The notes under the pieces: model-generated
What the model was told of the DNA's origin: nothing
What the model saw: only the letters and a program-made list of their open reading frames with translations
Databases searched by the model: none
Translations under genes and position numbers: made by a program
NCBI GenBank assembly: GCA_946411205.1
Contig: CAMKDG010000001.1
Coordinates: 8,478-72,477, forward strand
Direction: 5' to 3'
Length of the DNA: 64,000 nucleotides
Origin: an uncultured Desulfotomaculum sp.
GTDB lineage: Bacteria > Bacillota > Desulfotomaculia > Desulfotomaculales > Desulfotomaculaceae
Shown here: positions 1 through 64,000 of the stretch, piece by piece
Numbering within the stretch: position 1 is the stretch's first letter
Layout: every line of letters starts with the position of its first letter

Positions 1-2
1 GT

Positions 3-443
3 GTGCCAATACTTTTATATGACCCGATAAAAACCTGTGTGGGCTTGGCCCACGCAGGTTGGCGGGGTACCGTCCAGGGCATTGCCGGCAAGACGGTAGC
101 TCGCATGAGTGAAGTATACGGCTCTAATCCAGCCGATATTTTGGCAGCCATAGGTCCCTCTATTGGGCCTTGCTGTTACCAAGTGGACGTACCTGTACAG
201 CAAGCCTTAGAAAAGAATTTTTCCTACTGGCAAGAATTACTTACGCCAGCCGGTACCGATCGCTGGCAGTTAAATTTATGGGAAACCAATCGTAAAATTT
301 TACTGGCTGCCGGTGTGTTGGAGAAGCATATTACGGTGGCAAATCTTTGTACGTCCTGCCGTCATAAGGAGTTATTTTCTTACCGGGCAGATCAGGGAAA
401 GACCGGACGGATGGCGTCTCTCATCATGATAAAGGGAGGCTAG
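3..443 (+). CDS. pgeF: Laccase-domain/DUF152 protein PgeF (YfiH/YlmD family), C-terminal part; the 5' end lies outside the window
   Basis: The ORF is open to the window edge. Motifs HAGWRG, GPSIGPCCY and the C-terminal CTSC..LFSYR are typical of YfiH/YlmD. It heads the ylmE-sepF-ylmG-ylmH-divIVA cluster. Confidence 0.8.
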   Translation: MPILLYDPIKTCVGLAHAGWRGTVQGIAGKTVARMSEVYGSNPADILAAIGPSIGPCCYQVDVPVQQALEKNFSYWQELLTPAGTDRWQLNLWETNRKILLAAGVLEKHITVANLCTSCRHKELFSYRADQGKTGRMASLIMIKGG

Positions 444-446
444 AAG

Positions 447-1145
447 ATGCCCAAAATTCTCATTGTGGACGATGAACAACCCATTCGCGAACTGGTGAGA
501 TTTAATCTGGAAAAAGAGGGTTTTCAGGTACTGCAGGCTGCTGATGGCAACATGGCTTTGGAAATTGCCAGGAAAGAGACACCGGATATTATTGTGCTGG
601 ACGTCATGCTTCCCGGACAGGATGGCTTTTCGGTATGCCGGTCATTGCAGCAGGATCCTACTACCCGGGCCATCCCCATTATCATGCTTAGTGCCCGGGG
701 AGAAGAGTTGGATAAAGTACTGGGGCTGGAGATGGGAGCGGATGATTACATTACGAAGCCCTTTAGTCCCAGGGAACTCATTGCCAGAGTGAAGGCTCGG
801 CTGCGGCGTCAAACGGTGGATCATCAGGTTTCCGAAGAACCGGGGAGAGTCGTTATTGGTAAATTGATTATTGATCCGGATCGTTTTGTGGTGTCCTACA
901 ATGGCATCAAGCAAGATCTTACCCCGAAGGAATTTGAATTGCTGCGTTATTTGGCCAGCAATCCGGGCAAGGTATTTACCCGGGATTTTCTCTTAGAGCA
1001 AATCTGGGGGTATGATTTTTCCGGCGATTCCAGAACCGTGGATGTACATATCAGACACATACGCCAGAAACTAGAGCAGATTCCTGAGGCACCACAGCTG
1101 ATTGATACGGTGCGAGGTGTTGGTTACCGCTTTAAGGAGGTCTAA
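447..1145 (+). CDS. phoP: OmpR-family response regulator, PhoP-like
   Basis: Receiver domain (ILIVDDE, DVMLPGQDG, KPF) plus winged-helix output (TVRGVGYRF). Followed by a PhoR-like kinase, pstB and phoU. Confidence 0.85.
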   Translation: MPKILIVDDEQPIRELVRFNLEKEGFQVLQAADGNMALEIARKETPDIIVLDVMLPGQDGFSVCRSLQQDPTTRAIPIIMLSARGEELDKVLGLEMGADDYITKPFSPRELIARVKARLRRQTVDHQVSEEPGRVVIGKLIIDPDRFVVSYNGIKQDLTPKEFELLRYLASNPGKVFTRDFLLEQIWGYDFSGDSRTVDVHIRHIRQKLEQIPEAPQLIDTVRGVGYRFKEV

Positions 1146-1152
1146 GAATCAA

Positions 1153-2511
1153 ATGCTTACGAGCATTCGTCAGCGTGCCATTGGTAGTTATGTATTGCTG
1201 TTTGGCATCTTTATTTTGCTGACCCTTTTTCATCGATGGGGTTTGGTAAATCTTTTAACGGTACTGTTGGGCTCTTTTTGGGCAACAGTCTTTCTGGCTT
1301 GGCTGACAGCCAGGCGTTTAATTACTCCGGTGGAACAAATTACCTCAGCGGCTCAGGAGATGGCCGGGGGGGTATTAGATACGGAAATCCGGGTGCAGGG
1401 TGAACACGAGCTGGACGAACTGGCCTGGAGTATTAACTACATGGCACGGCAATTGCGCAAAAACCTCTTTCTGATTACAGAGGAACGCAACCGTGCCAGA
1501 GCTATTTTAAACAGTATGGCCGATGGTGTGATTGCTCTGGATAAAAATGGCAGGGTTATTTTAATTAACCCGGTGGTGGAAAGCATTTTTGATATTAAGG
1601 AAGAATCTTGGATTGGCACTGAGTTAATTAAAGTAATCCGCAATCACGAACTGGAGCAGCTTTTTATCCGTGCTTTGCAGGATATGCAGCCGGTGTTAAA
1701 CAACGAGTTGCAAGTACTTACCCCGGAACCCCGGCTATTTAGGGTACAAATATCCCCCTTGAAGGGTGTTCAGCATAAAAAAATGGGCGTGGTGGGTCTG
1801 CTTACAGATGTGACCGAAAGAAGAAAATTAGAGCAAATGAGAACAGAGTTTGCGGCCAACGTTTCCCACGAACTGCGGACACCGTTAACTTCCATTAACG
1901 GGTTTGTGGAAACTTTGTTGGATGGTGCGATGGAACAACCCCACGTTGCGAAAAACTTTTTAGAGATCATTCATACAGAAGGCAAGCGATTGGCTAATTT
2001 GATCGATGATTTGTTAAAGCTCTCCCGTTTGGAAGATCGGCGTACCATCCTACACAAGCAGCCGGTTGATTTAGCTGATAGTATTCATAACACCATCAAG
2101 ATGTTTGAAGGCTTGGCCCAGGATAAAAATATCGAATTGACCGAAGTCATTCCCAGCGATTTGCCACCGGTTCCGGGAGATTTCGGGTTTTTATCCCAAG
2201 TGATCGTCAACCTAGTGGATAATGCCATTAAATATACCCTGACAGGTGGGAAGGTTAACGTTGAAGTGACCTTTAATCAGCATTCAATCACCGTAACTGT
2301 CTCTGACACGGGTATTGGCATTCCGGAGGAGAGCCTGCCCAGGGTCTTTGAGCGGTTCTATCGAGTGGATAAAGCCAGAAGCCGCGAAATGGGGGGGACT
2401 GGCCTTGGTTTGTCCATTTCCAAGCATATTGTGGAAGCTCATGGGGGGAAAATAAAAGCAACCAGCAGCCAGGAAGGAAGTACCTTTTATTTTACCTTGC
2501 CTTTAGAGTAG
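1153..2511 (+). CDS. phoR: Sensor histidine kinase PhoR-like (TM, HAMP, PAS, HisKA, HATPase)
   Basis: H-box FAANVSHELRTPLT, N-box VDNAIKYT, G-boxes DTGIGI and GGTGLGLSI. The ATG at 1153 is preferred to the track start at 1102, which overlaps phoP. Confidence 0.85.
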   Translation: MLTSIRQRAIGSYVLLFGIFILLTLFHRWGLVNLLTVLLGSFWATVFLAWLTARRLITPVEQITSAAQEMAGGVLDTEIRVQGEHELDELAWSINYMARQLRKNLFLITEERNRARAILNSMADGVIALDKNGRVILINPVVESIFDIKEESWIGTELIKVIRNHELEQLFIRALQDMQPVLNNELQVLTPEPRLFRVQISPLKGVQHKKMGVVGLLTDVTERRKLEQMRTEFAANVSHELRTPLTSINGFVETLLDGAMEQPHVAKNFLEIIHTEGKRLANLIDDLLKLSRLEDRRTILHKQPVDLADSIHNTIKMFEGLAQDKNIELTEVIPSDLPPVPGDFGFLSQVIVNLVDNAIKYTLTGGKVNVEVTFNQHSITVTVSDTGIGIPEESLPRVFERFYRVDKARSREMGGTGLGLSISKHIVEAHGGKIKATSSQEGSTFYFTLPLE

Positions 2512-2513
2512 AC

Positions 2514-2538
2514 AAAACTTGGCTTGCGCCAAGTTTTT
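2514..2538 (+). terminator. Rho-independent terminator after phoR
   Basis: AACTTGGC-ttgc-GCCAAGTT hairpin followed by a T-run. Confidence 0.7.
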
Positions 2539-2626
2539 GACGCAGGCGGAAGCCGTAGTTTTTCTTATGCTTTCTGAAAGTGGAGCTAACCGTTGGTTGA
2601 AGATCTAAGTAACAGCAGTCTGTTTA

Positions 2627-2665
2627 TTAACAGGATTTTAACATTGTGACAACAAAGGGATAACA
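2627..2665 (+). promoter_or_regulatory. Pho-box-like array: four hexamers at exact 11-bp spacing upstream of pstB
   Basis: TTAACA (2627), TTAACA (2638), ACAACA (2649), ATAACA (2660). This matches the Bacillus-type PhoP box TT(A/T/C)ACA repeated at about 11-bp periodicity. Confidence 0.6.
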
Positions 2666-2726
2666 TGATGTTGTTACACTTGAGGCAATGCGAAATGATG
2701 GGTTTGTTCATATAGGGGGTAACACG

Positions 2727-3482
2727 GTGGCGTATAAAATCACAGCAAAAGGTTTAAACCTATATTACCGAGAAATGCAGGCATTGAACAAGATAAACCT
2801 AGACATTGAAGAAAGGCATGTGACTGCACTGATCGGACCTTCGGGATGTGGTAAGTCCACCTTTTTACGTACTTTAAATAGAATGAATGACTTAATTGAG
2901 GGTGTGCGGGTAGAGGGACAGATTTTGTTAGATGGTGAAGATCTTTACCAACCGGCAGTGGATGTAGTGGCCCTGCGGAAAAAGGTGGGAATGGTATTCC
3001 AACGTCCCAATCCCTTTCCCATGACGATTTATGAAAATATTGCTTACGGACCCAAAATCCATGGTCAGAGGAATCGACGTTTATTAGACCAAATAGTGGA
3101 AAGCAGCTTGCAAGCCGCAGCTCTTTGGGAAGAGGTTAAGGATCGCCTCCACAAGCCGGCCTTGGGGCTATCCGGTGGTCAACAGCAGCGACTTTGCATT
3201 GCCAGGTTGTTGGCGGTAGAACCGGAAATTTTATTGATGGATGAGCCAACTTCCGCCTTAGACCCCATTTCTACTTTAAAGGTAGAAGAATTAATTCGGG
3301 AACTAAAGAGTAAATATACCATTGTGATTGTAACTCATAACATGCAGCAGGCCGCACGGGTTTCCGATACCACAGCATTTTTCTTGAATGGTGAGTTGGT
3401 TGAGTTTGGTGATACCGAGCTAATCTTTACCGGCCCTCGGGATAAACGTACGGAAGATTATATTACCGGTCGTTTTGGTTAG
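2727..3482 (+). CDS. pstB: Phosphate ABC transporter ATP-binding protein PstB
   Basis: Walker [10 protein letters not shown], signature LSGGQQQR, Walker B LLMDEP, and the PstB-typical C-terminus [10 protein letters not shown]. The GTG at 2727 lies 7 nt after AGGGGG. Confidence 0.9.
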
Positions 3483-3515
3483 AAAACTCTTGATGACAGT
3501 AAGGGGGTTTCAAAC

Positions 3516-4172
3516 TTGTCCACCCGTCAATCCTTTGATAAAGCACTTGCGGATCTGCAGCAGGATGTTCTGCGCATGGCCAGTGTCGTGGAAAAATTGA
3601 TTTATAATGCAGTAAAATCCTTAGCTACCCAGGACCCCATCTTAGCGGGTGAAGTCATCGAGGGGGATGATCTGGTAGATGAACAGCGTTTTCAAATTGA
3701 AGATAAAATCATCAAAATTATTGCTACCCAGCAGCCGATGGCGAAGGATTTACGTATTTTAATCACAGGTATCCGCATTATTATAAGTTTAGAGCGGATG
3801 GCAGACCACTCGGTGGATATTGCCAGGGTTACCATGTGCCTAGTGGATGAGAAGCTGATTAAACCCCTGGTGAGTATTACCGCCATGGCCAAACTGGCAC
3901 AGCAAATGGTTAGAGATGGGTTGGATGCTTATGTGCACAACGATCCTGATAAAGCCAGAGAAATGTGTGAGGCAGACGATGAGGTAGATCATATTTACCA
4001 CCAAACTTACAAGCACTTAGTTTCCTTTATGAAAAGAGATCCTGATACCATTGGTCAGGCAACCTATTTATTGTTTGTGGCCAGATTCCTGGAGCGCATT
4101 GCCGATCATGCCACAAATATTGGGGAAGCGGTGATCTTTCAAGCAACCGGAGAATGGAAAGAACTAAACTAA
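3516..4172 (+). CDS. phoU: Phosphate signalling regulator PhoU
   Basis: Two PhoU repeats with the conserved ERIADHATNI and ERMADHSVDI motifs. Directly follows pstB. Confidence 0.9.
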   Translation: MSTRQSFDKALADLQQDVLRMASVVEKLIYNAVKSLATQDPILAGEVIEGDDLVDEQRFQIEDKIIKIIATQQPMAKDLRILITGIRIIISLERMADHSVDIARVTMCLVDEKLIKPLVSITAMAKLAQQMVRDGLDAYVHNDPDKAREMCEADDEVDHIYHQTYKHLVSFMKRDPDTIGQATYLLFVARFLERIADHATNIGEAVIFQATGEWKELN

Positions 4173-4197
4173 ACGAGAAGAAAATGGACGAAAGTTT

Positions 4198-4224
4198 AAA
4201 AACGCCTTAAAGGGCGTTTTTTTT
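4198..4224 (+). terminator. Rho-independent terminator after phoU
   Basis: AACGCC-ttaaag-GGCGTT followed by T8. Confidence 0.75.
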
Positions 4225-4285
4225 ACAAAGGAATTCATCTACTACCTGTCGAAGCCTTTTATGGTAATACAAGGCAGGTGTAGTC

Positions 4286-5278
4286 ATGACAGAAAATTTT
4301 TCATATGAGGAAAGGCAAAGGAGACCCAGAAAAAAACGGGTTGTCAAAAAAGGTCGGTTGTTATTTTTTGGTCTCCTATTTGCCACCGTCTTGCTGTGCT
4401 CATTGTGGTATCTGGTGCTTGGTATCAAAACTCTAATTTTTCATCAACTGCTGGAAATTCAAACTTTGCAGTCAAGTGTTGTGAGACAGGAGTTTTCTAT
4501 ACAGGGAGTTTTAATTAAGCAGGAATACCCGATCTCCTTACCCTTAAAGGGGAGCATGAAATTTACTGTATCTGACGGGGAAAGGGTTAAAGCCGGGACT
4601 CAGCTTGGGATACTGAGTGCTTCCGATTTGGAGTCGGCTTCCGGTGCCAGAACCTATACAGTAAAATCAACTACCAGTGGAATGCTATGTACGCATGTGG
4701 ATGGTTTTGAAAATATTCTCATTCCTGGCAATATTGACATTGTACAAATCCCATCTTTGGATAAAATAAATAGTAACGGTAATGGTGTTCCCCCTACTGT
4801 GGTGGAAAAGGGACAAGTAGTGGCCAAGGTTATTGATAATCTGGCACCGATTTACGTCTATGGCCATGTCACCAAAGAACAACTTAGTAAAATTGAGGCT
4901 AAAAAAGATTCCGGTGTTAAGGTACATTGGCAACAACATCTGTTAGAGGCCAAAGTAGATAAGCTGATTTCTAATGAGCAGCCGGGGATGCTATTAATAT
5001 TGAAAAATTATCCCGATGAAATTATGCATCAACGTAAAATTGATTTTCAGTTGGTAATCGGTGAATTAGAGGGCCTGCTGGTGGATGAAGCATCCCTGGT
5101 GTCTAAGGATAATAGCCCAGGTTTATATATCCTCTGGAAGAGTATGGTCCGTTGGGTTCCCGTAGAGATAAAAAGCCGTATGGCAGGAAAAGTACAGGTA
5201 AATGGACAAGATATCCAACCCGGCGTACGCTATATTGTAAACCCTGAGTACGCACGGGAGGGAGACAGGATACAATAA
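4286..5278 (+). CDS. Membrane-anchored protein with a barrel-sandwich (HlyD/biotinyl-lipoyl-like) segment; function unknown
   Basis: Basic N-terminus (RRPRKKRVVKKGR), one TM helix (LLFFGLLFATVLLCSLWYLVLGI) and a lipoyl-like motif FTVSDGERVKAGTQLGIL. Confidence 0.55.
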   Translation: MTENFSYEERQRRPRKKRVVKKGRLLFFGLLFATVLLCSLWYLVLGIKTLIFHQLLEIQTLQSSVVRQEFSIQGVLIKQEYPISLPLKGSMKFTVSDGERVKAGTQLGILSASDLESASGARTYTVKSTTSGMLCTHVDGFENILIPGNIDIVQIPSLDKINSNGNGVPPTVVEKGQVVAKVIDNLAPIYVYGHVTKEQLSKIEAKKDSGVKVHWQQHLLEAKVDKLISNEQPGMLLILKNYPDEIMHQRKIDFQLVIGELEGLLVDEASLVSKDNSPGLYILWKSMVRWVPVEIKSRMAGKVQVNGQDIQPGVRYIVNPEYAREGDRIQ

Positions 5279-5291
5279 GGCGGGAGAAAAC

Positions 5292-5969
5292 TTGAGCATA
5301 AATCAAAATATTACTTTGATCAAAGAACAAATTGCCAGAAGTGCCGAGAAAGCTGGCAGAAATCCGAATGACATTAAGCTGATTGCGGTTAGTAAGAATA
5401 TGACTGCAGATAAAGCCAGAGAAGCTGTTGCTGCAGGCTTGGTTGATTTAGGTGAGAACCGGGTACAAGAACTAATGGACAAGCATCCTTTGGTAGAAGG
5501 AGCCCACTGGCATCTGATAGGACATCTACAGACCAATAAAGTTAAATACATTGTGGGTAAGGTTGTCATGGTTCATTCACTGGATCGCTGGTCTTTAGCA
5601 CTGGAACTGGATCGACGAGCCAGGGAAGCAGGGATCATCATACCAACTTTGGTGCAAGTAAATGTGGCAGGCGAAGAAACCAAATTTGGTCTCGCGGTAC
5701 CGGAAGTGAGAGAGTTTATTACCGAAGCAGCAACTTTACCGGGTATCTCTATTCGGGGGCTAATGACCATTGCACCCTATGTAGAGAATCCAGAGGAAGT
5801 AAGGCCGGTGTTCAAACAATTAAGAAATATCTCCTACGGCCTAAGGGAAATCCCCGGTGTAAGGATGGAACAACTTTCGATGGGGATGAGCAATGATTTT
5901 GCTGTAGCCCTAGAGGAGGGTTCCACCATGATAAGAATTGGTACAGCAATCTTTGGCAGCCGGAAATAA
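5292..5969 (+). CDS. yggS: PLP-binding homeostasis protein YggS/YlmE
   Basis: Motifs LIAVSK, GENRVQE, HLIGHLQTNK, SMGMSNDF and IRIGTAIFG. Confidence 0.9.
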   Translation: MSINQNITLIKEQIARSAEKAGRNPNDIKLIAVSKNMTADKAREAVAAGLVDLGENRVQELMDKHPLVEGAHWHLIGHLQTNKVKYIVGKVVMVHSLDRWSLALELDRRAREAGIIIPTLVQVNVAGEETKFGLAVPEVREFITEAATLPGISIRGLMTIAPYVENPEEVRPVFKQLRNISYGLREIPGVRMEQLSMGMSNDFAVALEEGSTMIRIGTAIFGSRK

Positions 5970-5981
5970 GGAGGGATACTT

Positions 5982-6419
5982 ATGGCCATAGGGATGTTTG
6001 ATAAGATGCTAGCCATGATGGGTTTTGATGATGTGGAGGAATCAAAGGAGGAAAAGGAATTCGAAAGAAATGAAGTACAACCACAAACCACGCGTAAAAA
6101 CGCTCCCGTGGTAAGTCTGCATACCGGACGGCAGTTTCGAGTGGTGGTCTGTGAGCCTGCTTCCTTTGATGAGGCCCAAAATATTGCCGATAATCTGAAA
6201 AACCGTCGGGCCGTGGTGGTTAACTTGGAAAAGGCCGGTGCCGAGCAAGCCCGGCGCATTGTTGATTTTGTCAGTGGGACAACCTTTGCCTTAAGCGGTA
6301 ATATGGAAAAGGTGGGTCAAAATATTTTTCTTTTTGTACCTAATAACATAGACATTGCCAATGAAACCAGGAGAGAGTATAAAGAGAAAAGCATTTTTTC
6401 CTGGGCTAAGTCACAATAA
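5982..6419 (+). CDS. sepF: Cell division protein SepF
   Basis: Conserved C-terminal core (VVVCEPASFDEAQNIADNLKNRRAVVVNL, DFVSGTTFAL) and its position after ylmE. Confidence 0.9.
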   Translation: MAIGMFDKMLAMMGFDDVEESKEEKEFERNEVQPQTTRKNAPVVSLHTGRQFRVVVCEPASFDEAQNIADNLKNRRAVVVNLEKAGAEQARRIVDFVSGTTFALSGNMEKVGQNIFLFVPNNIDIANETRREYKEKSIFSWAKSQ

Positions 6420-6439
6420 GAATAGAACGGGGTTGAAGC

Positions 6440-6694
6440 ATGTATAACATCATTTCCTTTCTTAACATTGCTTTTTGGGTTTATGAGATGATGCTGCTAG
6501 CCAGGATTTTGTTGTCCTGGTTTCCGCATAATCCTCACAATTCGGTGGTTCGCTTTTTGTATGAGACCACGGATCCTTATCTTAACATCTTTAGAAGAAT
6601 TATCCCACCTTTGGGCATGGTAGATATTTCTCCGATTGTTGCTTTCCTAGTGTTACGGATGATTCAGAACTTAATCTTTGGCTTGGTGAGATAA
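6440..6694 (+). CDS. yggT: YggT/YlmG family membrane protein
   Basis: 84 aa with two TM segments, motif LLSWF...DPYLNIFRRIIPPLGMVDISPIVA. Confidence 0.85.
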   Translation: MYNIISFLNIAFWVYEMMLLARILLSWFPHNPHNSVVRFLYETTDPYLNIFRRIIPPLGMVDISPIVAFLVLRMIQNLIFGLVR

Positions 6695-7486
6695 ATGAAA
6701 CTGAACCGCCAGTCTTTCTTACATCACCTCAACGATCCAGAGGAAAAGGCATTGCTGGCCAAGGTTCTGGACAGCGTTGAAAGGGTTCTCAAGCAGCACT
6801 GTCCAATCATCACTAATTTTTATGACCCGTATCATACGGGTCTGATCATTTCTATGCTGGAACGTATTCCCGAGTTGGATTTTGCCACCTTTGGCGGATA
6901 TGATGCCGCTGAGAGAGTTCGTACAGCCATTTTTCCAAGTTATTTAGACGAGTCTGAAGTGGATTTTCGGATTTCCTTACTGGCGGTGGAAGGTAATTTT
7001 AAGCTGGTTAAGGTAAACCACCGCGACTTTTTAGGTTCCATTCTAGGTCTGGGTATCAAAAGAGAACTGATAGGAGATCTCATCGTCACCGAGCAAGGTT
7101 GCCAGGTGGCAGCTACGGATGAAGTGGTAGCCTATCTTAGGGCCAATCTAACCAAGGTACACAAAGTAAAAGTGGAAGTAAGGGAAATAACAGCCGCAGA
7201 GCTTACGTTATCAGACTTAAAAGTGAAGGAAATCAGTACCACCGTAGCTTCTTTGCGGTTAGACGCCATAGCGGCAGCGGGCTTTGGTACTTCCCGCAGC
7301 CGTATTGCCAGAGAAATTCTCTCAGAAAAACTGAGTATCAACTGGCAGAGTTGCTCAGATGTGGCCGCACAGCTCAAGGCAGGAGATATGCTTTCGATGC
7401 GAGGGCGTGGCAGAGTTGAGGTGGCGGAGGTTAAAGGAAACACCAAAAGTGGCCGAATAGGTATAGTATTAAAAAGATATTTGTAA
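6695..7486 (+). CDS. ylmH: S4-domain RNA-binding protein YlmH
   Basis: C-terminal S4 motif (LRLDAIAAAGFGTSRSRIAREI...V.INW) and conserved position before divIVA. Confidence 0.8.
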   Translation: MKLNRQSFLHHLNDPEEKALLAKVLDSVERVLKQHCPIITNFYDPYHTGLIISMLERIPELDFATFGGYDAAERVRTAIFPSYLDESEVDFRISLLAVEGNFKLVKVNHRDFLGSILGLGIKRELIGDLIVTEQGCQVAATDEVVAYLRANLTKVHKVKVEVREITAAELTLSDLKVKEISTTVASLRLDAIAAAGFGTSRSRIAREILSEKLSINWQSCSDVAAQLKAGDMLSMRGRGRVEVAEVKGNTKSGRIGIVLKRYL

Positions 7487-7529
7487 TACGAATTCACATT
7501 AAATAAGGTCCCTTAAAGTGGATTCGTAG

Positions 7530-7588
7530 ATACTGTTTTCCTATATTTTGGACAAATATTTGTCCACCTTTTAAAATAAAAACAGTAT
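7530..7588. repeat. Nested inverted repeat (59 nt) in the ylmH-divIVA spacer
   Basis: Outer arms ATACTGTTTT (7530-7539) and AAAACAGTAT (7579-7588). Inner perfect 18-bp palindrome TGGACAAATATTTGTCCA (7549-7566). Confidence 0.7.
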
Positions 7589-7628
7589 AAAATGGCAGCA
7601 AAGTGGTATAACCGGAGGTGTTTTTCAG

Positions 7629-8180
7629 ATGTCTGTATTAACGCCCTTAGAAATTCAAACCAGGGAATTTACCAAGGCCCTGCGTGGCTACGATGTAAAG
7701 CAGGTAGATGCCTGGGTCCAAAAAATTAAAGAAAATTACGAAAAACTTTATGTGGAGAACCACGAGCTCAAAGAACGTTTGTCCAAGAGTGAGGAAAGCA
7801 TTGTTCACTACCGGGATCTGGAGGATGCGTTACAAAGGACATTGGTCATGGCCCAAAAAGGTGCCGAAGACATGCGTGGTAATGCTGAAAAAGAGTCAAA
7901 AATGATGTTAGAGCAGGCGGAAGCTTCGGCTAAGGCCATGAAGCAAAAGGCTGAGGAAGAGGCAGAGCGGCTGGTCAACGATGCTTCTCGCAAAGCAGAA
8001 GAAATGCTAAAAATAGCCGATGAGCGAGTGGGTGCTATCCTGGATGAATACCGCGGACTGGAGAAACAAGCCCAGGTCTTTAAGGTAAAGTTTAAAGCAT
8101 TTTTAGAGGCGCAGCTTTCAATGGTTGAGGGAAACCTGGACGTGACTGAGAAAGAAAGTGGCGAGAAGGAAAGCGCCTAG
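7629..8180 (+). CDS. divIVA: Cell division/septum-site protein DivIVA
   Basis: N-terminus LTPLEIQTREFTKALRGYDVKQVDAWV followed by a coiled coil. RBS GGAGGTG upstream. Confidence 0.9.
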   Translation: MSVLTPLEIQTREFTKALRGYDVKQVDAWVQKIKENYEKLYVENHELKERLSKSEESIVHYRDLEDALQRTLVMAQKGAEDMRGNAEKESKMMLEQAEASAKAMKQKAEEEAERLVNDASRKAEEMLKIADERVGAILDEYRGLEKQAQVFKVKFKAFLEAQLSMVEGNLDVTEKESGEKESA

Positions 8181-8277
8181 ATAGAATACCGGCAAGTCTG
8201 ACTGTTTTTAAGCATATCGGAAAGTACAAGTTTTCCAATATGCATAAGGGCAAACTAAGCTTCCGCCGGTGTCTAAA

Positions 8278-8292
8278 GGCTTGGCGCAAGCC
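8278..8292 (+). terminator. Weak hairpin after divIVA
   Basis: GGCTTG-gcg-CAAGCC, with only a T-poor tail (agttcttc). Confidence 0.3.
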
Positions 8293-8309
8293 AGTTCTTC
8301 TAAGAAATG

Positions 8310-8338
8310 TTGACCTTTGTGTCAGATTTGGATATAAT
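8310..8338 (+). promoter_or_regulatory. Sigma-A-type promoter for the ileS leader
   Basis: TTGACC, 17 nt, TATAAT. Confidence 0.6.
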
Positions 8339-8349
8339 AATGACGTTTA

Positions 8350-8602
8350 AATATGCTTATCTCCTGTGAACGGGAAAGTAAATTGGTGGGAGTCTGTACA
8401 GAGAGTCCGGGATTGGTGCAAGCCGGGCCAGAACCATCCTTTGAAGATCACCCGGGAGGTGCCTACTGAAACCCTGGATTAGGGGAGTAAGTTTGGCCGT
8501 TAACATCGACGTTAAAGGTGTATCGAGTGTTCAGGTTTTTGTCTGTTCATGAGGGTGGTACCGCGGGTTATCAACTCGTCCCTTTTTAGGGACGGGTTTT
8601 TT
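8350..8602 (+). promoter_or_regulatory. T-box leader (Ile) with terminator/antiterminator
   Basis: T-box sequence AGGGTGGTACCGCGG (8552-8566). Terminator CGTCCC-N6-GGGACG plus T-run (8577-8602). Candidate AUC specifier at 8447-8449. Precedes ileS. Confidence 0.85.
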
Positions 8603-8636
8603 ATTTTGCATAAACAAACGTCAGGAGTGAACGATA

Positions 8637-11429
8637 TTGGATTACAGCAAAACCTTAAATTTGCCCCAAACCGAGTTTCCCATGCGGGGCAATCTACCCC
8701 AAAGGGAACCGGAAATCTTAAAACATTGGCAAGAGATGGATCTGTACAATAAGGTTCAGGAGAAGAACCAAGGCAAGACCAAGTACATTCTGCACGACGG
8801 TCCTCCTTATGCCAACGGGCATATTCACCTAGGGCATACCTTGAATAAAGTTCTAAAGGATATGATTGTTAAGTACCGCTCCATGAGTGGTTACGACTCC
8901 CCCTATATCCCAGGCTGGGATACCCATGGCCTACCCATTGAACAACAGGCCATCAAGCAATTGGGTATTAACCGTCACCAGATTGATTCGGTGGAGTTTC
9001 GCAAAAAGTGCAAAGAGTATGCCTTGGAGTTTGTCAATATTCAAAGTGAAGAATTTCAGCGTTTGGGTGTACGGGGAGACTGGGCGCGCCCCTACATTAC
9101 CTTACTGCCTCAGTACGAAGCCACTCAGATTCGTGTATTTGGTGAAATGGCCAAGAAGGGCTACATCTATAAAGGCTTAAAACCGGTTTACTGGTGTGCC
9201 AGTTGCGAAACGGCTCTGGCCGAAGCGGAAGTGGAGTATGCTGACAAGACCTCACCGTCTATTTATGTAAAATTCGCGGTTAAAGATGGCAAGGGTATGC
9301 TGCCCGAAGATGCAGCGGTGGTTATTTGGACCACCACTCCCTGGACCTTGCCTGCCAACGTAGCCATTAGTGTACACCCGGAATTTGAGTACGTTTTAGC
9401 GCTGGTGAAGGGGCAGAAAGTAGTAGTAGCCAAAGAATTGCTGGCAGCCTTTAAGAAGGTAATGGAAACAGAAGAAGCAGAAGTTTTGGCCACTTATAAA
9501 GGGGAACAACTGGACCGGGTGGTTTGTCACCATCCCTTTGTGGAGCGTGACTCCCTGATTATCTTAGGCGACCATGTTACTCTGGAGGCCGGTACCGGTG
9601 CGGTACACACCGCTCCAGGACATGGTGAGGATGACTTTATCGTAGGGAAGAAATATAACCTGCCGGTATTGGCTCCCATAGATAACAAAGGTAAGTTCAC
9701 TGCCGAGGGCGGCAAGTTTGCCGGTCAGTTTATTCTAGATGCGAACAAAACCATTGTTGAAGAATTAAAAGAACGGGAAGCACTGATGGGACATGCTCAG
9801 ATTAAGCACCAGTACCCCCACTGCTGGCGTTGTAAGCAACCCATTATTTTCCGGGCCACGGAGCAATGGTTTGCTTCGGTGGAAGGCTTCCGCCAGGATG
9901 CTCTGAATGCCATTCGCAATGTTAAATGGGTACCGGAATGGGGCCAGAACCGTATTTACAACATGGTGGAAGGCCGCGGCGACTGGTGCGTCTCTCGTCA
10001 AAGGACCTGGGGTGTGCCTATTCCCATTTTCTACTGTAACGACTGTGGCAAAGAAATTATTACCGAAGAAACCATCGCTCATATTCAGAAATTGTTTAAG
10101 GAGCATGGTTCGGACATTTGGTTTGCCAAAGAAGCCAACGAATTAGTGCCGCCGGGTTTCACCTGCCCCTGCTGTGGCAAAGGTAAGGACTTCCGTAAAG
10201 AAACCGACATCATGGATGTTTGGTTTGATTCCGGCTCCAGTCACTTGGCCGTACTGGATCAGCCCGAGCTGTGGCCGGAACTGCAGTGGCCGGCAGACTT
10301 ATATTTGGAAGGCAGTGATCAGCACCGTGGTTGGTTTAACTCTTCCCTGTCCACCTCGGTGGCGGTTACGGGTAAGCCCCCCTACAAAGCTGTACTAACC
10401 CATGGTTTTCTGGTGGATGAAAAGGGACGCAAAATGTCCAAGTCCCTGGGGAATGTAGTAGATCCCTTGAAAGTAATTAACCAAATGGGTGCCGATATTC
10501 TGCGGTTATGGGTTTCTTCTGCAGATTACCGCAGTGATCTGTCAGTATCTCCGAACATTATCAAACAGATGACCGAGTCCTACCGGAAGATCAGAAATAC
10601 TGCCCGGTTCCTATTGGGTAATCTGTATGATTTTGACCCGGCTAAAGATAAGGTAGCCTATGAAAAATTGCCCGAACTGGATCGGGTAGCCCTATTGGAA
10701 CTGCACAAGTTAATTAAGAGGGTGCTTAGTGCCTACGAAAACTACGAATTCCACGTTGTTTACCATGCTGTTCATAATTACTGTGTAGTGGATCTCAGTG
10801 CCTTCTATTTGGATATCATCAAGGATCGCCTGTACACTGCACCTCCGGCTTCCCTGGAGCGCCGGGCTGCTCAGACCGTGCTCTACGAAGCACTGGATGC
10901 GTTGGTACGGCTACTGACACCGGTACTGGCTTTTACCACTGAGGAAATTTACAAACATATGCCGGTAGTTGGTGAGAGATTAGCCAGTGTACAGTTACTG
11001 GATATGCCCGAAGTAAATGAGGAATATCTGGATGTGGAACTGGAGAAAAAATGGGATAAGTTCCAGGAAATCCGCAAAGAGGTACTAAAGTCTCTGGAAG
11101 TGGCTCGCCAAAATAAGGTTATCGGTAACGCTCTGGAAGCGAAAGTAGACCTCTACGTCGCCGGCGAAGTGGCAGCCCTTTTGCAACCGATGGCAGATGA
11201 GCTAACCACTCTGTTCATTGTTTCCAAAGTAAACCTGCAGCAGCTCAAAGCTGCACCGGCGGAGGCTGTTCAGGCGGAAGAGCTAGAATTGGCTATATTA
11301 GTAGCCCCGGCTAAAGGCGATAAATGCGAACGCTGCTGGATGTACCACGAAGCAGTGGGTCAAGATACTGAACACACCTCCCTGTGTCCCCGTTGTGCGG
11401 GAGTAGTGAAGGAACATCATAGTTACTAG
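8637..11429 (+). CDS. ileS: Isoleucyl-tRNA synthetase
   Basis: HIGH motif (PYANGHIHLGH), KMSKS and a C-terminal Zn-finger CERCW...CPRC; 930 aa. Confidence 0.97.
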   Translation: MDYSKTLNLPQTEFPMRGNLPQREPEILKHWQEMDLYNKVQEKNQGKTKYILHDGPPYANGHIHLGHTLNKVLKDMIVKYRSMSGYDSPYIPGWDTHGLPIEQQAIKQLGINRHQIDSVEFRKKCKEYALEFVNIQSEEFQRLGVRGDWARPYITLLPQYEATQIRVFGEMAKKGYIYKGLKPVYWCASCETALAEAEVEYADKTSPSIYVKFAVKDGKGMLPEDAAVVIWTTTPWTLPANVAISVHPEFEYVLALVKGQKVVVAKELLAAFKKVMETEEAEVLATYKGEQLDRVVCHHPFVERDSLIILGDHVTLEAGTGAVHTAPGHGEDDFIVGKKYNLPVLAPIDNKGKFTAEGGKFAGQFILDANKTIVEELKEREALMGHAQIKHQYPHCWRCKQPIIFRATEQWFASVEGFRQDALNAIRNVKWVPEWGQNRIYNMVEGRGDWCVSRQRTWGVPIPIFYCNDCGKEIITEETIAHIQKLFKEHGSDIWFAKEANELVPPGFTCPCCGKGKDFRKETDIMDVWFDSGSSHLAVLDQPELWPELQWPADLYLEGSDQHRGWFNSSLSTSVAVTGKPPYKAVLTHGFLVDEKGRKMSKSLGNVVDPLKVINQMGADILRLWVSSADYRSDLSVSPNIIKQMTESYRKIRNTARFLLGNLYDFDPAKDKVAYEKLPELDRVALLELHKLIKRVLSAYENYEFHVVYHAVHNYCVVDLSAFYLDIIKDRLYTAPPASLERRAAQTVLYEALDALVRLLTPVLAFTTEEIYKHMPVVGERLASVQLLDMPEVNEEYLDVELEKKWDKFQEIRKEVLKSLEVARQNKVIGNALEAKVDLYVAGEVAALLQPMADELTTLFIVSKVNLQQLKAAPAEAVQAEELELAILVAPAKGDKCERCWMYHEAVGQDTEHTSLCPRCAGVVKEHHSY

Positions 11430-11444
11430 GTAAAGCAGAAACAA

Positions 11445-11478
11445 AAATCCAGCCTCAAGGGGCTGGGTTTTCGTTTTT
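11445..11478 (+). terminator. Rho-independent terminator after ileS
   Basis: CCAGCC-tcaagg-GGCTGG followed by TTTCGTTTTT. Confidence 0.7.
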
Positions 11479-11556
11479 AATGCTTTTTCAGTTTTCTAAA
11501 TAAAAGATAAATTATTGATTCTAGTCAAATAATTGTTTTTTTTCAAAAAGTAATCA

Positions 11557-11585
11557 TTGCTATACCTGATTTTTTTTGGCATAAT
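11557..11585 (+). promoter_or_regulatory. Putative promoter of the Moco leader transcript
   Basis: TTGCTA, 17 nt, (TGg)CATAAT with an extended -10. Confidence 0.45.
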
Positions 11586-11637
11586 AAATACAATCTAACA
11601 AAATTTGGTACAGAAGTTTTAAATTGCAAAAGTTATT

Positions 11638-11779
11638 ACCTCCGAGCTTTGGAACCTGTGATAGTGGATTATGGTTCTTTAGCCGTTAGGGTTCACCTGG
11701 AAACGGGTGTGCCTCCCGTGTGGAAAGGATGGTAGGTTTATTAAACATACCTTTAACCGCACTTTATGCGGTTTTTTTT
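11638..11779 (+). promoter_or_regulatory. Moco (molybdenum cofactor) riboswitch-like element 1 with its own terminator
   Basis: Blocks CCTCCGAGC, GCCGTTAGGGTT, GGAAACGGGT, GCCTCCC and GGAAAGGA. Terminator AACCGCA-cttta-TGCGGTT plus T8 (11755-11779). Confidence 0.7.
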
Positions 11780-11796
11780 GTATATAAAGATAAAGT

Positions 11797-11959
11797 TCTC
11801 CGAGCCATAATACCTAATACTGTTGTGATGGTGCTATGGCCGTATAGGGTTAATCGGGAAACGGGTTAGCCTCCCTTTGGAAAGGAGAGCGCATTATTCC
11901 GCCTTGTTAGGTAGGGTTGGTTTATGCTGCTTTCTTTAGGCGCATATGCCGGCTTTTTT
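11797..11959 (+). promoter_or_regulatory. Moco riboswitch-like element 2 with a weaker terminator-like hairpin
   Basis: The same blocks in the same order: CTCCGAGCC, GCCGTATAGGGTT, GGAAACGGGT, GCCTCCC, GGAAAGGA. Hairpin GGTTTATGC/GCATATGCC (11919-11950), then GGC plus T6. Confidence 0.65.
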
Positions 11960-12022
11960 ATTGTTTAGACATGTAATCATTAAACTATAGCAAGACTTAA
12001 CTTTGTGGTCGGAGGCGATGGG

Positions 12023-12277
12023 ATGACAACAAAGATTAGTGATACGGATGCTATTTTAACTTTGTCCTTAGTTATTGCAGATATGGCGACACTGATTGAG
12101 CACGATGTGGTGCACAGAAATATTATTAACGTTACTAATGAGCTAGTTTGTAATGCGGCAGGGAAACCATTGTCAAATGATTTTTTTAATACTTTGGGTA
12201 TTTTAGTGGATCTATTAAAGCAGGAAAAAGAAAATGCGCTTAAAAGAATAGAAGGTACTGAGTATCTGTCATCCTAG
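12023..12277 (+). CDS. Hypothetical 84-aa protein, the only ORF downstream of the tandem Moco leaders
   Basis: GGAGG lies 7 nt before the ATG at 12023 (the track start at 12005 is a GTG inside the RBS). No recognisable motif. Followed by a 14-bp-stem hairpin. Confidence 0.5.
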   Translation: MTTKISDTDAILTLSLVIADMATLIEHDVVHRNIINVTNELVCNAAGKPLSNDFFNTLGILVDLLKQEKENALKRIEGTEYLSS

Positions 12278-12286
12278 AAGATAAAT

Positions 12287-12344
12287 GCTAATCAGGCCAA
12301 TACCCGTGCTAGTCTTTTTCTAGCTCGATGTTGGCCTGATTAGC
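12287..12344. terminator. Long hairpin between convergent genes (bidirectional terminator candidate)
   Basis: Perfect 14-bp arms GCTAATCAGGCCAA and TTGGCCTGATTAGC, with an inner GCTAG/CTAGC stem. Confidence 0.6.
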
Positions 12345-12376
12345 GTTTATCTCTATGTGGTTTATTTTTGGTTCCC

Positions 12377-12997
12377 TCACGGTGATTGAGTTCGGGCTTG
12401 AGCAACCACTTTTTCCGGAAAAGCATGTTTAAATTGTATTTTTGCCCATTCTCTGTAAGAGGTGCCAGCGTTAAATAGGTCTTCGAGTATTTGTTTCATT
12501 TCTTCGAGTTCTTCTATGTCACCAGAGGGTAGTTGTTGGACAACCGAAGAGGTACCTGCTGGTGTCTTTGTCACAGTTCCGGTGGATTTTTCCCACCGCC
12601 CCTCAAGTTCCTTCCTAATGACTTCCTTTTTTTCCTCTAACAACTCAGCCTGTGTTTGCAGGTGTTCCGGCAAACTATTTTGCAGAGGCAGTTTATGGTT
12701 AACTAGATAATTGTAATAAGAACTTATGGATGGCTGGCTATTTAGTTGTTCTACCAATTTCGTAATTCTTTCCTCGGGAGATGTAAACATCTCCCCTTCG
12801 CCGTTTCTCAGCCATGATTCTGAGACACCATACCGAACACAAATATGTTTTAGTAAGGAATCAGAAGCCTTTTTTGAGGCACTTTCAATATTCCCAACAT
12901 GACTTCTATCTATGCCCAAGTCCTGAGCCATCAGAGACTGGGTTAAGCCAAGGGTATCTCTTAATAATTTAAATCTCTCTGAAATACTCATATACAT
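12377..12997 (-). CDS. XRE-family HTH transcriptional regulator with an uncharacterised C-terminal domain
   Basis: N-terminal HTH LGLTQSLMAQDLGIDRSHVGNIE and the typical VSESWLRNGEGEMF segment. The C-terminal 130 aa has no recognised motif. Confidence 0.8.
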   Translation of the reverse strand: MYMSISERFKLLRDTLGLTQSLMAQDLGIDRSHVGNIESASKKASDSLLKHICVRYGVSESWLRNGEGEMFTSPEERITKLVEQLNSQPSISSYYNYLVNHKLPLQNSLPEHLQTQAELLEEKKEVIRKELEGRWEKSTGTVTKTPAGTSSVVQQLPSGDIEELEEMKQILEDLFNAGTSYREWAKIQFKHAFPEKVVAQARTQSP

Positions 12998-13049
12998 TCC
13001 TTCTCAGAAGTATTTATTAATAACGTCGATTCTTGGAAGCACATTGCTG

Positions 13050-13078
13050 TTGACTTGGTGTCTCAGAAGCATTATACT
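13050..13078 (+). promoter_or_regulatory. Sigma-A-type promoter facing moeA
   Basis: TTGACT, 17 nt, TATACT. A leader of about 350 nt, AT-rich, lies before moeA. Confidence 0.5.
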
Positions 13079-13429
13079 GACGTTAACTATTAAGGTTAAA
13101 AATGCCAATTGAATCAATAATTTTAGTGGGAAAGGAGAGGGTAAAAAAAGCATTTTTAAGATAATTTTGGATAAGTGACACAAAAAACCAAAAAATAAAA
13201 ATAAAGAACCAAGCAGTTAAAAAACCACTACACATTAAATATACTTATTCTATTTTAAATATTAAACATTTTTCTTACTGATAGTAACAAATTTTAAGTT
13301 TTCTGACAAGGGTTTTAGAAAAACAGTAGTAGAAGATACATGGCTCATCCAAAAAATATTTAGTTAATTAGTTTATGAAGTTAGTATTCCTAGTTTTAAT
13401 AAATTAAGAAAGTAAATGGGAGAGCTAAA

Positions 13430-14662
13430 ATGTACAGGGAAATACCACTTGAAGAAGCAGTAGCCATCTTGATGAAGTATACAAAACCGATTGGTTTTGA
13501 TGAAATTGATATAGTTGATGCCTTGGGACGAGTTTTAAATGAGAATATTACTACCAGTTTTCCCCTTCCTCCTTTTAATAGGTCTCCCCTGGATGGATAT
13601 GCTGTTATGGCCGAAGATACAATTCATGCCAGCAAAGAACAGCCAATCCGCCTTAAGGTAAGTCAAAATATCTTTGCAGGTGATTTGCCGTTAAAACCCA
13701 TAGTATCTGGAGAAGCTGCTGCCATCGCTACTGGTGCGCCAATTCCCTCTGGTGCCAATGCCGTAATAAAAATAGAAGATACGCAACTGGCAGAAGACGA
13801 CGTTTTACTATTTTCTCAACTTAAACCGGGTGATAATTTTATCAACCAAGGCGACGATGTTCTCGAAGGGGAGCAGATCCTTTCCCAAGGGATGCTGATT
13901 ACTCCTGCCGTTATAGGCTTATTAGCTTCTTTAGGAAGAAAAAATGTAAAGGTTTTTAAAAGGCCTAAAGTAGCAGCCTTATCCATTGGTGACGAATTAG
14001 TAGGGATTGGTGAACCCAGGACGCCAGGGAAAATATACAACAGTAATCTCTACGCAATTTCTGCTCAGATAACGGAGGCAGGGGGAATGCCGGTTCCCTA
14101 TAGGAACACTGTTGATGATAAGAACCAGATAGCTTTTTTGCTGGATAGTTGCTTACAGGAAAATGATATGGTCATTACCACAGGCGGGGTATCGGTAGGC
14201 AAAAGAGATTATGTCAAAGAATCCATAGCCATAAGTGGGGCTAACACCCTTTTTTGGAAAGTAAATATAAAACCGGGAACTCCAGTTGTCTGCGGTGAGA
14301 AAAATGGTCGTTTGATCATTGGCCTATCTGGAAATCCTGCAGCAGCTATGATTACTTTTTATATGTTGATTAGACCTGTTTTACAAAAAATAAGTGGCTT
14401 GCAACAGGTAAATTTACCCCATGTAACGGCTATTATGGAGGAACCCTTTACGAAAAAAAGCAAGCAACGACGCATGCTGCGGGCAAATGTTTACTGGAAA
14501 AACGGTTATTATCATGCTGTGCCCAGTGGCACGCAGAGTCCGGGGGCTTTAAAATCAATGTTGCAATGCAATGCACTTATTGATATCCCTGGGGGCAAGG
14601 GCCCACTAAATATTGGTGAAGAAGTAAAAGTCATATTGTTGTCGCCTAATTATATTTTATAG
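13430..14662 (+). CDS. moeA: Molybdopterin molybdenumtransferase MoeA
   Basis: Motifs SPLDGYAV, TGAPIP.GANAV, ITTGGVSVGKRDY and GLSGNPAAAM. Confidence 0.92.
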   Translation: MYREIPLEEAVAILMKYTKPIGFDEIDIVDALGRVLNENITTSFPLPPFNRSPLDGYAVMAEDTIHASKEQPIRLKVSQNIFAGDLPLKPIVSGEAAAIATGAPIPSGANAVIKIEDTQLAEDDVLLFSQLKPGDNFINQGDDVLEGEQILSQGMLITPAVIGLLASLGRKNVKVFKRPKVAALSIGDELVGIGEPRTPGKIYNSNLYAISAQITEAGGMPVPYRNTVDDKNQIAFLLDSCLQENDMVITTGGVSVGKRDYVKESIAISGANTLFWKVNIKPGTPVVCGEKNGRLIIGLSGNPAAAMITFYMLIRPVLQKISGLQQVNLPHVTAIMEEPFTKKSKQRRMLRANVYWKNGYYHAVPSGTQSPGALKSMLQCNALIDIPGGKGPLNIGEEVKVILLSPNYIL

Positions 14663-14723
14663 TATTTTTATATTCCAATAATTCATAATATTTTAAATTT
14701 TTAAATAGGTAGGAGGTGGGTAA

Positions 14724-15224
14724 ATGGCAAATATTCCCATGGTGTCAGTTGTAGGAAAATCAGACGCTGGCAAAACAACCTTTATAGAAAAACTAATTAA
14801 AGAGCTAAAGTACAGAAATATCAAGGTGTGTACAATAAAACACGATGTCCATGGCTTTGACATTGATAAACCAGGCAAGGATACCTGGCGCCATTCCCAA
14901 GCTGGTGCAGATACGGTGGTCATATCTTCACCTCAAAAAATGGCCATGATCACAAGGGTTTTTGAGGAATTAAACTTGGATCAGATTGCAGAAATAGTTA
15001 GTGATGATACGGATATTATCATTACGGAGGGTTATAAAAGATCGAATAAACCTAAAATTGAAATCAGTCGTTCCGAGAGAGGCACAGAACTTTTGTGTAC
15101 TCCGGATGAACTAATTGGGTTGGTAAGTGATATACCCTGGAGTATAGGTGTACCAGTTTTCCAACTTGATGATGCACCAGGAGTTGCAGACTTGTTGCAG
15201 GATAAATTTAAACTGCGCTCCTGA
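14724..15224 (+). CDS. mobB: Molybdopterin-guanine dinucleotide biosynthesis adapter MobB
   Basis: P-loop VVGKSDAGKTT, motifs IKHD.HGFDID.PGKDTWRH and IITEGYK. Confidence 0.9.
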   Translation: MANIPMVSVVGKSDAGKTTFIEKLIKELKYRNIKVCTIKHDVHGFDIDKPGKDTWRHSQAGADTVVISSPQKMAMITRVFEELNLDQIAEIVSDDTDIIITEGYKRSNKPKIEISRSERGTELLCTPDELIGLVSDIPWSIGVPVFQLDDAPGVADLLQDKFKLRS

Positions 15225-15275
15225 GGGTAAATTTAAAGAAGGAGGGGTGGGTTTAAAAAGTCCGGCCCAATTAGT

Positions 15276-15299
15276 GATGTTTCAAATAGATGTTTCAAA
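15276..15299 (+). repeat. Tandem direct repeat GATGTTTCAAA x2 upstream of the fdh operon
   Basis: Copies at 15276-15286 and 15289-15299, 13-bp period, about 45 nt before the fdnG start. Confidence 0.6.
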
Positions 15300-15341
15300 A
15301 CTAATTTTGAATCCCATATATACAAGGGAGGATAGTACATC

Positions 15342-18300
15342 ATGCGGAAGATGAATAGGCGCGATTTTTTAAAAAATATAAGCCTTGGAACTACCGGGTT
15401 AGCTTTGGTAGCTACTCCTGCCCTAGCCGGAGAGTCCCAGGGTAAGATTACCGGAGAAAAACTACCTGCCAAAATAAGAAAAGTTAAAGAAACCTATTCT
15501 ATATGTTGTTTCTGTGGCTGCGGTTGCGGCCTATTGCTGTATTCTAACGAAGAAGATCGTTTAGTCTTTTCTGAAGGTTACCCGGACCATCCAGTTAATG
15601 CCGGAACCATTTGCCCTAAGGGAAACGGCATCATTGAAGGAAATACTGTTATCAACAAAAAAAGAAACCGTGAATCTAACAGACTGCGGGTTACCAAACC
15701 CCTTTACCGTGCTCCCGGTAGTAGTAAATGGGAAGAGAAAAGCTGGGACTGGGTTATGGCTGAAATTGCTCAGAGAGTTAAGAAAACCCGTGATGAATCC
15801 TTTGTGGAGAAGGATGAGCATGGCGTAACTGTCAACAGGACAACTGCCATGGCTCACGTTGGTGCAGCAGCCCTTGATAATGAAGAGATTTACCTCTTGC
15901 ACAAAATGTACCGAGCCTTGGGCATGCTTAATATTGAACACTGTGCCCGACTCTGACACTCGTCCACGGTAGCCGGTCTGGCTCCCAGTTTCGGACGCGG
16001 AATTATGACCAATCACTTTGTTGATTATAGAAATGCCGATGTAGTTTTAATCATTGGCTCAAATACTGCAGAAAATCACCCCATGGGCATGAAATGGGCC
16101 ATGAAAGCCAAGGAAAAAGGTGCCAAACTCATTGCCGTTGACCCAAGGGTTAGTAAATCAGCTAGCATGTGTCATGTCCATGCACGGCTACGGCCTGGTA
16201 CCGATATTGCATTCATTAATGGCATGATGAATTATATCATTGAGAATGATCTTTGGTTTAAAGACTATGTGCTCAATTATACCAATGCCAGCTTTTTAAT
16301 CCATCCCGACTATAAATGCGAAGATGGTATCTTCTCAGGCTTTACAGATATTGATGGTAAACTAAGTTATGATACCGCCACCTGGCAATATCAAAAGGAT
16401 GGCGATGTCATCAAAAAGGATCCCACCTTACAAGATCCCAATTGTGTTTTCCAAATTCTCAAGAAGCATGTAAGTCGTTATGATATTAAAACTGTCTGTC
16501 AAATTACTGGTACACCGGAAGATACATACAGAAAGGTCTGTGAAATGTATGCTTCCAGTGGCAAACGGGATAAAGCAGGCTGTGTTATCTATGGTATGGG
16601 CATAACTATGCACTCTGTTGGTACACAAAATGCCAGAGCACTTTGTGTATTGCAGTTGCTTCTTGGTAATATGGGTATTCCCGGCGGTGGTGTCAATGCT
16701 CAGCGTGGTGAACAAAACGTTCAGGGCTCCACTGATATGGCTATGCTGCATGGCAATCTACCCGGTTACCTGGGTATGGTTTACGCCAATAAACACAAAA
16801 CATTGGCGGAGTATATTGAAAAAGAAACCCCCACGGGATATTGGTCTAATAAACCTAAGTTTTTAGTCAGTCAGTTAAAGGCTTGGTACGGGGATAAAGC
16901 AACCCCAGAAAATGATTTTTGTTATGATTGGCTGCCTAAACATGACGGAAAGAACCGTTCCTACATGAGTTTATTCAATTACATGGAAAAAGGTGAAGTA
17001 AAGGGCTTTTTTGTAGCCGGTCAGAACCCCTCCGTTGGCGGGCCCTCCACGATCCAAGCCAACCAAGCCATGGAAAACCTGGAATGGCTGGTGGTTTATG
17101 ATATTTTTGAAATTGAAACAGCGGCGTTCTGGAAACGGCCAGGGGCTGATCCAAGTAAGATCAAGACCGAAGTATTCCTTTTGCCGGCGGCCATGTCCTT
17201 TGAAAAGGAAGGCTCGGTTACCAATGCCGGGCGTTGGATGCAGTGGCGTTATAAGGCTGTAAATCCGCCTGGGGAAGCTAAATCCGATCTTTGGATGTTC
17301 TACAACTTATTTAATACCATTCGCAAAGAATATCAAAAGGGCGGTAAATTCCCCGATCCAGTATTAAATATGACCTGGGATTATGATCTACCGGGTGAGG
17401 AAGAACCGGATATTGCCAAGGTAGCTAAAGAAATTAACGGCTATGAGGTTGCCACCGGCAATGTACTGTCGGGTTTTGCTAAGTTAGCAGCGGATGGTTC
17501 CACTGCTTGTGGTAACTGGTGTCTCAGTGGCTATTGGTTTGAGGATAAAGATGCCAAGGTGCCGGCTTGCAAACGCCGGATTAACAAAGACCCCTCTGGC
17601 ATGGGTGTATTCCCGCAATATGCCTTTTCTTGGCCAGCTAACCGTCGTATTGCTTATAACCGTTGTTCCGCCGACCCTGCGGGCAATCCCTGGAATCCCC
17701 AGAAGCCCTATGCCAGATGGGATGTACTGGCGGGCAAATGGGTAATCCCAGACGTACCCGACTTCAAGGCTACAGAACCAGCACCTAATCCCAGTGACCC
17801 TCCCATTCCAGTGCCACCGGAGAAGTCGGCTGTGGATGCCTATATTATGTCCGAGGACGGTCATGGACGTTTATTTGCTGTTAAAGGCTTAAGTGACGGC
17901 CCGTTGCCGGAACACTATGAACCCTATGAAAGTCCCTTTAGAAATCTTATTTCTCAGCAACAAAATAACCCGATGGCACTTACCTTTAAAACCGGTTTAT
18001 TTAGTAAAATAGCAGAAATTGGTAGTGAGAAATATCCCTGTGTCGCCATTACTGTTCATCTTGTAGAACATTACCAAAGTGGTGCAACCACCCGGAATTG
18101 TCCCTCCTTAGCTGAAATTTCAGCTCATATGTTTGTTAACATTTCACCTAGTTTAGCTCAAAAAATTGGGGTTAAGAATGGTGATGATGTTATTGTGGAA
18201 TCTGTTCGGGGCCAAATCACCTGTAAGGCGGCTGTTAACGGTGTCTGTGTGCCGCTAATGGTCAACGGCAAAGAAACCGAAGTGATATCTATGCCTTATT

Positions 18301-18431
18301 CCTGGGGCTTTATGGGTATAGCCACAGGTGCCTCGGCTAATGATTTGACTCCCTCGGTGGGTGATCCGAACAGTAACATACCGGAATACAAAGCATTTCT
18401 TTGCAATGTAAGAAAGGCAAACAAGAGTTGA
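15342..18431 (+). CDS. fdnG: Formate dehydrogenase catalytic subunit (FdnG-like, Tat-exported molybdopterin enzyme) with selenocysteine at UGA 15954-15956
   Basis: Twin-arginine signal NRRDFLK. Fe-S motif CCFCGCGCG. The segment [30 protein letters not shown] parallels E. coli FdnG around its Sec. Track ORFs 15342-15956 and 16005-18431 are in the same frame. Confidence 0.9.
15961..15997 (+). other. SECIS-like stem-loop immediately 3' of the UGA
   Basis: CGTCC (15961-15965) pairs with GGACG (15993-15997). Apical AGCC-GGUCU-GGCU resembles the GGUC-type loop of E. coli fdhF SECIS. Confidence 0.55.
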
Positions 18432-18462
18432 AACTAGCAAGTTTTTATTGGAGGTGTAATAA

Positions 18463-19275
18463 ATGGCCAAGGGTGTGCTTGTAGATATAACAAAATGTAT
18501 CGGCTGTAAAGCCTGTCAAGTAGCCTGCAAACAATGGAATGATTTACCTGCTAAAATTCCCGAGTTTGTAGATGGTTTAACTGGGCCACCGGATATGGAT
18601 GGCGATACCTATACCGTTGTCAAATTTAAAGTAGTGGAAATGGCTGGTGAATATAAAATTCGCTCGGCTAAGAAGCAATGTATGCATTGCCAACACCCTG
18701 CTTGTGTATCAGCATGTTTTGCCAAAGCCTTGGAGAAGGACCCCAAGACTGGTGCAGTAATATATCATCCGCATCTTTGTGTTGGTTGCCGTTACTGCAT
18801 GTTGGCTTGTCCCTTCGATATTCCTAAGTATGAGTGGGAGAAGACCTTCCCGTTGATTGCCAAGTGCCAATTTTGCTTTGATCCCCAGGATAAATATGAT
18901 CGCCTAAGCTATGGTAAGCCACCAGCCTGTGTGGATACTTGCATAACCGGGGCCCTCGTTTATGGTGAGCGGGATGAGTTGTTAAAAGAGGCCTGGAACA
19001 GAATTAATAGTGATCCTTCCTATATCAAAAAGGTATTGGGAGAAAAAGAAGCCGGTGGAACTTCCTGGCTATATATTTCCGATGTGCCCTTTGAAGACTT
19101 TGGCTTCCGTCCCAATCTGGGTACCAGACCGTTACCCGAGTACTCTCACGACTTCCTGAAGTATACACCGATTATTGCGGTGGGGTGGGGTACTTTACTG
19201 ACCGTTCTGTATCATTATACAAAACGGCGTGAACAAGTCGCTTCCGAAAGCGATAACAAAGATGTTCACCTGTAG
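18463..19275 (+). CDS. fdnH: Formate dehydrogenase iron-sulfur subunit (FdnH-like, 4x[4Fe-4S], C-terminal TM anchor)
   Basis: CIGCKACQVAC, CMHCQHPACVSAC, CVGCRYCMLACP and CQFC...C motifs. C-terminal helix IIAVGWGTLLTVLYHY. Confidence 0.9.
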   Translation: MAKGVLVDITKCIGCKACQVACKQWNDLPAKIPEFVDGLTGPPDMDGDTYTVVKFKVVEMAGEYKIRSAKKQCMHCQHPACVSACFAKALEKDPKTGAVIYHPHLCVGCRYCMLACPFDIPKYEWEKTFPLIAKCQFCFDPQDKYDRLSYGKPPACVDTCITGALVYGERDELLKEAWNRINSDPSYIKKVLGEKEAGGTSWLYISDVPFEDFGFRPNLGTRPLPEYSHDFLKYTPIIAVGWGTLLTVLYHYTKRREQVASESDNKDVHL

Positions 19276-19320
19276 GCAACGGATAAATGGCAACCAAATG
19301 GTTATTAGGGGGGGAAAATA

Positions 19321-20484
19321 ATGTCGGCAGATAAAGGGTTGTTTCAAGAAATAGCTGCCTATAAATGGAAATTTACAATGACCACTGCCCGCAAAATATT
19401 AATCCTGTTGGCTGGCCTCGGTGTGGTATGTATGCTTTACCGACTGGCTACTGGTTTAGGAAGCGCTACCAATCTTAATGATCAGTGGCCTTGGGGCCTA
19501 TGGATTGGCTTTGATGTTCTGACCGGTGTTGCGTTGGCAGGTGGGGGTTACGGTACGGCCATTATCGTGCACGTACTGCATAGAAACAAGTATCTTGCCA
19601 TTGCCCGCAGCGCTATGTTAACTTCATTGCTGGGCTACCTATTAGTGATGGCTGGTTTGTTTATGGATATTGGTCAATGGTTTAACTTTTGGCGACCCTT
19701 TGTATCCTGGGGTCATACCTCGGTACTCTTTGAAGTTTTCTGGTGTGTATCTTGTTATACCACCGTGCAGGTACTGGAATTTGGTGAAATCCTCACCGAA
19801 AAGGTTGGTACCAAATATCATAATTTCTTTAAAAAGGCCTTGCCTGTATTAATGGTCTTGGGAATTATTTTCCCCACCCTGCACCAGTCCTCTCTTGGGG
19901 CACTGTATATCATTATGGTTGATAAGCTACACCCACTATGGTGGTCTCCATATATTGGTTTAATGTTCTTAATGTCTTCCTTCTTTGTGGGGCCCGCTAT
20001 GATTTGTGTTGAAACAGCCTTGGCGGGTAAGGCTTTCAAGCATGAAGTGCCAGTTTCTGTTTTACGTGGATTGGTACGGATAGCCGGTGTGTTTATGATT
20101 CTGTATCTGGGGCTGAAGTTCTATGATCTGGCTGCTAGGGGAGTTGTTAACCAGATCTTTGCAGGGAATTTAGAAGGAAATATGTTCCTGGCAGAAATTA
20201 TCTTGGGGGTTATTATCCCAGTCTGCATCGCTTTTAGTGGCATGAGCAATACAAGGAAGGGTTTAATTACCTTTGGTATATTGGTCAGCGGTGGGTTAAT
20301 TTTCAACCGCATGAACGTGGTGTTTACCGGGATGTCTGCCGCCCTTGGTGGTTGGTATTTCCCCTCCATCATGGAATGGGCTGTTAGTGTTGGTTTAATC
20401 TCCATTGGTTGTTTAGCTTACTGCTTTATTGCTGAAAACTTTAATATTTTAGTACACCAGAATCACCAGGAGGCAAGTATGTAA
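19321..20484 (+). CDS. NrfD/PsrC/HybB-family polytopic membrane subunit (quinone-interacting anchor)
   Basis: 387 aa with about 8-10 hydrophobic helices. It occupies the position of fdnI but is much larger than a 4-TM cytochrome b. Confidence 0.7.
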   Translation: MSADKGLFQEIAAYKWKFTMTTARKILILLAGLGVVCMLYRLATGLGSATNLNDQWPWGLWIGFDVLTGVALAGGGYGTAIIVHVLHRNKYLAIARSAMLTSLLGYLLVMAGLFMDIGQWFNFWRPFVSWGHTSVLFEVFWCVSCYTTVQVLEFGEILTEKVGTKYHNFFKKALPVLMVLGIIFPTLHQSSLGALYIIMVDKLHPLWWSPYIGLMFLMSSFFVGPAMICVETALAGKAFKHEVPVSVLRGLVRIAGVFMILYLGLKFYDLAARGVVNQIFAGNLEGNMFLAEIILGVIIPVCIAFSGMSNTRKGLITFGILVSGGLIFNRMNVVFTGMSAALGGWYFPSIMEWAVSVGLISIGCLAYCFIAENFNILVHQNHQEASM

Positions 20485-20508
20485 ACAGATACCAAAGGAG
20501 TTGCTCTA

Positions 20509-21339
20509 ATGGAGACAAGGGATCACATCAAGAGATTGGCAGATTTTTATCTCGAGCTAATGGATCTGGAAAAAGATAATCCTTCCTTGGAGTTTACAGT
20601 GAGTTTTGACTCCGAACAAACACAACAGTGGAGCCAGGGCCAAGCGGCCCTGGCTATAGCCCCACCGGAAATCGAGGCAGCCAGTGTATTTACACATTTT
20701 TACTCGGTGGCAAAGGCCTGTCAAAGGTGGCAGGTTGGGCCAAAGCCAGTAACGGAAGAGTTTTTAAAAGGTTTGGAAGAATTATCCCAGGGGCAAAGGG
20801 AAGAATTAATAGTATCTTTGTTTCGAGTGAAGGGCAAAAATTTTAAAGTTGCCGAAGAGCTAAAAGCTCCTTCGGGGCTGTTGGAGTTTATTGCCGCCAA
20901 TGCCTTTAAACCTCTTTTAAAGAAATATGGGGAAATGGTACTAAGTCAGGTTAAAATAAGCAACTGGCTGAAGGGATACTGCCCGATTTGTGGAGATCAA
21001 CCAACTCTGGCTAAGCTTACCGGTAAAGATGGGCATCGTGAGCTATATTGCGGGCGTTGTGAAATGAATTGGCATTTTGAACGATTGGGCTGTCCTTATT
21101 GCGAGGAGAAGGGTGCTTCAGAAGCTTCCTTTATTGCTATTGATGAAAACAAACAATACCGTGTTTATCTATGTGATAAATGCAAGCGCTATTTAAAAAC
21201 GGTGGATGAGCGGGAATGTGGGGAAGTTGATCTGTTTTGTGAGGATTTAGCCACCAATGCATTGGATGAAATAGCGCAAGCGGAGGGATACCAGAGGGAT
21301 AATCATAAAGATGACTGCTTTAGTGGGGTTACCTGCTAA
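20509..21339 (+). CDS. fdhE: Formate dehydrogenase accessory protein FdhE
   Basis: Four CxxC pairs (CPICGD, CGRCEMNW, CPYCEE, CDKCKRYLK) in the FdhE arrangement. Confidence 0.85.
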   Translation: METRDHIKRLADFYLELMDLEKDNPSLEFTVSFDSEQTQQWSQGQAALAIAPPEIEAASVFTHFYSVAKACQRWQVGPKPVTEEFLKGLEELSQGQREELIVSLFRVKGKNFKVAEELKAPSGLLEFIAANAFKPLLKKYGEMVLSQVKISNWLKGYCPICGDQPTLAKLTGKDGHRELYCGRCEMNWHFERLGCPYCEEKGASEASFIAIDENKQYRVYLCDKCKRYLKTVDERECGEVDLFCEDLATNALDEIAQAEGYQRDNHKDDCFSGVTC

Positions 21340-21370
21340 ATAAATATATAACAAGCGCGCCTGCTTGTTT

Positions 21371-21398
21371 CCCCCCTTTCTTTGGGGGATTTTTTTTG
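21371..21398 (+). terminator. Rho-independent terminator after fdhE
   Basis: CCCCCC-tttcttt-GGGGG followed by T8. Confidence 0.7.
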
Positions 21399-21538
21399 TT
21401 TGTTTTTAAATGATTTCTGTGTATTACGTTTATCAAGGTACGACAAGCCCCTGATGTGATCACAAAATTAGCAGCCAATTGCGCCAGGCCTAGAGGATGC
21501 ATGCGTTTCACAATATCACACAAAGCATTTTTAGAGGA

Positions 21539-21799
21539 TTACCGTTCTACTCTAGTGCTTCTAAGGGCGGGCAAATCAATAAGCCCTCTTTTGGCTCGTT
21601 GTGTAATAATACCTCCGATGCGTCCAGATTCGGCAGAGGTCAAACCTCCCCAGCCTTCTTGCTTCACTTTATCACTAAGGCCCAGTTCTGCAGCAATCTC
21701 TAATTTTAATAAATCCATAGGTGTAGGCTTCTTTTCTTTTTTACCAGACTTTTTGTTTTTAAGCTGTCTTCCAGATGTTGCTTCTTGGCTAATCTTCAT
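21539..21799 (-). CDS. Alpha/beta-type small acid-soluble spore protein (SASP) with a lysine-rich N-terminal extension
   Basis: Core KLEIAAELGL...GGLTSAESGRIGGIITQRA matches the SASP signature. RBS GGAGGAG. Confidence 0.85.
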   Translation of the reverse strand: MKISQEATSGRQLKNKKSGKKEKKPTPMDLLKLEIAAELGLSDKVKQEGWGGLTSAESGRIGGIITQRAKRGLIDLPALRSTRVER

Positions 21800-22136
21800 A
21801 GTTGTCTCCTCCTTAGGAACAAGAAACCCCCCCGAGAAAGGGAGGCTTCTTTTACCAGGTTTTTATCATCAAAACTCCCAAGGAACTTCGTACTCTAAGA
21901 CCCACAGAGAGTGACGGAGCTATCCATAGGGTAAGTTTACGGATGACAAAACCGGGCTGATATCATTATTTCCTGGATGGGCAAAAATATTTATCAATGA
22001 TTCAAATTTTGACGACATATGATAGTGTAGGATTAATAATTTTACTAATCTGAAAAATTTTTTTTTATTTACAAGGATTTTTAAAGTTGTAACAGAAATT
22101 TATCTTTATCGGACAATTGAATACTTACGGATGATG

Positions 22137-22373
22137 GCTGTGGGAGAGACCCGAAAAGAGGGCGCCGAAGGAGCACGAGGGCTTACCGTGCTGTGGTAAC
22201 CGTTTAAACTCTCAGGCAAAAGGACTGCGGTCAGACGTACTCTGGAGAGTTCCCACCGATTAATCGTGTGGGACACCAAAGGGGCAGCCTCTAGGAATAG
22301 AGGTCATCTTTCAGGTTAAAAGGACAGAGTTATACCAGCTTGGGTATAATTCTGTCCTTTTTGTATTCTAGTA
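22137..22373 (+). promoter_or_regulatory. Tandem glycine riboswitch (two aptamers) plus terminator
   Basis: Aptamer 1: GGGAGAG...GCGCCGAAGGAGCA...CTCAGGCAAAAGGAC. Aptamer 2: CTGGAGAG...GACACCAAAGGGGCA...TTCAGGTTAAAAGGAC. Terminator GGACAGAgTTATACC/GGGTATAATTCTGTCC plus T5 (22331-22373). Precedes gcvT. Confidence 0.9.
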
Positions 22374-22418
22374 AAGAATTCTTACCCGGAACATACTATA
22401 ACAAAGGAGGTGGAGGGT

Positions 22419-23519
22419 GTGTCTGTACTGAAGCGTACGCCTCTTTATGATGCTCACCTAGCCGCCGGGGCTAAAATGGTTGAATTTGGCGGTTGGCTAA
22501 TGCCAATTCAGTATGAAGGAATACTGAAAGAACATCAGGCTGTGAGGACTGCAGCCGGTTTATTTGATGTTTCCCATATGGGGGAAATCGAAATTACTGG
22601 GGTAGGTGCCAGAAATCTGCTGCAAAGACTAATCACCAACGATGTCGAGCGATTGAAGCCTGGCTGTGCTCTATATTCACCCCTGTGTAACCCCGAGGGA
22701 GGGACTATTGATGACCTACTGGTGTACCAAGTGGAGGACGATCGGTACCTGTTGGTTGTTAATGCTTCTAACATTGACAAAGATTATCGTTGGCTTCAGA
22801 ATCAGGCTGTGGACCAAGAGGATGTTACAATACAAAATGTGTCTGAAGTGACTTGCCAATTGGCACTGCAAGGACCTGCTGCTGAAAAGGTTTTACAAAG
22901 GCTTACCGCTATTAATCTGAATGAAATTAAGTATTTTTGTTTTGTGTACGGTCTGGTAGAAGGGGTACAATGCCTTATTTCCCGTACAGGCTATACCGGG
23001 GAGGACGGTTTTGAGTTGTATTTTCCCTCCGAGCATGCAGCAACTCTTTGGCAGGCTATTCTGACGGCAGGGCAGGGAGAGGGTGTTCAACCAGTGGGTT
23101 TGGGAGCCAGGGATACCCTGCGCTTTGAAGCTTGTTTGGCCCTCTACGGACATGAACTGACCGACGAAATCTCACCCCTGATGGCTGGTTTAGGGTGGAC
23201 AGTGAAGCTAAACAAACCTGATTTTATTGGTCGGGAAGCCCTGAGCAAAGAAAAAGCAGCCGGAATTAGCCATAGGCTGGTGGGTTTAGAAATGATTGAA
23301 CGAGGCATTCCCCGTCAGGGCTATCTCCTACAAAAAGAAGGGCAAGAAATTGGCTGGGTAACGTCCGGTACCTTTTCCCCGACTCTTGCTAAAAATCTTG
23401 GCTTGGCCTATGTATTGACTCAGTACGCAGAGCTTGGCAGCGAAGTGGATGTAATGGTTCGCAATAAGCCAGTCAAAGCGTGTATAGTACCAAAACCATT
23501 TTACAAACGGGAGGTATAA
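22419..23519 (+). CDS. gcvT: Glycine cleavage system aminomethyltransferase GcvT
   Basis: Motifs [29 protein letters not shown]. The GTG at 22419 lies 8 nt after AGGAGG (the track start at 22410 overlaps the RBS). Confidence 0.93.
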
Positions 23520-23522
23520 GTT

Positions 23523-23906
23523 ATGAAATTAGAAGCTGATTTAAAGTACAGTAAAGAGCATGAATGGATTAGAGTAGAAGGAAACAGAGTGGTGATAGGA
23601 ATTACCGATTTTGCCCAGGATTCTTTAGGAGATATCGTTTTCGTTGAACTACCCTCGGTGGGAGAAAGCCTGGAAGTAGAAGATACCTTCGGTGTAGTAG
23701 AATCTGTGAAAACTGCCAGCGACCTCTATGCACCGGTAAGTGGTAAGGTGGTAGAAGTAAATGAAGCCTTAGCAGACTCTCCTGAATTGGTTAATCGGGA
23801 GCCTTATGGTCAGGGTTGGATGATTGTGGTAGAAATATCCGATGTGTCTCAGTTGGATAACTTAATGGATGCCGAACAATATCAAAAGATGGTGGAAGAA
23901 GCCTAA
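23523..23906 (+). CDS. gcvH: Glycine cleavage system H protein
   Basis: Lipoyl-lysine motif [16 protein letters not shown]. Confidence 0.95.
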
Positions 23907-23925
23907 GGGAAGAAGGTAGGTAAGC

Positions 23926-25263
23926 GTGAGATTCATTCCCCATACCGATGCTGAACGACAACAGATGTTGGAGTTCATTGGCATTGAGCACACAGATCAG
24001 CTATTTCAAGATATTCCCCCGGATATCAGGCTTAACCGTGAACTAAGGGTGGCTGGGGGTCTGGCCGAACGGGATCTCGCCAGACATCTGGCCTCCTTAG
24101 CCAAGCAGAACACGGGCGTGGAGGAAAGCATTTGTTTTTTAGGAGCAGGTGCCTATGATCATTATGTCCCCAGTGCGGTAAAGCATATCTTAGGGCGGGC
24201 AGAATTTTATACCGCTTATACGCCCTACCAACCAGAGATCAGCCAGGGAGTTCTCCAGTCTATCTATGAATATCAAAGTGTGATTCGTTTGCTGACGGAC
24301 ATGGATGCTGCCAATGCTTCCATGTATGACGGGGCCAGTGCCCTGGCCGAGGCAGCGCTGATGGCTTGTGCAGCCACTAAGCGGCACCGGGTAGTAATTT
24401 CCTCGGCTGTTCATCCAGAATATCGGGATGTGGTAAAGACGTACCTCTACGGACCCGGTATTAATCTGGTAGAGGCCCCTTACCTAGAAGGGGTAACCTC
24501 TCTGGAGGATGCAGTAGCCTTATTAGATAAAAATACCGCTGCTCTGTTAGTACAGTATCCTACCTTTTTTGGCGGTATAGAAGACCTGACTAAGCTGGCA
24601 GAGGCAGCCCACGCAGTGGGGGCCTTGCTGGTGGTTTGTGCCGATCCCATTGCTTTGGGCTTACTAAAAGCCCCAGGACAATGCGGGGCAGATATTGTGG
24701 TGGGAGAGGGTCAGTCTATGGGGTTGCCTCTTTCCTACGGGGGTCCTTACCTTGGTTTTTTAGCCTGTAAAGAAAAATATCTAAGAAAAATGCCCGGACG
24801 TATCGTGGGGCAAACCGTGGATGTTGACGGCAAACGGGCCTTTGTCTTAACCTTGCAAGCACGGGAGCAGCATATTCGGCGAGATAAGGCTACCTCTAAT
24901 ATTTGTTCCAATCAGGCTCTCTGTGCTCTGGCATCAACTGTTTATATCAGTCTTATCGGTAGGCAGGGATTAACGACAGTGGCAGAGCAATGCCTCCAGA
25001 AGGCGGCCTATGCCAAAAACCTGCTGGCTAAGCTACCTGGTTACGAAGTTTGGTCAGGCCCAACCTTTAAAGAGTTTGTTATCAAGACACCGATAGCTCC
25101 TGAGAAAATTAATCAAGAACTGCTAAAACACAATATCATGGGCGGTTTTGATTTAGGGCGTTACTACCCTGAACTGGCTGGGCACATGCTATTATGCGTA
25201 ACCGAGAAAAGAAGCCGGCAGGAAATAGATCTGCTGGTGGATCGATTGGGGGCTATCTCATGA
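23926..25263 (+). CDS. gcvPA: Glycine dehydrogenase (decarboxylating) subunit 1
   Basis: [11 protein letters not shown] motif; split P-protein arrangement. Confidence 0.93.
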
Positions 25264-26714
25264 CCGAAAAATTAATCTTTGAACTGGGTTCTCCAGGACG
25301 CCAGGGAGTAACCTTTGCAGCCAATGACGTACCCGAGGTGTCCCTGGATCAACTTTTGCCGGAGGCATATTTACGGGAACGGCAAGCCCCCTTGCCGGAA
25401 GTTAGCGAATTGGATGCTGTCCGTCACTTTGTGCGGCTGTCCCGCTTAAATTTTGGTTTGGACGTAGGTTTTTATCCACTGGGTTCCTGCACCATGAAGT
25501 ATAATCCCAAGGTGGCCGAAGATGCGGCGGCATTGGAGGGCTTTGCTAATTTGCATCCCTACCAACCTGAGGAACTAGCCCAAGGTGCTTTGCAACTCAT
25601 GTACGAAACCCAGCAGGATTTAGCCGAACTCACGGGTATGGATGCCTTTACGCTGCAACCGGCGGCCGGTGCCCATGGGGAACTGACCGGCATGTTAATC
25701 ATCAAAGCCTATTTGGAGAGTAGAGGAGAAACCGGCCGTAATAAAGTGATCGTACCGGATTCTGCTCATGGTACCAACCCTGCCACTGCCGCTCTTTGTG
25801 GATTTAAAGTGGTGGAAGTGAAGTCCGATGAACGGGGCAATGTTGATATTGAGGCCTTAAAACAAGTAATAGGTCCTGATGTGGCCGCCTTGATGCTAAC
25901 CAATCCCAGCACCCTGGGATTATTCGAAGATAAAATCAAGGACATTGCTGATCTGGTACACGCGGCAGGTGGTTTGCTCTATTACGATGGGGCTAATTTA
26001 AATGCGGTCATGGGTTATGCCCGTCCGGGAGATATGGGTTTTGATGTAGTTCACTTAAACTTGCATAAGACCTTTGCTACCCCCCACGGCGGTGGCGGGC
26101 CTGGTGCCGGCCCGGTAGGTGTGAAAGAGATCTTAGTCCCCTTCTTGCCAAAGCCCGTAGTCACCAAGGAAGGGGAACATTATAAACTGGATGACAATCG
26201 ACCCCAGTCTATTGGTCGGGTGAAGGCTTTCAATGGTAACTTTTCTGTGGTAGTAAAGGCGTATACTTACCTGCGTGCCTTAGGGGGGCGAGGTTTAAAA
26301 GAAGTGTCTGAATATGCGGTGTTAAATGCCAACTATCTTATGAAGCGGTTAGAAACGCACGTGAGAGTCCCCTATCAAAGGGTGTGTATGCACGAATTTG
26401 TTGCTTCTCCCCCCCAAGAGTTAACGGAGCAGGGAGTTAAAACCTTGGATATAGCGAAACGTTTGCTGGATTATGGCTATCATCCCCCCACGGTTTACTT
26501 TCCCCTGATTGTGGAGGAAGCTATTATGCTAGAGCCAACGGAGACTGAGAGTAAAGAAACCCTGGATCAATTTGCCGATAATTTTATCAAAGTTTTAGAA
26601 GAGGCCAAGGAAAACCCTGAACTGGTCAAGCAAGCACCCTATACCACGCCGGTACGCCGGTTAGATGAGGTAACGGCTGCTCGTAAGCCTGTGTTGGGCT
26701 GGCTTCCCGAATAA
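25260..26714 (+). CDS. gcvPB: Glycine dehydrogenase (decarboxylating) subunit 2
   Basis: PLP-lysine motif HLNLHKTF. The ATG at 25260 overlaps the gcvPA stop (ATGA). The track start at 25194 is an upstream extension. Confidence 0.93.
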
Positions 26715-26756
26715 GAAAAGGACAGGCAGCCAGTTGCTCGGAAAAGCTTAGCTATG

Positions 26757-26862
26757 ATATACTGTGACGGTCAGGCAAAGCGCCGGGCCATTTATGGCAG
26801 CGGATAGATCCCGCAGGACTTCATCTGATCCTCAAAGATGAGGTCCCGCGGGATTTCTTATT
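26757..26862 (+). promoter_or_regulatory. Structured leader with a 19-bp terminator-like hairpin upstream of the CDF gene (candidate metal-responsive riboswitch, class unconfirmed)
   Basis: Hairpin ATCCCGC-a-GGACTTCATCT / AGATGAGGTCC-c-GCGGGAT (26808-26854), then TTCTTATT. Upstream small hairpin GCCAT-tt-ATGGC. An alternative GCGG/CCGC pairing uses the 5' arm of the terminator. Confidence 0.4.
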
Positions 26863-26875
26863 AGGAGGGCTGGCA

Positions 26876-27847
26876 TTGAACAATGTTCAAGGGACGAAAA
26901 TAAAAGTGGCGCGCCTGTCCATCATTTCTAATACTTGTCTAACCACGGGAAAATTACTGGCGGGGCTAAGTATGGGTTCTGTGGGCGTGATATCCGAAGC
27001 GGTTCACTCCGGTTTAGATTTAATTGCCTCTGTAATAGCCTTTGCAGCAGTTCGCCAGTCTGGTAAGCCGGCAGATAAAGAGCACCCCTATGGTCATGGT
27101 AAGTTCGAAAACTTGGCTGGTATATTGGAAGCAATACTCATATTGCTGGCAGCCCTGGGTATTTTCATCCATGCCATACCCCGGATCTTTCGGGGTGGTG
27201 GAGAAATTGAATCCCTAGGTTGGGGTGTGTTGGTGATGGGCATTTCGGCCACTGTCAATTTTTTCGTATCACAAAAATTAATTAAAGTGGGTAGAGAAAC
27301 CGATTCTCCAGCCCTGGTGGCAGATGGCTGGCATCTGCGGACAGATGTTTATACTTCCGTGGGAGTTCTGATAGGCTTAGGTGCCATTTACCTAACGGGC
27401 TATACTATCTTAGACCCCATTATTGGCGTAGTTGTGGCTCTGCTCATTATTAAAGCCAGTGTTGATTTGATAAGAGAATCCATGGGTGTAATGCTGGACG
27501 TCAGCTTGCCGTCAGAAGAAGAAGAGGTCATTAAAACGGTACTGCAGCGGCATTCGGAGCAGTTTCTGGAATTTCACGGTCTGCGCACCCGTAAATCGGG
27601 TCCTTACCGTTATGTTGATCTACATTTAGTGGTACCCCGGCATATTCCCGTAGGCACAGCCCATCTGCTCTGTGACAGTATTGAAGTAGAAATTGAACGG
27701 GAACTATCGGGGGTTCAAGTGTTAATTCACTGTGAGCCCTGTGAATCCGCCAAGGAGCTTATGGAAACAACGAATTGCAGTACTTCGTCCTGCCAATCCA
27801 AGGGTTGCCCACTGGCACGTTGTCCGATAAAGGATGAAGAGAAATAA
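26876..27847 (+). CDS. Cation diffusion facilitator (CDF) family metal efflux transporter with a Cys-rich C-terminal tail
   Basis: Motifs SEAVHSGLDL, HPYGHGKFE, WHLRTDV. Cytoplasmic domain, then the tail CEPCES...NCSTSSCQSKGCPLARCP. Confidence 0.88.
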   Translation: MNNVQGTKIKVARLSIISNTCLTTGKLLAGLSMGSVGVISEAVHSGLDLIASVIAFAAVRQSGKPADKEHPYGHGKFENLAGILEAILILLAALGIFIHAIPRIFRGGGEIESLGWGVLVMGISATVNFFVSQKLIKVGRETDSPALVADGWHLRTDVYTSVGVLIGLGAIYLTGYTILDPIIGVVVALLIIKASVDLIRESMGVMLDVSLPSEEEEVIKTVLQRHSEQFLEFHGLRTRKSGPYRYVDLHLVVPRHIPVGTAHLLCDSIEVEIERELSGVQVLIHCEPCESAKELMETTNCSTSSCQSKGCPLARCPIKDEEK

Positions 27848-27988
27848 CGGCCGGAAATAAAGTAAAGGCCTTTGCAGTCCACTTTACACTCTCTGGTGGA
27901 ATTGCGGGAGCCTTTTTTATTTTGCGGAGTAACTTAACTAAGCTTTGGAGCTATTCATTGAAGACAGCTACCGCAGAGCGAGGTTTCC

Positions 27989-28172
27989 CTGTCGGACCGG
28001 GAAACGGAAATTCTCACCCTGGCCGCCTAAGTCCTCAAGTGGACAAAATCGCCCGACGGCTTCATCTGGTGGCAAGAATTACCTGGAAAGCATCTACCGC
28101 AAGTTGGAGGTTTCCGGCAGGATGGCAGCCGTCAAAAAAGTGCCGTTCGGCACCTACCAGATTGAAAAATGA
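27989..28172 (+). pseudogene. Remnant of a LuxR/GerE-type HTH gene (C-terminal ~60 codons, at least two frameshifts and one in-frame stop)
   Basis: Three frames read LSDRETEILTLAA-stop (27989-28030), LSPQVDKIARRLHLV (28027-), GKNYLESIYRKLEVSGRMAAVKK (28068-28172). Joined, they reconstitute the LuxR HTH consensus. No receiver domain lies upstream. Confidence 0.75.
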
Positions 28173-28205
28173 TCCTCTATACTTAAAAAGTATGGAGGAT
28201 TTTTT
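28172..28205 (+). terminator. Intact terminator following the LuxR remnant
   Basis: 13-bp stem ATCCTCTATACTT/AAGTATGGAGGAT (one G-U pair) followed by T5. Confidence 0.7.
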
Positions 28206-28272
28206 ATGCCTCTCAATATGGCAAGTGCCGAAAGGAGGACAGTGCTTGATGAGTAAAATCTTGAAGGATGAT

Positions 28273-28316
28273 AGCAAAAAAGGGGAGTGCCGCTCTATGC
28301 GACACCCCCTTTTGCT
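28273..28316 (-). terminator. Terminator of the MutS2-like gene
   Basis: On the minus strand: AGCAAAAGGGGG...CCCCTTTTTTGCT. Confidence 0.6.
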
Positions 28317-28337
28317 ATATAGTTGTAAAATTATCCC

Positions 28338-30248
28338 TTACAGATCCCCGTCCTCATAGACGATGCGGAGATTTGGATCGTGGCGCTTAGACATCTTGTG
28401 GCGGGCCTTGCGGTTTTCCACCGTATCAAAGATGATGGAAAAGTCGTAATTGGGAGGATACAGTTCGGCAGCCGATACCCAGAGTTTTAACCGATTGTGT
28501 TTGACCTTGCATTTTTTCCCCTTCACCTGTACCACTACGTCACCATGTTCATCAGCAGGCCGGTAAACAATCCCGCTCTCTCCGTCTGACAGGAGGATGA
28601 CGCTGTCACCCATGGTAAATTTAGCGGCAAGATCGACGGTTTTCTGTTCTGGCAATGAACGCAGCAAGCGGCTTTTAGGTGCTTTCATGACCGTTCCGTT
28701 GGGTGCGTCGCCGGAGTGTTCGCCGTATACCTCATAGTGCGCCCGCTCCAACAGATGCGGGGCAAGACCCAGATGCCTGGCGATGTTTAGGGCGCAGCTT
28801 TCCCCGGTTTTGCCTAGCTCAAGCTGGTAGAGGGGGCGCAGACTTTCCTGATCAAAGGCCATCCGCGCACTCATCACACCGGCTGTATCTCTCGCATAGG
28901 TCTTTACCTGAGGATAGTGGGTGGTGACAAGGAACATACCGCCCCGTTGCCTCAGTTCCTCCAGGATGGCAACGGCGATACCCATGCCCTCAGCCGGGTC
29001 AGTGCCGCTACCCAACTCATCCAGTAGCACCAGACTGTCCCGGCTGGCCTGCTCCAGAATATGGATGATATTGGTCATGTGGCCAGAAAAGGTAGACAGG
29101 TTTTGCGAAATATTTTGACTGTCGCCGATGTCGCACCAGTAGCCATCCTGCATAGCAATATAGCTGCCTTCACCGCAGGGGATGTGAAGACCGCACTGGG
29201 CCATTAGGGAGAGAAGCCCTACCGTCTTGAGAGCTACGGTTTTTCCGCCGGTGTTGGGGCCGGTGATGATGACCCCGGAGGTATCTTCATTCATCCGAAA
29301 GTTTAATGGTACGCAGCTTTCTCCAGCCAGCAAGGGGTGACGACCCTGACGGATATGCAGTCTTCGCTCCCCACCGATTTCTACCGGCACGGCTTTCATG
29401 GCGGCACTCAGCTTGGCTTTGGCGAACAGTATATCCAGTATTTCCATGGCTTCCATGTTGCGGCGTATGGGGACTGCAGACTCTGCCACCAATGAGGAGA
29501 GAATATAGAGAATACGCTGCACCTCGGAGTCTTCCTCCCAGACGAGAGAGGTCATATCTGCCTGAAGCTTGGCTATGGCAGACGGTTCCATGAAGATGGT
29601 GGATCCTTTGCTGGAAGCCTCAATCACGGTGCCGCCGAACTGTGCTTGGTACTTCCGCTGGACAGGCAGTACGTAACGACCTTGCCGAATGGTGATGTAC
29701 CCGTCGGCGAGGTATTGCTTCCGGCTTTGCAGGATGTGGGAAAGTTTTTCCTTAATTTGGGTTTCCACATGCTCCTTCCTGCGGCGGATATTCTTCAGGG
29801 TCGGGCTTGCGTCGTCGTAAAGAGATTCGCCGTTTACGCACTGCTCGATTTCCGACCTGAGTTCCGAGAGGTTTTCGATGCTCCGTCCATAAGAGGCGAC
29901 CTCCTCGGAAGCTTCTCCCTTTGCCAGCCAAGCAGTCATCCGTTTGCAGGACTCGGCGAACTGAGCTAGACCGATCAATTGCTTTGGGATTAACATAGAT
30001 CCCGCCTCGGCCAGAGTGATGGTTTCATCGAGATCTGTCATCAAGGAAAGAGGCGGCGACCCCAACTGATCCAGGAGTTTGCGCGCGGAGGTAGTTTCGG
30101 CCATCTTGCGGATACAGGTGTCTTCGCTAAAATAAGGAGATAAGGTGTCCAATGTATCCTTCGCCTTTTGAGATAAGGCGTGTTCTTTCAGCTTTTCAAT
30201 AATAGAAAAAAACTCCAGGGCTGCATAATGTTGATTCAATATTATCAA
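28338..30248 (-). CDS. MutS2-family ATPase paralogue lacking the Smr domain and the long coiled-coil linker
   Basis: Walker A GPNTGGKTV, STFSGHM, LLDELGSGTDP, TTHY, and a KOW-like GDSVILLSDGESGIVY..VVVQVKGKKCKV. 636 aa versus about 780 aa for canonical MutS2. The start is TTG 30248 or TTG 30239. Confidence 0.85.
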   Translation of the reverse strand: MIILNQHYAALEFFSIIEKLKEHALSQKAKDTLDTLSPYFSEDTCIRKMAETTSARKLLDQLGSPPLSLMTDLDETITLAEAGSMLIPKQLIGLAQFAESCKRMTAWLAKGEASEEVASYGRSIENLSELRSEIEQCVNGESLYDDASPTLKNIRRRKEHVETQIKEKLSHILQSRKQYLADGYITIRQGRYVLPVQRKYQAQFGGTVIEASSKGSTIFMEPSAIAKLQADMTSLVWEEDSEVQRILYILSSLVAESAVPIRRNMEAMEILDILFAKAKLSAAMKAVPVEIGGERRLHIRQGRHPLLAGESCVPLNFRMNEDTSGVIITGPNTGGKTVALKTVGLLSLMAQCGLHIPCGEGSYIAMQDGYWCDIGDSQNISQNLSTFSGHMTNIIHILEQASRDSLVLLDELGSGTDPAEGMGIAVAILEELRQRGGMFLVTTHYPQVKTYARDTAGVMSARMAFDQESLRPLYQLELGKTGESCALNIARHLGLAPHLLERAHYEVYGEHSGDAPNGTVMKAPKSRLLRSLPEQKTVDLAAKFTMGDSVILLSDGESGIVYRPADEHGDVVVQVKGKKCKVKHNRLKLWVSAAELYPPNYDFSIIFDTVENRKARHKMSKRHDPNLRIVYEDGDL

Positions 30249-30283
30249 ATCCTTTCACAAAGCCCCAAATGCCCTGTGACAGC

Positions 30284-30308
30284 AAAAAAGCGCAGTTACC
30301 CACTGCGC
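30284..30308 (-). terminator. Intrinsic terminator inside the 5' leader of the MutS2-like gene (attenuator)
   Basis: On the minus strand: GCGCAG-tgggtaa-CTGCGC plus T6, ending about 35 nt before the gene RBS. Confidence 0.65.
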
Positions 30309-30422
30309 TGCAAAAATAAACGAAAGAGGCGCTTTTGTACAAACGCTTCCTCGGTCATCTCATAAGGCATTTGGGCGCACAAAATAAACAGGTAGTACCT
30401 GCTATGCGTACAAATCATTACC

Positions 30423-30440
30423 TTATAAACTGACCGACAT
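30423..30440 (-). CDS. Candidate 5-codon leader peptide (MSVSL)
   Basis: AGGAGG (30453-30448) lies 7 nt upstream of ATG TCG GTC AGT TTA TAA. Located between the promoter and the leader terminator. Confidence 0.4.
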   Translation of the reverse strand: MSVSL

Positions 30441-30477
30441 CAACACACCTCCTGTGATCGTTTGAGACTACAAAAAT

Positions 30478-30506
30478 ACAGTAGCATGGAATTGTTGGTT
30501 TGTCAA
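30478..30506 (-). promoter_or_regulatory. Sigma-A-type promoter of the MutS2-like leader
   Basis: On the minus strand: TTGACA, 17 nt, TACTGT. Confidence 0.5.
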
Positions 30507-30513
30507 ATCCTTA

Positions 30514-30554
30514 CAAATAAAGACAAGCCAGAGTGAATGTATCACTTTGGCTTG
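30514..30554 (-). terminator. Rho-independent terminator (minus strand) upstream of that promoter
   Basis: 13-bp stem CAAGCCAAAGTGA/TCACTCTGGCTTG followed by TCTTTATTT on the minus strand. Confidence 0.65.
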
Positions 30555-30555
30555 C

Positions 30556-30636
30556 TTACGTTAGGCCCGATCTACAGCTAAAATGACAAAGGGCATGCAC
30601 AGGATATAAATCAACATCAAAATTCCTTCCACGCAT
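30556..30636 (-). CDS. Candidate 26-aa small ORF (MRGRNFDVDLYPVHALCHFSCRSGLT)
   Basis: GGGGAGGTG lies 5 nt before the ATG. The ORF ends immediately before the 30514-30554 terminator. It is the last third of the 90-aa track ORF. Confidence 0.3.
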   Translation of the reverse strand: MRGRNFDVDLYPVHALCHFSCRSGLT

Positions 30637-30740
30637 TGTCACCTCCCCACTATAGCCTCTGAATGAAGTTAAGCGAACGCTGTTATATAGTAATTCTATG
30701 CCACAAAGACGTTTTCCTTTCTGAATAAAAGCCTTTGTTG

Positions 30741-30768
30741 ATTTGTCAAAAAGTTCATTTGTCAAAAA
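30741..30768. repeat. Direct repeat ATTTGTCAAAAA x2 (16-bp period)
   Basis: Copies at 30741-30752 and 30757-30768. On the minus strand each contains TTGACA. Confidence 0.6.
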
Positions 30769-30820
30769 TAGGTATTCATTTGAAAGAATGCTTGTATAAT
30801 TATACAAGCAATAAAAAATT

Positions 30821-31717
30821 TTAGGCACTCTTTAATTCTTTGCTGCCGGGTTGTGCTTCGATACTGTCTTTTAGCTCTGCCACCAGCATACCTGTAAGAA
30901 TGAGCAGACAACCTAACCACTGTCTGCTAGTGAGGATTTCTCCAGCCCACAACCAACCGGTAGCAGCGGCAAATACTGGTTCCATAATAAAGATGATGGC
31001 GGTATGGGTAGGGGAGGTATAGCGTTGTACTGAGTTCTGAATCAAGAAGGCCAGGGCGGTGGCAGGTATGGCGGTGATTAAGAGGCCCATCCAGACCGGT
31101 CTGATGAATTGTTCGGGTAGGGTTTCCCAAGTTGCCCCACAAGCCAAACTGATGATTGCCACCACACCAATCTGTAAGACGGCCAACAACACTGGGTCAT
31201 GCCGGGGAGCATATTTGCCCACCAAGAGAATGTGTCCTGCATAAGAAAGGGCACAAAAGAAAGTTAGGGTATCACCGTAATTAACCCTGAAATCATTATT
31301 GAGAGAAAGCAAGGCCAGACCCACGGTGGCACAAGTAATACCGATGATGGCCGCAGTCTTAGGAAGCCTTTTGGACAAGAGAGATGAAATAAGGGGCACC
31401 AGCACCACGGCCAGCCCAGTGATAAATCCTGCATTCGATGCTGTGGTATATTGTAAGCCCACGGTCTGAAAGGCATAACCGACAAACAAAACAGCACCGA
31501 TAATGAAACCCGCCTTTAGGGTATCTTTATTTAAAAAGGCAAAGCGACGCCAGTAAAGCAAAGTTAAAAAAGCAAAGGCAATGGCGAACCGGATCCCAAT
31601 AAAGTAATAGGGACCGATGCCAGATAGGGCATCCTGTACTACCACAAAGGTAACCCCCCAGATAAAGGTTACCCCAAGCAGAGCCAGGTCCGCTTGTATT
31701 TGTTTCAATCTAGTCAT
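30821..31717 (-). CDS. EamA/DMT-family transporter
   Basis: Ten predicted TM helices and two EamA repeats. The ATG at 31717 is preceded by GAAGGTGG; the track start at 31756 is an extension. Confidence 0.85.
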   Translation of the reverse strand: MTRLKQIQADLALLGVTFIWGVTFVVVQDALSGIGPYYFIGIRFAIAFAFLTLLYWRRFAFLNKDTLKAGFIIGAVLFVGYAFQTVGLQYTTASNAGFITGLAVVLVPLISSLLSKRLPKTAAIIGITCATVGLALLSLNNDFRVNYGDTLTFFCALSYAGHILLVGKYAPRHDPVLLAVLQIGVVAIISLACGATWETLPEQFIRPVWMGLLITAIPATALAFLIQNSVQRYTSPTHTAIIFIMEPVFAAATGWLWAGEILTSRQWLGCLLILTGMLVAELKDSIEAQPGSKELKSA

Positions 31718-31855
31718 GGAAGAACAACCACCTTCACCAGTTCGTAAGCAATACACCCGTTTATTTTCTCACCGAATGGTGTAGGTGTCAAACCTTGTCC
31801 AAAGGAGTTTGGACATATTTTTCGTAAAATTTATTAAATATGGGGGAGGAATTTG

Positions 31856-31884
31856 TTGACCTGAGGCGAATTTAAAATTATAAA
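31856..31884 (+). promoter_or_regulatory. Putative promoter of the amino-acid ABC operon
   Basis: TTGACC, 17 nt, TATAAA. Confidence 0.45.
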
Positions 31885-31966
31885 TTGCATTAAGTAATTA
31901 TACGGTAATGGCAATTTTTTGCACAGGTTGTACTGCAATCATGATTATTATTGAGGAGGAGATTCT

Positions 31967-32776
31967 GTGAAAAAGGCTATCAAATTTGCCCTGCTGGCCC
32001 TGATGGTGTTATCCCTGGCAGTGGCTGCAGTAGGTTGTGGTGGCAAGGAAGCCCCTAAAGAGCCTGCTAAGGAAACAGGAAAACAAGACGCTGCGAAAAC
32101 GAAGTTGGTTGTGGGTGCTGATGCTACCTTTGCGCCCTTTGAGTTCACTGATCCGGCTACCGGCAAGTACACCGGTTTTGATGTGGAATTGATCCAAGCT
32201 ATCTGTGAAGAAGCAGGCTATGAGCTTGACTTCCGCAGCATGGGCTTTGACGGCTTAATTGCTGCTCTGCAAACCAATCAAATTGATGCTGTAATCTCTG
32301 GCATGACGATTACCGAAGACCGTAAAAAGGTTGTTAACTTCAGTGAGCCTTACTACAAGTCTGGTCTTGTGGTAGCTGTCCAGGAAAAGAATAACCAAAT
32401 CAAAAATTTTGATGAGCTACAGGGTAAGAAGATTGCTGTTCAGAGTGGCACCACCGGCGCCTTGCATGCTGAGAAAGCTACCAGCAAAGATAAAATCACT
32501 TATTTCACCAGCAGTGACCAGGCCATGTTAGAACTGAAAAATGGTGCCGTTGATGCAGTGGTGATGGATTATCCGGTAACTGCTTACTTTATCCAACAAG
32601 GGAATAAAGATGTTAAAATGGTGGGTGAAATCCTCTCTGCCGAAGAATACGGTATTGCCGTTCCCAAGGAAAAAACAGAGACCTTAGAGAAGATTAACAC
32701 CGCTCTCAAAGCGCTAAAAGAGAAGGGCAAGTACGGTGAGATTTACAAGAAGTGGTTTGGTGAAGAACCTAAATAG
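31967..32776 (+). CDS. Polar amino-acid ABC transporter substrate-binding lipoprotein (GlnH/ArtJ-like)
   Basis: Lipobox LAVAAVGCGG. Family-3 SBP motifs GFDVELI and SGMTITEDRKK.V.FS.PYY. Confidence 0.88.
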   Translation: MKKAIKFALLALMVLSLAVAAVGCGGKEAPKEPAKETGKQDAAKTKLVVGADATFAPFEFTDPATGKYTGFDVELIQAICEEAGYELDFRSMGFDGLIAALQTNQIDAVISGMTITEDRKKVVNFSEPYYKSGLVVAVQEKNNQIKNFDELQGKKIAVQSGTTGALHAEKATSKDKITYFTSSDQAMLELKNGAVDAVVMDYPVTAYFIQQGNKDVKMVGEILSAEEYGIAVPKEKTETLEKINTALKALKEKGKYGEIYKKWFGEEPK

Positions 32777-32873
32777 AGGGTCGACTGACAACCCGATATC
32801 ATGTACAATAGAGTATGCGTAACATTCACTGTTACGCATATTTTTGCGATTAACTCAATTAGGTGGTGATAAT

Positions 32874-33539
32874 GTGTATGTGCTTGAAATTTGGCAGGAG
32901 GCCTTTCCGGTACTCTTAGTAGGCCTCAGGCTAACCATAGAATTAACCATTTTGGCGGTATTATTTGGGTGTGTTATTGGTTTAATTGTGGCTTTGGGTA
33001 AGATGAGCCGCATGTCGCTGATCAAAATTCCTTCTGTTATTTATGTGGAGTTTTTCCGGGGTTCACCGCTGTTGATTCAGATATTTTTGGTCTACTTTGG
33101 GTTGCCCAAGTTGGTGGGACATCCTCTGAATCAATTTTGGTCTTCCGTAGCGGTGTTAAGTTTAAATAGTGGTGCCTACTGTGCCGAAATCTTTCGGGCG
33201 GGGATCCAGTCCATTGAGCGGGGGCAAATGGAAGCAGCCCGTTCCTTGGGCATGAACCACATCCAGGCCATGCGGTATGTCATTTTACCCCAGGCCTTTA
33301 AGCGGGTCATTCCTCCCATGGGCAATGAATTTATTGCCATGATGAAAGATACTTCCCTGGTGTCCGTGATCGGCTTAGTAGAATTAACCCGCTCCGGACA
33401 GCTGATTATTTCCACCACCTATAACGCTCTGGAAATTTGGTTTGTCGTGGCAATTTTCTATATGATCATGACCATTCTTATCTCCGAATTCTTTGTCAAC
33501 CGCATGGAAAGGAGGCTGCAGGCCGGTGATCGTAGCTAA
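32874..33539 (+). CDS. Polar amino-acid ABC transporter permease (His/Glu/Gln/Arg family)
   Basis: EAA loop [23 protein letters not shown]. The GTG at 32874 lies 8 nt after AGGTGG. Confidence 0.88.
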
Positions 33540-34248
33540 CAATGTGCACAAAGCCTTTGGCCCATTACAGGTCCTCCGGGGTATTGATTTACAAGTAAAG
33601 GAGCAGGAGGTTGTTGTTATTATCGGACCCTCAGGTTCCGGTAAAAGTACCTTTCTGCGCTGCTTAAATCTACTTGAGGAACCCACCTCAGGGGTGATTA
33701 CCATTGATGGTATGTGTGTAACGGACAAGACCGCTGACATCAACAGAATTCGTCAAAATGTGGGCATGGTGTTTCAACGATTTAATTTATTCCCTCATAA
33801 AACAGCTCTCGAGAACATTACCTTGTCTCCCCTCAAGGTTAAGGGTATACCTTTGCAGGAAGCGAATGCCATCGCTAAGGATTTGTTGGCCAAGGTGGGT
33901 TTGTCCGACAAGGAAACTTCCTATCCAGATCAACTTTCTGGGGGCCAGCAGCAGCGGGTCGCCATTGCCAGAGCTTTGGCTATGAAACCCAAGGTGATGT
34001 TATTTGATGAACCGACTTCTGCACTTGATCCTGAAATGGTGGGTGAAGTGCTTACCGTTATGAAAGATCTGGCTCGGGAAGGAATGACAATGGTGGTTGT
34101 GACCCATGAAATGGGCTTTGCCCGTGAGGTTGGTGACCGGGTACTGTTCATTGATGAAGGTAGGGTCGTTGAAGAAGGAACACCGGAGCAAATTTTTGGT
34201 AACCCCCAAAATGAACGAACTCGAGCGTTTTTAAATAAAATTCTCTAA
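33526..34248 (+). CDS. Polar amino-acid ABC transporter ATP-binding protein (GlnQ-like)
   Basis: Motifs [36 protein letters not shown]. The GTG at 33526 overlaps the permease stop. Confidence 0.9.
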
Positions 34249-34252
34249 TATT

Positions 34253-34282
34253 GAAAGCCCCGCCCTATTCGGTGGGGCTTTC
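34253..34282 (+). terminator. Hairpin after the ABC operon
   Basis: GAAAGCCCC-N12-GGGGCTTTC. Confidence 0.6.
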
Positions 34283-34335
34283 AATATTAACCTAAATGAC
34301 AGCTGAATTGGTAGTGGACTAAGACCGATGACAAG

Positions 34336-34365
34336 AAAACCCTGCTAGAAATCTAACAGGGTTTT
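34336..34365 (-). terminator. Terminator of the small wHTH gene
   Basis: On the minus strand: AAAACCCTG-N12-CAGGGTTTT followed by CTTGT. Confidence 0.6.
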
Positions 34366-34377
34366 CCATCTTACTAC

Positions 34378-34653
34378 TTAAATAGCTTCTTTCATTAAGT
34401 GCAGATACTCTTCACCAAGTTTGGTTAAGGAGCAGATTTTACTCTTTCCTTCGGAAGTAACTTCTACCAGGCCGAGGGCAAATAGCTGCATGACCACATG
34501 ATCCAGTACGGCCCGTTTTACCTTAGCCGTTAAGGACAGCTCTTCTTTGTTCATCTTACCTTCATCAATGAGTGCCCGTAGCACTCGTTCTGCTTCTACA
34601 GGCAGTCGATTATTCACTTCCTTAAAATATTGTGACATGGTCAAATCTTTCAT
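34378..34653 (-). CDS. Small winged-helix DNA-binding protein (MarR/ArsR-like fold), function unknown
   Basis: 91 aa. The segment ELSLTAKVKRAVLDHVVMQLFALGLVEV..GKSKICSLTKLG looks like a wHTH. RBS AAAGGGG. Confidence 0.5.
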   Translation of the reverse strand: MKDLTMSQYFKEVNNRLPVEAERVLRALIDEGKMNKEELSLTAKVKRAVLDHVVMQLFALGLVEVTSEGKSKICSLTKLGEEYLHLMKEAI

Positions 34654-34847
34654 TCAGTACAACCCCTTTGCTAAGAAACTAGTTGATATTAGTAAGATTA
34701 TTGACAAAATAGTCAGTGTTTATTCGTTAGTTTGCAAAATTTTTTTATTTCTTATCGGATTGGGTTTCTGGTGCTTTTCCTTTACCTGGAGAGATTGCTG
34801 CTTTATAATTTAAACTATAATTTAGTGGAAACAACCGGGGGATATAC

Positions 34848-37514
34848 ATGCGTAGACCAAAGATGTGGCGCGTCAAAGCGCCGAATCCTGCTTTACAACA
34901 GATTCTTTCCTGGGAAGTGAGTATTTCTAAGGTACTTGCTCAGTTGCTAATTAACCGGGGAATATATACAGTTGATCAAGCCAAGGATTTTTTAGGCAGT
35001 GAACTGGGCAGAATGTTCAGCCCGTGGCTGATGAAGGACATGGAAAAAGCCGTAGATCGGGTTTTGGCAGCCAAAGATAAGGGTGAGCAAATTCTGGTAT
35101 ACGGTGACTATGATGTTGATGGGATCACCGGCACCACGGTTTTGGTGCTGGCTTTGCGGAAAATAGGTTGTCGGGTGGATTACTTTATACCGCTTCGCTT
35201 GGAGGAAGGTTACGGCCTCAATAAAGATGCTCTGGAAAGGGCTTTGGAACAAGGGGTTTCTCTGGTAGTCACTGTGGATTGTGGTATTAGTGGAACTGAA
35301 GAAGTGGCTGCAGCCAGAGCACTGGGGTTGGATGTGCTGATTACAGATCACCACGAACCACCAGCCTGTTTGCCTGACGCTGTGGCAGTGATTGATCCGA
35401 AAAGGCAGGATTGCACGTATCCCTTTAAGGAACTGGCCGGGGTCGGTGTGGCCCTTAAATTGATACAAGCTTTATACCAAAGACTCGGCTTAAGCCAACA
35501 GGATTGGGAAGAGTATTTAGATTTGGTTTGTTTGGGCACTGTGGCAGATATTGTCCCCCTACAGGGAGAAAATCGTATTTTGGTAAAACACGGTTTAGCC
35601 AAAATGGCCAACACTGCGCGACCTGGATTACAGGCTCTTATTAAAATAGGTGGCATTAAGACGGAAGGTATGGGTACCCGGGAACTGGGTTTTGGTTTGG
35701 CACCCCGGTTAAATGCCGCCGGTAGAATGGGCGATGCCTCTTTGGGGGTAGAACTTCTGTTAACCTCTGATTCGGCGGTGGCTGATCAATTGGCTGAAGA
35801 CTTAAATCGGGGAAATCAAGAAAGGCAACAGGTGGAGGCGGGGGTATTAGCTGAGGCCTTGGCTCTGCTGGAAGCTGATCCCGAATTAGCGAACGCCAAG
35901 GTGCTAGTGTTGTCTTCTACGCATTGGCATCCTGGGGTAATCGGCATTGTAGCCTCCCGCTTGGTGGATCGTTTTTATCGCCCGGTTTTTATGATCAGTA
36001 TAGAAGAGGGCAAGGGCAAGGGTTCTGCTCGAAGTATACCGGGCTTTAATTTATATCAGGCGATGGTTAGCTGTCAGGAGTACTTTGACCAGTTTGGTGG
36101 TCATGCTATGGCCGCAGGGTTTAGCATTCAAGAAGATCAAATTATGAGTTTTCGGCACGCTGTAAACCGACTGGCTGGGGAGATTTTAACAGAGGAACAC
36201 CTAACCCCAAACCTTGATTTGGATGCCCTAGTGAATTTAACCGAGTTGTCCTTAGATACGGTTCAGGAACTGGGTCAGTTGTCTCCCTTTGGCCAGGCCA
36301 ATCCCGGGCCCATCTTGGGATGTCGCAAGGCTACGGTATTGAATTGCCGGGAAGTAGGCAAAAATGGTGGCCATCTAAAGATGAGAGTGCAGGCGGATCA
36401 GATTATTTTGGATGGCATTGGTTTTAACCTAGCTTCTTACAGTGAGATGTTGGCCACCCATGATACCATAGATATGGCCTTTATGCCGTCTATTAATGTT
36501 TGGAATGGACGATCCTCAGTTCAACTGGAAGTGAAGGAATTTAAAGAAGTAGGAAAAGTTGACACCTTACAGGAGGAAATGGGACCTTCTCAGGAACTGT
36601 ATCGTCTTTTTACCAGATCACTACAATTGCCGGAGCAAGAGATTTTAAGCAGCCTAGTGCCGTGGGGTATTCTTACTCTGTATCAACAGCCCGAAAATGT
36701 TTGTCTAACACCCAGTGATCGTGCTACTATTGAGGCAAATATTGAAATTGAGGATTTTAGGGATTGTCCCGACCGAATGGCCCAACTGAAGCATGTGTTA
36801 AATCGTCAGAAGTCCAGCTTAATTCTGGTGGAAAGTACAGCCCAAGCTATTCAGATTGCTACACTTCTCAACCAGACAGCCTTTGCCGGTATGGATAGAA
36901 TAGCTGTTTATCATCCCCTGCTAGGGATACAGGAATCTAAGCAATTAGTAGAGTTTATCCAAAACGGACAAGTACAGATTTTGGTTTCTACTTCTCCGGC
37001 ACCCTGTGATTATTATCTATTTGAGCAAGTAATTCTTTTTTATCTGCCCTACCAGCCGGAGGAATGCATACTCAAGAATCCGGGACAGACTAAGCTTGTG
37101 CTGTTAGGAGGGCCATCTCAGATTGCAGATGCCTGTGATAAGTTGCAAGCTCTGGCTCCGGAGCGAGAACTGCTTGGTGAATTATTTAAACTGCTGAAAA
37201 AGAAAATTGATTCCCAGGGTAAGGGGCAGGTTACACTGGAAGAATTGTGCCTTTACGTCAGATCTTTTTCTCCTCAGGCTGCTAGCCATACGGTGGAAAT
37301 TGCTTTGGCTGTTTTCCGGGAACTGGGAATTATCGAATATAGCAAGCGGGAAAATGTTTATTCTTTTAGCATAGACCTTAGTATCCGATCTGATTTAAAG
37401 AACTCTCAAACCTATCAATGGGCTTTACATATGAAAGAAGAATTGCTGCGTTTCCAAAAAACATATTTAACTGCGCAAGCAGAGCAATTATGGCAGCTCT
37501 TTATCAGGGCTTAA
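34848..37514 (+). CDS. recJ: Single-stranded-DNA-specific exonuclease RecJ (long form)
   Basis: DHH motifs (YGDYDVDGITG, VTVDCG, ITDHH) and DHHA1 (GGHAMAAG). Alternative start ATG 34863. Confidence 0.92.
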   Translation: MRRPKMWRVKAPNPALQQILSWEVSISKVLAQLLINRGIYTVDQAKDFLGSELGRMFSPWLMKDMEKAVDRVLAAKDKGEQILVYGDYDVDGITGTTVLVLALRKIGCRVDYFIPLRLEEGYGLNKDALERALEQGVSLVVTVDCGISGTEEVAAARALGLDVLITDHHEPPACLPDAVAVIDPKRQDCTYPFKELAGVGVALKLIQALYQRLGLSQQDWEEYLDLVCLGTVADIVPLQGENRILVKHGLAKMANTARPGLQALIKIGGIKTEGMGTRELGFGLAPRLNAAGRMGDASLGVELLLTSDSAVADQLAEDLNRGNQERQQVEAGVLAEALALLEADPELANAKVLVLSSTHWHPGVIGIVASRLVDRFYRPVFMISIEEGKGKGSARSIPGFNLYQAMVSCQEYFDQFGGHAMAAGFSIQEDQIMSFRHAVNRLAGEILTEEHLTPNLDLDALVNLTELSLDTVQELGQLSPFGQANPGPILGCRKATVLNCREVGKNGGHLKMRVQADQIILDGIGFNLASYSEMLATHDTIDMAFMPSINVWNGRSSVQLEVKEFKEVGKVDTLQEEMGPSQELYRLFTRSLQLPEQEILSSLVPWGILTLYQQPENVCLTPSDRATIEANIEIEDFRDCPDRMAQLKHVLNRQKSSLILVESTAQAIQIATLLNQTAFAGMDRIAVYHPLLGIQESKQLVEFIQNGQVQILVSTSPAPCDYYLFEQVILFYLPYQPEECILKNPGQTKLVLLGGPSQIADACDKLQALAPERELLGELFKLLKKKIDSQGKGQVTLEELCLYVRSFSPQAASHTVEIALAVFRELGIIEYSKRENVYSFSIDLSIRSDLKNSQTYQWALHMKEELLRFQKTYLTAQAEQLWQLFIRA

Positions 37515-37526
37515 GGGGGCATCCTA

Positions 37527-38045
37527 ATGGATTTAGCCAATAAGGTACGATTAATTAAAGACTTTCCCAAGCCAGGCATTAATTTCCGGGATATTACAAC
37601 CCTACTTCAAGATGGGGAGGCCTTTCAACAGGCCGTGCAGGATATTTTGGAATTATGCCGGGAGCTAGAAGTGGATTTAATTGCCTGTCCAGAATCTCGG
37701 GGGTTTGTGCTAGGGGCTCCTCTGGCTTATGCCATGGGTAAAGGTTTAGTGCTACTAAGAAAACCGGGCAAGTTACCCGGTAAAACAGTGCGACACGAGT
37801 ATAACTTGGAATATGGGACAGATGCCTTGGAAATGCATGAAGGAGCCATCTTACCGGGGCAAAGGGTGCTTTTGGTAGACGATGTATTGGCTACCGGCGG
37901 GACAGTGTCTGCTGCTGTGGAATTGGTTAAAAAATCAGGGGGGCAAGTGACCGGGCTGGTGTTCTTAATAGAACTAGTGGGCTTAGATGCCCGACAAAAA
38001 ATAAATGAGTACCCTATAGTAACGCTTATGCAGTTAGAGGCATAA
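37527..38045 (+). CDS. apt: Adenine phosphoribosyltransferase
   Basis: PRPP motif VLLVDDVLATGGT and N-terminus DFPKPGINFRDIT. Confidence 0.95.
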   Translation: MDLANKVRLIKDFPKPGINFRDITTLLQDGEAFQQAVQDILELCRELEVDLIACPESRGFVLGAPLAYAMGKGLVLLRKPGKLPGKTVRHEYNLEYGTDALEMHEGAILPGQRVLLVDDVLATGGTVSAAVELVKKSGGQVTGLVFLIELVGLDARQKINEYPIVTLMQLEA

Positions 38046-38093
38046 ATTAGTTTTTAAAAAAGTATGCTTAACGCTAAATTAAGGAGGTGAAGC

Positions 38094-40265
38094 ATGTCTT
38101 CATTATTTGAACTGGAACAAAAGGTGTTGTTGTATAATCCTTCGGTGGACATTGCTTTCCTCCGCAGTGCCTATAATTATGCGGAAAATGCTCACAGAGG
38201 TCAGAAGCGTATTTCCGGGGAAGATTATATTGTCCATCCCTTAGCCATTGCCATTATCCTGGCAGAACTGCAGTTAGATGTTCAGACAGTGGCTGCAGGG
38301 TTGCTTCATGATGTGGTAGAGGATACCGGGATTACCTTGGAGGACATTGAAAATAATTTTGGTCAGGAAGTTGCTATCATGGTGGATGGAGTGACCAAGT
38401 TAGGGAAACTCCAATTTCAGACCAAAGAAGAACGACAGGCCGAAAACCTTCGCAAAATGTTCCTAGCCATGGCCAAGGATATTCGGGTAATTTTAATAAA
38501 ACTGGCTGACCGGTTGCATAATTTACGCACTCTACAGTTTCAATCGGAACGTAAGCAGAAAGAAGTGGCAGAGGAGACCCTTCACTTTTTTACACCCATG
38601 GCCCATCGCTTGGGAATTTATAAGATTAAGTGGGAATTGGAAGATCTCTCCTTCCGTTATTTGGAACCTGAAAAGTATCAGCACATGAAAACCCAAATTG
38701 CTAAATCCCGTGCCAAACGTGAAGAATATATTCAAGAGGTAATTAAAGAACTGGCCGAAAGATTGGCAGCGGTCAATATCAAAACAGAGATTCAAGGACG
38801 CCCGAAAAACCTTTATTCCATTTATCAAAAGATGGGGGAGCAGCAAAAGGAATTAAAGGATATTTTTGATGTCCAGGCGGTACGGGTGCTGGTCAATTCG
38901 GTTAAGGACTGCTATGGAGCACTGGGGATTGCTCATACTCTGTGGAAGCCTATTCCGGGCCGCTTTAAGGACTATATTGCTATGCCGAAATCCAATATGT
39001 ATCAATCTCTGCATACCACGGTCATTGGACCCAATGGGGAACCAGTGGAAATTCAAATTCGCACTTGGGATATGCACCGGGTATCGGAATATGGTATTGC
39101 TGCACATTGGCGCTATAAGGAAGGCAGCCAAGGCGAAAAGGATTTCGATAAAAAGCTGGCTTGGATCAGGCAAATGCTGGATGCTCAGCACGATGCCCGG
39201 GATGCCAAGGAGTTTATGGAAAACCTAAAGATTGACCTGTTTTCCCAATCGGTATTTGTTTTCACTCCTAAAGGCGATGTTATGGAACTGCCCGCGGGAG
39301 CGGTGCCCCTAGATTTTGCTTACCGAATTCATACGGATGTAGGACACCGTACTGTGGGAGCAAAGATAAACGGGCGCATTGTGCCCTTGGATTATAAATT
39401 GAAAAACGGTAATATTATTGAAATTATTACCTCCAAGGCCAGCAATGGCCCTAGCCGAGATTGGTTAAATATCGTAAAAACACCCCAAGCGAAAAACCGC
39501 ATTCGTTCATGGTTTAAGAAGGAACGCCGGGAAGAGAACATTAATCGGGGTAAAGATGCTCTTGAGAAAGAGGCTCGTAAACAGGGGCTAGAGTTGGAAC
39601 TGGTTCGTGGTGAAAGACTGCAAGAATACGCCCGTAAGCTGGTTCAGGCTTCCATTGATGATCTATATGCAACCATTGGAGACGGCCAATTAATTCCCAG
39701 TCAGATCGTTAGCAAGATTCGGGATGAATACCGTGCCGAGAAGGAACGCCGCCCTCTGGTGGAAGAAATGATGAAAAAAGCGGAGAGCAAGGCGTCCGAG
39801 TGGGGTAAACCCACCCAGGGCATCCGGGTAAAGGGTATTGATAACCTATTGATACGCCTGGCCCATTGCTGCAACCCGGTACCCGGCGACCCCATCGTTG
39901 GCTATATTACCCGGGGCAGAGGTGTTTCGATCCACCGGGAAGATTGCCTGAATATCCAGCCGATCCAAAATGAAGAACCTGAACGGGTGGTAGAAGTGGC
40001 CTGGGATAAGGAATTCCAGTCTCCCTTCCAGGTAAAATTAGAAGTTACTGGCTTAGATCGTCCTGGTTTCCTGAACGAAGTGTTAAATGTATTGCTTGAC
40101 CTAAAAATTAATGCCAGTCGAGTGAACGCCCGTTCCAAAAAGGATCAAGTGACCAGTGTTGAACTGGCACTTCAGGTGCGGAACACCGAGCAACTGGAGT
40201 ATTTAGTGAACAGAATCCACAAAGTAAGAGATACCTATGGTGTAAGAAGGGTGTCCACGGGATAG
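38094..40265 (+). CDS. relA: Bifunctional (p)ppGpp synthetase/hydrolase Rel/RelA
   Basis: HD domain (HPLAIA...LLHDVVEDT), synthetase ([14 protein letters not shown]), TGS and ACT domains. Confidence 0.95.
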
Positions 40266-40323
40266 CTTTTGGGTAGTCCTTTGGCTGCGGCTGTCAGCTG
40301 ACTGCCAATACGGAGGTGCAATT

Positions 40324-40773
40324 TTGCGCGCTGTTGTTCAACGAGTGCTTCGAGGATCAGTTACAGTAGACGATACCACCGTCGGCCAAATTGGCCAGGG
40401 ATTGGTTGTGTTGCTGGGGGTAGGGCAGGGAGATACGGTTGATGATGCCCGATATTTGGCAGATAAAATTTGTCAACTGCGGATCTTTAATGATGAGCAA
40501 GGTAAATTGAATCTTTCAATTCAAGATGTGGGTGGGGGTGTACTAGCTATCTCCCAGTTTACACTCTACGGGGATTGCCGCAAGGGTAGGCGGCCTGGGT
40601 ATTCAAAAGCAGCCCCGCCGGAGGAAGCCAAGGAACTTTACGAGGGTTTCGTACAGAGACTCATTTGCAATGGGTTACCCACTGCCACGGGAGTTTTTCA
40701 AGAACATATGGTGGTGGAAATTATTAATGACGGCCCGGTTACACTATTATTGGATAGCAACAAGATTTTTTAG
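40324..40773 (+). CDS. dtd: D-aminoacyl-tRNA deacylase
   Basis: MRAVVQRV N-terminus, [14 protein letters not shown]. Confidence 0.95.
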
Positions 40774-40793
40774 GCGATTTGGAGGATGATCCT

Positions 40794-41411
40794 TTGATTA
40801 TCGAAATTTTACCGGTCGGGAACCTGGAAGCCAACTGCTATATTATTGGCTGTCCGGCAACTCATCAAGCAGCAGTGGTGGACCCCGGAGATGAGGCTGG
40901 GAGGATTCTGGAAAAGGTAAAGCAATTAAATCTACAGGTTTCCACCATTGTTTTGACCCATGGCCACGCGGACCATATTGGCGGAGTGGGGGAACTGAAA
41001 GAAGCCACCGGAGCTTCGGTGATGATTCATGCCCAGGATGGGGAAGCATTGACGAATCCCGCCTTAAATCTGTCTGCTTGGCTTGGCGAGTCGTTGACGT
41101 TTAAGCCTGCAGATAGATTGCTGCAGGATGGTGATACCATTCCTGTAGGGGATATTACTTTGGAAGTGATCCATACGCCAGGCCATACCCTTGGCGGTAT
41201 TTGCCTGAGAACAGGTAACGTACTGTTTAGCGGGGATACCTTGTTTGCCCAGTCCATTGGTCGCAGTGATTTTCCTGGAGGCAGTCAGACCACCCTGATT
41301 CAATCCATCAAGCAGAAATTACTGGTACTGCCCGATAAGACCACCGTTTACCCAGGACATGGAGGTTCTTCCACCATTGGCAGTGAGAAAGTCCACAACC
41401 CCTACCTATAA
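40794..41411 (+). CDS. MBL-fold metallo-hydrolase (glyoxalase II-like)
   Basis: THGHADHIGG motif, HTPGHT, GRSDFPGG. The start is TTG 40794 (8 nt after GGAGG) or TTG 40779. Confidence 0.85.
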   Translation: MIIEILPVGNLEANCYIIGCPATHQAAVVDPGDEAGRILEKVKQLNLQVSTIVLTHGHADHIGGVGELKEATGASVMIHAQDGEALTNPALNLSAWLGESLTFKPADRLLQDGDTIPVGDITLEVIHTPGHTLGGICLRTGNVLFSGDTLFAQSIGRSDFPGGSQTTLIQSIKQKLLVLPDKTTVYPGHGGSSTIGSEKVHNPYL

Positions 41412-41412
41412 A

Positions 41413-41441
41413 AAAACGCCACACAGTGTGGCGTTTTTTTA
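41413..41441 (+). terminator. Rho-independent terminator
   Basis: AAAAAACGCCACAC-agt-GTGTGGCGTTTTTTT. Confidence 0.85.
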
Positions 41442-41570
41442 TAGGTAAAATATTCAAATAATGATAAAATAAACAAGGAAAGATACTATCAACAAGGGGC
41501 CACCTACTGTGAGAGCGGTTTAAGGGAATACCTATAAAATAGTTGCTGTTATTAAAAAGGGGGCTAAAAC

Positions 41571-41756
41571 ATGCTAAACCGAACCAAAACCAGTGCCGAT
41601 GTGGAACTAATTATCGATTTGTATGAACGAGAAAAGGCATCATTAACAGCCATGATTGTCAATATACGTGAAATTATTTTACATAATCAAACGGATGAGC
41701 AAGTGACAGTAGAAAAAATCAAAGCCTATCTAAAAGAGCAAGGAATAGATGTCTAA
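41571..41756 (+). CDS. Hypothetical 61-aa protein
   Basis: RBS AAGGGGG is followed after 7 nt (ctaaaac) by the ATG. No recognisable motif. Confidence 0.4.
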   Translation: MLNRTKTSADVELIIDLYEREKASLTAMIVNIREIILHNQTDEQVTVEKIKAYLKEQGIDV

Positions 41757-41786
41757 AGTGATTAACCTCGGAAAATAAGCTCTGGG

Positions 41787-42575
41787 CTATTTTCTTTTAA
41801 TAAAATAACCCCTGGGATCGATTTCTTCTCGAATAAGTCGTAGTTCCTCCACCGTAGGCGGTGCAAATTCATAGATCATCTCGTCCACCAGCAATTCAAA
41901 GCCAGTATTTTGCTGCACACTTTCCACTGTTTCACCGGGCATGGTGGCTAACAGCTTCATGCGACGGGTCTTTTCATCAAAGCCCAACAGGGCTTTAGTG
42001 GTGATTACCCGGTAAGGTCCTTGCCCCAATAAACCAGCTCGTCTGCGGGCACCTTCACTGCCGTCCAAATAGCCGGGGCTGGTGAGGTATTGCAATTTTT
42101 CTACAAATCTTCTTCTTTCATGAGCCATAATAATGATGGTGCGTTCACAAGAGGCTGCCATGTCGCTGGCACCGCCACTCCCAGGGAGCCGAAGCTGGGG
42201 TTTTTGGTATTCTTCAGGAAATTGGCCCATCATCGTGGAGTTCAGATTGCCGTAGGGGTCAATTTCTGCTCCGCCAATAAAACCAAAGTCACAAAATCCC
42301 CTTTGGGTCAATTCAAAGGCTGTGTTTAAACCCTGGAGGTAACTGGCTTTGCTGGTGGTACGGGAACAGCCTACGGATAAGGGTAAACCTCTGTCCAAGG
42401 TAGGGCCAACTGCCCCGGCCTCAAAAACAGGAATAATTCCTGGGGCGTGGGTGAGTTGAGCTAAGGTAATGGCTACCATAGGTAAACCGGTACCGGCAAA
42501 AATTACTTTATTATTTTCCAGCACCCGGGAGCCAGCGACTACGATCATTTCCTGAGGGGTAAAATTAGTGTGCAT
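41787..42575 (-). CDS. CoA-transferase subunit B (glutaconate/3-oxoacid CoA-transferase family)
   Basis: Motifs LPGSGGASD and FGFIGGAEID.YGN. The start is ambiguous (M1 42599, M6 42584, M9 42575). Confidence 0.8.
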   Translation of the reverse strand: MHTNFTPQEMIVVAGSRVLENNKVIFAGTGLPMVAITLAQLTHAPGIIPVFEAGAVGPTLDRGLPLSVGCSRTTSKASYLQGLNTAFELTQRGFCDFGFIGGAEIDPYGNLNSTMMGQFPEEYQKPQLRLPGSGGASDMAASCERTIIIMAHERRRFVEKLQYLTSPGYLDGSEGARRRAGLLGQGPYRVITTKALLGFDEKTRRMKLLATMPGETVESVQQNTGFELLVDEMIYEFAPPTVEELRLIREEIDPRGYFIKRK

Positions 42576-43599
42576 TCTTTCCATCCCCTTGCTTATCATT
42601 GCTGCTTTCCTGCATTAGAACGGCTTCTCGGAGTTCAATTTGTTGAATATGCTTTAACTGTCGGTAGGGAATCTGTTCCAACATACCGTCAGTGTCTGTA
42701 ACACCATAGATATATTGCTCATAGTAACGCTCTAATGGGCTACGCTCTCCTTTGCGGAAAGCTTCCGTGGCACAGCGAAACTCATTAATGTGACTTTCGT
42801 CAAAATAATAGCGACTATGACAGTTGCCTGGATAAGCCCCAAAGGGAATCTCTACCACCGCATCTACCGCAAAAAAGGGAATATTAATGCGGCTAGGCTC
42901 CTGGACCATTTCCTCATGGGGAATAATCCGTTCACAGGTGACAAGGGTGTGAGCGGCAGCTAAGGCAATTTCCGGGCAGGTAAACAGGGGTCCTTCGATT
43001 CTGCAGTTACCGTAGATGTCTGCCTCTTGAACGTGAATTAAAGCTACATGTGGATGGCAGGCAGGTAGCAGGGCAATGGATTCTCCGCTAAAGGGACAAT
43101 CGATTATTTTAGAGCGGTTGGCTTTTAGGACATCGCTGCCCAGCGGACTGCGGCAGGGTAAGAAGGGGAGGCCCATAGCCGCGGCTTTAAAGCGGACGGA
43201 CATATTAAAGTTGCTCCAATCCTCTAGCTCCACCAGACCATTTTCAGATAGAAAGCGAAGCATGGAAGAAATCCCAAACAATTCAATGCCCCAATAGGCA
43301 AATTCCAGATGCTTAATGCTGAACTGCTGTTGATCCAAAGCCATGGCTCCGGCCAGATATTCAACGGCCAAGCCTGCAGAATGAAAGGAAAGCAGTAAAT
43401 CTTTCTTACCCTGTCTGATAATTTCATGAACTGTTGCCACCGGTTGACGGCTATTCACAAAACCTCCGATACCAAGGTTGTAGCCATCTTTAACCAAAGT
43501 GGACACAGCTTCACTTATTGACATCCGTTTGTCTTTCTTGGCTTTATCCTTCTGAACTAAAAGACTTCTTGCCTCACTAGGAGATAAACCGGTCCACAT
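42565..43599 (-). CDS. CoA-transferase subunit A (GctA-like)
   Basis: GIGGF motif near the N-terminus; paired with subunit B. Strong RBS GGAGGAAG. Confidence 0.8.
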   Translation of the reverse strand: MWTGLSPSEARSLLVQKDKAKKDKRMSISEAVSTLVKDGYNLGIGGFVNSRQPVATVHEIIRQGKKDLLLSFHSAGLAVEYLAGAMALDQQQFSIKHLEFAYWGIELFGISSMLRFLSENGLVELEDWSNFNMSVRFKAAAMGLPFLPCRSPLGSDVLKANRSKIIDCPFSGESIALLPACHPHVALIHVQEADIYGNCRIEGPLFTCPEIALAAAHTLVTCERIIPHEEMVQEPSRINIPFFAVDAVVEIPFGAYPGNCHSRYYFDESHINEFRCATEAFRKGERSPLERYYEQYIYGVTDTDGMLEQIPYRQLKHIQQIELREAVLMQESSNDKQGDGKNAH

Positions 43600-43748
43600 A
43601 TTTTACTTCCTCCAAATGCTTAAATTATAACGATTATAGCATAAATATACACAACGTGTTTTTAAATATTTTACTATTAATTGGATAAATAAGTAATTGC
43701 AGTAAGTACTCTTATTTTTTTTATGAAAGCAGGGAAGGAGTGGTTGCC

Positions 43749-44661
43749 ATGAATATTCTCATTACCGGCGGAACTGGCTTTGTTGGCAAAACATTGGTAA
43801 AGCATTTAAGCGGGCTTAACCATCGGCTTTATCTGGTAACGCGTGGGGAATATAAAGAGGCTGGGGAAGTTAGCTATATTCCATTACCGGCCAAGACGGA
43901 GCTTTTTTCGCCTCAGGTTATATCCCGGTATCGATGCGATAGTCAACTTAGCCGGACATAATATTTCGGCTGGTCGTTGGAGTCCACGGGTGAAAGAAGA
44001 AATTCTAAACAGCAGACTTTGGTTGACCAAGCAATTGGTCCAGAGTATCGAGAGAAATAAACAACAACAATTACCTTATCCTGAGGTTTTGATCAATGCT
44101 TCTGCAGTGGGGTATTATGGAGCCCATGCCCAGACCACCTTTCATGAAGCGAGTCCTAATGGCCAAGGCTTCCTGGCTCTGGTGTGCAAACAGTGGGAGC
44201 AAGAGGCGCAACGGGTGGAGGAGATGGGTGTACGACTGGTGATACTCCGGCTGGGTCTGGTTTTAGGCCCTGGGGGTGCCTTAGAAAAAATGGCTTTGCC
44301 ATACCGTTTCTGCTTCGGTGGTTACTTGGGGGACGGTAAACAGTGGTGTTCCTGGATTCATCAGCAGGATGTTATACAGGTCATTGTCGAGGCATTGCAA
44401 ACTACCGACTATCAGGGAATTTATAATCTTTGTAGTCCCCAGCCGGTGACGATGTCTGAACTGGCTAGAGCCATTGCCAACACGCTCCATAAAAAGTCCT
44501 GGACTAGAATGCCCGCTTTTTTTACCAGATTGCTGTTGGGGGAGATGGCAGAAGAGCTTTTATTGAATGGACAGCGGGTGCTACCCCAAAGACTACAAGA
44601 ACAAAAGTATCATTTTCAATACCTGGATATACAGTCCGCTGTTGAGAATGCTCTAACATAA
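43749..44661 (+). pseudogene. TIGR01777/YfcH-like NAD-dependent epimerase (DUF1731) interrupted by a frameshift near a T6 run
   Basis: The Rossmann N-terminus ILITGGTGFVGKTL is in frame 0 (track ORF 43740-43961). The rest, DAIVNLAGHNI..RW, is in frame +1 (43843-44661). T6 lies at 43903-43908. Confidence 0.7.
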
Positions 44662-44732
44662 TATAGAAAGGAGAGTGGTGCAAGGCTACTATTAGTAAGC
44701 AGCACTCTAGCATAAAGCCATAAGCCGTAGGC

Positions 44733-44841
44733 CTGGTTAGTTTAAATAAGACACACGTACTGTTGTCTTTTGCTCTGCTCGTCCGAATGAACTGAAACCT
44801 ATAAGGTTACGGAGCAAGAGTACTAAGGTTAAACTAACCAG
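44733..44841. ncRNA. Candidate structured RNA (three-way junction) between convergent genes; class and strand unknown
   Basis: 13-bp perfect closing helix CTGGTTAGTTTAA/TTAAACTAACCAG encloses hairpin AAGACA-N10-TGTCTT and a longer hairpin TTGCTC..AACCT-ata-AGGTT..GAGCAA. Confidence 0.35.
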
Positions 44842-44903
44842 AAGCCGATGATCTAACGCCAAAGTTACACACCAGCGGCTCATTGCGCAACCGCTTGGTA
44901 TAC

Positions 44904-45449
44904 CTAGATTAAACTAACTTCCTTAATAACTTCTTCGTTTTCAATATTAATCAGTCTAACGATACCTTCCTCGATGATGGCCACAGAATGAATATTGTCC
45001 TTGGGCAGTGAGGTACTACCGGGGTTTAGTACAACCAAATCTCCATCTTTATATAGCTCTTTTATGTGACTATGACCGTAGATAAAAATGTTTATCTGAT
45101 AATCTTTAGCCATTTGAATGTACTGGTTTTTCTCTTTGGTATGACCATGACAAACTAAAATCTTATAATTTCCTAACTGCAGCAAAAGATAGGGGCTTTG
45201 GATGGGATGGTGGATGACCATTTGATCTACATCGGCATCACAATTTCCCCTGGCAAATAGTAGGTTATTCATGGAATTAATTTTTTCGGCCAATTCCTTG
45301 GGGTTATAACCCTCTGGCAGAGGATTTCGTGGGCCGTGATACAATACGTCACCGCCGTGGATAATGGTAGCACAACTCGCTAAGACCTGTAGGGCCTTTT
45401 CAAAATAGAATATACTGCCATGGGTATCGCTGATTACACCAATTTTCAA
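44904..45449 (-). CDS. YfcE/MJ0936-family metallophosphoesterase
   Basis: Motifs ISDTHG, GDV..HG, GNCD, HGH, GHSH. The TTG at 45449 follows GGGAGTG; the track start at 45518 is an extension. Confidence 0.85.
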   Translation of the reverse strand: MKIGVISDTHGSIFYFEKALQVLASCATIIHGGDVLYHGPRNPLPEGYNPKELAEKINSMNNLLFARGNCDADVDQMVIHHPIQSPYLLLQLGNYKILVCHGHTKEKNQYIQMAKDYQINIFIYGHSHIKELYKDGDLVVLNPGSTSLPKDNIHSVAIIEEGIVRLINIENEEVIKEVSLI

Positions 45450-45631
45450 AACATGTTCACTCCCATTTTCGAATCGTCCATTTAGCTTACCATTAGTACC
45501 CGTGATAAGACAACCCACTCCTTCAGCAGGGAGTGGGTTGTTTTAGGAGACTCCTTTACTTGGTATGTGATCCATAGCTTTCCCTACGTTCTTCCCCTTA
45601 GTATATCCTTAAAAAGGAATTTCCTTTCTGA

Positions 45632-45676
45632 AAAGCAATCATCCCTTACCGACTCAAGGTAAGGGATGATTGCTTT
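45632..45676 (-). terminator. Terminator of the GH18 gene
   Basis: 19-bp stem AAAGCAATCATCCCTTACC/GGTAAGGGATGATTGCTTT overlapping the stop codon. Confidence 0.75.
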
Positions 45677-46931
45677 AATTAGCTTCTGTTGGGATGGTTG
45701 TTTTTAAATTACTCCACATATCCTGTGAGACTAGGCCCAAACGCCAGAGGGCAATACCTTTTAAGCCATAACGCTGTGCAATGGCTACTTTGGTGAGTAG
45801 GCTGGTCTCATTCTCACTGGGGAGAGAAATACCCAATACCAGTTTTTCGGCCGGTACCATCGCCTTGGCTTGTTGCACCGCTTGTTCAACTAATTGCACT
45901 GGTTCTGGTTTGCTACCGTAATCATAAGCCATGATGATAATTTCATCCACCAAAGGAGCTAACTTTTGATAATCATAGCCACGGTAGGAACTGTTAGGGG
46001 CATGGATAGTCAAGCTTAGTGTTAGCTGGGCCGACTTAAGCTCTTGGGAAAGCAGTGAGACAAACGTAACAAAGCTTGCCCTTACTTGGCTTAATTGTTC
46101 TCCTTGATCGGTAAGGCCTAACCCCTCAAGGTTAAGATTGACTCCCCGGTAGTTCTTGGCCTCCTGCACGATGTCGGAGACTGCCTGCTGCATGGCAGCT
46201 TCATTAGCTAACAGGTTCGTTAAAACCCGTTGTTCATCAGTCACATGAATAACCATCTGGGTTTTTAACTGGAGATCCTTAGCAGCAGCCAGAACCTGTT
46301 CGTAGCTGTCCGGCCTTTGCCAACCAGTGGTACTTTTGGTCAGTAGATTGCCCTCTTGGTCTAGACTGTACCAACCTAAAGCCAGCGTTTTTACTAAATC
46401 AGTATTGCCTTTAGCAATTTCCGGGAATGCGGTACCAAAAAGGTTGGTCCAACTGCTGGTCTTTTGATCTCCCAGGGCATAGAAACCAATCACTTCCAAT
46501 TTACTTGGGGAGAGAATCGCGATCTCATTGGCTACCTGATTCCAGGTAACACTGCAATTGAAGCTTTCACTGAAGAAACGTAGAGGAACCAAGGTGCGTC
46601 CATTAATAATCTGCGGCGGTACATCTAGAGACACGGGAGTTCCGTTTAGCGTTGCCGTCTGATTACCAATTTGCAGAGTGATGGCTTTACTGCCGTTTTG
46701 AGCTTGAATGGTTTGGCTGGCAGCCTCCCAGGTTACTCCCACAGGGAGAGCTTCGGCCAGAGCTCGGAAGGGAACCAAGGTTCGGTCATTTTGCACCATT
46801 GGCTTAACATCAAAGGATATAGGCAGACCATTCATAGTTACTGAAATATCCTGACCAGCTAAGGCTGCAGCAGGCTGCAGGAGACCAAGGGAACATAAAA
46901 GGAGCCAGAGTGAAAGGAACCAACGTTTCAT
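45675..46931 (-). CDS. Secreted protein: two copper-amine-oxidase-N-like (stalk) repeats plus a GH18-type domain (YaaH/YdhD-like)
   Basis: Signal peptide MKRWFLSLWLLLCSLGLLQPAAALA. Repeats RTLVPFRALAEAL and RTLVPLRFFSESF. GH18 motifs YRGVNLNLEG and IIIMAYDYG. Confidence 0.75.
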   Translation of the reverse strand: MKRWFLSLWLLLCSLGLLQPAAALAGQDISVTMNGLPISFDVKPMVQNDRTLVPFRALAEALPVGVTWEAASQTIQAQNGSKAITLQIGNQTATLNGTPVSLDVPPQIINGRTLVPLRFFSESFNCSVTWNQVANEIAILSPSKLEVIGFYALGDQKTSSWTNLFGTAFPEIAKGNTDLVKTLALGWYSLDQEGNLLTKSTTGWQRPDSYEQVLAAAKDLQLKTQMVIHVTDEQRVLTNLLANEAAMQQAVSDIVQEAKNYRGVNLNLEGLGLTDQGEQLSQVRASFVTFVSLLSQELKSAQLTLSLTIHAPNSSYRGYDYQKLAPLVDEIIIMAYDYGSKPEPVQLVEQAVQQAKAMVPAEKLVLGISLPSENETSLLTKVAIAQRYGLKGIALWRLGLVSQDMWSNLKTTIPTEAN

Positions 46932-47021
46932 TGTGCACACCTCGTTAAGAGTTATTTTTATTACTAAATTCAATAAAAATCTACAAATTACCTGCTTTGG
47001 CAGAATAAAACTAAAATCTAT

Positions 47022-47096
47022 TGTAAAGGGCACTTTACATTTGGGAAAAGAAATAGTAATATGTAAAGTAAGCTTTACGTAAAGTTAACTTTACAT
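47022..47096. promoter_or_regulatory. Array of three 7-4-7 palindromes (TGTAAAG-N4-CTTTACA), candidate operator of the adjacent XRE regulator
   Basis: 47022-47039 TGTAAAGggcaCTTTACA; 47062-47079 TGTAAAGtaagCTTTACg; 47079-47096 gTAAAGttaaCTTTACA. Units 2 and 3 form a 36-bp near-palindrome (47061-47096). Confidence 0.6.
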
Positions 47097-47114
47097 AAGG
47101 GGGTGGCATTTTGG

Positions 47115-47315
47115 GTGAAAAATCAACTAAAAGAGTTGCGAACTCAGTTTAACCTGACTCAGGAACAATTGGCCGATAAGGTTGCAGTATCCCGACAAAC
47201 CATTATTTCTATTGAAAATGGCAAATACAATCCGTCACTGATTTTGGCTTACAAAATTGCGAAAGAGTTTGGCTGTAGTATCGAAGAAGTGTTTGATTTT
47301 TCGGAGGTGGAATAA
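47115..47315 (+). CDS. Small XRE-family HTH regulator (YozG-like)
   Basis: Motifs LTQEQLADKVAVSRQTIISIENGKYNPS and IEEVF. Confidence 0.88.
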   Translation: MKNQLKELRTQFNLTQEQLADKVAVSRQTIISIENGKYNPSLILAYKIAKEFGCSIEEVFDFSEVE

Positions 47316-47316
47316 A

Positions 47317-47706
47317 ATGGGGAATTCCTTTATAAAAGAGATCATGAGAATAAATCGAATTATGCTCAGCGCGGTGATTGTTATGGTTTTAGCAGCCAGT
47401 TGGTATTACCAAGCTAGCTGGGAAGACTGGGTGAAAAGCTTATCCATCATTGGTATCGTTATTTTGGTTATGATCACTAAAAAATGGCGTATAAAGCGAA
47501 TGGAAAAAGAGTTGGATGAAAGACTTCAAACCATTACTTATTACGCTTTGGCCATTGGCTTTTATACTACGTTAATCATCATTTTCTGGTTTTATCTAAA
47601 AGAATTAATCATTGACGGGAATCTATCTGTACGAACCCAGGTAGAACTATGTGGTGGTGTATGCGGATACCTGGTTTCTTACTTGTATTTAAAGAGAAAA
47701 TACTAA
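47317..47706 (+). CDS. Membrane protein co-transcribed with the small XRE regulator
   Basis: Four hydrophobic helices. The ATG at 47317 follows GGAGGTGG; the track start at 47257 overlaps the regulator. Confidence 0.6.
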   Translation: MGNSFIKEIMRINRIMLSAVIVMVLAASWYYQASWEDWVKSLSIIGIVILVMITKKWRIKRMEKELDERLQTITYYALAIGFYTTLIIIFWFYLKELIIDGNLSVRTQVELCGGVCGYLVSYLYLKRKY

Positions 47707-47764
47707 AGGAGCACCCAAACGGGGCTCCTTTGACTTTTGATAAAGGTACACTGTGGTTTTAGGA

Positions 47765-48487
47765 TTAGCTTTGTTTTACCGGGGGAAGATCTTGGGCAAA
47801 TTTTACGAAGTCTTCCAGTCTTCCTTCAAAATCAGTCTCGTAACGAGAATTACCATGGTCGATTAAGTGGTCGGTTACCAGATAGGTTTTAATACCCAGT
47901 TTACCAGCGACTAAGTCTTCCCGGGTATCATTACCCACCATTAGTGTTTCTTCCGGTTTGGCACCAACCCTATCCAGGATTTCCTTGTAGTAATTAGGGT
48001 TGGGTTTACAGTAGTGGCAGTGCTCATAAGTGGTTACCAGCGCCCAGGGAATGTCCTTAATGCCGGCCCAGTGCATGCGCTGGGCTGTGGCTACATCCGG
48101 GAAAATTGGATTGGTGGCAAGCACCAGCTGATAGCCCTTGTCAACTAATTCTTTACAGATTGCCTTTGACAGCGGGGTAGGTGTTGTACAACAAATCAGT
48201 TCGCCAAATCCCGTGTCGTAAAAGTTATCGAATAGAGGCATTATTTCTTCTGCAGTCAGATCAAACCGGGGCAAAAAAGCCTCCATAAATACTTCCTGGT
48301 TGGTTTTATCTGCACGATTATCCCGGATCATAGCTTCGGTGGAAGCCCAGACGTGTTGATGAAGAGCCTTGGGGTCCAATAAATGGGAGCAAGATTTGGT
48401 TAATCCACCAAAGTAACTAGTTAGAAAATGATCTAAATCCATTGGCAACAGAGTGCCGTCCAAGTCAAAAAGGATCGTTTTAAACAT
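47765..48487 (-). CDS. HAD-superfamily hydrolase
   Basis: Motif I FDLDGTL, motif III/IV GNDTREDL. Confidence 0.85.
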   Translation of the reverse strand: MFKTILFDLDGTLLPMDLDHFLTSYFGGLTKSCSHLLDPKALHQHVWASTEAMIRDNRADKTNQEVFMEAFLPRFDLTAEEIMPLFDNFYDTGFGELICCTTPTPLSKAICKELVDKGYQLVLATNPIFPDVATAQRMHWAGIKDIPWALVTTYEHCHYCKPNPNYYKEILDRVGAKPEETLMVGNDTREDLVAGKLGIKTYLVTDHLIDHGNSRYETDFEGRLEDFVKFAQDLPPVKQS

Positions 48488-48502
48488 AGCTTCCTCCGCT
48501 TA

Positions 48503-48802
48503 CTAATGAGTGTGACCCTTGTTATCTGAATGATTGCCACCACAACCGCAATTGCAACCGCCTTTTGATTTTGGAGCGTGGTGCTGATGATCATGATTAC
48601 TACATCCGCAGCCGCAAGAGGGTTCATCTTCCACATACTTAATTCGGGACAGAGTATCAACCACTTGCCCCCGAATGCCTGCTAAATATTGCTGGCGTAA
48701 CGCATGCTGTTCTTCCTTTTCCTCAGGCGTAAGACCCTCGGTTCTTTGTTTACGCGCTAAAGCGTTAATTTTATCTACCAATTCCTTTGTAATAATGGTA
48801 AT
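48503..48802 (-). CDS. DUF896 (YnzC/UPF0291-like) protein fused to a Cys/His/Gly-rich C-terminal tail
   Basis: ITKELVDKINALARKQRTEGLTPEEKEEQHALRQQYL is DUF896-like. Tail: CGCGCSNHDHQHHAPKSKGGCNCGCGGNHSDNKGHTH. The start is uncertain (GTG 48802 or a nearby non-ATG codon). Confidence 0.6.
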   Translation of the reverse strand: MTIITKELVDKINALARKQRTEGLTPEEKEEQHALRQQYLAGIRGQVVDTLSRIKYVEDEPSCGCGCSNHDHQHHAPKSKGGCNCGCGGNHSDNKGHTH

Positions 48803-49111
48803 CACCTCAAATTCAGTATAGCATGGGTTACCATGAGGGACAAGACAGTACTCATCAAACCCAATTGCATATAGTATAGCACTTTTCAGCAATTTTTAAC
48901 GTACCCGCCAGAAGTCCCCAGCCTGAGCTTTCCAGGCCTGCGATATCTGCAGCCATCACTTCGTACCCCTAGGCTCGTTTGGCAATTCATAGTGGGAAGG
49001 GGCCGTTATCCTTTGATTAGTGGTTTCAAAAAAGTGTTCGTAATAGCATGGGGAAAAATCATATAGGGTACACTTAAAATTTATATTAAGATATTAGGCT
49101 ACAGCTATATC

Positions 49112-50035
49112 CTATTCCTGTAAGGGAAGGCCATATTCCTGAATAACTTGCTTCAATTCACTGACGTAAACATTTGCCTGCTGACTAAGGCGTATCTGGT
49201 GGTTTGCTATCCAGCCAACTTGGATATGATCATCAACCTGCAGCGGGACGGAGATAATGTTATCTCCATTTAAATCAGCACTGACAATGCCAGTGGAGAT
49301 GGTATAGCCGTTCAAGCCAATTAAAAGATTGAACAAGGTTGCCCGGTCGCTGACATGGATACTTTTCTTACGAAACACAGTGCTTAAAATTTCTTCTGAA
49401 AAATAGAAGGAGTTGAATTCGCCTTGTTCGAAAGACAGGTAAGGATACTCCTGCAAATCATCCAACGTTACGGATGCTCTTCCAGCCAGGGGATTTTGTG
49501 TACTGATAAAAATATGGGGTTTTGCCGTAAATAGCGGATGAAAATCAAGACGGTTTTCCCGGAGCAACTTTTTAATAACCTTTCGGTTAAATGGGTTCAT
49601 GTATAGAATACCAATTTCACTGCGCAGATTCTTAACGTCTTCAATAATTTCATGCGTCTGTGTTTCCCGCAGGGTAAATTCATACTCATCCGCACCGCTT
49701 TGCTTGATTAAATTCACAAAGGCGTTAACCGCAAAGGCATAGTGCTGTGTAGAGATGGAGCAAAGCTGCCGGGAAGGTTTTTTATTTAAATAGCGTTGTT
49801 CCAAAAGGCCTGCTTGCTCCACCACCTGCCGGGCATAGCCGAGGAATTCGGCACCATCTACGGTAAGTGTAATGCCCTTTGGGGTTCGAATGAAAAGCTC
49901 AATGCCGACTTCTGTTTCAAGCTCCTTGACAGCGCTGGACAGGCTGGGCTGCGTAATATATAGCCTTTTTGCGGCTTCGTTAATGGAGCCGCAATTTACA
50001 ATTTCAATGATATATTTTAATTGTTGTAGCTTCAT
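49112..50035 (-). CDS. LysR-family transcriptional regulator
   Basis: N-terminal HTH GSINEAAKRLYITQPSLSSAVKELE plus a substrate-binding domain. Confidence 0.9.
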   Translation of the reverse strand: MKLQQLKYIIEIVNCGSINEAAKRLYITQPSLSSAVKELETEVGIELFIRTPKGITLTVDGAEFLGYARQVVEQAGLLEQRYLNKKPSRQLCSISTQHYAFAVNAFVNLIKQSGADEYEFTLRETQTHEIIEDVKNLRSEIGILYMNPFNRKVIKKLLRENRLDFHPLFTAKPHIFISTQNPLAGRASVTLDDLQEYPYLSFEQGEFNSFYFSEEILSTVFRKKSIHVSDRATLFNLLIGLNGYTISTGIVSADLNGDNIISVPLQVDDHIQVGWIANHQIRLSQQANVYVSELKQVIQEYGLPLQE

Positions 50036-50092
50036 GGCTTGCCTCCTGCATAAGCGATTGGAAATAAATGCTTATTTAAATAAATATAGAGA

Positions 50093-50314
50093 TTAGTCAA
50101 CGGGCTTAACCTTTGATTTTATCCACTCAATGAGCAAAAAAAATAAAAAGCTAACAATATAGGAACCAATGAAATACATCATACTATGGACTATTATAGA
50201 AGGGAATGTTTCGTTATATAGCTCGGGAAACAAAAATAGCCTGGGAATAATAATTCCCCCTATTGTTATACCAACACTGACACCAATCGCAGCTTTCAAT
50301 GAACGGTTTATCAT
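50093..50314 (-). CDS. Small membrane protein (73 aa, two TM helices)
   Basis: Two hydrophobic segments; upstream of and co-directional with the LysR gene. Confidence 0.4.
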   Translation of the reverse strand: MINRSLKAAIGVSVGITIGGIIIPRLFLFPELYNETFPSIIVHSMMYFIGSYIVSFLFFLLIEWIKSKVKPVD

Positions 50315-50509
50315 GTTTTTTAGATCTCCTCACCGTCTGTCTTCTTGACTATGATTATAATATAAATTAAACAAAACCACTTCATCTGTGGCGATATATT
50401 TCGCTGCAGAGGGCGTTAAGGGAACAACCAAACTTCTACAGACATTGACAAATGAAGTAATATTGAATACAATATTTTTCAGAGTTTATACAGAGTAAAT
50501 CTATGATCA

Positions 50510-50758
50510 GGAGAGTAGACCTTGTCACCTTGCACAGGGAGGATGGAGCCTTGGACTGGAAGCTCCGCCGTAAGAACTTGGTTCGAAGAACACCTGAGAG
50601 TTACCCCCGAACGGATGAAATATCCCAGTAGGCCGGTACGGCTGACACCGTTAATGTCTTTTTTGAGAGGAACATCCTTTGTTCAATCAGGGTGGCACCA
50701 CGGGAATTAATTCCCGTCCCTGGCAGATGCTTTTGCATGCCAGTGACGGGAGTTTTTT
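50510..50758 (+). promoter_or_regulatory. T-box leader (His)
   Basis: T-box AATCAGGGTGGCACCACGGG (50685-50704). Antiterminator ACGGGAATTAATTCCCGT competes with the terminator CCCGTCcCTGGCA...TGCCAGtGACGGG plus T6 (50713-50758). Candidate CAC specifier at 50591-50593. Confidence 0.85.
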
Positions 50759-50797
50759 ATTTTTTCCTATATTTTTTGTTACAGGAGGTTTACGTTT

Positions 50798-52051
50798 GTG
50801 TTAACGACCAGACCCAGAGGCACCAATGATATTTTGCCGGGAGAAGTGGAGAAGTGGCAATATGTTGAGAAGCTGACCCGAGAAGTTTGCCGGAAGTACG
50901 GCTATGGTGAACTTCGGACGCCGATCTTTGAACATACTGAACTTTTTTCCCGAGGTGTGGGAGAGGCTACCGATATTGTAGAAAAAGAAATGTATACGTT
51001 CACCGATCGCGGTGAACGGAGTCTTACCTTGCGGCCGGAAAATACGGCTGCCACGGTAAGAGCGTATCTGGAAAACAAACTGCAGGCGCTACCCCAACCG
51101 GTTAAATTATATTATATGGGTCCCATGTTCCGCTACGATCGGCCCCAGGCCGGACGCTTCCGGCAGTTTCATCAGTTTGGTGTAGAGGCTTTTGGTTCCC
51201 ATAATCCCTCTATGGATGCGGAAGTTATTGCTATGGCGATGGACATTTACCAGCGGATTGGCCTGCGGGACTTAGAACTTCACATTAACAGCGTGGGTTG
51301 CCCCCAGTGCCGCCCAGGGCTTCGACAGCGGTTACAGGAACATTTTAGGCCGCAGCTGGAAAAGCTTTGCCCCAACTGTCAGGGGAGATTTGAGCGTAAT
51401 CCGCTACGCATCTTAGACTGTAAGAATGAAACCTGTCAAGATATTGGCCGTCAGGCGCCCACGACCCTGGATGTCTTATGTGATGAATGTAATACCCATT
51501 TTAATCTGGTTAAAAATTATTTGGATGCAGTGGGTGTCCGGTATATTATTAATAACCGTTTGGTCAGAGGTTTGGATTACTATACGCACACCGCCTTTGA
51601 GATCATGGCTCAGGACATCGGTGCCCAGAGTTCCATCGGCGGCGGTGGCCGGTATAATGGTTTGATGGAAGCCTGCGGTGGCCCTGCTACCCCCGGCATT
51701 GGTTTTGCCCTGGGGTTGGAACGAATTTTACTTACAGCGGAGCGTCAGGGGATTACCTTCCCGGTCAGCCGGGGACCTGCAGCTTTTGTGGCCACCGTTG
51801 GTACGGAGGTCGAAAAGCAAGCCTTTTCTCTGCTGCAAAGCTTACGTCAGCAGGGTATAGCTGCAGAAAAGGATTATCTGGCTCGCAGCCTTAAGGCACA
51901 AATGAAATATGCCGGTAAATTGGGTGCCCGATGGGTGGTTATTTTGGGAGAAGAAGAACTAAGCCGGGGTGTAGCAGTGGTAAGGGATATGCAAGCCGGT
52001 GAACAGCAGGAAGTAAAATTGGCTGAGTTAGTAAATTATATTAGAAAATAA
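50798..52051 (+). CDS. hisS: Histidyl-tRNA synthetase
   Basis: Class II motifs (LRPE.T, FRYDRPQAGRFRQF, GGGRYN) and an inserted CxxC..CxxC segment. Confidence 0.95.
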   Translation: MLTTRPRGTNDILPGEVEKWQYVEKLTREVCRKYGYGELRTPIFEHTELFSRGVGEATDIVEKEMYTFTDRGERSLTLRPENTAATVRAYLENKLQALPQPVKLYYMGPMFRYDRPQAGRFRQFHQFGVEAFGSHNPSMDAEVIAMAMDIYQRIGLRDLELHINSVGCPQCRPGLRQRLQEHFRPQLEKLCPNCQGRFERNPLRILDCKNETCQDIGRQAPTTLDVLCDECNTHFNLVKNYLDAVGVRYIINNRLVRGLDYYTHTAFEIMAQDIGAQSSIGGGGRYNGLMEACGGPATPGIGFALGLERILLTAERQGITFPVSRGPAAFVATVGTEVEKQAFSLLQSLRQQGIAAEKDYLARSLKAQMKYAGKLGARWVVILGEEELSRGVAVVRDMQAGEQQEVKLAELVNYIRK

Positions 52052-52160
52052 TCCGCTCTTTACCATTGGCAGTGTACCAAAGGCAAAGAGGTTTATCAAC
52101 AGGATATTTTGCTGCACAACGTTATAATAAAGAAACAAGCAAGCAGGAGGTTATACAAAA

Positions 52161-53966
52161 ATGTCCGAGTCAATGCACGGTTTACGCCGGACCTTATATT
52201 GTGGTGAACTAAGAAAAGAGCATACTGGCCAGGAAGTTGTACTAATGGGATGGGTGCAAAGGCGCCGTGACCATGGTGGGCTAATCTTTGTGGATTTAAG
52301 AGACCGCTCTGGTATTACTCAGGTGGTCTTCAGCCCAGCAGTAAATGAAGAAGCTTTTCAGAAGGCTGAAGGAGTTAGAAATGAGTATGTGCTGGCCGTA
52401 GTTGGCAAGGTCAATGCTCGCCCAGCAGGTTCTGAGAATCCCAACATGGCAACCGGGGAAATTGAAGTATACGCCCACACCCTGCGGATACTAAACCGGG
52501 CTAAAACCCCACCCTTTTATATTGAAGATAATATTGATGTGGATGAAAATGTCCGCCTACGTTATCGTTATTTGGACTTGCGTCGTCCGGAAATGCAGCG
52601 CTCCCTAGTACTAAGACACAAGGCTTCCCAAAGTATGCGAGAATTTCTTGACAACCATGGTTTTTTAGAAATCGAAACACCGATGTTGACCAAGAGTACT
52701 CCGGAAGGAGCTCGGGATTATTTAGTACCCAGCCGCGTCAACCCAGGCAAATTTTACGCTTTGCCCCAGTCGCCCCAACTGTTTAAGCAAATCCTGATGT
52801 TGGCGGGGATGGAACGTTATTTCCAGATTGTTCGCTGCTTCCGGGATGAAGACTTACGGGCTGATCGTCAACCGGAATTTACCCAGATCGACTTGGAAAT
52901 GTCCTTTGTGGATGAAGAAGATATTATGGGTTTAATGGAAAAGATGATTGCCCAGGTATGCAAAGACACCATCGGCCAAGAAATTGCTCTGCCGATGCCG
53001 CGCATGTCGTATCAGGAAGCGATGGATCGCTTTGGCTCCGATAAACCGGACACCCGATTTGGTCTGGAATTGCGCGATATTACTCCCATTGCTGCGCAAT
53101 GTGGTTTTAAGGTCTTCAACAGTACCGCTGCTGCGGGTGGTCAGGTAAAAGGCATTAATGCCAAAGGTTGCGCTACCTTCTCCCGCAAGGAAATTGATGA
53201 TCTAACAGCCTTTGCAGCGATTTATAAAGCCAAAGGCTTAGCGTATATGGTGATCAACGAAGACGGCTCTGTGAAATCTGCCATTGCTAAATTCTTTACC
53301 CCCGAAGAGTTGGCCGCTATTCAAGATAAAATGGAAGCTCAGCCAGGCGATCTGCTGCTCTTTGTAGCGGATAAGCAGAGTGTGGTGGCTGCCTCCTTAG
53401 GTGCCCTGCGGGTACATTTGGCAGAACGCTTAAACTTGATTCCCGAGGGTACATTTAATTTCCTCTGGGTAACCCATTTCCCACTACTGGAGTTTGATGC
53501 CGAAGCGGGGCGCTATTTTGCCATGCACCATCCCTTCACCTCTCCACTGGAGGAAGATATTCCGTTGTTGCAGAGCGATCTTGGCAAAGTGCGGGCCAGA
53601 GCCTATGATATGGTGCTTAATGGTGTAGAGCTGGGTGGCGGAAGTATTCGAATTCACCGTCCGGATATGCAAGAGATGATGTTTAAGACGCTGGGCATGA
53701 GTAATGAGGAAGCGAAAGAAAAATTTGGCTTCCTATTAGATGCCTTTGAATTTGGTGCTCCTCCCCACGGTGGGATTGCCTTTGGTCTTGACCGCTTGGT
53801 CATGCTGTTGGCAGGTAAGGATAGCATTCGTGATGTGATCGCCTTCCCCAAAACTGCCAGTGCTACCTGCCTTATGACACAGGCACCGGATGTGGTTGAT
53901 CCAGCTCAACTGACAGAGCTGCATATTCGCAGTACCGTGATACAGAAGAACAATCCCGTAAAGTAA
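52161..53966 (+). CDS. aspS: Aspartyl-tRNA synthetase
   Basis: Motifs [36 protein letters not shown]. Confidence 0.96.
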
Positions 53967-53974
53967 GGGAAAGA

Positions 53975-54003
53975 TTGGCCCTAGGCTTATGGCGTAGGGC
54001 CAA
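53975..54003 (+). terminator. Hairpin after aspS
   Basis: TTGGCCCTA-N11-TAGGGCCAA with a weak T tail. Confidence 0.5.
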
Positions 54004-54029
54004 ATCAGTCAGTTTTAACCAATGCAAAA

Positions 54030-54356
54030 GTGGGAGCCCCGAGCCTTTGTCGACACTTGCATCCAGATTCCGTCTGTGTTAACATAAAGGTGTGTACTAG
54101 TTATTTTTGTAACAAAGGAACGCCCTACTTTGTGCGTGCAATATCTGAAGTTTTGAGCCAACAGATGTTGAAACGGGAGTCCGATTTCTTGCAAGGGAAT
54201 GTAGACCTTACGAGTATAAGGAAACAGGAAATTGTGGAAAGGGCACCCACCTGTGAGTACAGGTTCAACAAACTTTGGATACGGACACGGCAAGGCGGGG
54301 TTTCTTTGCGTTTTACTGCTAAAAACATCTCTCTGAGAGAGATGTTTTTTCTTTTT
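54030..54356 (+). ncRNA. Unassigned ~320-nt non-coding region ending in a strong terminator; candidate sRNA or structured RNA of unknown class
   Basis: Only weak overlapping ORFs on both strands, none with an RBS. Hairpin ATGCAAaAGTG...CACTTGCAT (54022-54062). Long-range pairing AACAAAGGAACGCCC (54111-) with GGCGGGGTTTCTTTGCGTT (54293-54311). Terminator ACATCTCTC-tga-GAGAGATGT plus T6 (54321-54356). Confidence 0.3.
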
Positions 54357-54430
54357 CTCCTTTTTTAAGCTGATTTTAAGAATAGTCCTGTATCATCATT
54401 CTTGACAAGGTAACAAAGGAGGAGAAAAAT

Positions 54431-55537
54431 ATGAATGCACAGAAAAAAATAGTTAAGCCTGTTTTGGTGGTACTCATTAAAGCTGTTCTGATGATTAGCT
54501 TGGTGGTTTTCGGAGTACACTGGTCTAATGATCAGCAACATCTGGTTTCCCTCGGTAATAAATCCGCTCAGGCTGAACAAGGTGTTATCAGACCAGCCAA
54601 CATTTCAGCGGTAGTAAAACAAACTGCGCCCGCAGTGGTTAAAATAGAAACGGTTATTCGTACGCAAGTGAACGTGGACCCATTTTTCAATGATCCCTTT
54701 TTTCGGCAGTTTTTTGGTGCCCAGTCGTTGCCCCGTACTCAGGTTCAGAACGGCCTAGGCTCAGGCTTCATTGTTTCTTCGGATGGTTACATCATTACCA
54801 ATAACCATGTCATTAATGGGGCCGACCAAATTCAGGTGACCCTGACCAGTGATCAGAAGTACCCGGCTACCATCGTGGGAACCGATCAGGAACTTGATTT
54901 GGCAGTGCTTAAAATTGACAGCAAGGAAAAACTACCCACCTTATCCTTTGGCAGTTCGGAAAAAATTGAGGTGGGTGATTGGGTGATTGCTATTGGCAAT
55001 CCCTATGGCCTGGATCATACAGTTACCGTGGGGGTGATTAGTGCCAAAGGAAGACCACTGGACATTGATAAGCAGCACTTCCGAAATCTGCTACAAACAG
55101 ATGCCTCTATCAATCCCGGTAATTCGGGTGGTCCCTTAATGAACCTCAATGGAGAAGTGGTAGGCGTTAATACAGCAGTGAATGCCCAAGCCCAGGGAAT
55201 TGGCTTTGCCATCCCCTCATCTACGGTGGTTTCAGTATACAATCAAATTATTAGTAAGGGTTCGGTTTCTCATCCCTATCTAGGAGTTACGATCGCTCCG
55301 CTACAGAACCAACCGGGTGTGGTGGTTACCGGGGTTGTCCCGAACAGTCCGGCTTTAGCAGCGGGGCTCAAGGTCGGAGATTTGGTAACAGAGTTTGCTG
55401 GCAAAGAAGTAACCTCACCTCAGGAACTATTGGATGCAGTAGCAGAAACCCAGCCGGGGCAAAAAATTACGCTGGCTTTGCAGCGAGCTGGACAAATTCA
55501 AAAGAAAGAGATTATCATGGGGGATAAGAGCCAGTAA
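54431..55537 (+). CDS. htrA: HtrA/DegP-family serine protease with a PDZ domain
   Basis: TM anchor. Catalytic motifs TNNHV, D..LAVLKI, GNSGGPL. C-terminal PDZ domain. Confidence 0.92.
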   Translation: MNAQKKIVKPVLVVLIKAVLMISLVVFGVHWSNDQQHLVSLGNKSAQAEQGVIRPANISAVVKQTAPAVVKIETVIRTQVNVDPFFNDPFFRQFFGAQSLPRTQVQNGLGSGFIVSSDGYIITNNHVINGADQIQVTLTSDQKYPATIVGTDQELDLAVLKIDSKEKLPTLSFGSSEKIEVGDWVIAIGNPYGLDHTVTVGVISAKGRPLDIDKQHFRNLLQTDASINPGNSGGPLMNLNGEVVGVNTAVNAQAQGIGFAIPSSTVVSVYNQIISKGSVSHPYLGVTIAPLQNQPGVVVTGVVPNSPALAAGLKVGDLVTEFAGKEVTSPQELLDAVAETQPGQKITLALQRAGQIQKKEIIMGDKSQ

Positions 55538-55563
55538 TCAGTAAGAGGAGGGGAGGGGGCTCC

Positions 55564-56238
55564 ATGGGTGCCAGGATTCTGGTCATTGACGACGATCCCA
55601 AAATCACCGCTATGTTGCAAAGGACTTTGACCTATGAAGGTTACCGGGTAGAGGTAGCCAATGACGGTGTTACCGGACTTGCCTTGGCCAAAAATAACCC
55701 ACCGGAATTATTAATCCTGGACATTATGTTGCCTGGCATGGATGGCTGGGAGATTTGCCAGCGATTTCGGCGGGAGAATTTTATACCTGTCCTTATTCTC
55801 AGTGCCAGAGATGAGGTAGAGAGCAAGGTAAAGGGTCTAAAACTGGGAGCAGACGACTATCTAGCGAAGCCCTTTGCCTTGGAAGAACTGTTGGCGCGGG
55901 TACAGGCGTTGCTGCGCCGTCACACGGTTTCCCAACGCATGATTCAGTTTTCGGATTTGAAAATTGATCTCGATACACGGGAAGTCTATCGGGCGGGTCA
56001 AAGGATCTCCCTAACCTCCAGAGAATATGAACTCTTAACCCTGTTGGTGGAGCACCCCAATATAGTGCTGACAAAAGATGTGATTCTTGATCGCATATGG
56101 GGCTGGGATTATACCGGTGGCCCTAATGTGGTGGAAGTCTATATCACCATGCTGCGTCAAAAAATAGAAAATCATGGCCCCAGGCTTATCCAAACCATTC
56201 GCGGTGCTGGGTATGTACTGAAGGAGCAAACACCATGA
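55564..56238 (+). CDS. OmpR-family response regulator (CssR-like by context)
   Basis: Receiver domain (ILVIDDD, DIMLPGMDG) plus winged helix (TIRGAGYVL). Follows htrA. Confidence 0.88.
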   Translation: MGARILVIDDDPKITAMLQRTLTYEGYRVEVANDGVTGLALAKNNPPELLILDIMLPGMDGWEICQRFRRENFIPVLILSARDEVESKVKGLKLGADDYLAKPFALEELLARVQALLRRHTVSQRMIQFSDLKIDLDTREVYRAGQRISLTSREYELLTLLVEHPNIVLTKDVILDRIWGWDYTGGPNVVEVYITMLRQKIENHGPRLIQTIRGAGYVLKEQTP

Positions 56239-57701
56239 CTTTGCGCTTGAAGTTAACTATTTGGTACAGTTGTGTTGTTAGTTTGACCTTAATCATCTTT
56301 TCCGTTATTGTTTATACTTTCCTATCCTATAGTCTGGTGCAGGAATTGGATCGGGAATTAGCCGGTCGTGCCGCGGGAGTGGCTTCCTCTGTCAAGGTGG
56401 TAGGACCAAATTTTTGGAATCAACAACGGGTGGTACTGCCTGATGTGGATGTTTTTGGTTATCCCAATACCTATCTGCAAGTGGTGGATACCACAGGAAG
56501 ATTGGTGGCTAAATCCAGCAATTTGTCCCGGCAAACCCTGCCTATGAGTGAGGATACGATTACCCTGAGTAAACAGGGGCATGTCTTTTATGAATGGCTG
56601 CAGGCAGGCGATCAGCGAATTCGGGTTTATAATTATCCCTTGGTGGCGCAAAATCAGGTGGTGGGTATTCTGCAGGTGGGACAACCTTTCTCCGGGCTGC
56701 AGGCGGCCCTCAATCAATTGAGGTGGTTGCTGTGGCTGTTTAGCGGCGGGATGATTCTAGTGGGCGCTACCATTGGCTGGTGGCTGGCTCGGGCTGCTCT
56801 TAAACCGGTGGAGTCTATTACCCTCACGGCAGAGCAAATTCGCCAAGATTTAAATTTACATCAGCGGATTCCCAAGGGTGAACACCAGGACGAATTAGGA
56901 TATTTAGTTGATACCCTGAATGCCATGCTGGACAATTTGGAAACTGCGTATCGTGAACTTTCGGAATCCCATACCGCCCAAAGAAGATTTGTTTCCGATG
57001 TTTCTCATGAATTAAAGACACCTTTAACCACCATTCGCGGCAACATTGACTTGATGATCCGGATGGGAGAGGAGCAACCAGAAGTAAGACGAGAAGCTTT
57101 GTTGGACATTGCTTCTGAAGTGAAGCGCATGAGCCGACTGGTGTCAGATATGCTGGTATTGGCCCGGGCCGACGCAGGGTTTACCATACCCTTGCAACCG
57201 GTGGCGGTTGATCAGGTGCTTGAGCAGGTTGCCCGTCAAGTCAGGATGCTGTCTGAAGAAGTGGATTTTCATCTGCACGTGGCTGAAACCTGCCGCGGTG
57301 TCAGGATTATGGCCGATCCGGATTATCTCAGACAGCTTTTGCTGATACTTTTGGATAATGCGATAAAATATACTTCACCTCAGGGTTGGGTAGAGCTAGC
57401 TGCCCATTGCACAGACGGCAGAATCGATGTGCAGGTTAGTGATAACGGCTTGGGTATCGACGAAGGTGAGATAAATCATATTTTCGAACGGTTTTATCGG
57501 TTGGATAAATCACGACCAACAGGGGGCACCGGCTTAGGTTTGGCCATTGCCAGTTGGATTACTCAGCAGCATGGTGCCAAACTAACCGTGAAAAGTCAGC
57601 TACACCAGGGGAGTGTATTTACAGTAACGTTTCCTACAGTAAGGGAACAACTAATAGAAGAGAAAATTCAACAAGCGGAGGGGTCCAGTGTCCAGACATA
57701 G
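56235..57701 (+). CDS. Sensor histidine kinase (CssS-like by context)
   Basis: Two TM helices with an extracytoplasmic loop, HAMP domain, H-box VSDVSHELKTPLT, N/G boxes. Start overlaps the regulator stop. Confidence 0.88.
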   Translation: MTLRLKLTIWYSCVVSLTLIIFSVIVYTFLSYSLVQELDRELAGRAAGVASSVKVVGPNFWNQQRVVLPDVDVFGYPNTYLQVVDTTGRLVAKSSNLSRQTLPMSEDTITLSKQGHVFYEWLQAGDQRIRVYNYPLVAQNQVVGILQVGQPFSGLQAALNQLRWLLWLFSGGMILVGATIGWWLARAALKPVESITLTAEQIRQDLNLHQRIPKGEHQDELGYLVDTLNAMLDNLETAYRELSESHTAQRRFVSDVSHELKTPLTTIRGNIDLMIRMGEEQPEVRREALLDIASEVKRMSRLVSDMLVLARADAGFTIPLQPVAVDQVLEQVARQVRMLSEEVDFHLHVAETCRGVRIMADPDYLRQLLLILLDNAIKYTSPQGWVELAAHCTDGRIDVQVSDNGLGIDEGEINHIFERFYRLDKSRPTGGTGLGLAIASWITQQHGAKLTVKSQLHQGSVFTVTFPTVREQLIEEKIQQAEGSSVQT

Positions 57702-58401
57702 ATTTTCTCGCACCGAGATGCTAATTGGTGAGGCGGGTCTAGCTAAGCTTAAGCTTGCCAGGGTGATCGTTTTTGGGGTGGGCGGCGTTGGTTCTTACAC
57801 GGTCGAGGCTTTGGCTCGGGCAGGTATCGGTGAATTAACCTTAGTGGATTTTGATACCGTAGATGTAACCAATATTAACCGTCAACTGCATGCTATGGAG
57901 GATACCATTGGCAGGTATAAAGTAGATTTAATGGCGGAGCGGATCAAACATATTAATCCCGAGGCAATGGTTACGCCCATTCGGGAGTTTTACTCACCGC
58001 AAAACGGTGATGCTCTGCTAAAAGGCGATTATTCCTATGTAGTGGATGCCATTGATAACGTGACTGGTAAGCTGGATATTATTAAGAGATGCTACTCCCA
58101 GGGTCTGCCCGTTATCTCCTGTATGGGAGCGGGCAATAAATTGGACCCGGCAGCCTTTCGCGTGGCGGATATATCAGAAACCTCAGTGGACCCTTTGGCC
58201 AGAGTGATGCGTCGGGAACTGCGGAAAGCACAAATAGAAAAGGGGGTTAAGGTGGTCTTTTCGGTGGAACCGCCGATTACCCCGCAACAACGGGTGGTGA
58301 AAGGGGAGGCTGCAACATCCCTGGCCCCCGGCAGCATATCCTTTGTTCCCGCTGCCGCAGGGTTGGTATTGGCGGGAGCAGTGGTAAGGGGACTGCTTTA
58401 A
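57688..58401 (+). CDS. tcdA: tRNA threonylcarbamoyladenosine dehydratase (ThiF-family, TcdA/CsdL-like)
   Basis: GVGGVGS Rossmann motif, LVDFD.V..TNINRQ, 237 aa. Confidence 0.8.
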   Translation: MSRHRFSRTEMLIGEAGLAKLKLARVIVFGVGGVGSYTVEALARAGIGELTLVDFDTVDVTNINRQLHAMEDTIGRYKVDLMAERIKHINPEAMVTPIREFYSPQNGDALLKGDYSYVVDAIDNVTGKLDIIKRCYSQGLPVISCMGAGNKLDPAAFRVADISETSVDPLARVMRRELRKAQIEKGVKVVFSVEPPITPQQRVVKGEAATSLAPGSISFVPAAAGLVLAGAVVRGLL

Positions 58402-58481
58402 TTTGACAAGGGAAACTACCTGGAATATAATGTAGCAATCTAAAGCTTGAAGTCAATAAAAAGGAGAAGGGGTTGTTTGGC

Positions 58482-58808
58482 ATGGCTAAAAACATACTGA
58501 TCCTAAATGATGAGAGCTTCAAAGAAACCATATCGAACCAAAAGGGTCCTCTATTAGTAGATTTTTGGGCCGATTGGTGTGGCCCTTGTCAAATGCTGGC
58601 GCCGGAAGTGGACAGGCTGGCCACCGAACTGAAAGGGCAAGTGCAGGTCTGTAAAATCAATGTTGATGACAATCGGGATACCACCGACCGACTGGGAATT
58701 ATCAGCATTCCCACGCTGATTTTCTTAAAAGATGGTAAGGAAGTGGAAAGAACCACGGGCTTTCGGAAAAAAGAAGAGTTACTGGGAATGATCCAAAAAC
58801 ATCTATAA
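58482..58808 (+). CDS. trxA: Thioredoxin
   Basis: WADWCGPCQ active site; about 108 aa. Confidence 0.95.
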   Translation: MAKNILILNDESFKETISNQKGPLLVDFWADWCGPCQMLAPEVDRLATELKGQVQVCKINVDDNRDTTDRLGIISIPTLIFLKDGKEVERTTGFRKKEELLGMIQKHL

Positions 58809-58896
58809 ATAGAAACACCTATAGGTCACAAGCAGGCAAGTAGAGCCAGCTTTTCTGATCTTTTCTCAAATATAATTAGTAGATTTTCTGTATAGT

Positions 58897-58921
58897 AATA
58901 CCACTTTGGTGGTATTTTTTT
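58897..58921 (+). terminator. Rho-independent terminator after trxA
   Basis: AATACCAC-tttg-GTGGTATT followed by T7. Confidence 0.8.
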
Positions 58922-58971
58922 ATATTAGATTTTCTCTGTGTTATACTTGAGCATTTTACTCGGAATTAGCG

Positions 58972-59000
58972 TTGACATAGGGAAACAAGCGTGATATTCT
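58972..59000 (+). promoter_or_regulatory. Promoter of the iscR-nifS-nifU-mnmA operon
   Basis: TTGACA, 17 nt, (TGa)TATTCT. Confidence 0.55.
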
Positions 59001-59012
59001 ACTCCTAGAAAA

Positions 59013-59029
59013 CCGAGTGGTTTACTTGG
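59013..59029 (+). promoter_or_regulatory. Candidate Rrf2 operator overlapping the transcription start
   Basis: Imperfect inverted repeat CCGAGT-ggttt-ACTTGG. A related TACTTGAG/TACTCGGA pair lies at 58944-58966. Confidence 0.35.
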
Positions 59030-59053
59030 GATTAATAAAGGGGGTGGTGTTTC

Positions 59054-59500
59054 TTGCGGCTGTCCACGAAGGGACATTATGGACTGAAGGCGATGTTTGA
59101 TTTAGCCATGCACTATGGGTCCGATCCCCTACCCATTCCCTTAAAGGTGATAGCAGAGAGGCAAGGGATATCAGAGCACTACTTGGAACAATTAATTGCA
59201 GTTTTAAGAAAGATCGGGTTGGTTAAAAGCATTCGAGGAGCCCAGGGAGGTTATATCCTGGCCAGGCCGCCTTCGCAAATCAAGGTGGGGGATGTGATAC
59301 GTGCCCTGGAGGGTCCCATTGCCCCTCTGGATTGCGTTAGTGAATTTGAACCAACCGCCTGTGAAAAGGAACATTACTGCATTTCACGGGATATCTGGGC
59401 CAGAGTGAGGGATAGTATTGCAGAGGTACTGGATTCCATTACTTTGGAGGATATGTGCCGGGATGCGGCAAAAGTAAGCCCTAATAGGGTAGAGTCATAG
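59054..59500 (+). CDS. Rrf2-family transcriptional regulator (IscR/CymR-like)
   Basis: MRLSTKGHYGL N-terminus, SIRGAQGGYILARP, Cys ligands C..C.....C. Confidence 0.9.
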   Translation: MRLSTKGHYGLKAMFDLAMHYGSDPLPIPLKVIAERQGISEHYLEQLIAVLRKIGLVKSIRGAQGGYILARPPSQIKVGDVIRALEGPIAPLDCVSEFEPTACEKEHYCISRDIWARVRDSIAEVLDSITLEDMCRDAAKVSPNRVES

Positions 59501-59524
59501 ATCACCTAAGGAGGCGCACTGTGC

Positions 59525-60769
59525 ATGAGAAAAGTTTATTTTGACCACTCGGCAACAACCCCGGTAGATCCCGCTGTTGCTGAAGAAATGCTGAAATACT
59601 TAACCGAACATTATGGCAATCCCTCCAGTATTCACGCCTTTGGTCGGGAAGCCCGGAAAGCTGTAGAGAAGGCTAGACAACAGGTGGCCACAGCTATTGG
59701 TGCTTCCAGTGTGGGTGAGATTTCCTTCGCCGGTACCGGTACCGAAGCCGACAATATGGCCATCCGGGGTGTTGCCTATGCCAACCGACAAAAGGGAAAT
59801 CATATTATTACCTCTGCGGCAGAACACAGCGCGGTATTAAACTGCTGTAAACAGTTGGAACGAGAGGGCTTTACCGTAACTGTTTTACCATTGGATAAAT
59901 ATGGTCGGGTGACTGCTCAGCAGGTAGCCGAAGCCATTACTGATAAAACCATTTTGATCACCATTATGCATGCCAATAACGAGATTGGTACGATTATGCC
60001 AATTCGCGAAATTTCCGAAGTAGCTCGGGCCAGAAAGATTATTTTTCATACGGATGCCGTGCAAAGTGTTGGCAAAATTCCAGTGAATGTTGACGAACTG
60101 GGTGTGGACTTGCTAACCCTGTCTGGTCATAAAATCTATGGTCCTAAGGGTATTGGGGCTATGTATATCCGCAAAGGAACCTTTTGGCAGCCGATCCTCT
60201 TTGGTGGGGGTCAAGAACGCCGCCGCCGTCCCGGTACTGAGAATGTGGCTGGCATTGTCGGCTTAGGTAAAGCCATTGAGTTGGCCACCCAGAATATGCA
60301 TACAGAGGCGGAGCGCCTTGCTAAATATCGTGATCGTATCTTTAAAGAAGTAATGGAAAAGATCCCCAATACTATTCTTACCGGTCATCCTGAGCAGCGG
60401 TTACCCGGTCATGTTAGTTTCTGCTTCCGGTTTATTGAGGGTGAATCCATGCTGCTGATGCTGGATATGAAAGGAATCGCTATTTCCAGTGGTTCTGCCT
60501 GCACCTCGGGTTCCTTGGAACCTTCCCATGTGTTGACGGCCATTGGTTTGACCAAAGAGGTGGCCCATGGCTCCCTACGTCTCACCATGGGTAGGATAAA
60601 CACCGAAGAAGATGTTGAATATTTCCTGGAGGTTCTGCCTCCGATCATTGAGCGGCTAAGAGCCATGTCACCCTTGGGTGAAGGGTGTAACCCCTGTGCC
60701 TGCAGTACATGCACGATACATGATGAAGATCATCATGATCACGGGGAATTTGATGAGGATGCATATTAA
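59525..60769 (+). CDS. nifS: Cysteine desulfurase (NifS/IscS type) with a Cys/His/acidic C-terminal tail
   Basis: Motifs SGHKIYGPKGIG (PLP Lys) and SSGSACTSG (active Cys). Tail: GEGCNPCACSTCTIHDEDHHDHGEFDEDAY. Confidence 0.93.
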   Translation: MRKVYFDHSATTPVDPAVAEEMLKYLTEHYGNPSSIHAFGREARKAVEKARQQVATAIGASSVGEISFAGTGTEADNMAIRGVAYANRQKGNHIITSAAEHSAVLNCCKQLEREGFTVTVLPLDKYGRVTAQQVAEAITDKTILITIMHANNEIGTIMPIREISEVARARKIIFHTDAVQSVGKIPVNVDELGVDLLTLSGHKIYGPKGIGAMYIRKGTFWQPILFGGGQERRRRPGTENVAGIVGLGKAIELATQNMHTEAERLAKYRDRIFKEVMEKIPNTILTGHPEQRLPGHVSFCFRFIEGESMLLMLDMKGIAISSGSACTSGSLEPSHVLTAIGLTKEVAHGSLRLTMGRINTEEDVEYFLEVLPPIIERLRAMSPLGEGCNPCACSTCTIHDEDHHDHGEFDEDAY

Positions 60770-60799
60770 ACATAGATAAGGGAATGAGGAGGTTGTTCT

Positions 60800-61171
60800 A
60801 TGTATACTGAAAAGGTAATGGATCATTTCACCAATCCCCGTAACGTGGGAGAAATTGAAAATGCAGACGGAGCGGGCCAAGTGGGCAATCCCAGCTGCGG
60901 TGACATCATGAAAATCACCTTAAAGGTAGAGGACAATATCATTAAAGACATTAAGTTTAAAACCTTTGGTTGTGGTGCAGCGGTGGCTACCAGCAGTATG
61001 GTTACGGAAATGGCTTTGGGCAAGACCATTGATGAAGCCCTGCAGATAACCAATAAGGCTGTGGCGGAGGCTTTAGAAGGATTGCCCCCGGCTAAAATGC
61101 ACTGTTCCAATTTGGCTGCAGATGCTTTAAAAGCGGCTATCGAAGATTATCAGAAAAAACAAAACGCGTAG
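60800..61171 (+). CDS. nifU: Fe-S cluster assembly scaffold (NifU N-terminal/IscU type)
   Basis: Motifs GNPSCGD, FKTFGCGAA, HCSNLA. Confidence 0.93.
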   Translation: MYTEKVMDHFTNPRNVGEIENADGAGQVGNPSCGDIMKITLKVEDNIIKDIKFKTFGCGAAVATSSMVTEMALGKTIDEALQITNKAVAEALEGLPPAKMHCSNLAADALKAAIEDYQKKQNA

Positions 61172-61181
61172 GTGAAGCCTT

Positions 61182-62279
61182 TTGGCAACCAAACAAAGAG
61201 TATTAGTAGCCATGAGCGGCGGAGTAGACAGTTCTGTCACCGCCGCCCTTTTACAGCAGCAGGGGTATGAGGTTGTCGGAGTAACCATGCAAATTTGGGA
61301 CCCGGACGTTACCGTGGTGGATAACGATTATGTAGGCTGCTGCTCCCTAACCGCAGTGGACGATGCCCGGCGGGTGGCAGATATATTGGGCATTCCTTAT
61401 TATGTCCTTAACTTCCGGGATCTGTTTACGGAAAAGGTTATTCAATATTTTGTTGATGAATATTTTCAAGGACGTACGCCGAACCCTTGTATTGCTTGCA
61501 ATCGATTTGTTAAGTTCGAGGCATTGTTGCAAAAAGCTCGTCAAATGGGCTTTGACTACATTGCTACCGGCCATTATGCTCGCCTTAGTTACAGTGAGCA
61601 ATATGGACGCTGGACAGTAGAGAAGGCTTTGGATGAGCGAAAAGACCAAACGTATGTGCTGTATAGCTTCACCCAGGATCAAATTGCGCACACCCTAATG
61701 CCCCTGGCCGGATATACCAAGGATCAGGTGCGGCAAATGGCTAAAGAATGGGGCTTACCTACCCACTCTAAACCAGAAAGCCAGGAAATTTGCTTTGTGC
61801 ACGATAACAATTATCGTAACTTCTTGGATGAGCGGACGAAGGGCGGTATTCAGGCTGGCCCGTTCCTGGATTTGCAGGGAAACGTTATCGGTCAGCATAA
61901 GGGAATCCCTTTCTATACCATTGGCCAGCGTAGGGGTTTGGGTCTGGCTACCGGGAAAAGAATCTATGTGGTGGATATTGATGTAGAGAACAATGCAGTG
62001 GTGGTAGGACCGGAGGAAGCTATCTGGGGTACCGAGCTGATTGCCTCTGATAATAATTTTATCCTGTTTGAAGAGTTGACCTCCCCCAAGGAATTAGCAG
62101 CCCAGGTTCGCTATAACAGCAAACCTTCCCCAGCCTTGCTTGAACCCATGGAGAAAGGTCTAGTAAAGGTTACCTTTAAGGTTCCCCAGCGTTCCATCAC
62201 CCCTGGACAAGCGGTGGTGTACTACCAGGATGATTACCTGGTAGGTGGTGGTACTATTGAAAAGTCAGTAGGTAAATAG
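61182..62279 (+). CDS. mnmA: tRNA-specific 2-thiouridylase MnmA
   Basis: PP-loop AMSGGVDSS, NPCIACN, ATGHYAR, KDQTY.L. Confidence 0.95.
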   Translation: MATKQRVLVAMSGGVDSSVTAALLQQQGYEVVGVTMQIWDPDVTVVDNDYVGCCSLTAVDDARRVADILGIPYYVLNFRDLFTEKVIQYFVDEYFQGRTPNPCIACNRFVKFEALLQKARQMGFDYIATGHYARLSYSEQYGRWTVEKALDERKDQTYVLYSFTQDQIAHTLMPLAGYTKDQVRQMAKEWGLPTHSKPESQEICFVHDNNYRNFLDERTKGGIQAGPFLDLQGNVIGQHKGIPFYTIGQRRGLGLATGKRIYVVDIDVENNAVVVGPEEAIWGTELIASDNNFILFEELTSPKELAAQVRYNSKPSPALLEPMEKGLVKVTFKVPQRSITPGQAVVYYQDDYLVGGGTIEKSVGK

Positions 62280-62286
62280 GAAGAGT

Positions 62287-62317
62287 AAAAAGAGTGCCCT
62301 AGAGGGTGCTCTTTTTA
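62287..62317 (+). terminator. Rho-independent terminator after mnmA
   Basis: AGAGTGCCC-taga-GGGTGCTCT (two G-U pairs) followed by T5. Confidence 0.75.
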
Positions 62318-62478
62318 TTTATAACAGATATAGACAGCTAACCCGAGCTAATCTAGTTTCCTGAATTATCTAAAAATATTTGTAAGATTATACAAAATAT
62401 ACTAAATTATTTAGTTCTATTACCGATATAGTAAAGTAATATAATGCAGCATTTAAAGTAATTTATTAAAAATAAATT

Positions 62479-62510
62479 AAATATATTGTATTTTGTAATA
62501 CAATATATTT
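62479..62510. repeat. 14-bp perfect inverted repeat in an AT-rich spacer
   Basis: AAATATATTGTATT-ttgt-AATACAATATATTT. Confidence 0.7.
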
Positions 62511-62741
62511 TTGATTTTACAAATAGTTTTTATACGCAATCATTGTAAGATAACCTTTTTAAAACTCATTAATAAATATTCATAAGATTATAGTTGGTAA
62601 TATTCTTTTGTGATTTGCAAATCGAAATTTTGGGAGGGAGAAAATGAGGTTGTGTTGCAAATTATAAAAGATTTAAAGGGGTGGTAGCAAAAAGAAATAG
62701 GATGTAGCTGTATGTAAATTAATGTAAGGGGGAAATAAACG

Positions 62742-63608
62742 ATGAAAAAAATCTCTGGGAAACTGTTGCTGCTTGTCTTCGTAGTTATGCTGAGTTTTGG
62801 TATGGCAAGCACCGCCGCCTACGCGGATGAGGAGAAAATTTTTCTTGAACGCTTTGACGCTAGCCCTGTTAAAGCAATTACAAGGCTTACAGCACCTGAA
62901 TTTGGAAAGAAATATTATTATGAATACACCCCTACTAATGCCAGTGCCAATACCATTTCTGTTTTTTCAAACTACACGCAATTGAGGGTCAGCGTATGCG
63001 AGATGGTTTATGGAGAGGGAGAGGTGGAACTCCTTAATAGTAACAATCCTGAATATGATTCCGTGCATTGTACCAAAGATCTGGGAACTTTTAAGTGCAA
63101 GAGAATGGAGAAGGTACCCTTTAACTTCAAAGTTGGGAAGACCTACCGCATTTACTTGTATCTTGCCGCCCCAGAAAATCCAACGACATTTCTCGATCCT
63201 AGTGGAAAGTCTGTACACTGGATGTTCTATGTGGCTGAACCATTGTACACAGGTTTTACCACCAATAACTTTATGTCAAAAGCTGGAGGATACGCAACGC
63301 CTGGCAAATGGATGCCAAATCAAAGTATTTCGGTAACCGGATTGCCTAAGAATATTATTAAGACCAGTAACATTAACCTAGTGGCTGGAGTTTTACCCTC
63401 AGAAAATGGTGGCTGGAGGCTTACTAATGGGAATGGGATGACGATAACCGCACCACAATTTAATACCGGCATTTCTAATGTCAACAAATCGTTCCTGAAG
63501 GATGGCACATGGCAAATATCGCTATACTGTAATTCAAATACTCCAAGCAATAAATTTATAACTCTAGGTATTTGGTTCGACATAGTTTATGAATTAGGGT
63601 CTCAGTAG
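62742..63608 (+). CDS. Secreted protein of unknown function (288 aa)
   Basis: RBS AAGGGGG. Signal peptide MKKISGKLLLLVFVVMLSFGMASTAAYA/DE. AT-rich codons and no recognised motif. Confidence 0.7.
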   Translation: MKKISGKLLLLVFVVMLSFGMASTAAYADEEKIFLERFDASPVKAITRLTAPEFGKKYYYEYTPTNASANTISVFSNYTQLRVSVCEMVYGEGEVELLNSNNPEYDSVHCTKDLGTFKCKRMEKVPFNFKVGKTYRIYLYLAAPENPTTFLDPSGKSVHWMFYVAEPLYTGFTTNNFMSKAGGYATPGKWMPNQSISVTGLPKNIIKTSNINLVAGVLPSENGGWRLTNGNGMTITAPQFNTGISNVNKSFLKDGTWQISLYCNSNTPSNKFITLGIWFDIVYELGSQ

Positions 63609-63647
63609 AAATCTGTAGCATAATATTTCAGGCAAGGCGTTGTTGTA

Positions 63648-63680
63648 CACAGCTTATAGGGGACTTCCCTATAAGCTGTG
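63648..63680 (+). terminator. Hairpin after the secreted-protein gene
   Basis: 14-bp perfect stem CACAGCTTATAGGG-gactt-CCCTATAAGCTGTG, then TTGCAATTTCTT. Confidence 0.6.
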
Positions 63681-63707
63681 TTGCAATTTCTTATGGGGAG
63701 GAATCAT

Positions 63708-64000
63708 ATGAGTATTTCATCAATAAACAGCGGCATTGCCAGTTATACAAATGCAGTATCACAAGCCCCCAAAAGCAGCGTGGTTACGGAAAGAGATGCT
63801 GTGGTGAGAGCGGCTGATAAGCCGCTAGACGATAGCTTAGATTTCAGCAAGTCAGCCAGTAGGGCTTATGAGAGGAGAAAAGAGGAACTGGGGTATTATC
63901 CGGTGACTGGTTTTGCTTATGAGCTTCATCTTGAGGATCGCTACTATTTGGGCAACATGACACCTGAGGATGTAAAACAGGAATTTCTAGATTTTGTAAA
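63708..64000 (+). CDS. Hypothetical protein, N-terminal part (runs off the window; not in the ORF track)
   Basis: GGGGAGG lies 7 nt before the ATG at 63708. The frame is open for 97 codons to the window end (MSISSINSGIASYTNAVSQAPK...). Confidence 0.5.
   Translation, partial: MSISSINSGIASYTNAVSQAPKSSVVTERDAVVRAADKPLDDSLDFSKSASRAYERRKEELGYYPVTGFAYELHLEDRYYLGNMTPEDVKQEFLDFV

Follow-up and report, generated by a model that had tools for sequence, protein, structure and literature searches.

Two complete units of the RF01055 riboswitch family, each followed by its own intrinsic terminator, stand in tandem ahead of an 84-aa open reading frame (ORF) in the stretch of DNA analysed here, the 64,000 nt of which we refer to as the window. 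Both aptamers lack the P3 hairpin, and both are accompanied by an alternative pairing that competes with the terminator. We consider it probable that the two act as independent OFF switches in series that sense one and the same metal-pterin cofactor, with the tungsten form favoured as ligand.

With cmscan against Rfam 15, the check that an earlier, sequence-only reading of this DNA had named, aptamer 1 matches RF01055 (Rfam name ‘Molybdenum/Tungsten riboswitch aptamer, Moco RNA motif’) at 11628-11746 on the forward strand with 69.6 bits (E 1e-14), and aptamer 2 at 11786-11903 on the same strand with 72.8 bits (E 1.2e-15). Both scores are about twice the gathering score of 36 bits, both matches run over the full length of the model (positions 1-135 of 135), and both are repeated in a local search (E 3e-16 and 4e-17), so that they lie far beyond chance. 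The five ordered blocks that had been reported for the two copies are all present at the place given for them. On the forward strand, CTCCGAGC starts at 11640 in copy 1 and at 11798 in copy 2, GCCGTTAGGGTT at 11682 with its copy 2 counterpart GCCGTATAGGGTT at 11839, GGAAACGGGT at 11699 and 11857, GCCTCCC at 11711 and 11869, and GGAAAGGA at 11722 and 11879. The offset from copy 1 to copy 2 is 158 nt, where about 160 nt had been claimed, and GGAAACGGGT occurs within the 64-kb window only in these two aptamers.

Within the window the two copies are about 65-67% identical, and their helices are maintained by compensatory changes in P2 and P4, seen when the copies are compared with each other as well as among orthologues. 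Six aptamers, namely the two copies of each of the window, D. ruminis and D. aeronauticus, were aligned and folded with RNAalifold, which recovers P2, P4 and P5. Of 25 pairs, 6 are altered on both sides, and these two-sided changes mostly separate copy 1 from copy 2. P1 was assigned from the cmscan alignment together with single-sequence folds, and in copy 1 it contains flagged non-canonical positions. P4 is capped by a GAAA tetraloop (GGAAAC) in both copies. Furthermore, reading the sequence for a receptor-like bulge in P2 gives a near-canonical version in copy 2 (CCUAAU...GAUGG) and a variant in copy 1 (CCUGUG...UAUGG).

The block to which the riboswitches belong, consisting of one or two aptamers, the small ORF, a convergent HTH gene, moeA, mobB, (tatA) and a selenocysteine FDH, is found in seven distinct Desulforamulus-type lineages. 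Five of these carry the doublet upstream of the small ORF: D. ruminis (L001), D. aeronauticus (L004, grouped with the near-identical metagenome contigs L006 and L008) and three metagenomic lineages, namely the window itself, L015 and L016/L017. This conservation of the doublet further supports the claim of tandem complete units, each with a terminator. The two remaining lineages, L018 and L020, are more divergent and have one aptamer. Genes upstream of the riboswitch vary between lineages (ileS, a LysR gene, a GMC oxidoreductase, XdhC, spore germination genes, an IclR gene), and judging by this synteny the riboswitch forms the left edge of a co-travelling unit.

Orthologues of copy 1 are 90-97% identical and those of copy 2 81-89%, while copy 1 and copy 2 are only 61-71% identical across lineages. 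The two sets of orthologues form separate clades, each spanning species, and the duplication therefore predates these species. A recent duplication is thus rejected, in line with the sequence-only reading. The single aptamers of L018 and L020 group with copy 2 (83-90% identity, versus 62-65% to copy 1) and share terminator 2. From the copy-specific clades and this grouping it follows that the doublet is old and maintained. Copy 1 with its terminator may either have been inserted downstream of the promoter, ahead of a switch that was already there, or have been lost in the other clade.

Could one or both copies nevertheless be decaying relics without a regulatory role? In favour of this, the gene that follows them is an orphan without an evident link to the cofactor, and two lineages manage with a single aptamer. 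However, both copies score at about twice the family threshold, their helices are kept by compensatory change, they are 81-97% conserved between species in which the adjoining intergenic DNA has diverged, and each retains its own terminator and antiterminator. The conservation data effectively refute decay, to which we assign next to no probability.

While membership of the RF01055 family stands, the ligand named in the initial assignment to the Moco-riboswitch class probably does not. In the cmscan alignment the P3 hairpin is deleted from both copies (model positions ~58-73 are missing), and the gap between GCC and AGGG, where P3 would lie, is only 5-6 nt (GUU, GUAU); P3 is likewise absent from all orthologous aptamers. 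Under the distinction that we took from earlier work (PMC2408646, PMC11725836), a P3 between P2 and P4 marks the Moco subclass, which excludes both aptamers, and the lack of P3 in an otherwise intact core marks the Tuco/Wco subclass, into which both fall. They share with the P3-lacking subclass of the Moco/Tuco RNA motif (Regulski 2008, PMC2408646) the P1, P2, P4 and P5 architecture, the GAAA tetraloop on P4, and the conserved core of CUCCGAGC, AGGG, CCUCCC and GGAAAGGAG. Because both aptamers are without P3, ‘Moco’ is probably the wrong ligand name, and ‘P3-less, tungsten-cofactor-type’ appears to be the better label.

The meaning of P3 for ligand identity goes back to the 2008 survey, in which the family was split by the presence of P3, P3-lacking RNAs were found to track the metabolism of the tungsten cofactor (Tuco), and P3-containing RNAs were the ones tied exclusively to Moco genes (Regulski 2008, PMC2408646). 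It should be noted that the step from P3 absence to tungsten is a correlation with known exceptions, and that even for E. coli moaA the evidence for ligand-dependent control is genetic (PMC2408646). More recently, terminator-type P3-less switches of E. limosum were shown to be up-regulated under tungsten limitation (2024 study, PMC11725836), and the Tuco switches of E. limosum focA and fetABC1 use the same terminator-type expression platform as the present pair (PMC11725836). In the supplement of the 2008 survey, D. reducens MI-1 has RF01055-type RNAs upstream of COG2414 and of TupB, and the species is listed with three single RNAs, none of them like this locus (Regulski 2008, PMC2408646).

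These observations bear directly on the alternative that the architecture and mechanism are as we propose, with Moco as the ligand, so that what the switches sense would be an adequate supply of Moco, beside moeA (molybdenum insertion) and mobB (MGD form). Such a reading draws on the fact that RF01055 covers both ligands, on the exceptions to the P3 rule, and on the neighbouring MoeA, MobB and FDH-N-type enzyme, the last being of a class whose members need molybdenum in many bacteria. It sits less well with the lack of P3 in both aptamers, set against the exclusive Moco linkage of P3-containing RNAs, with the response of the E. limosum P3-less switches to tungsten limitation, and with the D. 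reducens RNAs upstream of TupB and of COG2414, which we take to be tungsten aldehyde:ferredoxin oxidoreductase (AOR). In anaerobic Firmicutes and sulfate reducers, moreover, selenocysteine FDHs are often tungsten enzymes, which we count as a further point against Moco. The metal of the neighbouring FDH, be it tungsten or molybdenum, cannot be read from the FDH sequence, the small ORF has no known tie to either metal, and annotation of parts of the window turned up no tungsten-specific genes (tupABC, wtpA, AOR). On balance the tungsten cofactor is the more likely ligand, with Moco keeping an appreciable minority share of the probability.

Each aptamer is followed by an expression platform of its own. 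Terminator 1 (11755-11779, forward strand) was found by a terminator scan and is just as had been described from the letters, a 7-bp stem AACCGCA/UGCGGUU (11755-11773) with a 5-nt loop, running into T8 at 11772-11779; its fold energy is -8 to -9 kcal/mol (-8.3 to -8.7). The hairpin is present in 5/5 doublet lineages, at -8 to -13 kcal/mol. Competing with it is antiterminator 1 (11718-11762, forward strand), in which the 3’ core of the aptamer, GUGUGGAAAGGAUGG (11718-11731), pairs with 11746-11762, a segment that includes the 5’ arm of terminator 1. Folds of the growing transcript place the aptamer with P1 as the best structure until 11755, and the antiterminator pairing when 11762 is reached (-43.1 kcal/mol). 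The arms of this antiterminator, GUGUGG/CCGCAC, are invariant in 5/5 doublet lineages.

Terminator 2 (11913-11959, forward strand) had been described as a weaker 9-bp hairpin with T6, of which the T6 (11954-11959) is correct and the hairpin is not: it has about 18 bp (11913-11956), with two unpaired interruptions, and a fold energy of -19 to -20 kcal/mol (-19.2 to -19.8). It is therefore thermodynamically stronger than terminator 1, with a shorter T-run, and owing to a loop of more than 8 nt it escaped the simple scan. In 7/7 lineages the stem persists in spite of altered 3’ arms (GCCGGCU, GCCGACU, GCCAACC, AUCAACC, ACCAACCC and AGCAACCC). Antiterminator 2 (11882-11937, forward strand) is formed by the P1 3’ strand and beyond, AAGGAGAGCGCAU (11882-11894), which pairs with AUGCUGCUUUCUUU (11924-11937), that is, with the inner 5’ arm and loop of terminator 2. 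For the transcript up to 11940 this structure, with 13 pairs, has the lowest energy, and an equivalent is found in 7/7 lineages at -16 to -22 kcal/mol. The loop of terminator 2, which forms this antiterminator, is nearly invariant across lineages.

When the complete leader is folded, the structure of minimum energy contains both aptamer 2 and terminator 2, and regulation by unit 2 must therefore be kinetic; alternatively, termination at this unit could be largely constitutive. Some U-tracts are weak as well, namely that of terminator 1 in D. ruminis and L016, and that of terminator 2 in L001, L018 and L020, where the tail is UUAAUUUUU. Taken as a whole, the leader shows the build of a tandem with multiple platforms, two full-length aptamers each with a terminator and an antiterminator.

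A promoter-like site was identified by consensus scan at 11557-11585 on the forward strand, about 45 nt before aptamer 1, with TTGCTA, a 17-nt spacer, and CATAAT preceded by an upstream TG. Equivalent sites (TTGCCA...TAATAAT / CATAAT) lie at the same distance in L015, L016, L018 and L020, and the consensus scan of the window found no promoter-like site between the two units. The site at 11557-11585 is thus likely the single promoter for both switches. Transcription from it would produce a leader with two complete, independently acting P3-less RF01055 riboswitches. In the ligand-free state, the 3’ core of the aptamer (the GGAAAGGA(G) region together with the P1 3’ strand) would pair with the 5’ side of the terminator, and the antiterminator formed in this way would let RNA polymerase read through. 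With ligand bound, this 3’ segment would be retained by the aptamer, leaving the terminator hairpin to form and transcription to stop. From the terminator and competing antiterminator of each aptamer, a layout that is standard for such switches, we infer that two OFF switches act one after the other. The small ORF at 12023-12277 would then be transcribed only when both switches are unoccupied, and the pair should for this reason leak less and respond more steeply to dose than one switch would.

How does this compare to known tandem systems? The first tandem Moco RNAs to be reported were those of S. wolfei and G. metallireducens (Regulski 2008, PMC2408646). Sherlock 2022 gives 13 doublets and 2 triplets for Moco, reports Wco tandems too, often ahead of genes unrelated to cofactor synthesis, and describes tandem Moco/Wco riboswitches as pseudo-cooperative, with multiple expression platforms (PMC9481103). 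The present pair has the same build, two complete aptamers of the same class in series with their own terminators, for which a steeper and less leaky response is equally expected. To call tandems uncommon, as the sequence-only reading did, is fair, but both Moco and Wco tandems are already documented (PMC9481103, PMC2408646), and tandem P3-less switches with separate terminators are a kind already catalogued (Regulski 2008, Sherlock 2022). This locus and its genus are not among the tandems named in the accessible portions of PMC2408646 or of the main text of PMC9481103. Where the present case differs from the catalogued tandems is in having orthologous loci with one aptamer (L018, L020) next to those with two.

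The glycine riboswitch likewise places two aptamers of the same class side by side, but these serve one expression platform. In the present leader a separate terminator follows each aptamer and there is no sign of docking between aptamers, and a cooperative architecture of the glycine type is rejected on account of the separate platforms. The tandem TPP riboswitches of Bacillus anthracis are a further parallel, for which Welz and Breaker reportedly presented experimental dose-response data in 2007. There too, two independent OFF switches for one ligand are combined in one leader to give a more digital response; the ligand class is different, and the response reported there is a prediction here.

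The two aptamers might also differ in specificity, for the tungsten versus the molybdenum form or for the mature cofactor versus a pterin intermediate, in which case the leader would act as a two-input NOR gate. The copies are, after all, only 61-71% identical, and they carry copy-specific features conserved between species in the P2-P4 junction (GCCGUUAGGG in copy 1, GCCGUAUAGGG in copy 2), the P5 loop (CCCGUGUGG versus CCCUUUGG) and the receptor region (CCUGUG versus CCUAAU). Copy 1, moreover, is more conserved than copy 2 (90-97% versus 81-89%). Conversely, both copies lack P3 and have all universally conserved core blocks in common, and the copy 2 junction varies among orthologues, which argues against a finely tuned difference. 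Furthermore, the literature reads same-class Moco/Wco tandems as single-ligand systems (PMC9481103). We hold such a gate to be quite improbable, and prefer two switches for a single ligand.

So what would these switches govern? The first gene after terminator 2 is the small ORF (12023-12277, forward strand), which encodes 84 aa and is preceded by a strong, invariant Shine-Dalgarno sequence GGAGG at 12011-12015 on the same strand. Its core is conserved, and the differences between species are concentrated at codon position 3 (position 3 > 1 > 2), as in the comparison with D. ruminis, with 14/7/26 substitutions at codon positions 1/2/3. This purifying selection, together with the Shine-Dalgarno sequence, is why we regard the ORF as a product in its own right. 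It has no match in Pfam, and among 1.8-5.8 billion proteins only about eight homologues exist, every one of them located in the riboswitch-HTH-moeA-mobB-FDH block. A word-indexed homologue search returned six matches, all hypothetical proteins of Desulforamulus, and a profile search of 1.8 billion representatives gave three real matches along with three spurious long repetitive proteins. The AlphaFold2 model is a generic three-helix bundle (pLDDT 78), for which Foldseek found no match in the PDB at E<=0.001. The ORF thus encodes a genus-restricted orphan protein, predicted to fold as a three-helix bundle. RNAs of the RF01055 family are expected in the leaders of genes for Mo/W transport, cofactor synthesis or enzymes that use the cofactor, and the ORF in cis is none of these.

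Genes for the cofactor do adjoin the switches and always travel with them, but they belong to a separate transcription unit. Convergent with the small ORF lies a gene for an XRE-family HTH regulator (12377-12997, reverse strand; 206 aa; Pfam HTH_3 / HTH_19 / HTH_31), which by synteny is paired with the small ORF in all lineages and is divergent from moeA, with an intergenic region of 430 nt. A scan of genome contigs with the HTH alignment found only D. aeronauticus and unrelated HTH proteins. The operon beyond (13430-21339, forward strand), assigned by Pfam and NCBIfam matches, encodes in order moeA, mobB, a selenocysteine FDH-N-type alpha subunit with an in-frame TGA at 15954-15956, an Fe-S subunit, an NrfD-type membrane subunit and fdhE. 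It starts about 1.2 kb downstream of the switches. Apart from the two known aptamers, no RF01055 match or other credible Rfam family was found before moeA (11430-13440, E<=1), a permissive search of this region giving otherwise only sub-threshold miRNA/sRNA noise on hairpins. Because the small ORF, a terminator-like hairpin and the convergent HTH gene intervene, moeA-mobB-FDH lies outside the riboswitch transcript. The downstream molybdenum genes, which had been cited in support of the class, are therefore genuine neighbours, and they lend support through the block as a whole and not as genes in cis.

The hairpin in question is a long inverted repeat that separates the small ORF from the HTH gene convergent with it (12279-12352; AGATAAA...stem...TTTATCT), with 22-nt arms that are 95% complementary, about -49 kcal/mol, and A and T flanks. 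It is a probable bidirectional terminator. Strong hairpins that are not homologous to it occupy the same place in L001, L004, L016 and L020, and are absent from L015 and L018, where the spacer between small ORF and HTH gene is 16 nt and 35 nt, respectively.

This arrangement raises the possibility that the main output is antisense, with read-through across the small ORF into the convergent HTH gene lowering HTH expression when the cofactor is scarce. The HTH gene is always adjacent to and convergent with the small ORF, and Moco-family riboswitches are statistically enriched among predicted antisense-acting riboswitches, with 24 cases (PMC9943018). In the Listeria B12/AspocR antisense riboswitch (survey PMC9943018), a switch-controlled transcript is likewise aimed at the 3’ end of a convergent regulator; here, however, a coding ORF and a strong hairpin separate the switch from the convergent gene. 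In the window and four other lineages, a very strong hairpin with A/T tracts stands between the genes, so that the window does not show the unterminated run into the convergent gene that antisense action calls for. Such a run could occur mainly in L015 and L018, with their short, hairpin-free spacers. Moreover, the purifying selection on the small ORF and its invariant Shine-Dalgarno sequence speak for a protein as output. As such, we think it unlikely that antisense transcription is the main output.

A translated small ORF is the output that we favour, and since it always lies beside the XRE regulator and the moeA-mobB-selenocysteine FDH operon, the small helical protein is most likely part of the cofactor and FDH system. 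More speculatively, the riboswitch pair may be the sensor of an indirect relay, in which the cofactor level would act through the three-helix protein (and possibly through antisense RNA) on the XRE-type HTH regulator, and through this on moeA-mobB and the selenocysteine FDH. The HTH regulator would in this case bind repeated TCTCAGAAG sites in the overlapping divergent promoters. We regard this relay as a tentative idea and, as it stands, a rather doubtful one. If true, metal insertion and the synthesis of apo-enzyme would be governed by riboswitches by way of a protein partner switch and not in cis, and the comparison of lineages with one and with two aptamers would reveal how the sharpness of a response has been tuned in evolution.

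For now, the element is an ordinary representative of a class that has already been described. To that class it adds a well-supported, conserved example of tandem P3-less switches, of the tungsten-cofactor type, with separate terminators. Having orthologous loci with one and with two aptamers furthermore provides a ready comparison for whether doubling sharpens the response. The specialist interest lies in the target, a genus-restricted 84-aa orphan that always stays with an XRE regulator and the moeA-mobB-selenocysteine FDH operon. Should this small protein link cofactor status to the expression of FDH and cofactor-insertion genes, it would represent a new kind of riboswitch output.

The window carries several further RNA elements. 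A T-box leader (8357-8586, 118.5 bits) immediately precedes the isoleucyl-tRNA synthetase gene (8637-11429), and a terminator comes after that gene (11444-11471). A 6S RNA gene is located at 54119-54305 (95.6 bits). Glycine riboswitches usually carry tandem aptamers; upstream of the ORF at 22410-23519, a single glycine riboswitch aptamer reaches or exceeds the gathering score (22131-22237, 60.5 bits).

Between the convergent XRE-family regulator gene (HTH gene) and moeA, two divergent promoter-like sites overlap each other, one on the plus strand (13050-13078) and one on the minus strand (13099-13071). In the same intergenic region, a direct repeat, TCTCAGAAG(T/C)ATT, occurs at 13002 and again at 13061, and CTTCTCAGAAG forms a palindrome (13000-13010). 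One arm (13056-13072) of a 17-nt inverted repeat also lies here; its second arm (12814-12830) is located inside the HTH gene. The promoter-like and repeat sites of this intergenic region are kept in D. ruminis. The repeats and palindrome at 13000-13099 and 12814-12830 could serve as operators to which the HTH protein binds. Further along the long region upstream of moeA, a 44-nt block (13270-13313, TTTTCTTACTGATAGTAACAAATTTTAAGTTTTCTGACAAGG) is near-invariant between species, while the sequence on both sides of it has diverged; a third promoter-like site, on the minus strand (13309-13281), overlaps this block. Within the operon itself, the FDH-N-type alpha subunit is divided by an in-frame TGA (15954-15956) into two ORFs that share one reading frame (15342-15956 and 16005-18431), which implies that the subunit is a putative selenocysteine enzyme.

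In L015, the end of the small ORF downstream of the riboswitch units and that of the convergent HTH gene are only 16 nt apart (L015:6222-6239), and in L018 the distance is 35 nt (L018:5397-5433). Neither of these two spacers contains a hairpin, and the small-ORF and HTH-gene transcripts in both loci must overlap. In the window, by contrast, a 74-nt hairpin sits between the two genes. At a further related locus, L020, the public gene call for the small protein (P0007, L020:2492-2935) amounts to 147 aa, and the N-terminal half of this product (…GRLGLIGKRVSLPFGKES…) is translated riboswitch aptamer. The call is over-extended, the real small protein being only its last ~72 residues.

The riboswitch units themselves also vary in their arrangement. 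L006 and L015, which are not otherwise close relatives, both have an insert of ~100 nt separating unit 1 from unit 2 (L006:~5625-5725 and L015:~5640-5730), which is not found between the units in the window, D. aeronauticus or D. ruminis. Within the insert lies an additional hairpin ending in AAGTTTTTCTAA; the insert could represent either a further terminator or a small mobile element. The more divergent lineages L018 and L020 retain the small ORF, the HTH gene and the moeA-mobB-FDH block, with just one RF01055 aptamer each (L018:4900-5021 and L020:2449-2573). This lone aptamer clusters with copy 2 and is followed by the same terminator 2. A single locus thus exists in nature both as a singlet, in these lineages, and as a doublet elsewhere.

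What the first reader, a model, noticed from the sequence alone, without database searches (positions are those of the whole stretch)
28338..30248. Smr-less, linker-less MutS2 paralogue in a compositionally atypical islet
The 636-aa product follows MutS2 along its length. It has Walker A GPNTGGKTV, STFSGHM, Walker B LLDELGSGTDP, TTHY and a KOW-like GDSVILLSDGESGIVY..VVVQVKGKKCKVKHNRL. It lacks the ~100-residue charged coiled-coil. It ends about 50 residues after the KOW-like part, with a tail (PPNYDFSIIFDTVENRKARHKMSKRHDPNLRIVYEDGDL) that does not resemble an Smr nuclease domain. My spot counts of 60-nt lines inside the gene give 38, 34, 33, 31 and 28 G+C, against 22, 28, 32 and 33 in sampled housekeeping lines. 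The opposite strand also carries four long shadow ORFs (28703-29969), which suggests a G+C-richer insert. The gene sits between a decayed LuxR gene and about 570 nt of non-coding DNA. MutS2 in B. subtilis has been reported to act on collided ribosomes using its Smr nuclease, so a nuclease-less, separately regulated copy has no obvious assigned role.
Basis: partly seen in the sequence, partly recalled or inferred. Interest (0 to 1): 0.75.

Follow-up and report, generated by a model that had tools for sequence, protein, structure and literature searches.

The report
Stall-inducible Smr-less MutS2 paralogue cassette
The gene is a real, horizontally acquired member of a widespread but unstudied family of shortened MutS2 ATPases, and it travels with a conserved leader (a tiny upstream ORF plus terminators) that most likely switches it on when ribosomes stall, which suggests an inducible ribosome-rescue or antibiotic-tolerance factor.

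Summary
ORF 28338-30248(-) encodes a MutS2-type ATPase. It has an intact core, a KOW barrel and a conserved 45-residue tail, but no coiled-coil and no Smr. GC3 is 0.615 against 0.456±0.046 for 46 other ORFs.

Syntenic Desulforamulus-like relatives have CDF and EamA adjacent, so window ~27851-30845 is a ~3 kb insert.

The protein belongs to a family of 630-660 aa proteins in Clostridia and Bacilli. In two complete replicons it sits alongside a canonical Smr-bearing MutS2.

The "570 nt of non-coding DNA" is not empty. It holds a promoter and a Shine-Dalgarno-led mini-ORF (M-M-S-V-S-L-stop), followed by two terminators. This leader travels with the gene into unrelated genomic contexts.

A mini-ORF of type M-x-[S/T]-V-x-stop precedes 60 of 86 family genes and 0 of 42 canonical mutS2 genes. 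Its Val and Ser/Thr codons vary synonymously.

Best reading: a ribosome-stalling-dependent transcription attenuator drives an Smr-less MutS2 paralogue that acts on stalled ribosomes, much as HflXr relates to HflX. The inducer and the biochemical activity are inferred, not shown. I found no description of this in the searchable literature.

The parts
27851..30845 (.). Insert of about 3 kb (the 'islet') between the CDF transporter gene (ends 27847) and the EamA gene (stop codon starts at 30821)
   Evidence: blastn homology to syntenic relatives L089, L090, L091 and L093 stops at about 27745-27850 and resumes at 30846-30863. In L089 CDF and EamA are 110 nt apart. GC rises to 0.53-0.60 inside the gene only.
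28338..30239 (-). CDS of the Smr-less MutS2 paralogue. It is 633 aa from the TTG at 30239; an alternative TTG at 30248 gives 636 aa. The stop codon is 28338-28340.
   Evidence: The AlphaFold model has mean pLDDT 81 and its top PDB matches are MutS2 structures.
28737..29273 (-). MutS domain V ATPase, residues 326-504 (Walker A GPNTGGKT, signature STFSGH, Walker B DELGSGTDP, TTHY)
   Evidence: Pfam PF00488, E=2e-36. The motifs are invariant in the family.
28476..28604 (-). KOW-like five-stranded beta-barrel, residues 549-591
   Evidence: C-terminal model with pLDDT about 87. The best fold match is the B. subtilis MutS2 KOW on the collided 70S (8r55_z), followed by NusG and Spt5 KOW domains.
28341..28472 (-). 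Family-specific tail, residues 593-636: ELYPPNYDFSIIFDTVENRKARH... Short helices, not an Smr fold.
   Evidence: Y597, P598, Y601, D602, F603, S604, F607, R613, K614 and A615 are invariant in A1. The same motif occurs in Lachnospiraceae, Bacilli and Paenibacillus members. It is always C-terminal in 630-760 aa proteins. Tail pLDDT is 57-70.
28273..28309 (-). Intrinsic terminator of the gene (11-bp stem followed by a T-run)
30478..30506 (-). Promoter: -35 TTGACA (30506-30501), 17-nt spacer with TGC, -10 TACTGT (30483-30478)
   Evidence: Conserved in register in loci from other organisms (TTGACA ... TGCTAT..T)
30423..30453 (-). Shine-Dalgarno AGGAGGTG (30453-30446) plus mini-ORF TTG ATG TCG GTC AGT TTA TAA (30443-30423; M-M-S-V-S-L-stop, or M-S-V-S-L from the ATG)
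   Evidence: The homologous mini-ORF is found in 60 of 86 family leaders and 0 of 42 canonical mutS2 leaders. Val is encoded by all four of its codons (GTC/GTT/GTG/GTA) and Ser/Thr by TCG/TCT/ACG/ACT.
30351..30375 (-). Anti-uORF strand, including the invariant CCCAAATGCC (30375-30366), CCTTATGAG and TGACCGA (30357-30351). It pairs with the mini-ORF and the sequence just after it (helix P1).
   Evidence: MFE fold. 78.5% of cells are paired across 13 leaders, against 39-50% for slid controls.
30311..30352 (-). Hairpin GAGGAAGCG...GCGCCTC (30352-30326) followed by the U-rich tract TTTCGTTTATTTTTG (30325-30311). This is the first terminator-like element. Its 3' arm can alternatively pair with the mini-ORF's Shine-Dalgarno sequence.
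30283..30309 (-). Second terminator, AGCGCAGTGGGTAACTGCGCT plus TTTTTT. It is nearly invariant, loop included, in 13 leaders.
   Evidence: 96% of cells paired
30250..30273 (-). GGCATTTGGGG (30273-30263), complementary to CCCAAATGCC upstream of the terminators, followed by the gene's RBS GAAAGGA (30256-30250)
   Evidence: Inverted repeat I3. Compensatory changes occur in L099, L103 and L115. 79.8% of cells are paired, against 18-52% when slid.
27945..28172 (+). Decayed LuxR/GerE-type HTH fragment inside the insert, followed by a terminator-like hairpin at 28171-28201
   Evidence: The frame-stitched peptide hits GerE at 29 bits, E=8e-7; the single frame gives only 12.6 bits. Terminator.

Best explanation
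Window ~27851-30845 is a horizontally acquired insert. Its core, 28337-30508, is a self-contained expression cassette: promoter, leader, gene, terminator.

The gene encodes a member of a conserved Bacillota family of 630-660 aa MutS2 paralogues. These keep the lever/clamp/ABC-type ATPase core and a KOW barrel. They have lost the coiled-coil and the Smr domain, and they have gained a short conserved tail (LYPxxYDF[SD]IIFxxxxxRK).

Expression is governed by a ribosome-dependent transcription attenuator. A Shine-Dalgarno-led mini-ORF (M-x-[S/T]-V-x-stop) forms the 5' strand of a long helix whose formation allows the downstream intrinsic terminator(s) to act. A ribosome arrested on the mini-ORF masks that strand, the terminators are bypassed and the gene is transcribed.

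The product is then proposed to work like MutS2. A dimeric ATPase clamp is recruited to stalled ribosomes through its KOW domain (which binds uS10 in B. subtilis MutS2) and splits them by ATP hydrolysis, without any nuclease. Because it lacks the coiled-coil/Smr module that reads the disome interface, it may act on drug- or stress-arrested ribosomes independently of collisions. That would make it to MutS2 what HflXr is to HflX.

The S/T-then-V context matches the published chloramphenicol arrest rule (a penultimate Ala, Ser or Thr; the MTI tripeptide). Phenicol-like peptidyl-transferase inhibitors are therefore the leading candidate inducers.

**Shown:** the domain make-up, family conservation, the insertion, the conserved mini-ORF and terminators, and co-occurrence with canonical MutS2 elsewhere.

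**Inferred:** the attenuation logic, the inducer, ribosome binding and splitting, and any resistance phenotype.
For: **Domains.**

**Family.** More than 120 full-length relatives at 61-83% identity. The same architecture and tail occur in Lachnospiraceae, Bacillaceae, Paenibacillus and on C. acetobutylicum pSOL1. There are 254 clusters at 50% identity, and in the full-length proteins listed (about 630-760 aa) the module lies at the C-terminus.

**Insert and horizontal transfer.**
- GC3 deviates by z=3.4.
- CDF and EamA are adjacent in relatives.
- The cassette is 70-80% identical at the nucleotide level to loci with unrelated neighbours.
- Its composition equals that of the L005 lineage, where gene and flanks are both about 0.53 GC.

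**Leader.**
- It is conserved in register across organisms.
- It has no Rfam match.
- A profile HMM of the leader finds it only directly upstream of family genes in 2.06 Mb of held sequence.
- The mini-ORF is present in 60 of 86 family leaders and 0 of 42 canonical ones (Fisher p=4e-16). In 49 of 60 it is at least 60% paired to a downstream strand.
- An upstream terminator is present in 72 of 88 family leaders and 3 of 42 canonical ones.
- Codon variation is synonymous.
- Related mini-ORFs are MSV[VST]VLN in Bacilli and MSV-stop on pSOL1.
- In the rumen-type leaders the mini-ORF strand pairs with the strand directly preceding the U-tract.

**Paralogy.**

**Precedents.**
- MutS2 splits ribosomes by ATPase activity without cleavage, its KOW binds uS10, and the deletion mutant is sensitive to chloramphenicol, tetracycline and erythromycin (PMC10897456).
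- The Smr-less plant MutS2A is needed against erythromycin and chloramphenicol (10.1101/2025.09.02.673837).
- HflXr is controlled by a small-ORF attenuator (PMC6310831).
- Chloramphenicol stalls ribosomes when Ala, Ser or Thr is penultimate, as in MTI (10.1101/2021.06.17.448903).
Against: There are no expression or biochemical data for any family member.

In the window-type leader, thermodynamic folding keeps the second terminator even with the mini-ORF masked (-43.5 against -40.0 kcal/mol for the candidate antiterminator). The switch is therefore not demonstrated. Covariation is modest, and the tested structure was derived from the window sequence.

The mini-ORF motif was defined after seeing the data. 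Twenty-six of 86 leaders did not match my pattern. Lachnospiraceae versions (MLIV...) lack the S/T-V context, so a single inducer class is doubtful.

Tail confidence is low (pLDDT about 57). Loss of the coiled-coil and Smr, which recruit B. subtilis MutS2 to collided ribosomes, could instead mean a non-ribosomal role. T. thermophilus and H. pylori MutS2 act on DNA junctions.

A canonical mutS2 in the window's own genome was not verified.
Confidence: 0.6

Rival explanations
1. A DNA-directed MutS2 variant. It would be a nuclease-less sliding clamp that binds recombination intermediates or damaged DNA (anti-recombination or oxidative-damage roles reported for T. thermophilus, H. pylori and D. 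radiodurans MutS2). The leader would then be only a generic attenuator.
For: The core is equally similar to the T. thermophilus and T. maritima MutS2 crystal structures. The literature assigns DNA-junction binding to MutS2 cores (PMC12292046). A DinB-family gene and an integrase lie next to the Paenibacillus plasmid copy.
Against: The leader is built around a translated mini-ORF with amino-acid-level conservation. That design is typical of translation-stress and antibiotic sensors, not of DNA-damage regulons. The KOW domain, the ribosome-binding (uS10) module of MutS2, is retained while the nuclease is lost. No SOS or repair genes are consistently nearby.
Confidence: 0.15
2. The mini-ORF attenuator senses amino-acid supply (Val/Ser/Thr or branched-chain tRNA charging) or general translation capacity rather than antibiotics. 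The protein would be a starvation-induced ribosome-recycling factor.
For: The mini-ORFs are rich in Val, Leu and Ile (MLIV..., MSVVVLN). Any slow decoding on the mini-ORF would mask the same RNA strand.
Against: Most versions have only one Val and one Ser/Thr codon, and all four Val codons are used. This differs from classical attenuators, which have runs of the regulatory codon. As background knowledge, not tested here, Firmicutes normally sense tRNA charging with T-boxes. The cassette behaves like mobile accessory DNA.
Confidence: 0.15
3. A KamC-like chaperone ATPase, meaning a reactivase for a B12/radical enzyme such as lysine 5,6-aminomutase.
For: NCBIfam NF052383 (KamC) matches residues 52-503 with 209.7 bits. 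This shows that MutS2-like Smr-less ATPases have been recruited to non-nucleic-acid roles.
Against: The score is below the 300-bit cutoff and far below the MutS2 score of 573.6. KamC models are about 508 aa and lack the KOW and tail. No aminomutase genes lie beside any of the loci examined.
Confidence: 0.03
4. A decaying passenger gene in a junk insert, with no current function in this host.
For: It lies next to a degraded LuxR fragment. Its composition has not been ameliorated.
Against: The ORF is intact. Every residue that is invariant in the other 22 sequences of alignment A1 is retained, and promoter, mini-ORF, both terminators and the RBS are all preserved.
Confidence: 0.05

Closest known systems
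Bacillus subtilis MutS2 (YshD; PDB 7qv3, 8r55), the ribosome-collision sensor and splitting ATPase
   Same: The lever/clamp/ATPase core matches (E=1.6e-108 over residues 8-538, about 36% identity in the fold alignment). All ATPase motifs and the KOW barrel are present, and MutS domains I and II are absent.
   Different: It lacks the roughly 90-residue coiled-coil and the Smr domain that recruit MutS2 to the disome interface. It has an extra conserved 45-residue tail. It is encoded in addition to canonical MutS2 in at least two genomes. It is preceded by a mini-ORF/terminator leader that 42 canonical mutS2 genes lack.
HflXr (Listeria lmo0762) and the attenuator-controlled ARE-ABCF genes
   Same: The logic is the same: an accessory paralogue of a housekeeping ribosome-splitting factor sits behind a small-ORF transcription attenuator (PMC6310831).
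   Different: The protein fold is unrelated (a GTPase against a MutS-type ABC ATPase). The HflXr leader peptide is 14 aa with an RLR macrolide motif, whereas here it is 3-12 aa with M-x-[S/T]-V. No phenotype is known here.
Plant plastid MutS2A
   Same: It is a MutS2 paralogue without Smr that coexists with a Smr-bearing copy. It is required for tolerance to erythromycin and chloramphenicol.
   Different: It arose from an independent, cyanobacterial-derived duplication. It is reported to lack only the Smr domain, whereas the window protein also lacks the coiled-coil. There is no sign that it carries the YDFSIIF tail, and it is nuclear-encoded with no bacterial-type leader.
KamC (NF052383), the lysine 5,6-aminomutase reactivase ATPase
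   Same: An Smr-less MutS2-like ATPase core of about 500 aa.
   Different: The score is below the family cutoff, KamC has no KOW or tail, and the genomic context differs.
Chloramphenicol-inducible leader peptides (cat86 and cmlA type) and the MTI/MAI arrest tripeptides
   Same: A very short Shine-Dalgarno-led ORF with Ser/Thr in the penultimate position when Val occupies the P site. The cat86 and cmlA comparison is from memory.
   Different: The known examples control translation of cat and cml genes by unmasking the RBS. Here intrinsic terminators follow the mini-ORF, and the regulated gene is an ATPase.

Membership tests
MutS2 (TIGR01069 'endonuclease MutS2') | MutS core/lever, clamp and domain V ABC-type ATPase, without MutS domains I and II | tested here: met
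   TIGR01069 scores 573.6 bits (cutoff 400) over residues 8-509. PF00488 E=2e-36. PDB MutS2 hits from residue 8. Foldseek top hits are MutS2.
MutS2 (TIGR01069 'endonuclease MutS2') | C-terminal Smr (small MutS-related) domain | tested here: not met
   No Smr by Pfam at E<=1. The NCBIfam match stops at model position 513 of 790. The tail models as short helices and gives no Smr fold hit. Canonical controls end in ...HGKGTG...GG.GVT.
MutS2 (TIGR01069 'endonuclease MutS2') | Long coiled-coil linker between the ATPase and KOW | tested here: not met
   Query 8-538 aligns to Bsu 6-543 and query 540-594 to Bsu 635-688. Only about 30-40 residues, mostly unstructured in the model, link the domains.
MutS2 (TIGR01069 'endonuclease MutS2') | KOW domain | tested here: met
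   Five-stranded barrel at 549-591, pLDDT about 87. The best fold match is 8r55_z, the MutS2 KOW/Smr chain (E=5e-4), then NusG and Spt5 KOW domains.
MutS2 (TIGR01069 'endonuclease MutS2') | Binds and splits stalled or collided ribosomes | not testable with these tools
   Requires sucrose-gradient, splitting or cryo-EM experiments.
Ribosome-mediated transcription attenuators (erm / ARE-ABCF / HflXr type) | Translatable small ORF with its own Shine-Dalgarno sequence in the 5' leader | tested here: met
   AGGAGGTG plus a 5- or 6-codon ORF at 30453-30423. Homologues are in 60 of 86 family leaders, with synonymous codon variation.
Ribosome-mediated transcription attenuators (erm / ARE-ABCF / HflXr type) | Intrinsic terminator between the small ORF and the regulated gene | tested here: met
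   Two terminator-like hairpins at 30352-30311 and 30309-30283. An upstream terminator is present in 72 of 88 family leaders and 3 of 42 canonical ones.
Ribosome-mediated transcription attenuators (erm / ARE-ABCF / HflXr type) | Mutually exclusive RNA structures linking ribosome occupancy of the small ORF to terminator formation | tested here: inconclusive
   The mini-ORF strand pairs with a downstream strand (49 of 60 leaders; 78.5% of cells paired). In the rumen-type leaders that helix abuts the U-tract. For the window-type second terminator, only a weaker candidate antiterminator was found (CCCA...UGC with the terminator's 5' arm and loop).
Ribosome-mediated transcription attenuators (erm / ARE-ABCF / HflXr type) | Induction by a ribosome-targeting drug or translation stress | not testable with these tools
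   Needs RNA-seq, Term-seq or reporter assays.
KamC reactivase ATPase (NF052383) | Score above the curated cutoff and linkage to aminomutase genes | tested here: not met
   209.7 bits, below the 300-bit cutoff. No kamDE-like neighbours in any locus.
Accessory 'resistance' paralogue of a housekeeping splitting factor (HflXr-like concept) | Coexists with the housekeeping paralogue in the same genome | tested here: inconclusive
   Met in Bacillus sp. N5-665 (short form at 1,976,303-1,978,153; Smr end at 903,980-904,732) and in Acetoanaerobium noterae. For the window's own genome only 64 kb is available, and it contains no canonical mutS2.

The most novel reading that the evidence does not exclude
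This family would be a previously unrecognised class of inducible ribosome-rescue or antibiotic-tolerance determinant ('MutS2r'). It would be a mobile, nuclease-less MutS2 paralogue whose own leader peptide (M-x-S/T-V) senses drug-arrested ribosomes, most plausibly arrested by phenicol-type peptidyl-transferase inhibitors. The protein would then split or recycle those ribosomes using a KOW domain plus a new C-terminal motif in place of the coiled-coil/Smr collision sensor. The leader would be a new cis-regulatory RNA class absent from Rfam.
Probability: 0.4. Interest if true: 0.85.

Novelty: new variant of a known kind. Interest (0 to 1): 0.72.

Why it matters
MutS2 was recognised as a ribosome-collision and splitting factor only in 2022-2023. 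What its Smr and coiled-coil contribute is still debated.

This family is a natural, widespread version that has dropped both parts, kept the KOW domain and added a new motif. It is wired to a ribosome-stalling sensor. That makes it a ready-made experiment on which parts of MutS2 are needed for which kind of stalled ribosome.

If it confers tolerance to ribosome-targeting drugs, it would add a new protein class, after the ABC-F proteins and HflXr, to target-level resistance mechanisms. It is one that moves between Clostridia, Bacilli and Desulfotomaculia in gut, rumen and digester communities. Current annotation calls it 'endonuclease MutS2' or 'mismatch repair protein MutS', and both names are misleading.

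The leader is also a candidate new RNA family.

Tried and rejected
- **Defence system.** PADLOC gave only marginal P-loop hits (E=2.7e-4 and 3.6e-3, no stretch significant on its own). Rejected.
- **KamC.** Below the cutoff and in the wrong context. Rejected.
- **Known riboswitch, T-box or other leader.** No Rfam hit at gathering score in five loci. Only a chance sRNA hit (E=0.36) appears in the window region.
- **Conserved partner gene or operon.** Neighbours differ in every locus.
- **Family-specific cysteines (C352, C358, C372, C485) as a metal or Fe-S site.** They are confined to the Clostridia clade; Bacilli have Ala, Val or Gln there. They are not family-defining.
- **Finding the source genome.** The exact look-up of P0001 found no contig. 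Organism placement therefore rests on the CDF neighbour's relatives, Desulforamulus/Desulfotomaculum at 72-83%.
- **Target-site duplications or inverted repeats at the insert ends.** None were convincing.
- **A direct count of mini-ORF helices that abut a U-tract.** The count was 16 of 60, but it is noisy on long MFE folds. I did not rely on it.
- **Literature searches.** Searches for MutS2 with attenuation or leader peptide, MutS2 with HflXr, Smr-less MutS2, Term-seq with MutS, and CAP0099 found no description of this family or leader.
Full report

Yes.

- NCBIfam's MutS2 model (TIGR01069) scores 573.6 bits but matches only model positions 5-513 of 790. Pfam reports MutS_V alone and no Smr.
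- Against PDB sequences the best hit is B. subtilis MutS2 (7qv3/8qpp, E=1.6e-108). It aligns to residues 8-538. The next aligned stretch, weakly, pairs residues 540-594 with MutS2 635-688, the KOW region. About 90 coiled-coil residues therefore have no counterpart.
- The four + strand shadow ORFs exist.
- The family N-termini (MNxHY...) and the position of the RBS GAAAGGA indicate that the true start is the TTG at 30239, giving 633 aa, identical to database protein P0001.

**2. Composition and the 'islet'.**

Among 47 ORFs of at least 150 aa in the window, this gene has the highest GC and GC3.

| Measure | This gene | Other 46 ORFs | z |
|---|---|---|---|
| GC | 0.530 | 0.461±0.028 | 2.5 |
| GC3 | 0.615 | 0.456±0.046 | 3.4 |

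GC1 and GC2 are ordinary, so the signal is synonymous and not driven by amino-acid content.

Synteny gives independent proof. The flanking CDF transporter has its closest named relatives in Desulforamulus and Desulfotomaculum, at 72-83% identity. The corresponding loci (L089/L090, a 'Firmicutes' MAG, and L093, D. putei) carry the same gene order: gcvT, gcvH, gcvPA, gcvPB, CDF, EamA, amino-acid ABC transporter, a 91-aa ORF and recJ. In them CDF and EamA are adjacent, 110 nt apart in L089.

blastn homology to these relatives stops at window ~27850 and resumes at ~30846. The window thus carries a ~3 kb insert.

Within the insert, positions 28337-30508 are 70-80% identical at the nucleotide level to loci from quite different organisms (Christensenellaceae and Oscillospiraceae MAGs and others). 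The neighbours of those loci are unrelated to each other.

The gene's composition (0.530 GC, 0.615 GC3) is essentially that of its closest relative L005 (0.528, 0.611). In L005 the gene matches its flanks (0.534). In the window, L004 and L008 it is richer in GC than the flanks. This fits repeated, fairly recent horizontal transfer.

The rest of the insert holds a decayed LuxR/GerE HTH fragment (29 bits after frame stitching) and AT-rich DNA of unknown origin.

**3. The protein belongs to a conserved family.**

More than 120 database proteins of 629-675 aa match over 98-100% of the length at 61-83% identity. The tail ELYPPDYDFSIIFDTVENRKARH is nearly invariant in them.

A genome scan returned further members at 35-57% identity. 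The members came from:
- Lacrimispora, Faecalicatena, Hungatella and Butyrivibrio;
- Fictibacillus, Rossellomorea, Mesobacillus, Niallia, Halobacillus and Paenisporosarcina;
- several Paenibacillus species.

All are about 630-690 aa and end in LYPxxYD[FLM][SD]I[IVL]F....RK. Canonical MutS2 proteins in the same scan are about 785-810 aa and end in a typical Smr sequence.

Copies also lie on C. acetobutylicum pSOL1 and on a Paenibacillus plasmid.

A library-wide phmmer search with the last 101 residues finds 254 clusters at 50% identity. In the full-length proteins listed (about 630-760 aa) the match lies at the C-terminus; many other hits are fragments.

In Bacillus sp. N5-665 and in Acetoanaerobium noterae, the short form and a canonical coiled-coil/KOW/Smr end lie in the same replicon. 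The short form is therefore an additional paralogue and not a replacement.

**4. Structure.**

AlphaFold with the family alignment gives mean pLDDT 81. Foldseek's top matches are B. subtilis, T. maritima and T. thermophilus MutS2.

A separate model of residues 536-636 shows a confident five-stranded barrel (549-591, pLDDT about 87). Its best match is the KOW of MutS2 on the collided ribosome (8r55_z), followed by NusG and Spt5 KOW domains. The tail is a low-confidence helix (610-621) with no Smr-like match.

PADLOC gives only marginal matches, none significant on its own. KamC scores below its cutoff.

**5. The unexpected part: the '570 nt of non-coding DNA'.**

I aligned the upstream regions of five family genes from different organisms. 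About 280 nt are conserved in register. In the window, on the minus strand, the elements are:

| Element | Sequence | Coordinates |
|---|---|---|
| -35 | TTGACA | 30506-30501 |
| -10 | TGC-TACTGT (the -10 hexamer TACTGT) | 30483-30478 |
| Shine-Dalgarno | AGGAGGTG | 30453-30446 |
| Mini-ORF | TTG ATG TCG GTC AGT TTA TAA | 30443-30423 |
| Hairpin | | 30405-30384 |
| Invariant segment | CCCAAATGCC | 30375-30366 |
| Hairpin plus U-rich tract | | 30352-30311 |
| Terminator | AGCGCAGTGGGTAACTGCGC + T6 | 30309-30283 |
| Complement of the invariant segment | GGCATTTGGGG | 30273-30263 |
| RBS | | 30256-30250 |

Rfam has no match.

With 80 metagenomic loci and the genome loci, the pattern generalises. 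The mini-ORF reads TTG-xxx-(TCG/TCT/ACG/ACT)-(GTC/GTT/GTG/GTA)-xxx-TAA, that is M-x-[S/T]-V-x-stop. Its third-position variation is synonymous.

Other versions are:
- Bacilli: MSV[VST]VLN-stop.
- Lachnospiraceae: MLIV....
- pSOL1: GTG AGT GTT TAG.

The counts against canonical mutS2 leaders are as follows.

| Feature | Family leaders | Canonical mutS2 leaders | Source |
|---|---|---|---|
| Mini-ORF matching the motif | 60 of 86 distinct | 0 of 42 | (Fisher p=4e-16) |
| Terminator-like hairpin upstream of the gene | 72 of 88 | 3 of 42 | |

The motif was defined post hoc, so the control matters more than the p-value. A profile HMM of the window-type leader hits only the position directly upstream of family genes in 2.06 Mb of held sequence.

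**6. How the leader probably works.**

In MFE folds the mini-ORF and the 10-15 nt after it form the 5' strand of a long helix with a downstream strand. In the window, UCGGUCAG/UUUAUAAGG/AUUUG pairs with CAAAU/GCCUUAUGAG/AUGACCGA. In 49 of 60 leaders at least 60% of mini-ORF nucleotides are paired to a downstream partner.

Across 13 window-type leaders, 78.5% of cells in this fold are paired, against 39-50% when partners are slid. The covariation score exceeds all 500 shuffles. Because the structure was taken from the window sequence, I treat this as moderate support.

In the short rumen-type leaders the 3' strand of this helix is immediately followed by the U-tract. The mini-ORF there is literally the 5' arm of the terminator, and a ribosome held on it would prevent termination.

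In other leaders a separate terminator follows, and a four-strand scheme is plausible. One example is L013, where the anti-SD strand GCCUCCGCUG can pair with the terminator's 5' arm.

For the window-type second terminator I found only a weaker candidate antiterminator: CCCA...UGC pairing with the terminator's 5' arm and its invariant GUGGG loop, at -40.0 against -43.5 kcal/mol.

There is also a long-range pairing of CCCAAATGCC with GGCATTTGGG downstream of the terminator. It has compensatory changes in three sequences and 79.8% of cells paired. Its role is unexplained.

The attenuator logic is therefore well supported in outline but not resolved in detail.

**7. What the protein probably does.**

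Published work provides four precedents.
- B. subtilis MutS2 splits stalled ribosomes with its ATPase and without mRNA cleavage. Its KOW binds uS10. Its Smr and KOW recruit it to collisions. The deletion mutant is hypersensitive to chloramphenicol, tetracycline and erythromycin (PMC10897456).
- The Smr-less plant MutS2A is required, non-redundantly, against erythromycin and chloramphenicol.
- HflXr is an accessory paralogue of the splitting factor HflX. It is induced through a small-ORF attenuator and confers resistance.
- Chloramphenicol arrests ribosomes when Ala, Ser or Thr is penultimate, and the tripeptide MTI suffices.

Taken together, the most economical reading is as follows. A ribosome arrested on M-x-S/T-V opens the leader. 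The induced ATPase then acts on arrested ribosomes through its KOW and tail, without needing the disome-reading coiled-coil/Smr module.

This step is inference. The MLIV-type mini-ORFs do not fit the chloramphenicol rule, so different clades may sense different insults.

**8. Rivals.**

- A DNA-junction role cannot be excluded from sequence. It does not explain a translated, peptide-conserved sensor upstream or the retention of KOW after loss of the nuclease.
- Amino-acid sensing is possible but is poorly served by single Val and Ser codons that use all synonymous codons.
- KamC-like and defence roles fail their tests.
- Pseudogene status is contradicted by the intact ORF and the intact regulatory elements.

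**9. Novelty and verdict.**

Databases label these proteins 'endonuclease MutS2' or 'DNA mismatch repair protein MutS'. Seven literature searches found no description of a bacterial Smr-less, coiled-coil-less MutS2 paralogue or of its leader. Subscription-only literature was not searchable.

I classify it as a new variant of a known kind: the MutS2 family combined with ribosome-mediated attenuation.

The main added value is threefold:
- the proof of insertion;
- the definition of the family;
- the conserved stalling-sensor leader, which converts 'no obvious role' into a testable hypothesis.

Noticed in passing
window 30737-30768 and 30494-30509: The 16-nt motif GTT[GC]ATTTGTCAAAAA (minus strand TTTTTGACAAAT[GC]AAC) occurs twice in tandem just downstream of the EamA stop. 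A third copy, 81% identical, overlaps the -35 box of the cassette promoter. These could be operator sites, duplicated promoter remnants or chance (family D1).
   Followed up: no
window 30263-30273 with 30366-30375: A long-range complementarity, CCCAAATGCC with GGCATTTGGGG, brackets both leader terminators. It shows compensatory changes in other leaders (I3). Its role is unexplained; it might stabilise the read-through transcript, expose the RBS or act as a decoy.
   Followed up: partly
window 15342-15956 and 16005-18431: Two consecutive ORFs together match formate dehydrogenase alpha. The 808-aa ORF starts at model position 212 of 1009. This looks like an in-frame selenocysteine (TGA) codon or a split gene upstream.
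   Followed up: no
residues C45, C312, C352, C358, C372, C485 of the protein (window 28338-30248): These cysteines are invariant in the 23 close relatives (MAQCGLHIPC, YWCDIGD, GESCAL). C358, C372 and C485 are shared by the other Clostridia-clade members examined and are replaced by Ala, Val, Gln, His or Asn in Bacilli, Paenibacillus and canonical MutS2. This may be a clade-specific redox or metal feature, or simply lineage composition.
   Followed up: partly
L174 (C. acetobutylicum pSOL1, NC_001988.2 102908-104797): The model solventogen carries a family member annotated 'endonuclease MutS2' on its megaplasmid. It has a 3-codon mini-ORF (GTG AGT GTT TAG) and a terminator upstream, and sits next to a TetR regulator and an MMPL transporter. 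It is a convenient experimental system.
   Followed up: partly
L175 (Paenibacillus sp. IHB B 3084 plasmid pHD01): This family member lies on a 115-kb plasmid beside a DinB-family gene and a tyrosine recombinase. It has two strong upstream terminators, but my pattern detected no M-S-V mini-ORF.
   Followed up: no
window 28171-28201 and 28283-28309: Two terminator-like hairpins face each other between the LuxR remnant and the 3' end of the mutS2-like gene. This suggests the LuxR fragment once had its own transcription unit.
   Followed up: no
L001 / L121 leader (about 60 nt upstream of the gene): In this Oscillospiraceae leader the CCCAAATGCC segment is duplicated downstream of the terminator, immediately before its complement (CCCAAATGCCATTTGG). 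This forms a local hairpin that could replace the long-range pairing.
   Followed up: no

Follow-up and report, generated by a model that had tools for sequence, protein, structure and literature searches.

The minus strand of the window, the whole 64-kb stretch of DNA that we analyzed, carries a leader of about 230 nt directly 5′ of the gene for an Smr-less MutS2 paralogue. We conclude that this leader is probably a ribosome-dependent transcription attenuator that controls the paralogue gene. Judged from the sequences, it would represent a new attenuator family and most likely switches the gene on upon ribosome stalling. The original prediction was of an attenuator-like leader with a ribosome-sensing upstream ORF. 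Conservation, covariation, and the position of the ORF in the strand that decides between two RNA folds support this part of it. However, the architecture points to transcription attenuation like that of hflXr and the ABC-F genes, and not to the erm/cat-type translation attenuation that had been suggested.

Conservation of the leader and the gene that it precedes

The leader region folds with a minimum free energy (MFE) of −86.8 kcal/mol (z = −5.08), and none of 200 shuffled sequences folded equally well. The window has a single copy of the leader. An nhmmer search gave 71 hits, among them 54 unique full-length leaders from genomes and metagenomes; these 54 distinct sequences lie 5′ of MutS2-paralogue orthologues whose amino-acid identity is about 50% or higher, but they are not independent, because many come from related termite-gut metagenomes. 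All 54 have a TTGACA-17-TAnnnT promoter, a Shine-Dalgarno (SD) sequence, a start codon, an ORF of 3 to 6 codons, and then a terminator. The promoter, mini-ORF, helices, and terminator are kept as a unit, at a fixed distance from the same gene, in several Bacillota families. The elements listed in the original prediction, all of which were found in place, recur 5′ of the orthologues. The upstream ORF and hairpins are conserved in the 54 unique leaders, which is clearly the opposite of the lack of conservation that would have refuted the prediction; the helices covary, and none of the listed elements is a chance feature.

The promoter (30506 to 30478) consists of the −35 element TTGACA (30506 to 30501), a 17-nt spacer, and the TG-extended −10 element TACTGT (30483 to 30478). 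A TTGACA-like element, a spacer of 16 to 18 nt, and TAnnnT, matching at 9 or more of 12 positions and in most cases TG-extended, are found in 54/54 unique leaders, 27 to 53 nt (mostly 28 to 31 nt) upstream of the mini-ORF start. A strict promoter scan of the window did not list the leader promoter, because TACTGT matches the −10 consensus at only three of six positions.

The leader had no hit in Rfam 15 at the gathering score, and nothing plausible was found at an E value of ≤10 in the region 30000 to 30800. The leaders of 14 related loci likewise gave no Rfam hits, and BLASTN of the leader against the PLSDB plasmids gave no match. We searched the literature for a leader, an attenuator, or antibiotic induction of a MutS2 paralogue and found nothing relevant.

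The product of the downstream gene (28338 to 30248, minus strand) is a MutS2 paralogue that lacks an Smr domain and is no longer than 636 aa. It matches positions 5 to 513 of the 790 positions of TIGR01069 (mutS2) and Pfam MutS_V, and its C terminus has only a subthreshold match, to the MutS2/Smr-associated SH3 domain. Of the solved structures, those of Bacillus subtilis MutS2 are the closest (PDB 7qv3 and 8qpp; E = 1.6e-108, residues 8 to 538); both entries are ribosome-bound structures. The paralogue may have a ribosome-related role. The ribosome-binding site (RBS) is GAAAGGA (30256 to 30250), and the probable start codon is the TTG at 30239 to 30237. There is an earlier in-frame TTG at 30248; the N termini of the orthologues align at MN(Q/N)HY. 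In four contigs, a Mef-like MFS efflux gene lies inside the leader-controlled operon. A 90-aa ORF at 30556 to 30828 was treated as spurious, because it has no Pfam match and overlaps an upstream terminator and a small ORF. The window also contains a T-box leader elsewhere.

The mini-ORF and the two alternative folds

The SD sequence AGGAGG (30453 to 30448) lies 7 nt before the mini-ORF ATG TCG GTC AGT TTA TAA (MSVSL*, 30440 to 30423). Both were read directly as predicted, and the ORF is conserved at the homologous place in 54/54 unique leaders, with 3 to 6 codons and an ATG, GTG, or TTG start. The start with the best SD falls at the same position in each homologue, with the 7-nt SD spacing in most. 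Where the usual stop codon has been lost, as in some leaders, another in-frame stop is present. In the clade of leader L004, the SD of the in-frame mini-ORF is weak, and there is an out-of-frame ATG ORF of variable length instead. The peptide is usually M-S-V or M-x-S-V. More distant paralogues, in Clostridium acetobutylicum pSOL1, Paenibacillus, Bacillus, and Brevibacillus, have related leader ORFs such as MSV*, MSVNVLN*, and MSVLSVMVVLN*. The ORFs MSAVGTK*, MSLVVSSK*, and MSVIVLL* likewise belong to distant paralogues. Ser2 is encoded by TCG, TCC, TCT, or AGT. Because Ser2 is retained whether its codon is of the TCN or the AGY family, the peptide itself appears to be under selection. The mini-ORF is presumably translated.

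Together, the SD and the mini-ORF make up the 5′ arm of a single long hairpin, P0-P3, which we call the closed fold. In P0, the SD-containing strand (30453 to 30445) pairs with an anti-SD strand (30332 to 30324), so the mini-ORF's own SD is sequestered in this fold. In P1a, seen in the MFE folds, codons 2 and 3 (TCGGTCA, 30437 to 30431) pair with TGACCGA (30357 to 30351). In P1b, codons 4 and 5, the stop codon, and its flank (30429 to 30420) pair with GCCTTATGAG (30368 to 30359). The hairpin continues with P2 (30412 to 30407 with 30381 to 30376) and ends with P3 (30403 to 30397 with 30393 to 30387). P3 is the CAGG/CCTG hairpin, followed by a U-rich stretch, that had been noted as an element with a T-rich tail; it is present at 30403 to 30387, but it is the apical helix of the long hairpin and not a separate terminator. 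P2 and P3 may act as a pause hairpin. The MFE structure of the window also pairs GUGUUGAU at the mini-ORF start with AUCAACA in MutS2 codons 3 to 5. We regard this pairing as a coincidence, because it is absent in the related leader L001.

On plain MAFFT alignments, RNAalifold found no more than the terminator and short helices, since bulges shift the arms out of register. We therefore built two covariance models (CMs) from the window and L001. One of them, R1, does not reach the group of leaders with a TTG start (group B), and that group was therefore analyzed on its own MAFFT alignment. In the CM alignment of the window's group, which is biased because it was fitted to the tested structures, 33 of the 47 pairs of the closed fold show compensatory changes, and 89.6% of cells pair, compared with 28 to 52% for slid partners. 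With the same bias, eight of the nine P0 pairs have changes on both sides, and 13 of the 17 pairs of helix 2, the P1a and P1b region (CM alignment A9), have compensatory changes.

The open fold consists of hairpin P4, its extension P4ext, and a 10-bp long-range pairing. It excludes the closed fold, and it also covaries. P4 (30351 to 30324) pairs 30351 to 30342 with 30333 to 30325. Its 3′ strand, GCGCCTCT, is the anti-SD and doubles as the 3′ strand of P0; sharing one strand, P0 and P4 are mutually exclusive. P4ext pairs AGATGA (30360 to 30355) with TCGTTT (30323 to 30318) and offers the 3′ strand of P1a an alternative partner; it was found by RNAalifold on the MAFFT alignment. In CM alignments with the fitting bias described above, seven of the eight P4 pairs are compensatory with 93.6% of cells pairing, and P4ext is 92% paired, with double changes at two pairs. 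The mini-ORF is the 5′ strand of both P1a and P1b, and the pairing of its strand decides between the two folds.

The third part of the open fold involves a segment, X (30379 to 30366), that reads GCGCCCAAATGCC in the window and UACCCAAAUGCC in most relatives. In the closed fold, X forms the 3′ side of an internal loop and part of P1b. In the open fold, its partner is X′, which directly follows the terminator: CCCAAATGCC (30375 to 30366) is complementary over 10 bp to GGCATTTGGG (30273 to 30264) on the minus strand. X is also complementary to the 5′ strand and loop of the terminator. The X:X′ duplex has an energy of −23.4 kcal/mol in the window, with a group mean z of −2.9. In a sequence-only alignment, 87.5% of its cells are paired, compared with 18 to 57% for slid partners, and five sequences have A-U changed to G-C. 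The predicted long-range pairing is real and covaries. However, X′ is downstream of the T-run, and the helix therefore cannot prevent termination or itself be the antiterminator, a role for which we rejected it.

Termination, antitermination, and alternative explanations

The intrinsic terminator, T2, is an 8-bp GC-rich stem followed by T6, between the mini-ORF and the gene. It was predicted near 30308 to 30284 and reads AGCGCAGT/GGGTA/ACTGCGCT at 30309 to 30289, with T6 extending to 30284. Every leader retains T2, and compensatory changes distinguish one group from another; within the window's group, the stem and the loop, GGGUA, are near-invariant. The T-run ends 27 nt before GAAAGGA, not about 35 nt as had been estimated. 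It is only 45 nt from the start codon, which leaves no room for a second promoter after the terminator.

With a ribosome footprint on the mini-ORF, the predicted terminator probability falls to ≤0.3 in 9 of the 17 group B leaders that fold the terminator when free. In this state, the new partner of the terminator 5′ half is mostly the 3′ arm of P1a/P0. This pairing is found in 73.7% of cells, compared with 29 to 46% for slid partners, and 0 of 500 shuffles reached its covariation score. The freed 3′ arm of these TTG-start relatives is complementary to the 5′ half of the terminator, as in a classic attenuator. In the window, the footprint did not displace the terminator (probability of 0.97 to only 0.91), and when every upstream 10-mer was scanned against both terminator strands in the window's group, no peak exceeded the shuffled control. 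In that group, X is complementary to the T2 5′ strand and loop in 91.8% of cells, with no covariation beyond shuffles. The pairing in the window is only 4 plus 3 bp and is thermodynamically weak. X with the T2 5′ half is a candidate antiterminator in the window.

We propose the following mechanism. Transcription would start about 20 nt upstream of the strong SD, and a ribosome could load on the 5-codon ORF only on the nascent RNA. Later, the SD, the ORF, and the flank of the stop codon would be buried in the 5′ arm of the long hairpin. If the ribosome leaves quickly or never loads, P0-P3 would close, the terminator would form, and transcription would stop. If the ribosome stays on the mini-ORF, the 3′ arm would remain free and refold into P4 and P4ext. 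X would then pair transiently with the terminator 5′ strand and loop, and RNA polymerase would read through. Finally, X would pair with X′, locking the open fold on the full-length mRNA. In this scenario, ribosome stalling would be the signal.

Another explanation, which we consider improbable but the best of the alternatives, is a posttranscriptional switch. Occupancy of the ORF would favor X:X′ and so alter translation initiation or mRNA stability, as in erm and cat, and the terminator would either act constitutively as a leaky brake or mark where a separate small RNA of about 190 nt ends. X:X′ is indeed the best-supported alternative helix, and it ends 2 to 6 nt before the RBS. Blocking the 5′ arm raises the predicted accessibility of the RBS from 0.23 to 0.46 in the window and from 0.10 to 0.50 in L001, and a conserved hairpin hides the RBS in the TTG-start relatives. 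However, among 19 window-type leaders the state had no consistent effect on RBS accessibility (mean, 0.41 versus 0.50), and we rejected state-dependent RBS masking in the window's group for this inconsistency. The strong terminator in every leader and the covarying antiterminator of the TTG-start relatives also argue against a mainly posttranscriptional role.

Slightly less probable still, the leader could be a structured RNA with a ligand or a protein as its binding partner; that protein might even be the MutS2 paralogue. Binding would drive the switch between the closed and open folds, and the mini-ORF would be a by-product of the helix sequence. The long covarying hairpin with its conserved internal loop (UACCCAAAUGCC), the near-invariant GGGUA loop, the base-paired SD, and a window terminator that the ribosome footprint alone does not remove in silico are all compatible with such an RNA. 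However, the leader has no Rfam match even at an E value of ≤10. The SD-to-start spacing of the mini-ORF is constant, its start is always ATG, GTG, or TTG, and a lost stop is replaced by another in-frame stop. RNA constraint alone would not predict a Ser2 kept across TCN and AGY codons or the longer conserved peptides of distant relatives.

We give very little weight to a Val/Ser supply attenuator of the trp/ilv type, in which slow decoding of Ser and Val codons, and not drug or quality-control stalling, would lead to read-through. Ser and Val codons do account for what is conserved at the core of the peptide, and longer variants have 3 or 4 Val codons of 11, but most versions have only one of each. 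The downstream gene encodes a MutS2 paralogue, sometimes with an efflux pump, and is not a biosynthetic operon. The T-box is the usual amino-acid sensor in Bacillota, and one is present elsewhere in the same window. Least probable of all is an absence of regulation, with the hairpin and T-run simply terminating one transcription unit or insulating it from its neighbor, and with the other elements resembling a leader by chance: the weak −10 element (3/6) and the strict scan that reports no promoter fit this explanation, but it is already contradicted by the comparative data, with the whole unit conserved before the same gene in 54 sequences, two covarying alternative folds, and no space for another promoter in the 45 nt after the T-run.

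Implications and comparison with known systems

We searched the literature and found no role assigned to the shorter MutS2 paralogues without Smr, and we know of none for the Smr-less paralogues. A ribosome-dependent attenuator before these genes, occurring across Clostridia and Bacilli, would give the first indication of when cells need them. It would also be a cis-regulatory RNA family new to Rfam, unusual for its very short sensor ORF, sequestered SD, and terminator-spanning helix. A broader and more tentative idea is that the Smr-less MutS2 paralogues of Bacillota could form an as yet unrecognized class whose members are induced to rescue ribosomes or to give antibiotic tolerance, and so be to MutS2 what HflXr is to HflX. 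An arrest peptide of the fMet-Ser-Val type might sense inhibitors of the peptidyl transferase center, such as phenicol-like drugs, or another block of early elongation or termination, and a Mef-like pump would be coexpressed in some lineages. There are culturable carriers, including C. acetobutylicum pSOL1 (CA_RS19705), Emergencia timonensis, Paenibacillus, and Brevibacillus laterosporus, which makes the hypothesis directly testable.

The leader differs from the amino-acid biosynthetic attenuators (trp, his, and ilv), since it has no codon runs and no biosynthetic gene downstream. Canonical MutS2 (RqcU) of B. subtilis was shown only recently to split collided ribosomes (PMC10897456; PDB 7qv3 and 8qpp). 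The paralogue aligns with it over residues 8 to 538, the clamp and ATPase part, but lacks Smr and has a different conserved C terminus (…LYPPDYDFSIIFDTVENRKARH). The literature that we searched describes no such leader upstream of canonical mutS2.

Leader-peptide attenuators also control operons for antibiotic resistance ABC-F proteins or efflux, such as mef(A)/msr(D), vmlR, lmo0919, and bmrCD. Like this leader, they join a promoter and a short ORF to a terminator; they pair it with an antiterminator, for which the window has a candidate. As in mef/msr, a Mef-like MFS pump and a ribosome-related ATPase are together under the leader in four related contigs. However, the ATPase here is of the MutS2 family and not ABC-F, and neither the sequence nor the structure of this leader is related to theirs.

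The chloramphenicol-inducible leaders of cat and cmlA encode leader peptides and act by translation attenuation, unmasking the RBS. They too have very short sensor ORFs. However, the leader described here ends in a terminator, and its drug dependence is suggested purely by analogy. With chloramphenicol, ribosomes stall at the third codon of an MTI or MAI ORF; the arrest context is Ala, Ser, or Thr at the penultimate position, with Ser also conducive but less so than Ala (10.1101/2021.06.17.448903). The fMet-Ser-Val of the mini-ORF resembles the fMet-Thr-Ile that stalls at codon 3 with this drug. By this likeness of an early Ser/Thr followed by Val/Ile, the inducer may be phenicol-like.

A further known system to compare is the rli80 attenuator of hflXr (lmo0762) in Listeria monocytogenes, a small-ORF attenuator upstream of a resistance paralogue of a ribosome-splitting factor (PMC6310831). 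Like the MutS2 paralogue gene, hflXr is preceded by a dedicated leader that combines a small ORF, alternative RNA structures, and an intrinsic terminator. In both cases, a factor acting on stalled ribosomes has a second, specialized paralogue, and it is the gene of this paralogue that is regulated. In rli80, read-through needs a ribosome stalled on the small ORF, and by analogy our model of this leader would have the same dependence. The two leaders have no sequence similarity. The rli80 ORF has 14 codons and a macrolide RLR motif, whereas the ORF here has 3 to 6 codons (9 to 11 in distant relatives), has M-S-V, and lacks a +x+ motif. The sequestered SD of the ORF and the long-range helix across the terminator also set this leader apart from rli80. 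If our model is correct, MutS2 and its Smr-less paralogue would parallel HflX and HflXr, a housekeeping factor with a stalling-induced paralogue.

The leader and its surroundings in the window

The MutS2 paralogue gene is on the minus strand (28338-30248 at most, with a probable TTG start at 30239) and is preceded by a leader of about 230 nt. The elements named in the original prediction were all found in this leader, on the minus strand. The promoter consists of TTGACA (30506-30501), a 17-nt spacer, and a TG-extended TACTGT (30483-30478). It was absent from the listing of a strict promoter scan, because TACTGT fits only three of six positions. The mini-ORF, ATG TCG GTC AGT TTA TAA (MSVSL, 30440-30423), begins 7 nt after AGGAGG (30453-30448). 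It is followed by the CAGG/CCTG hairpin, which reads CAGGTA/TACCTG (30403-30387), and by the 10-bp long-range pairing between CCCAAATGCC (30375-30366) and GGCATTTGGG (30273-30264). The intrinsic terminator, T2, reads AGCGCAGT-GGGTA-ACTGCGCT-T6 (30309-30284). The distance from the end of the T-run to the RBS is 27 nt, not 35 nt. The 251-nt leader folds at -86.8 kcal/mol (z = -5.08), and none of 200 shuffled sequences folded as well.

The paralogue protein matches TIGR01069 (positions 5-513 of 790) and Pfam MutS_V. Pfam and TIGR domain searches found no Smr domain in it, and its C terminus gave only a subthreshold match to the MutS2/Smr-associated SH3 domain. Among solved structures, the best relative is Bacillus subtilis MutS2 (7qv3 and 8qpp, both ribosome-bound), with an E value of 1.6e-108 over residues 8-538.

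Upstream on the same strand is a gene for an EamA transporter that has a terminator-like hairpin of its own, separated from the leader promoter by about 270 nt. A tiny hydrophobic ORF, MLIYILCMPFVILAVDRA, lies at 30561-30617 (minus strand) behind the RBS GGAAGGA, and may either encode a small membrane peptide or be noise. Downstream of it, and directly upstream of the leader -35 box, is an 11-bp hairpin with a T-rich tail (30525-30553, minus strand). An Rfam search of 30000-30800 returned nothing even at E <= 10, and searches with the leaders of the window and of related loci assigned the leader to no Rfam family. Elsewhere on the plus strand, Rfam identified a T-box leader (8357-8586), tandem Moco/tungsten riboswitch aptamers 40 nt apart (11628-11746 and 11786-11903; RF01055, 69.6 and 72.8 bits), a single glycine riboswitch aptamer (22131-22237), and a 6S RNA gene (54119-54305). 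As a set, the T-box leader, the glycine aptamer and the 6S RNA gene fit a genome of the Bacillota (Clostridia).

Conservation of the leader and its mini-ORF

The 98 loci that encode relatives (numbered L001 onward) come from one scan of genomes and one of metagenomes, and leader homology was assessed by nhmmer with a profile built on the first 17 leaders. A homologous leader precedes nearly all orthologues of about 50% identity or more, and the window holds a single copy. The search gave 71 hits and 54 unique full-length leaders, which are not independent because many derive from related termite-gut and digester metagenomes. The promoter and the mini-ORF recur in all 54. The promoter is TTGACA-like, with a spacer of 16-18 nt and a TAnnnT box that is mostly TG-extended, and 27-53 nt (mostly 28-31 nt) separate the -10 end from the mini-ORF start. 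The start codon with the best Shine-Dalgarno sequence (SD) is at the same place in every unique leader. It is always ATG, GTG or TTG, lies 7 nt from the SD in most leaders, and opens an ORF of 3-6 codons. In L005-type leaders the usual TAA or TAG is gone, and an in-frame TGA one codon past Val is present instead. The leaders fall into group A1 (window-like, starting ATG TCG GTC), group A2 (L004-like, with a 10-nt insertion), and group B (TTG start; Emergencia, Limiplasma, Cuneatibacter and others).

The mini-ORF peptides include MSVSL, MSVVQ, MSVGR, MSV, MSVAQ, MSVVVL, MLSVL, MLSVP, MLTVP and MESVL. Across these ORFs and those of the more distant paralogues (below), the codon for Ser2 (or Ser3) is TCG, TCC, TCT or AGT, and that for Leu4 is CTG, TTA or TTG. 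That the codon family changes in this way argues that the leader peptide is under selection, and hence for translation of the mini-ORF. Clade A2 (L004, L006, L033, L056, L062, L072 and others) is a weak point. There, the SD of the in-frame GTG AGT GTT CGT CAA TAA is poor. The 10-nt insertion, between the SD-like GAAAG and the conserved GTG AGT GTT ... TAA, creates a better-placed ATG that starts an ORF of 9-30 codons in another frame. The insertion's GGAAUG base-pairs with CAUUCU, replacing the usual SD:anti-SD helix.

Paralogues of 42-45% identity have longer related leader ORFs, such as MSVLSVMVVLN*, MSVLSVTVELN* and MSVLSVTAN*. At these loci (L078-L097) the leader lies about 250-300 nt before the gene, and seemingly two consecutive terminator-like hairpins can be read in the sequence, of which one terminator folded. 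Plasmid and replicon records searched by tblastn yielded Smr-less paralogues from additional species, and all of these have a leader ORF: Clostridium acetobutylicum pSOL1 (GTG AGT GTT TAG, MSV*), Paenibacillus (MSVNVLN*), Cytobacillus (MLGVVLN*), Bacillus sp. (MSAVGTK*), Brevibacillus (MSLVVSSK*) and Acetoanaerobium (MSVIVLL*). On pSOL1 (L099), a TetR/AcrR regulator gene (495-1070) is directly upstream of the leader and the paralogue CA_RS19705. All five distant leaders that were folded (C. acetobutylicum, Paenibacillus, Cytobacillus and two group-C loci) share the hairpin-plus-terminator architecture.

Two alternative folds and proposed control of the terminator

The account of the leader is computational throughout. 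Single-sequence folding of all first 17 homologues gave one long irregular hairpin, followed by a small hairpin, P4, and then T2. In this closed fold, P0 pairs the SD with a CCUCU anti-SD, P1a pairs ORF codons 2-3 with UGACCGA, and P1b pairs codons 4-5, the stop codon and its flank with CCUUAUGA. It is completed by P2 and, at the apex, P3 (the CAGG/CCTG hairpin). We built a covariance model on the window and L001, using the closed structure, and aligned 32 group-A leaders. In the closed fold, 89.6% of cells are paired (28-52% for slid partners), 33 of 47 pairs changed on both sides (7-17), and 138 cells have compensatory changes (at most 38); the two main covariation counts rest on structure-fitted alignments. 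Eight of the nine P0 pairs changed on both sides, which indicates that sequestering of the mini-ORF SD is itself under selection.

The same 32 leaders were aligned to an open-fold covariance model with an alternative structure. On this structure-fitted alignment, 7 of 8 P4 pairs are compensatory with 93.6% of cells paired, and the extension P4ext (GAAUGA:UYGUUY) is 92% paired. The predicted 10-bp pairing, X:X', is conserved, with a mean duplex energy of -15.9 kcal/mol (z = -2.9). On a sequence-only MAFFT alignment, its 13-bp helix is 87.5% paired, compared with 18-57% for slid partners; A-U has become G-C in five sequences, and none of 500 shuffles reached its covariation score. The two folds share strands: the anti-SD is the 3' strand of both P4 and P0, the P4ext 5' strand overlaps the P1a 3' strand, and X overlaps P1b and P2. 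Because these overlapping helices are all conserved, the leader is predicted to be a two-state switch between P0+P1+P2 and P4+P4ext+X:X'. With the 5' arm of the full-length window RNA blocked, the predicted fold is exactly the latter state.

For group B, we mimicked a ribosome footprint by blocking the leader from the SD to the stop codon, plus about 11 nt beyond. Seventeen unblocked leaders form the terminator; in 9 of them its predicted probability dropped markedly (<= 0.3) under the block, and its 5' half re-paired mostly with the 3' arm of P1a/P0. This antiterminator is paired in 73.7% of cells (29-46% for slid partners); 2 of 500 shuffles equalled its 13 compensatory cells, and none of 500 reached its covariation score. 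The P1 helix that competes with it is paired in 81.6% of cells (27-48%). In these models, the group B leader is a textbook 1:2 / 2:3 / 3:4 attenuator.

The evidence for terminator control is weaker in the window's group. No upstream 10-mer was a better terminator partner there than a shuffled control, and the window terminator kept a predicted probability of 0.91 under the footprint. In about a dozen of the 32 group-A leaders, most of clade A2 among them, the footprint is predicted to displace the terminator, and X (UACCCAAAUGC) is then invariably the partner, paired with GCG..UGGGUA of the terminator 5' strand and loop. The two segments are complementary in 91.8% of cells, compared with 20-57% for slid partners. 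Their conservation is too high for covariation to be visible; a single double change occurs, in L056 (UAUCCA paired with UGGAUA). The stem and loop of the terminator hardly vary within group A, which fits such a three-way constraint. We suggest that X and the 5' half of T2 may form a transient, kinetic antiterminator that would later give way to the stronger X:X'. The mechanism proposed for the window itself is partly by analogy with group B.

Possible translational layer, signal and relation to known attenuators

Control at the level of translation is a possible second layer. In group B, the RBS of the MutS2 paralogue is buried in a conserved hairpin (CUCAUG ... CAUGAGGAG) downstream of the terminator and about 70 nt before the gene start (L011, L012, L014-L017, L058, L063, L066, L068, L069, L071, L073 and L087). 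The P3 loop of the same TTG-start leaders has a conserved GCAUGA, complementary to UCAUGC of the anti-RBS strand. Together, this complementarity and the hairpin could provide such a layer. In the window's group, RBS accessibility had no consistent dependence on the fold state.

Three observations are suggestive of the signal. First, the conserved peptide start is Ser/Thr followed by Val/Ile. Chloramphenicol arrest favors a penultimate Ala, and less so Ser or Thr, and stalling occurs at codon 3 of ORFs starting MTI or MAI (10.1101/2021.06.17.448903). The peptide start matches this context, which may hint at the inducer. Second, a Mef-like (DHA3, TIGR00900-type) MFS gene sits between the leader and the paralogue in L002 (1681-2985), L027, L029 and L041, so that the leader heads a pump and MutS2-paralogue operon, a candidate hint to the inducer. 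Third, hflXr, a resistance paralogue of a ribosome-splitting GTPase, is under a small-ORF attenuator (PMC6310831), a precedent that may likewise hint at the signal.

A literature search found no description of this leader or of an attenuator for MutS2 paralogues. Judged by its sequence, the leader has the structural features of ribosome-dependent transcription attenuators, apart from a proven antiterminator in its own subgroup. Its unusual traits are the 3-6-codon sensor ORF, the sequestered SD, the terminator-spanning helix, and the MutS2-family target.
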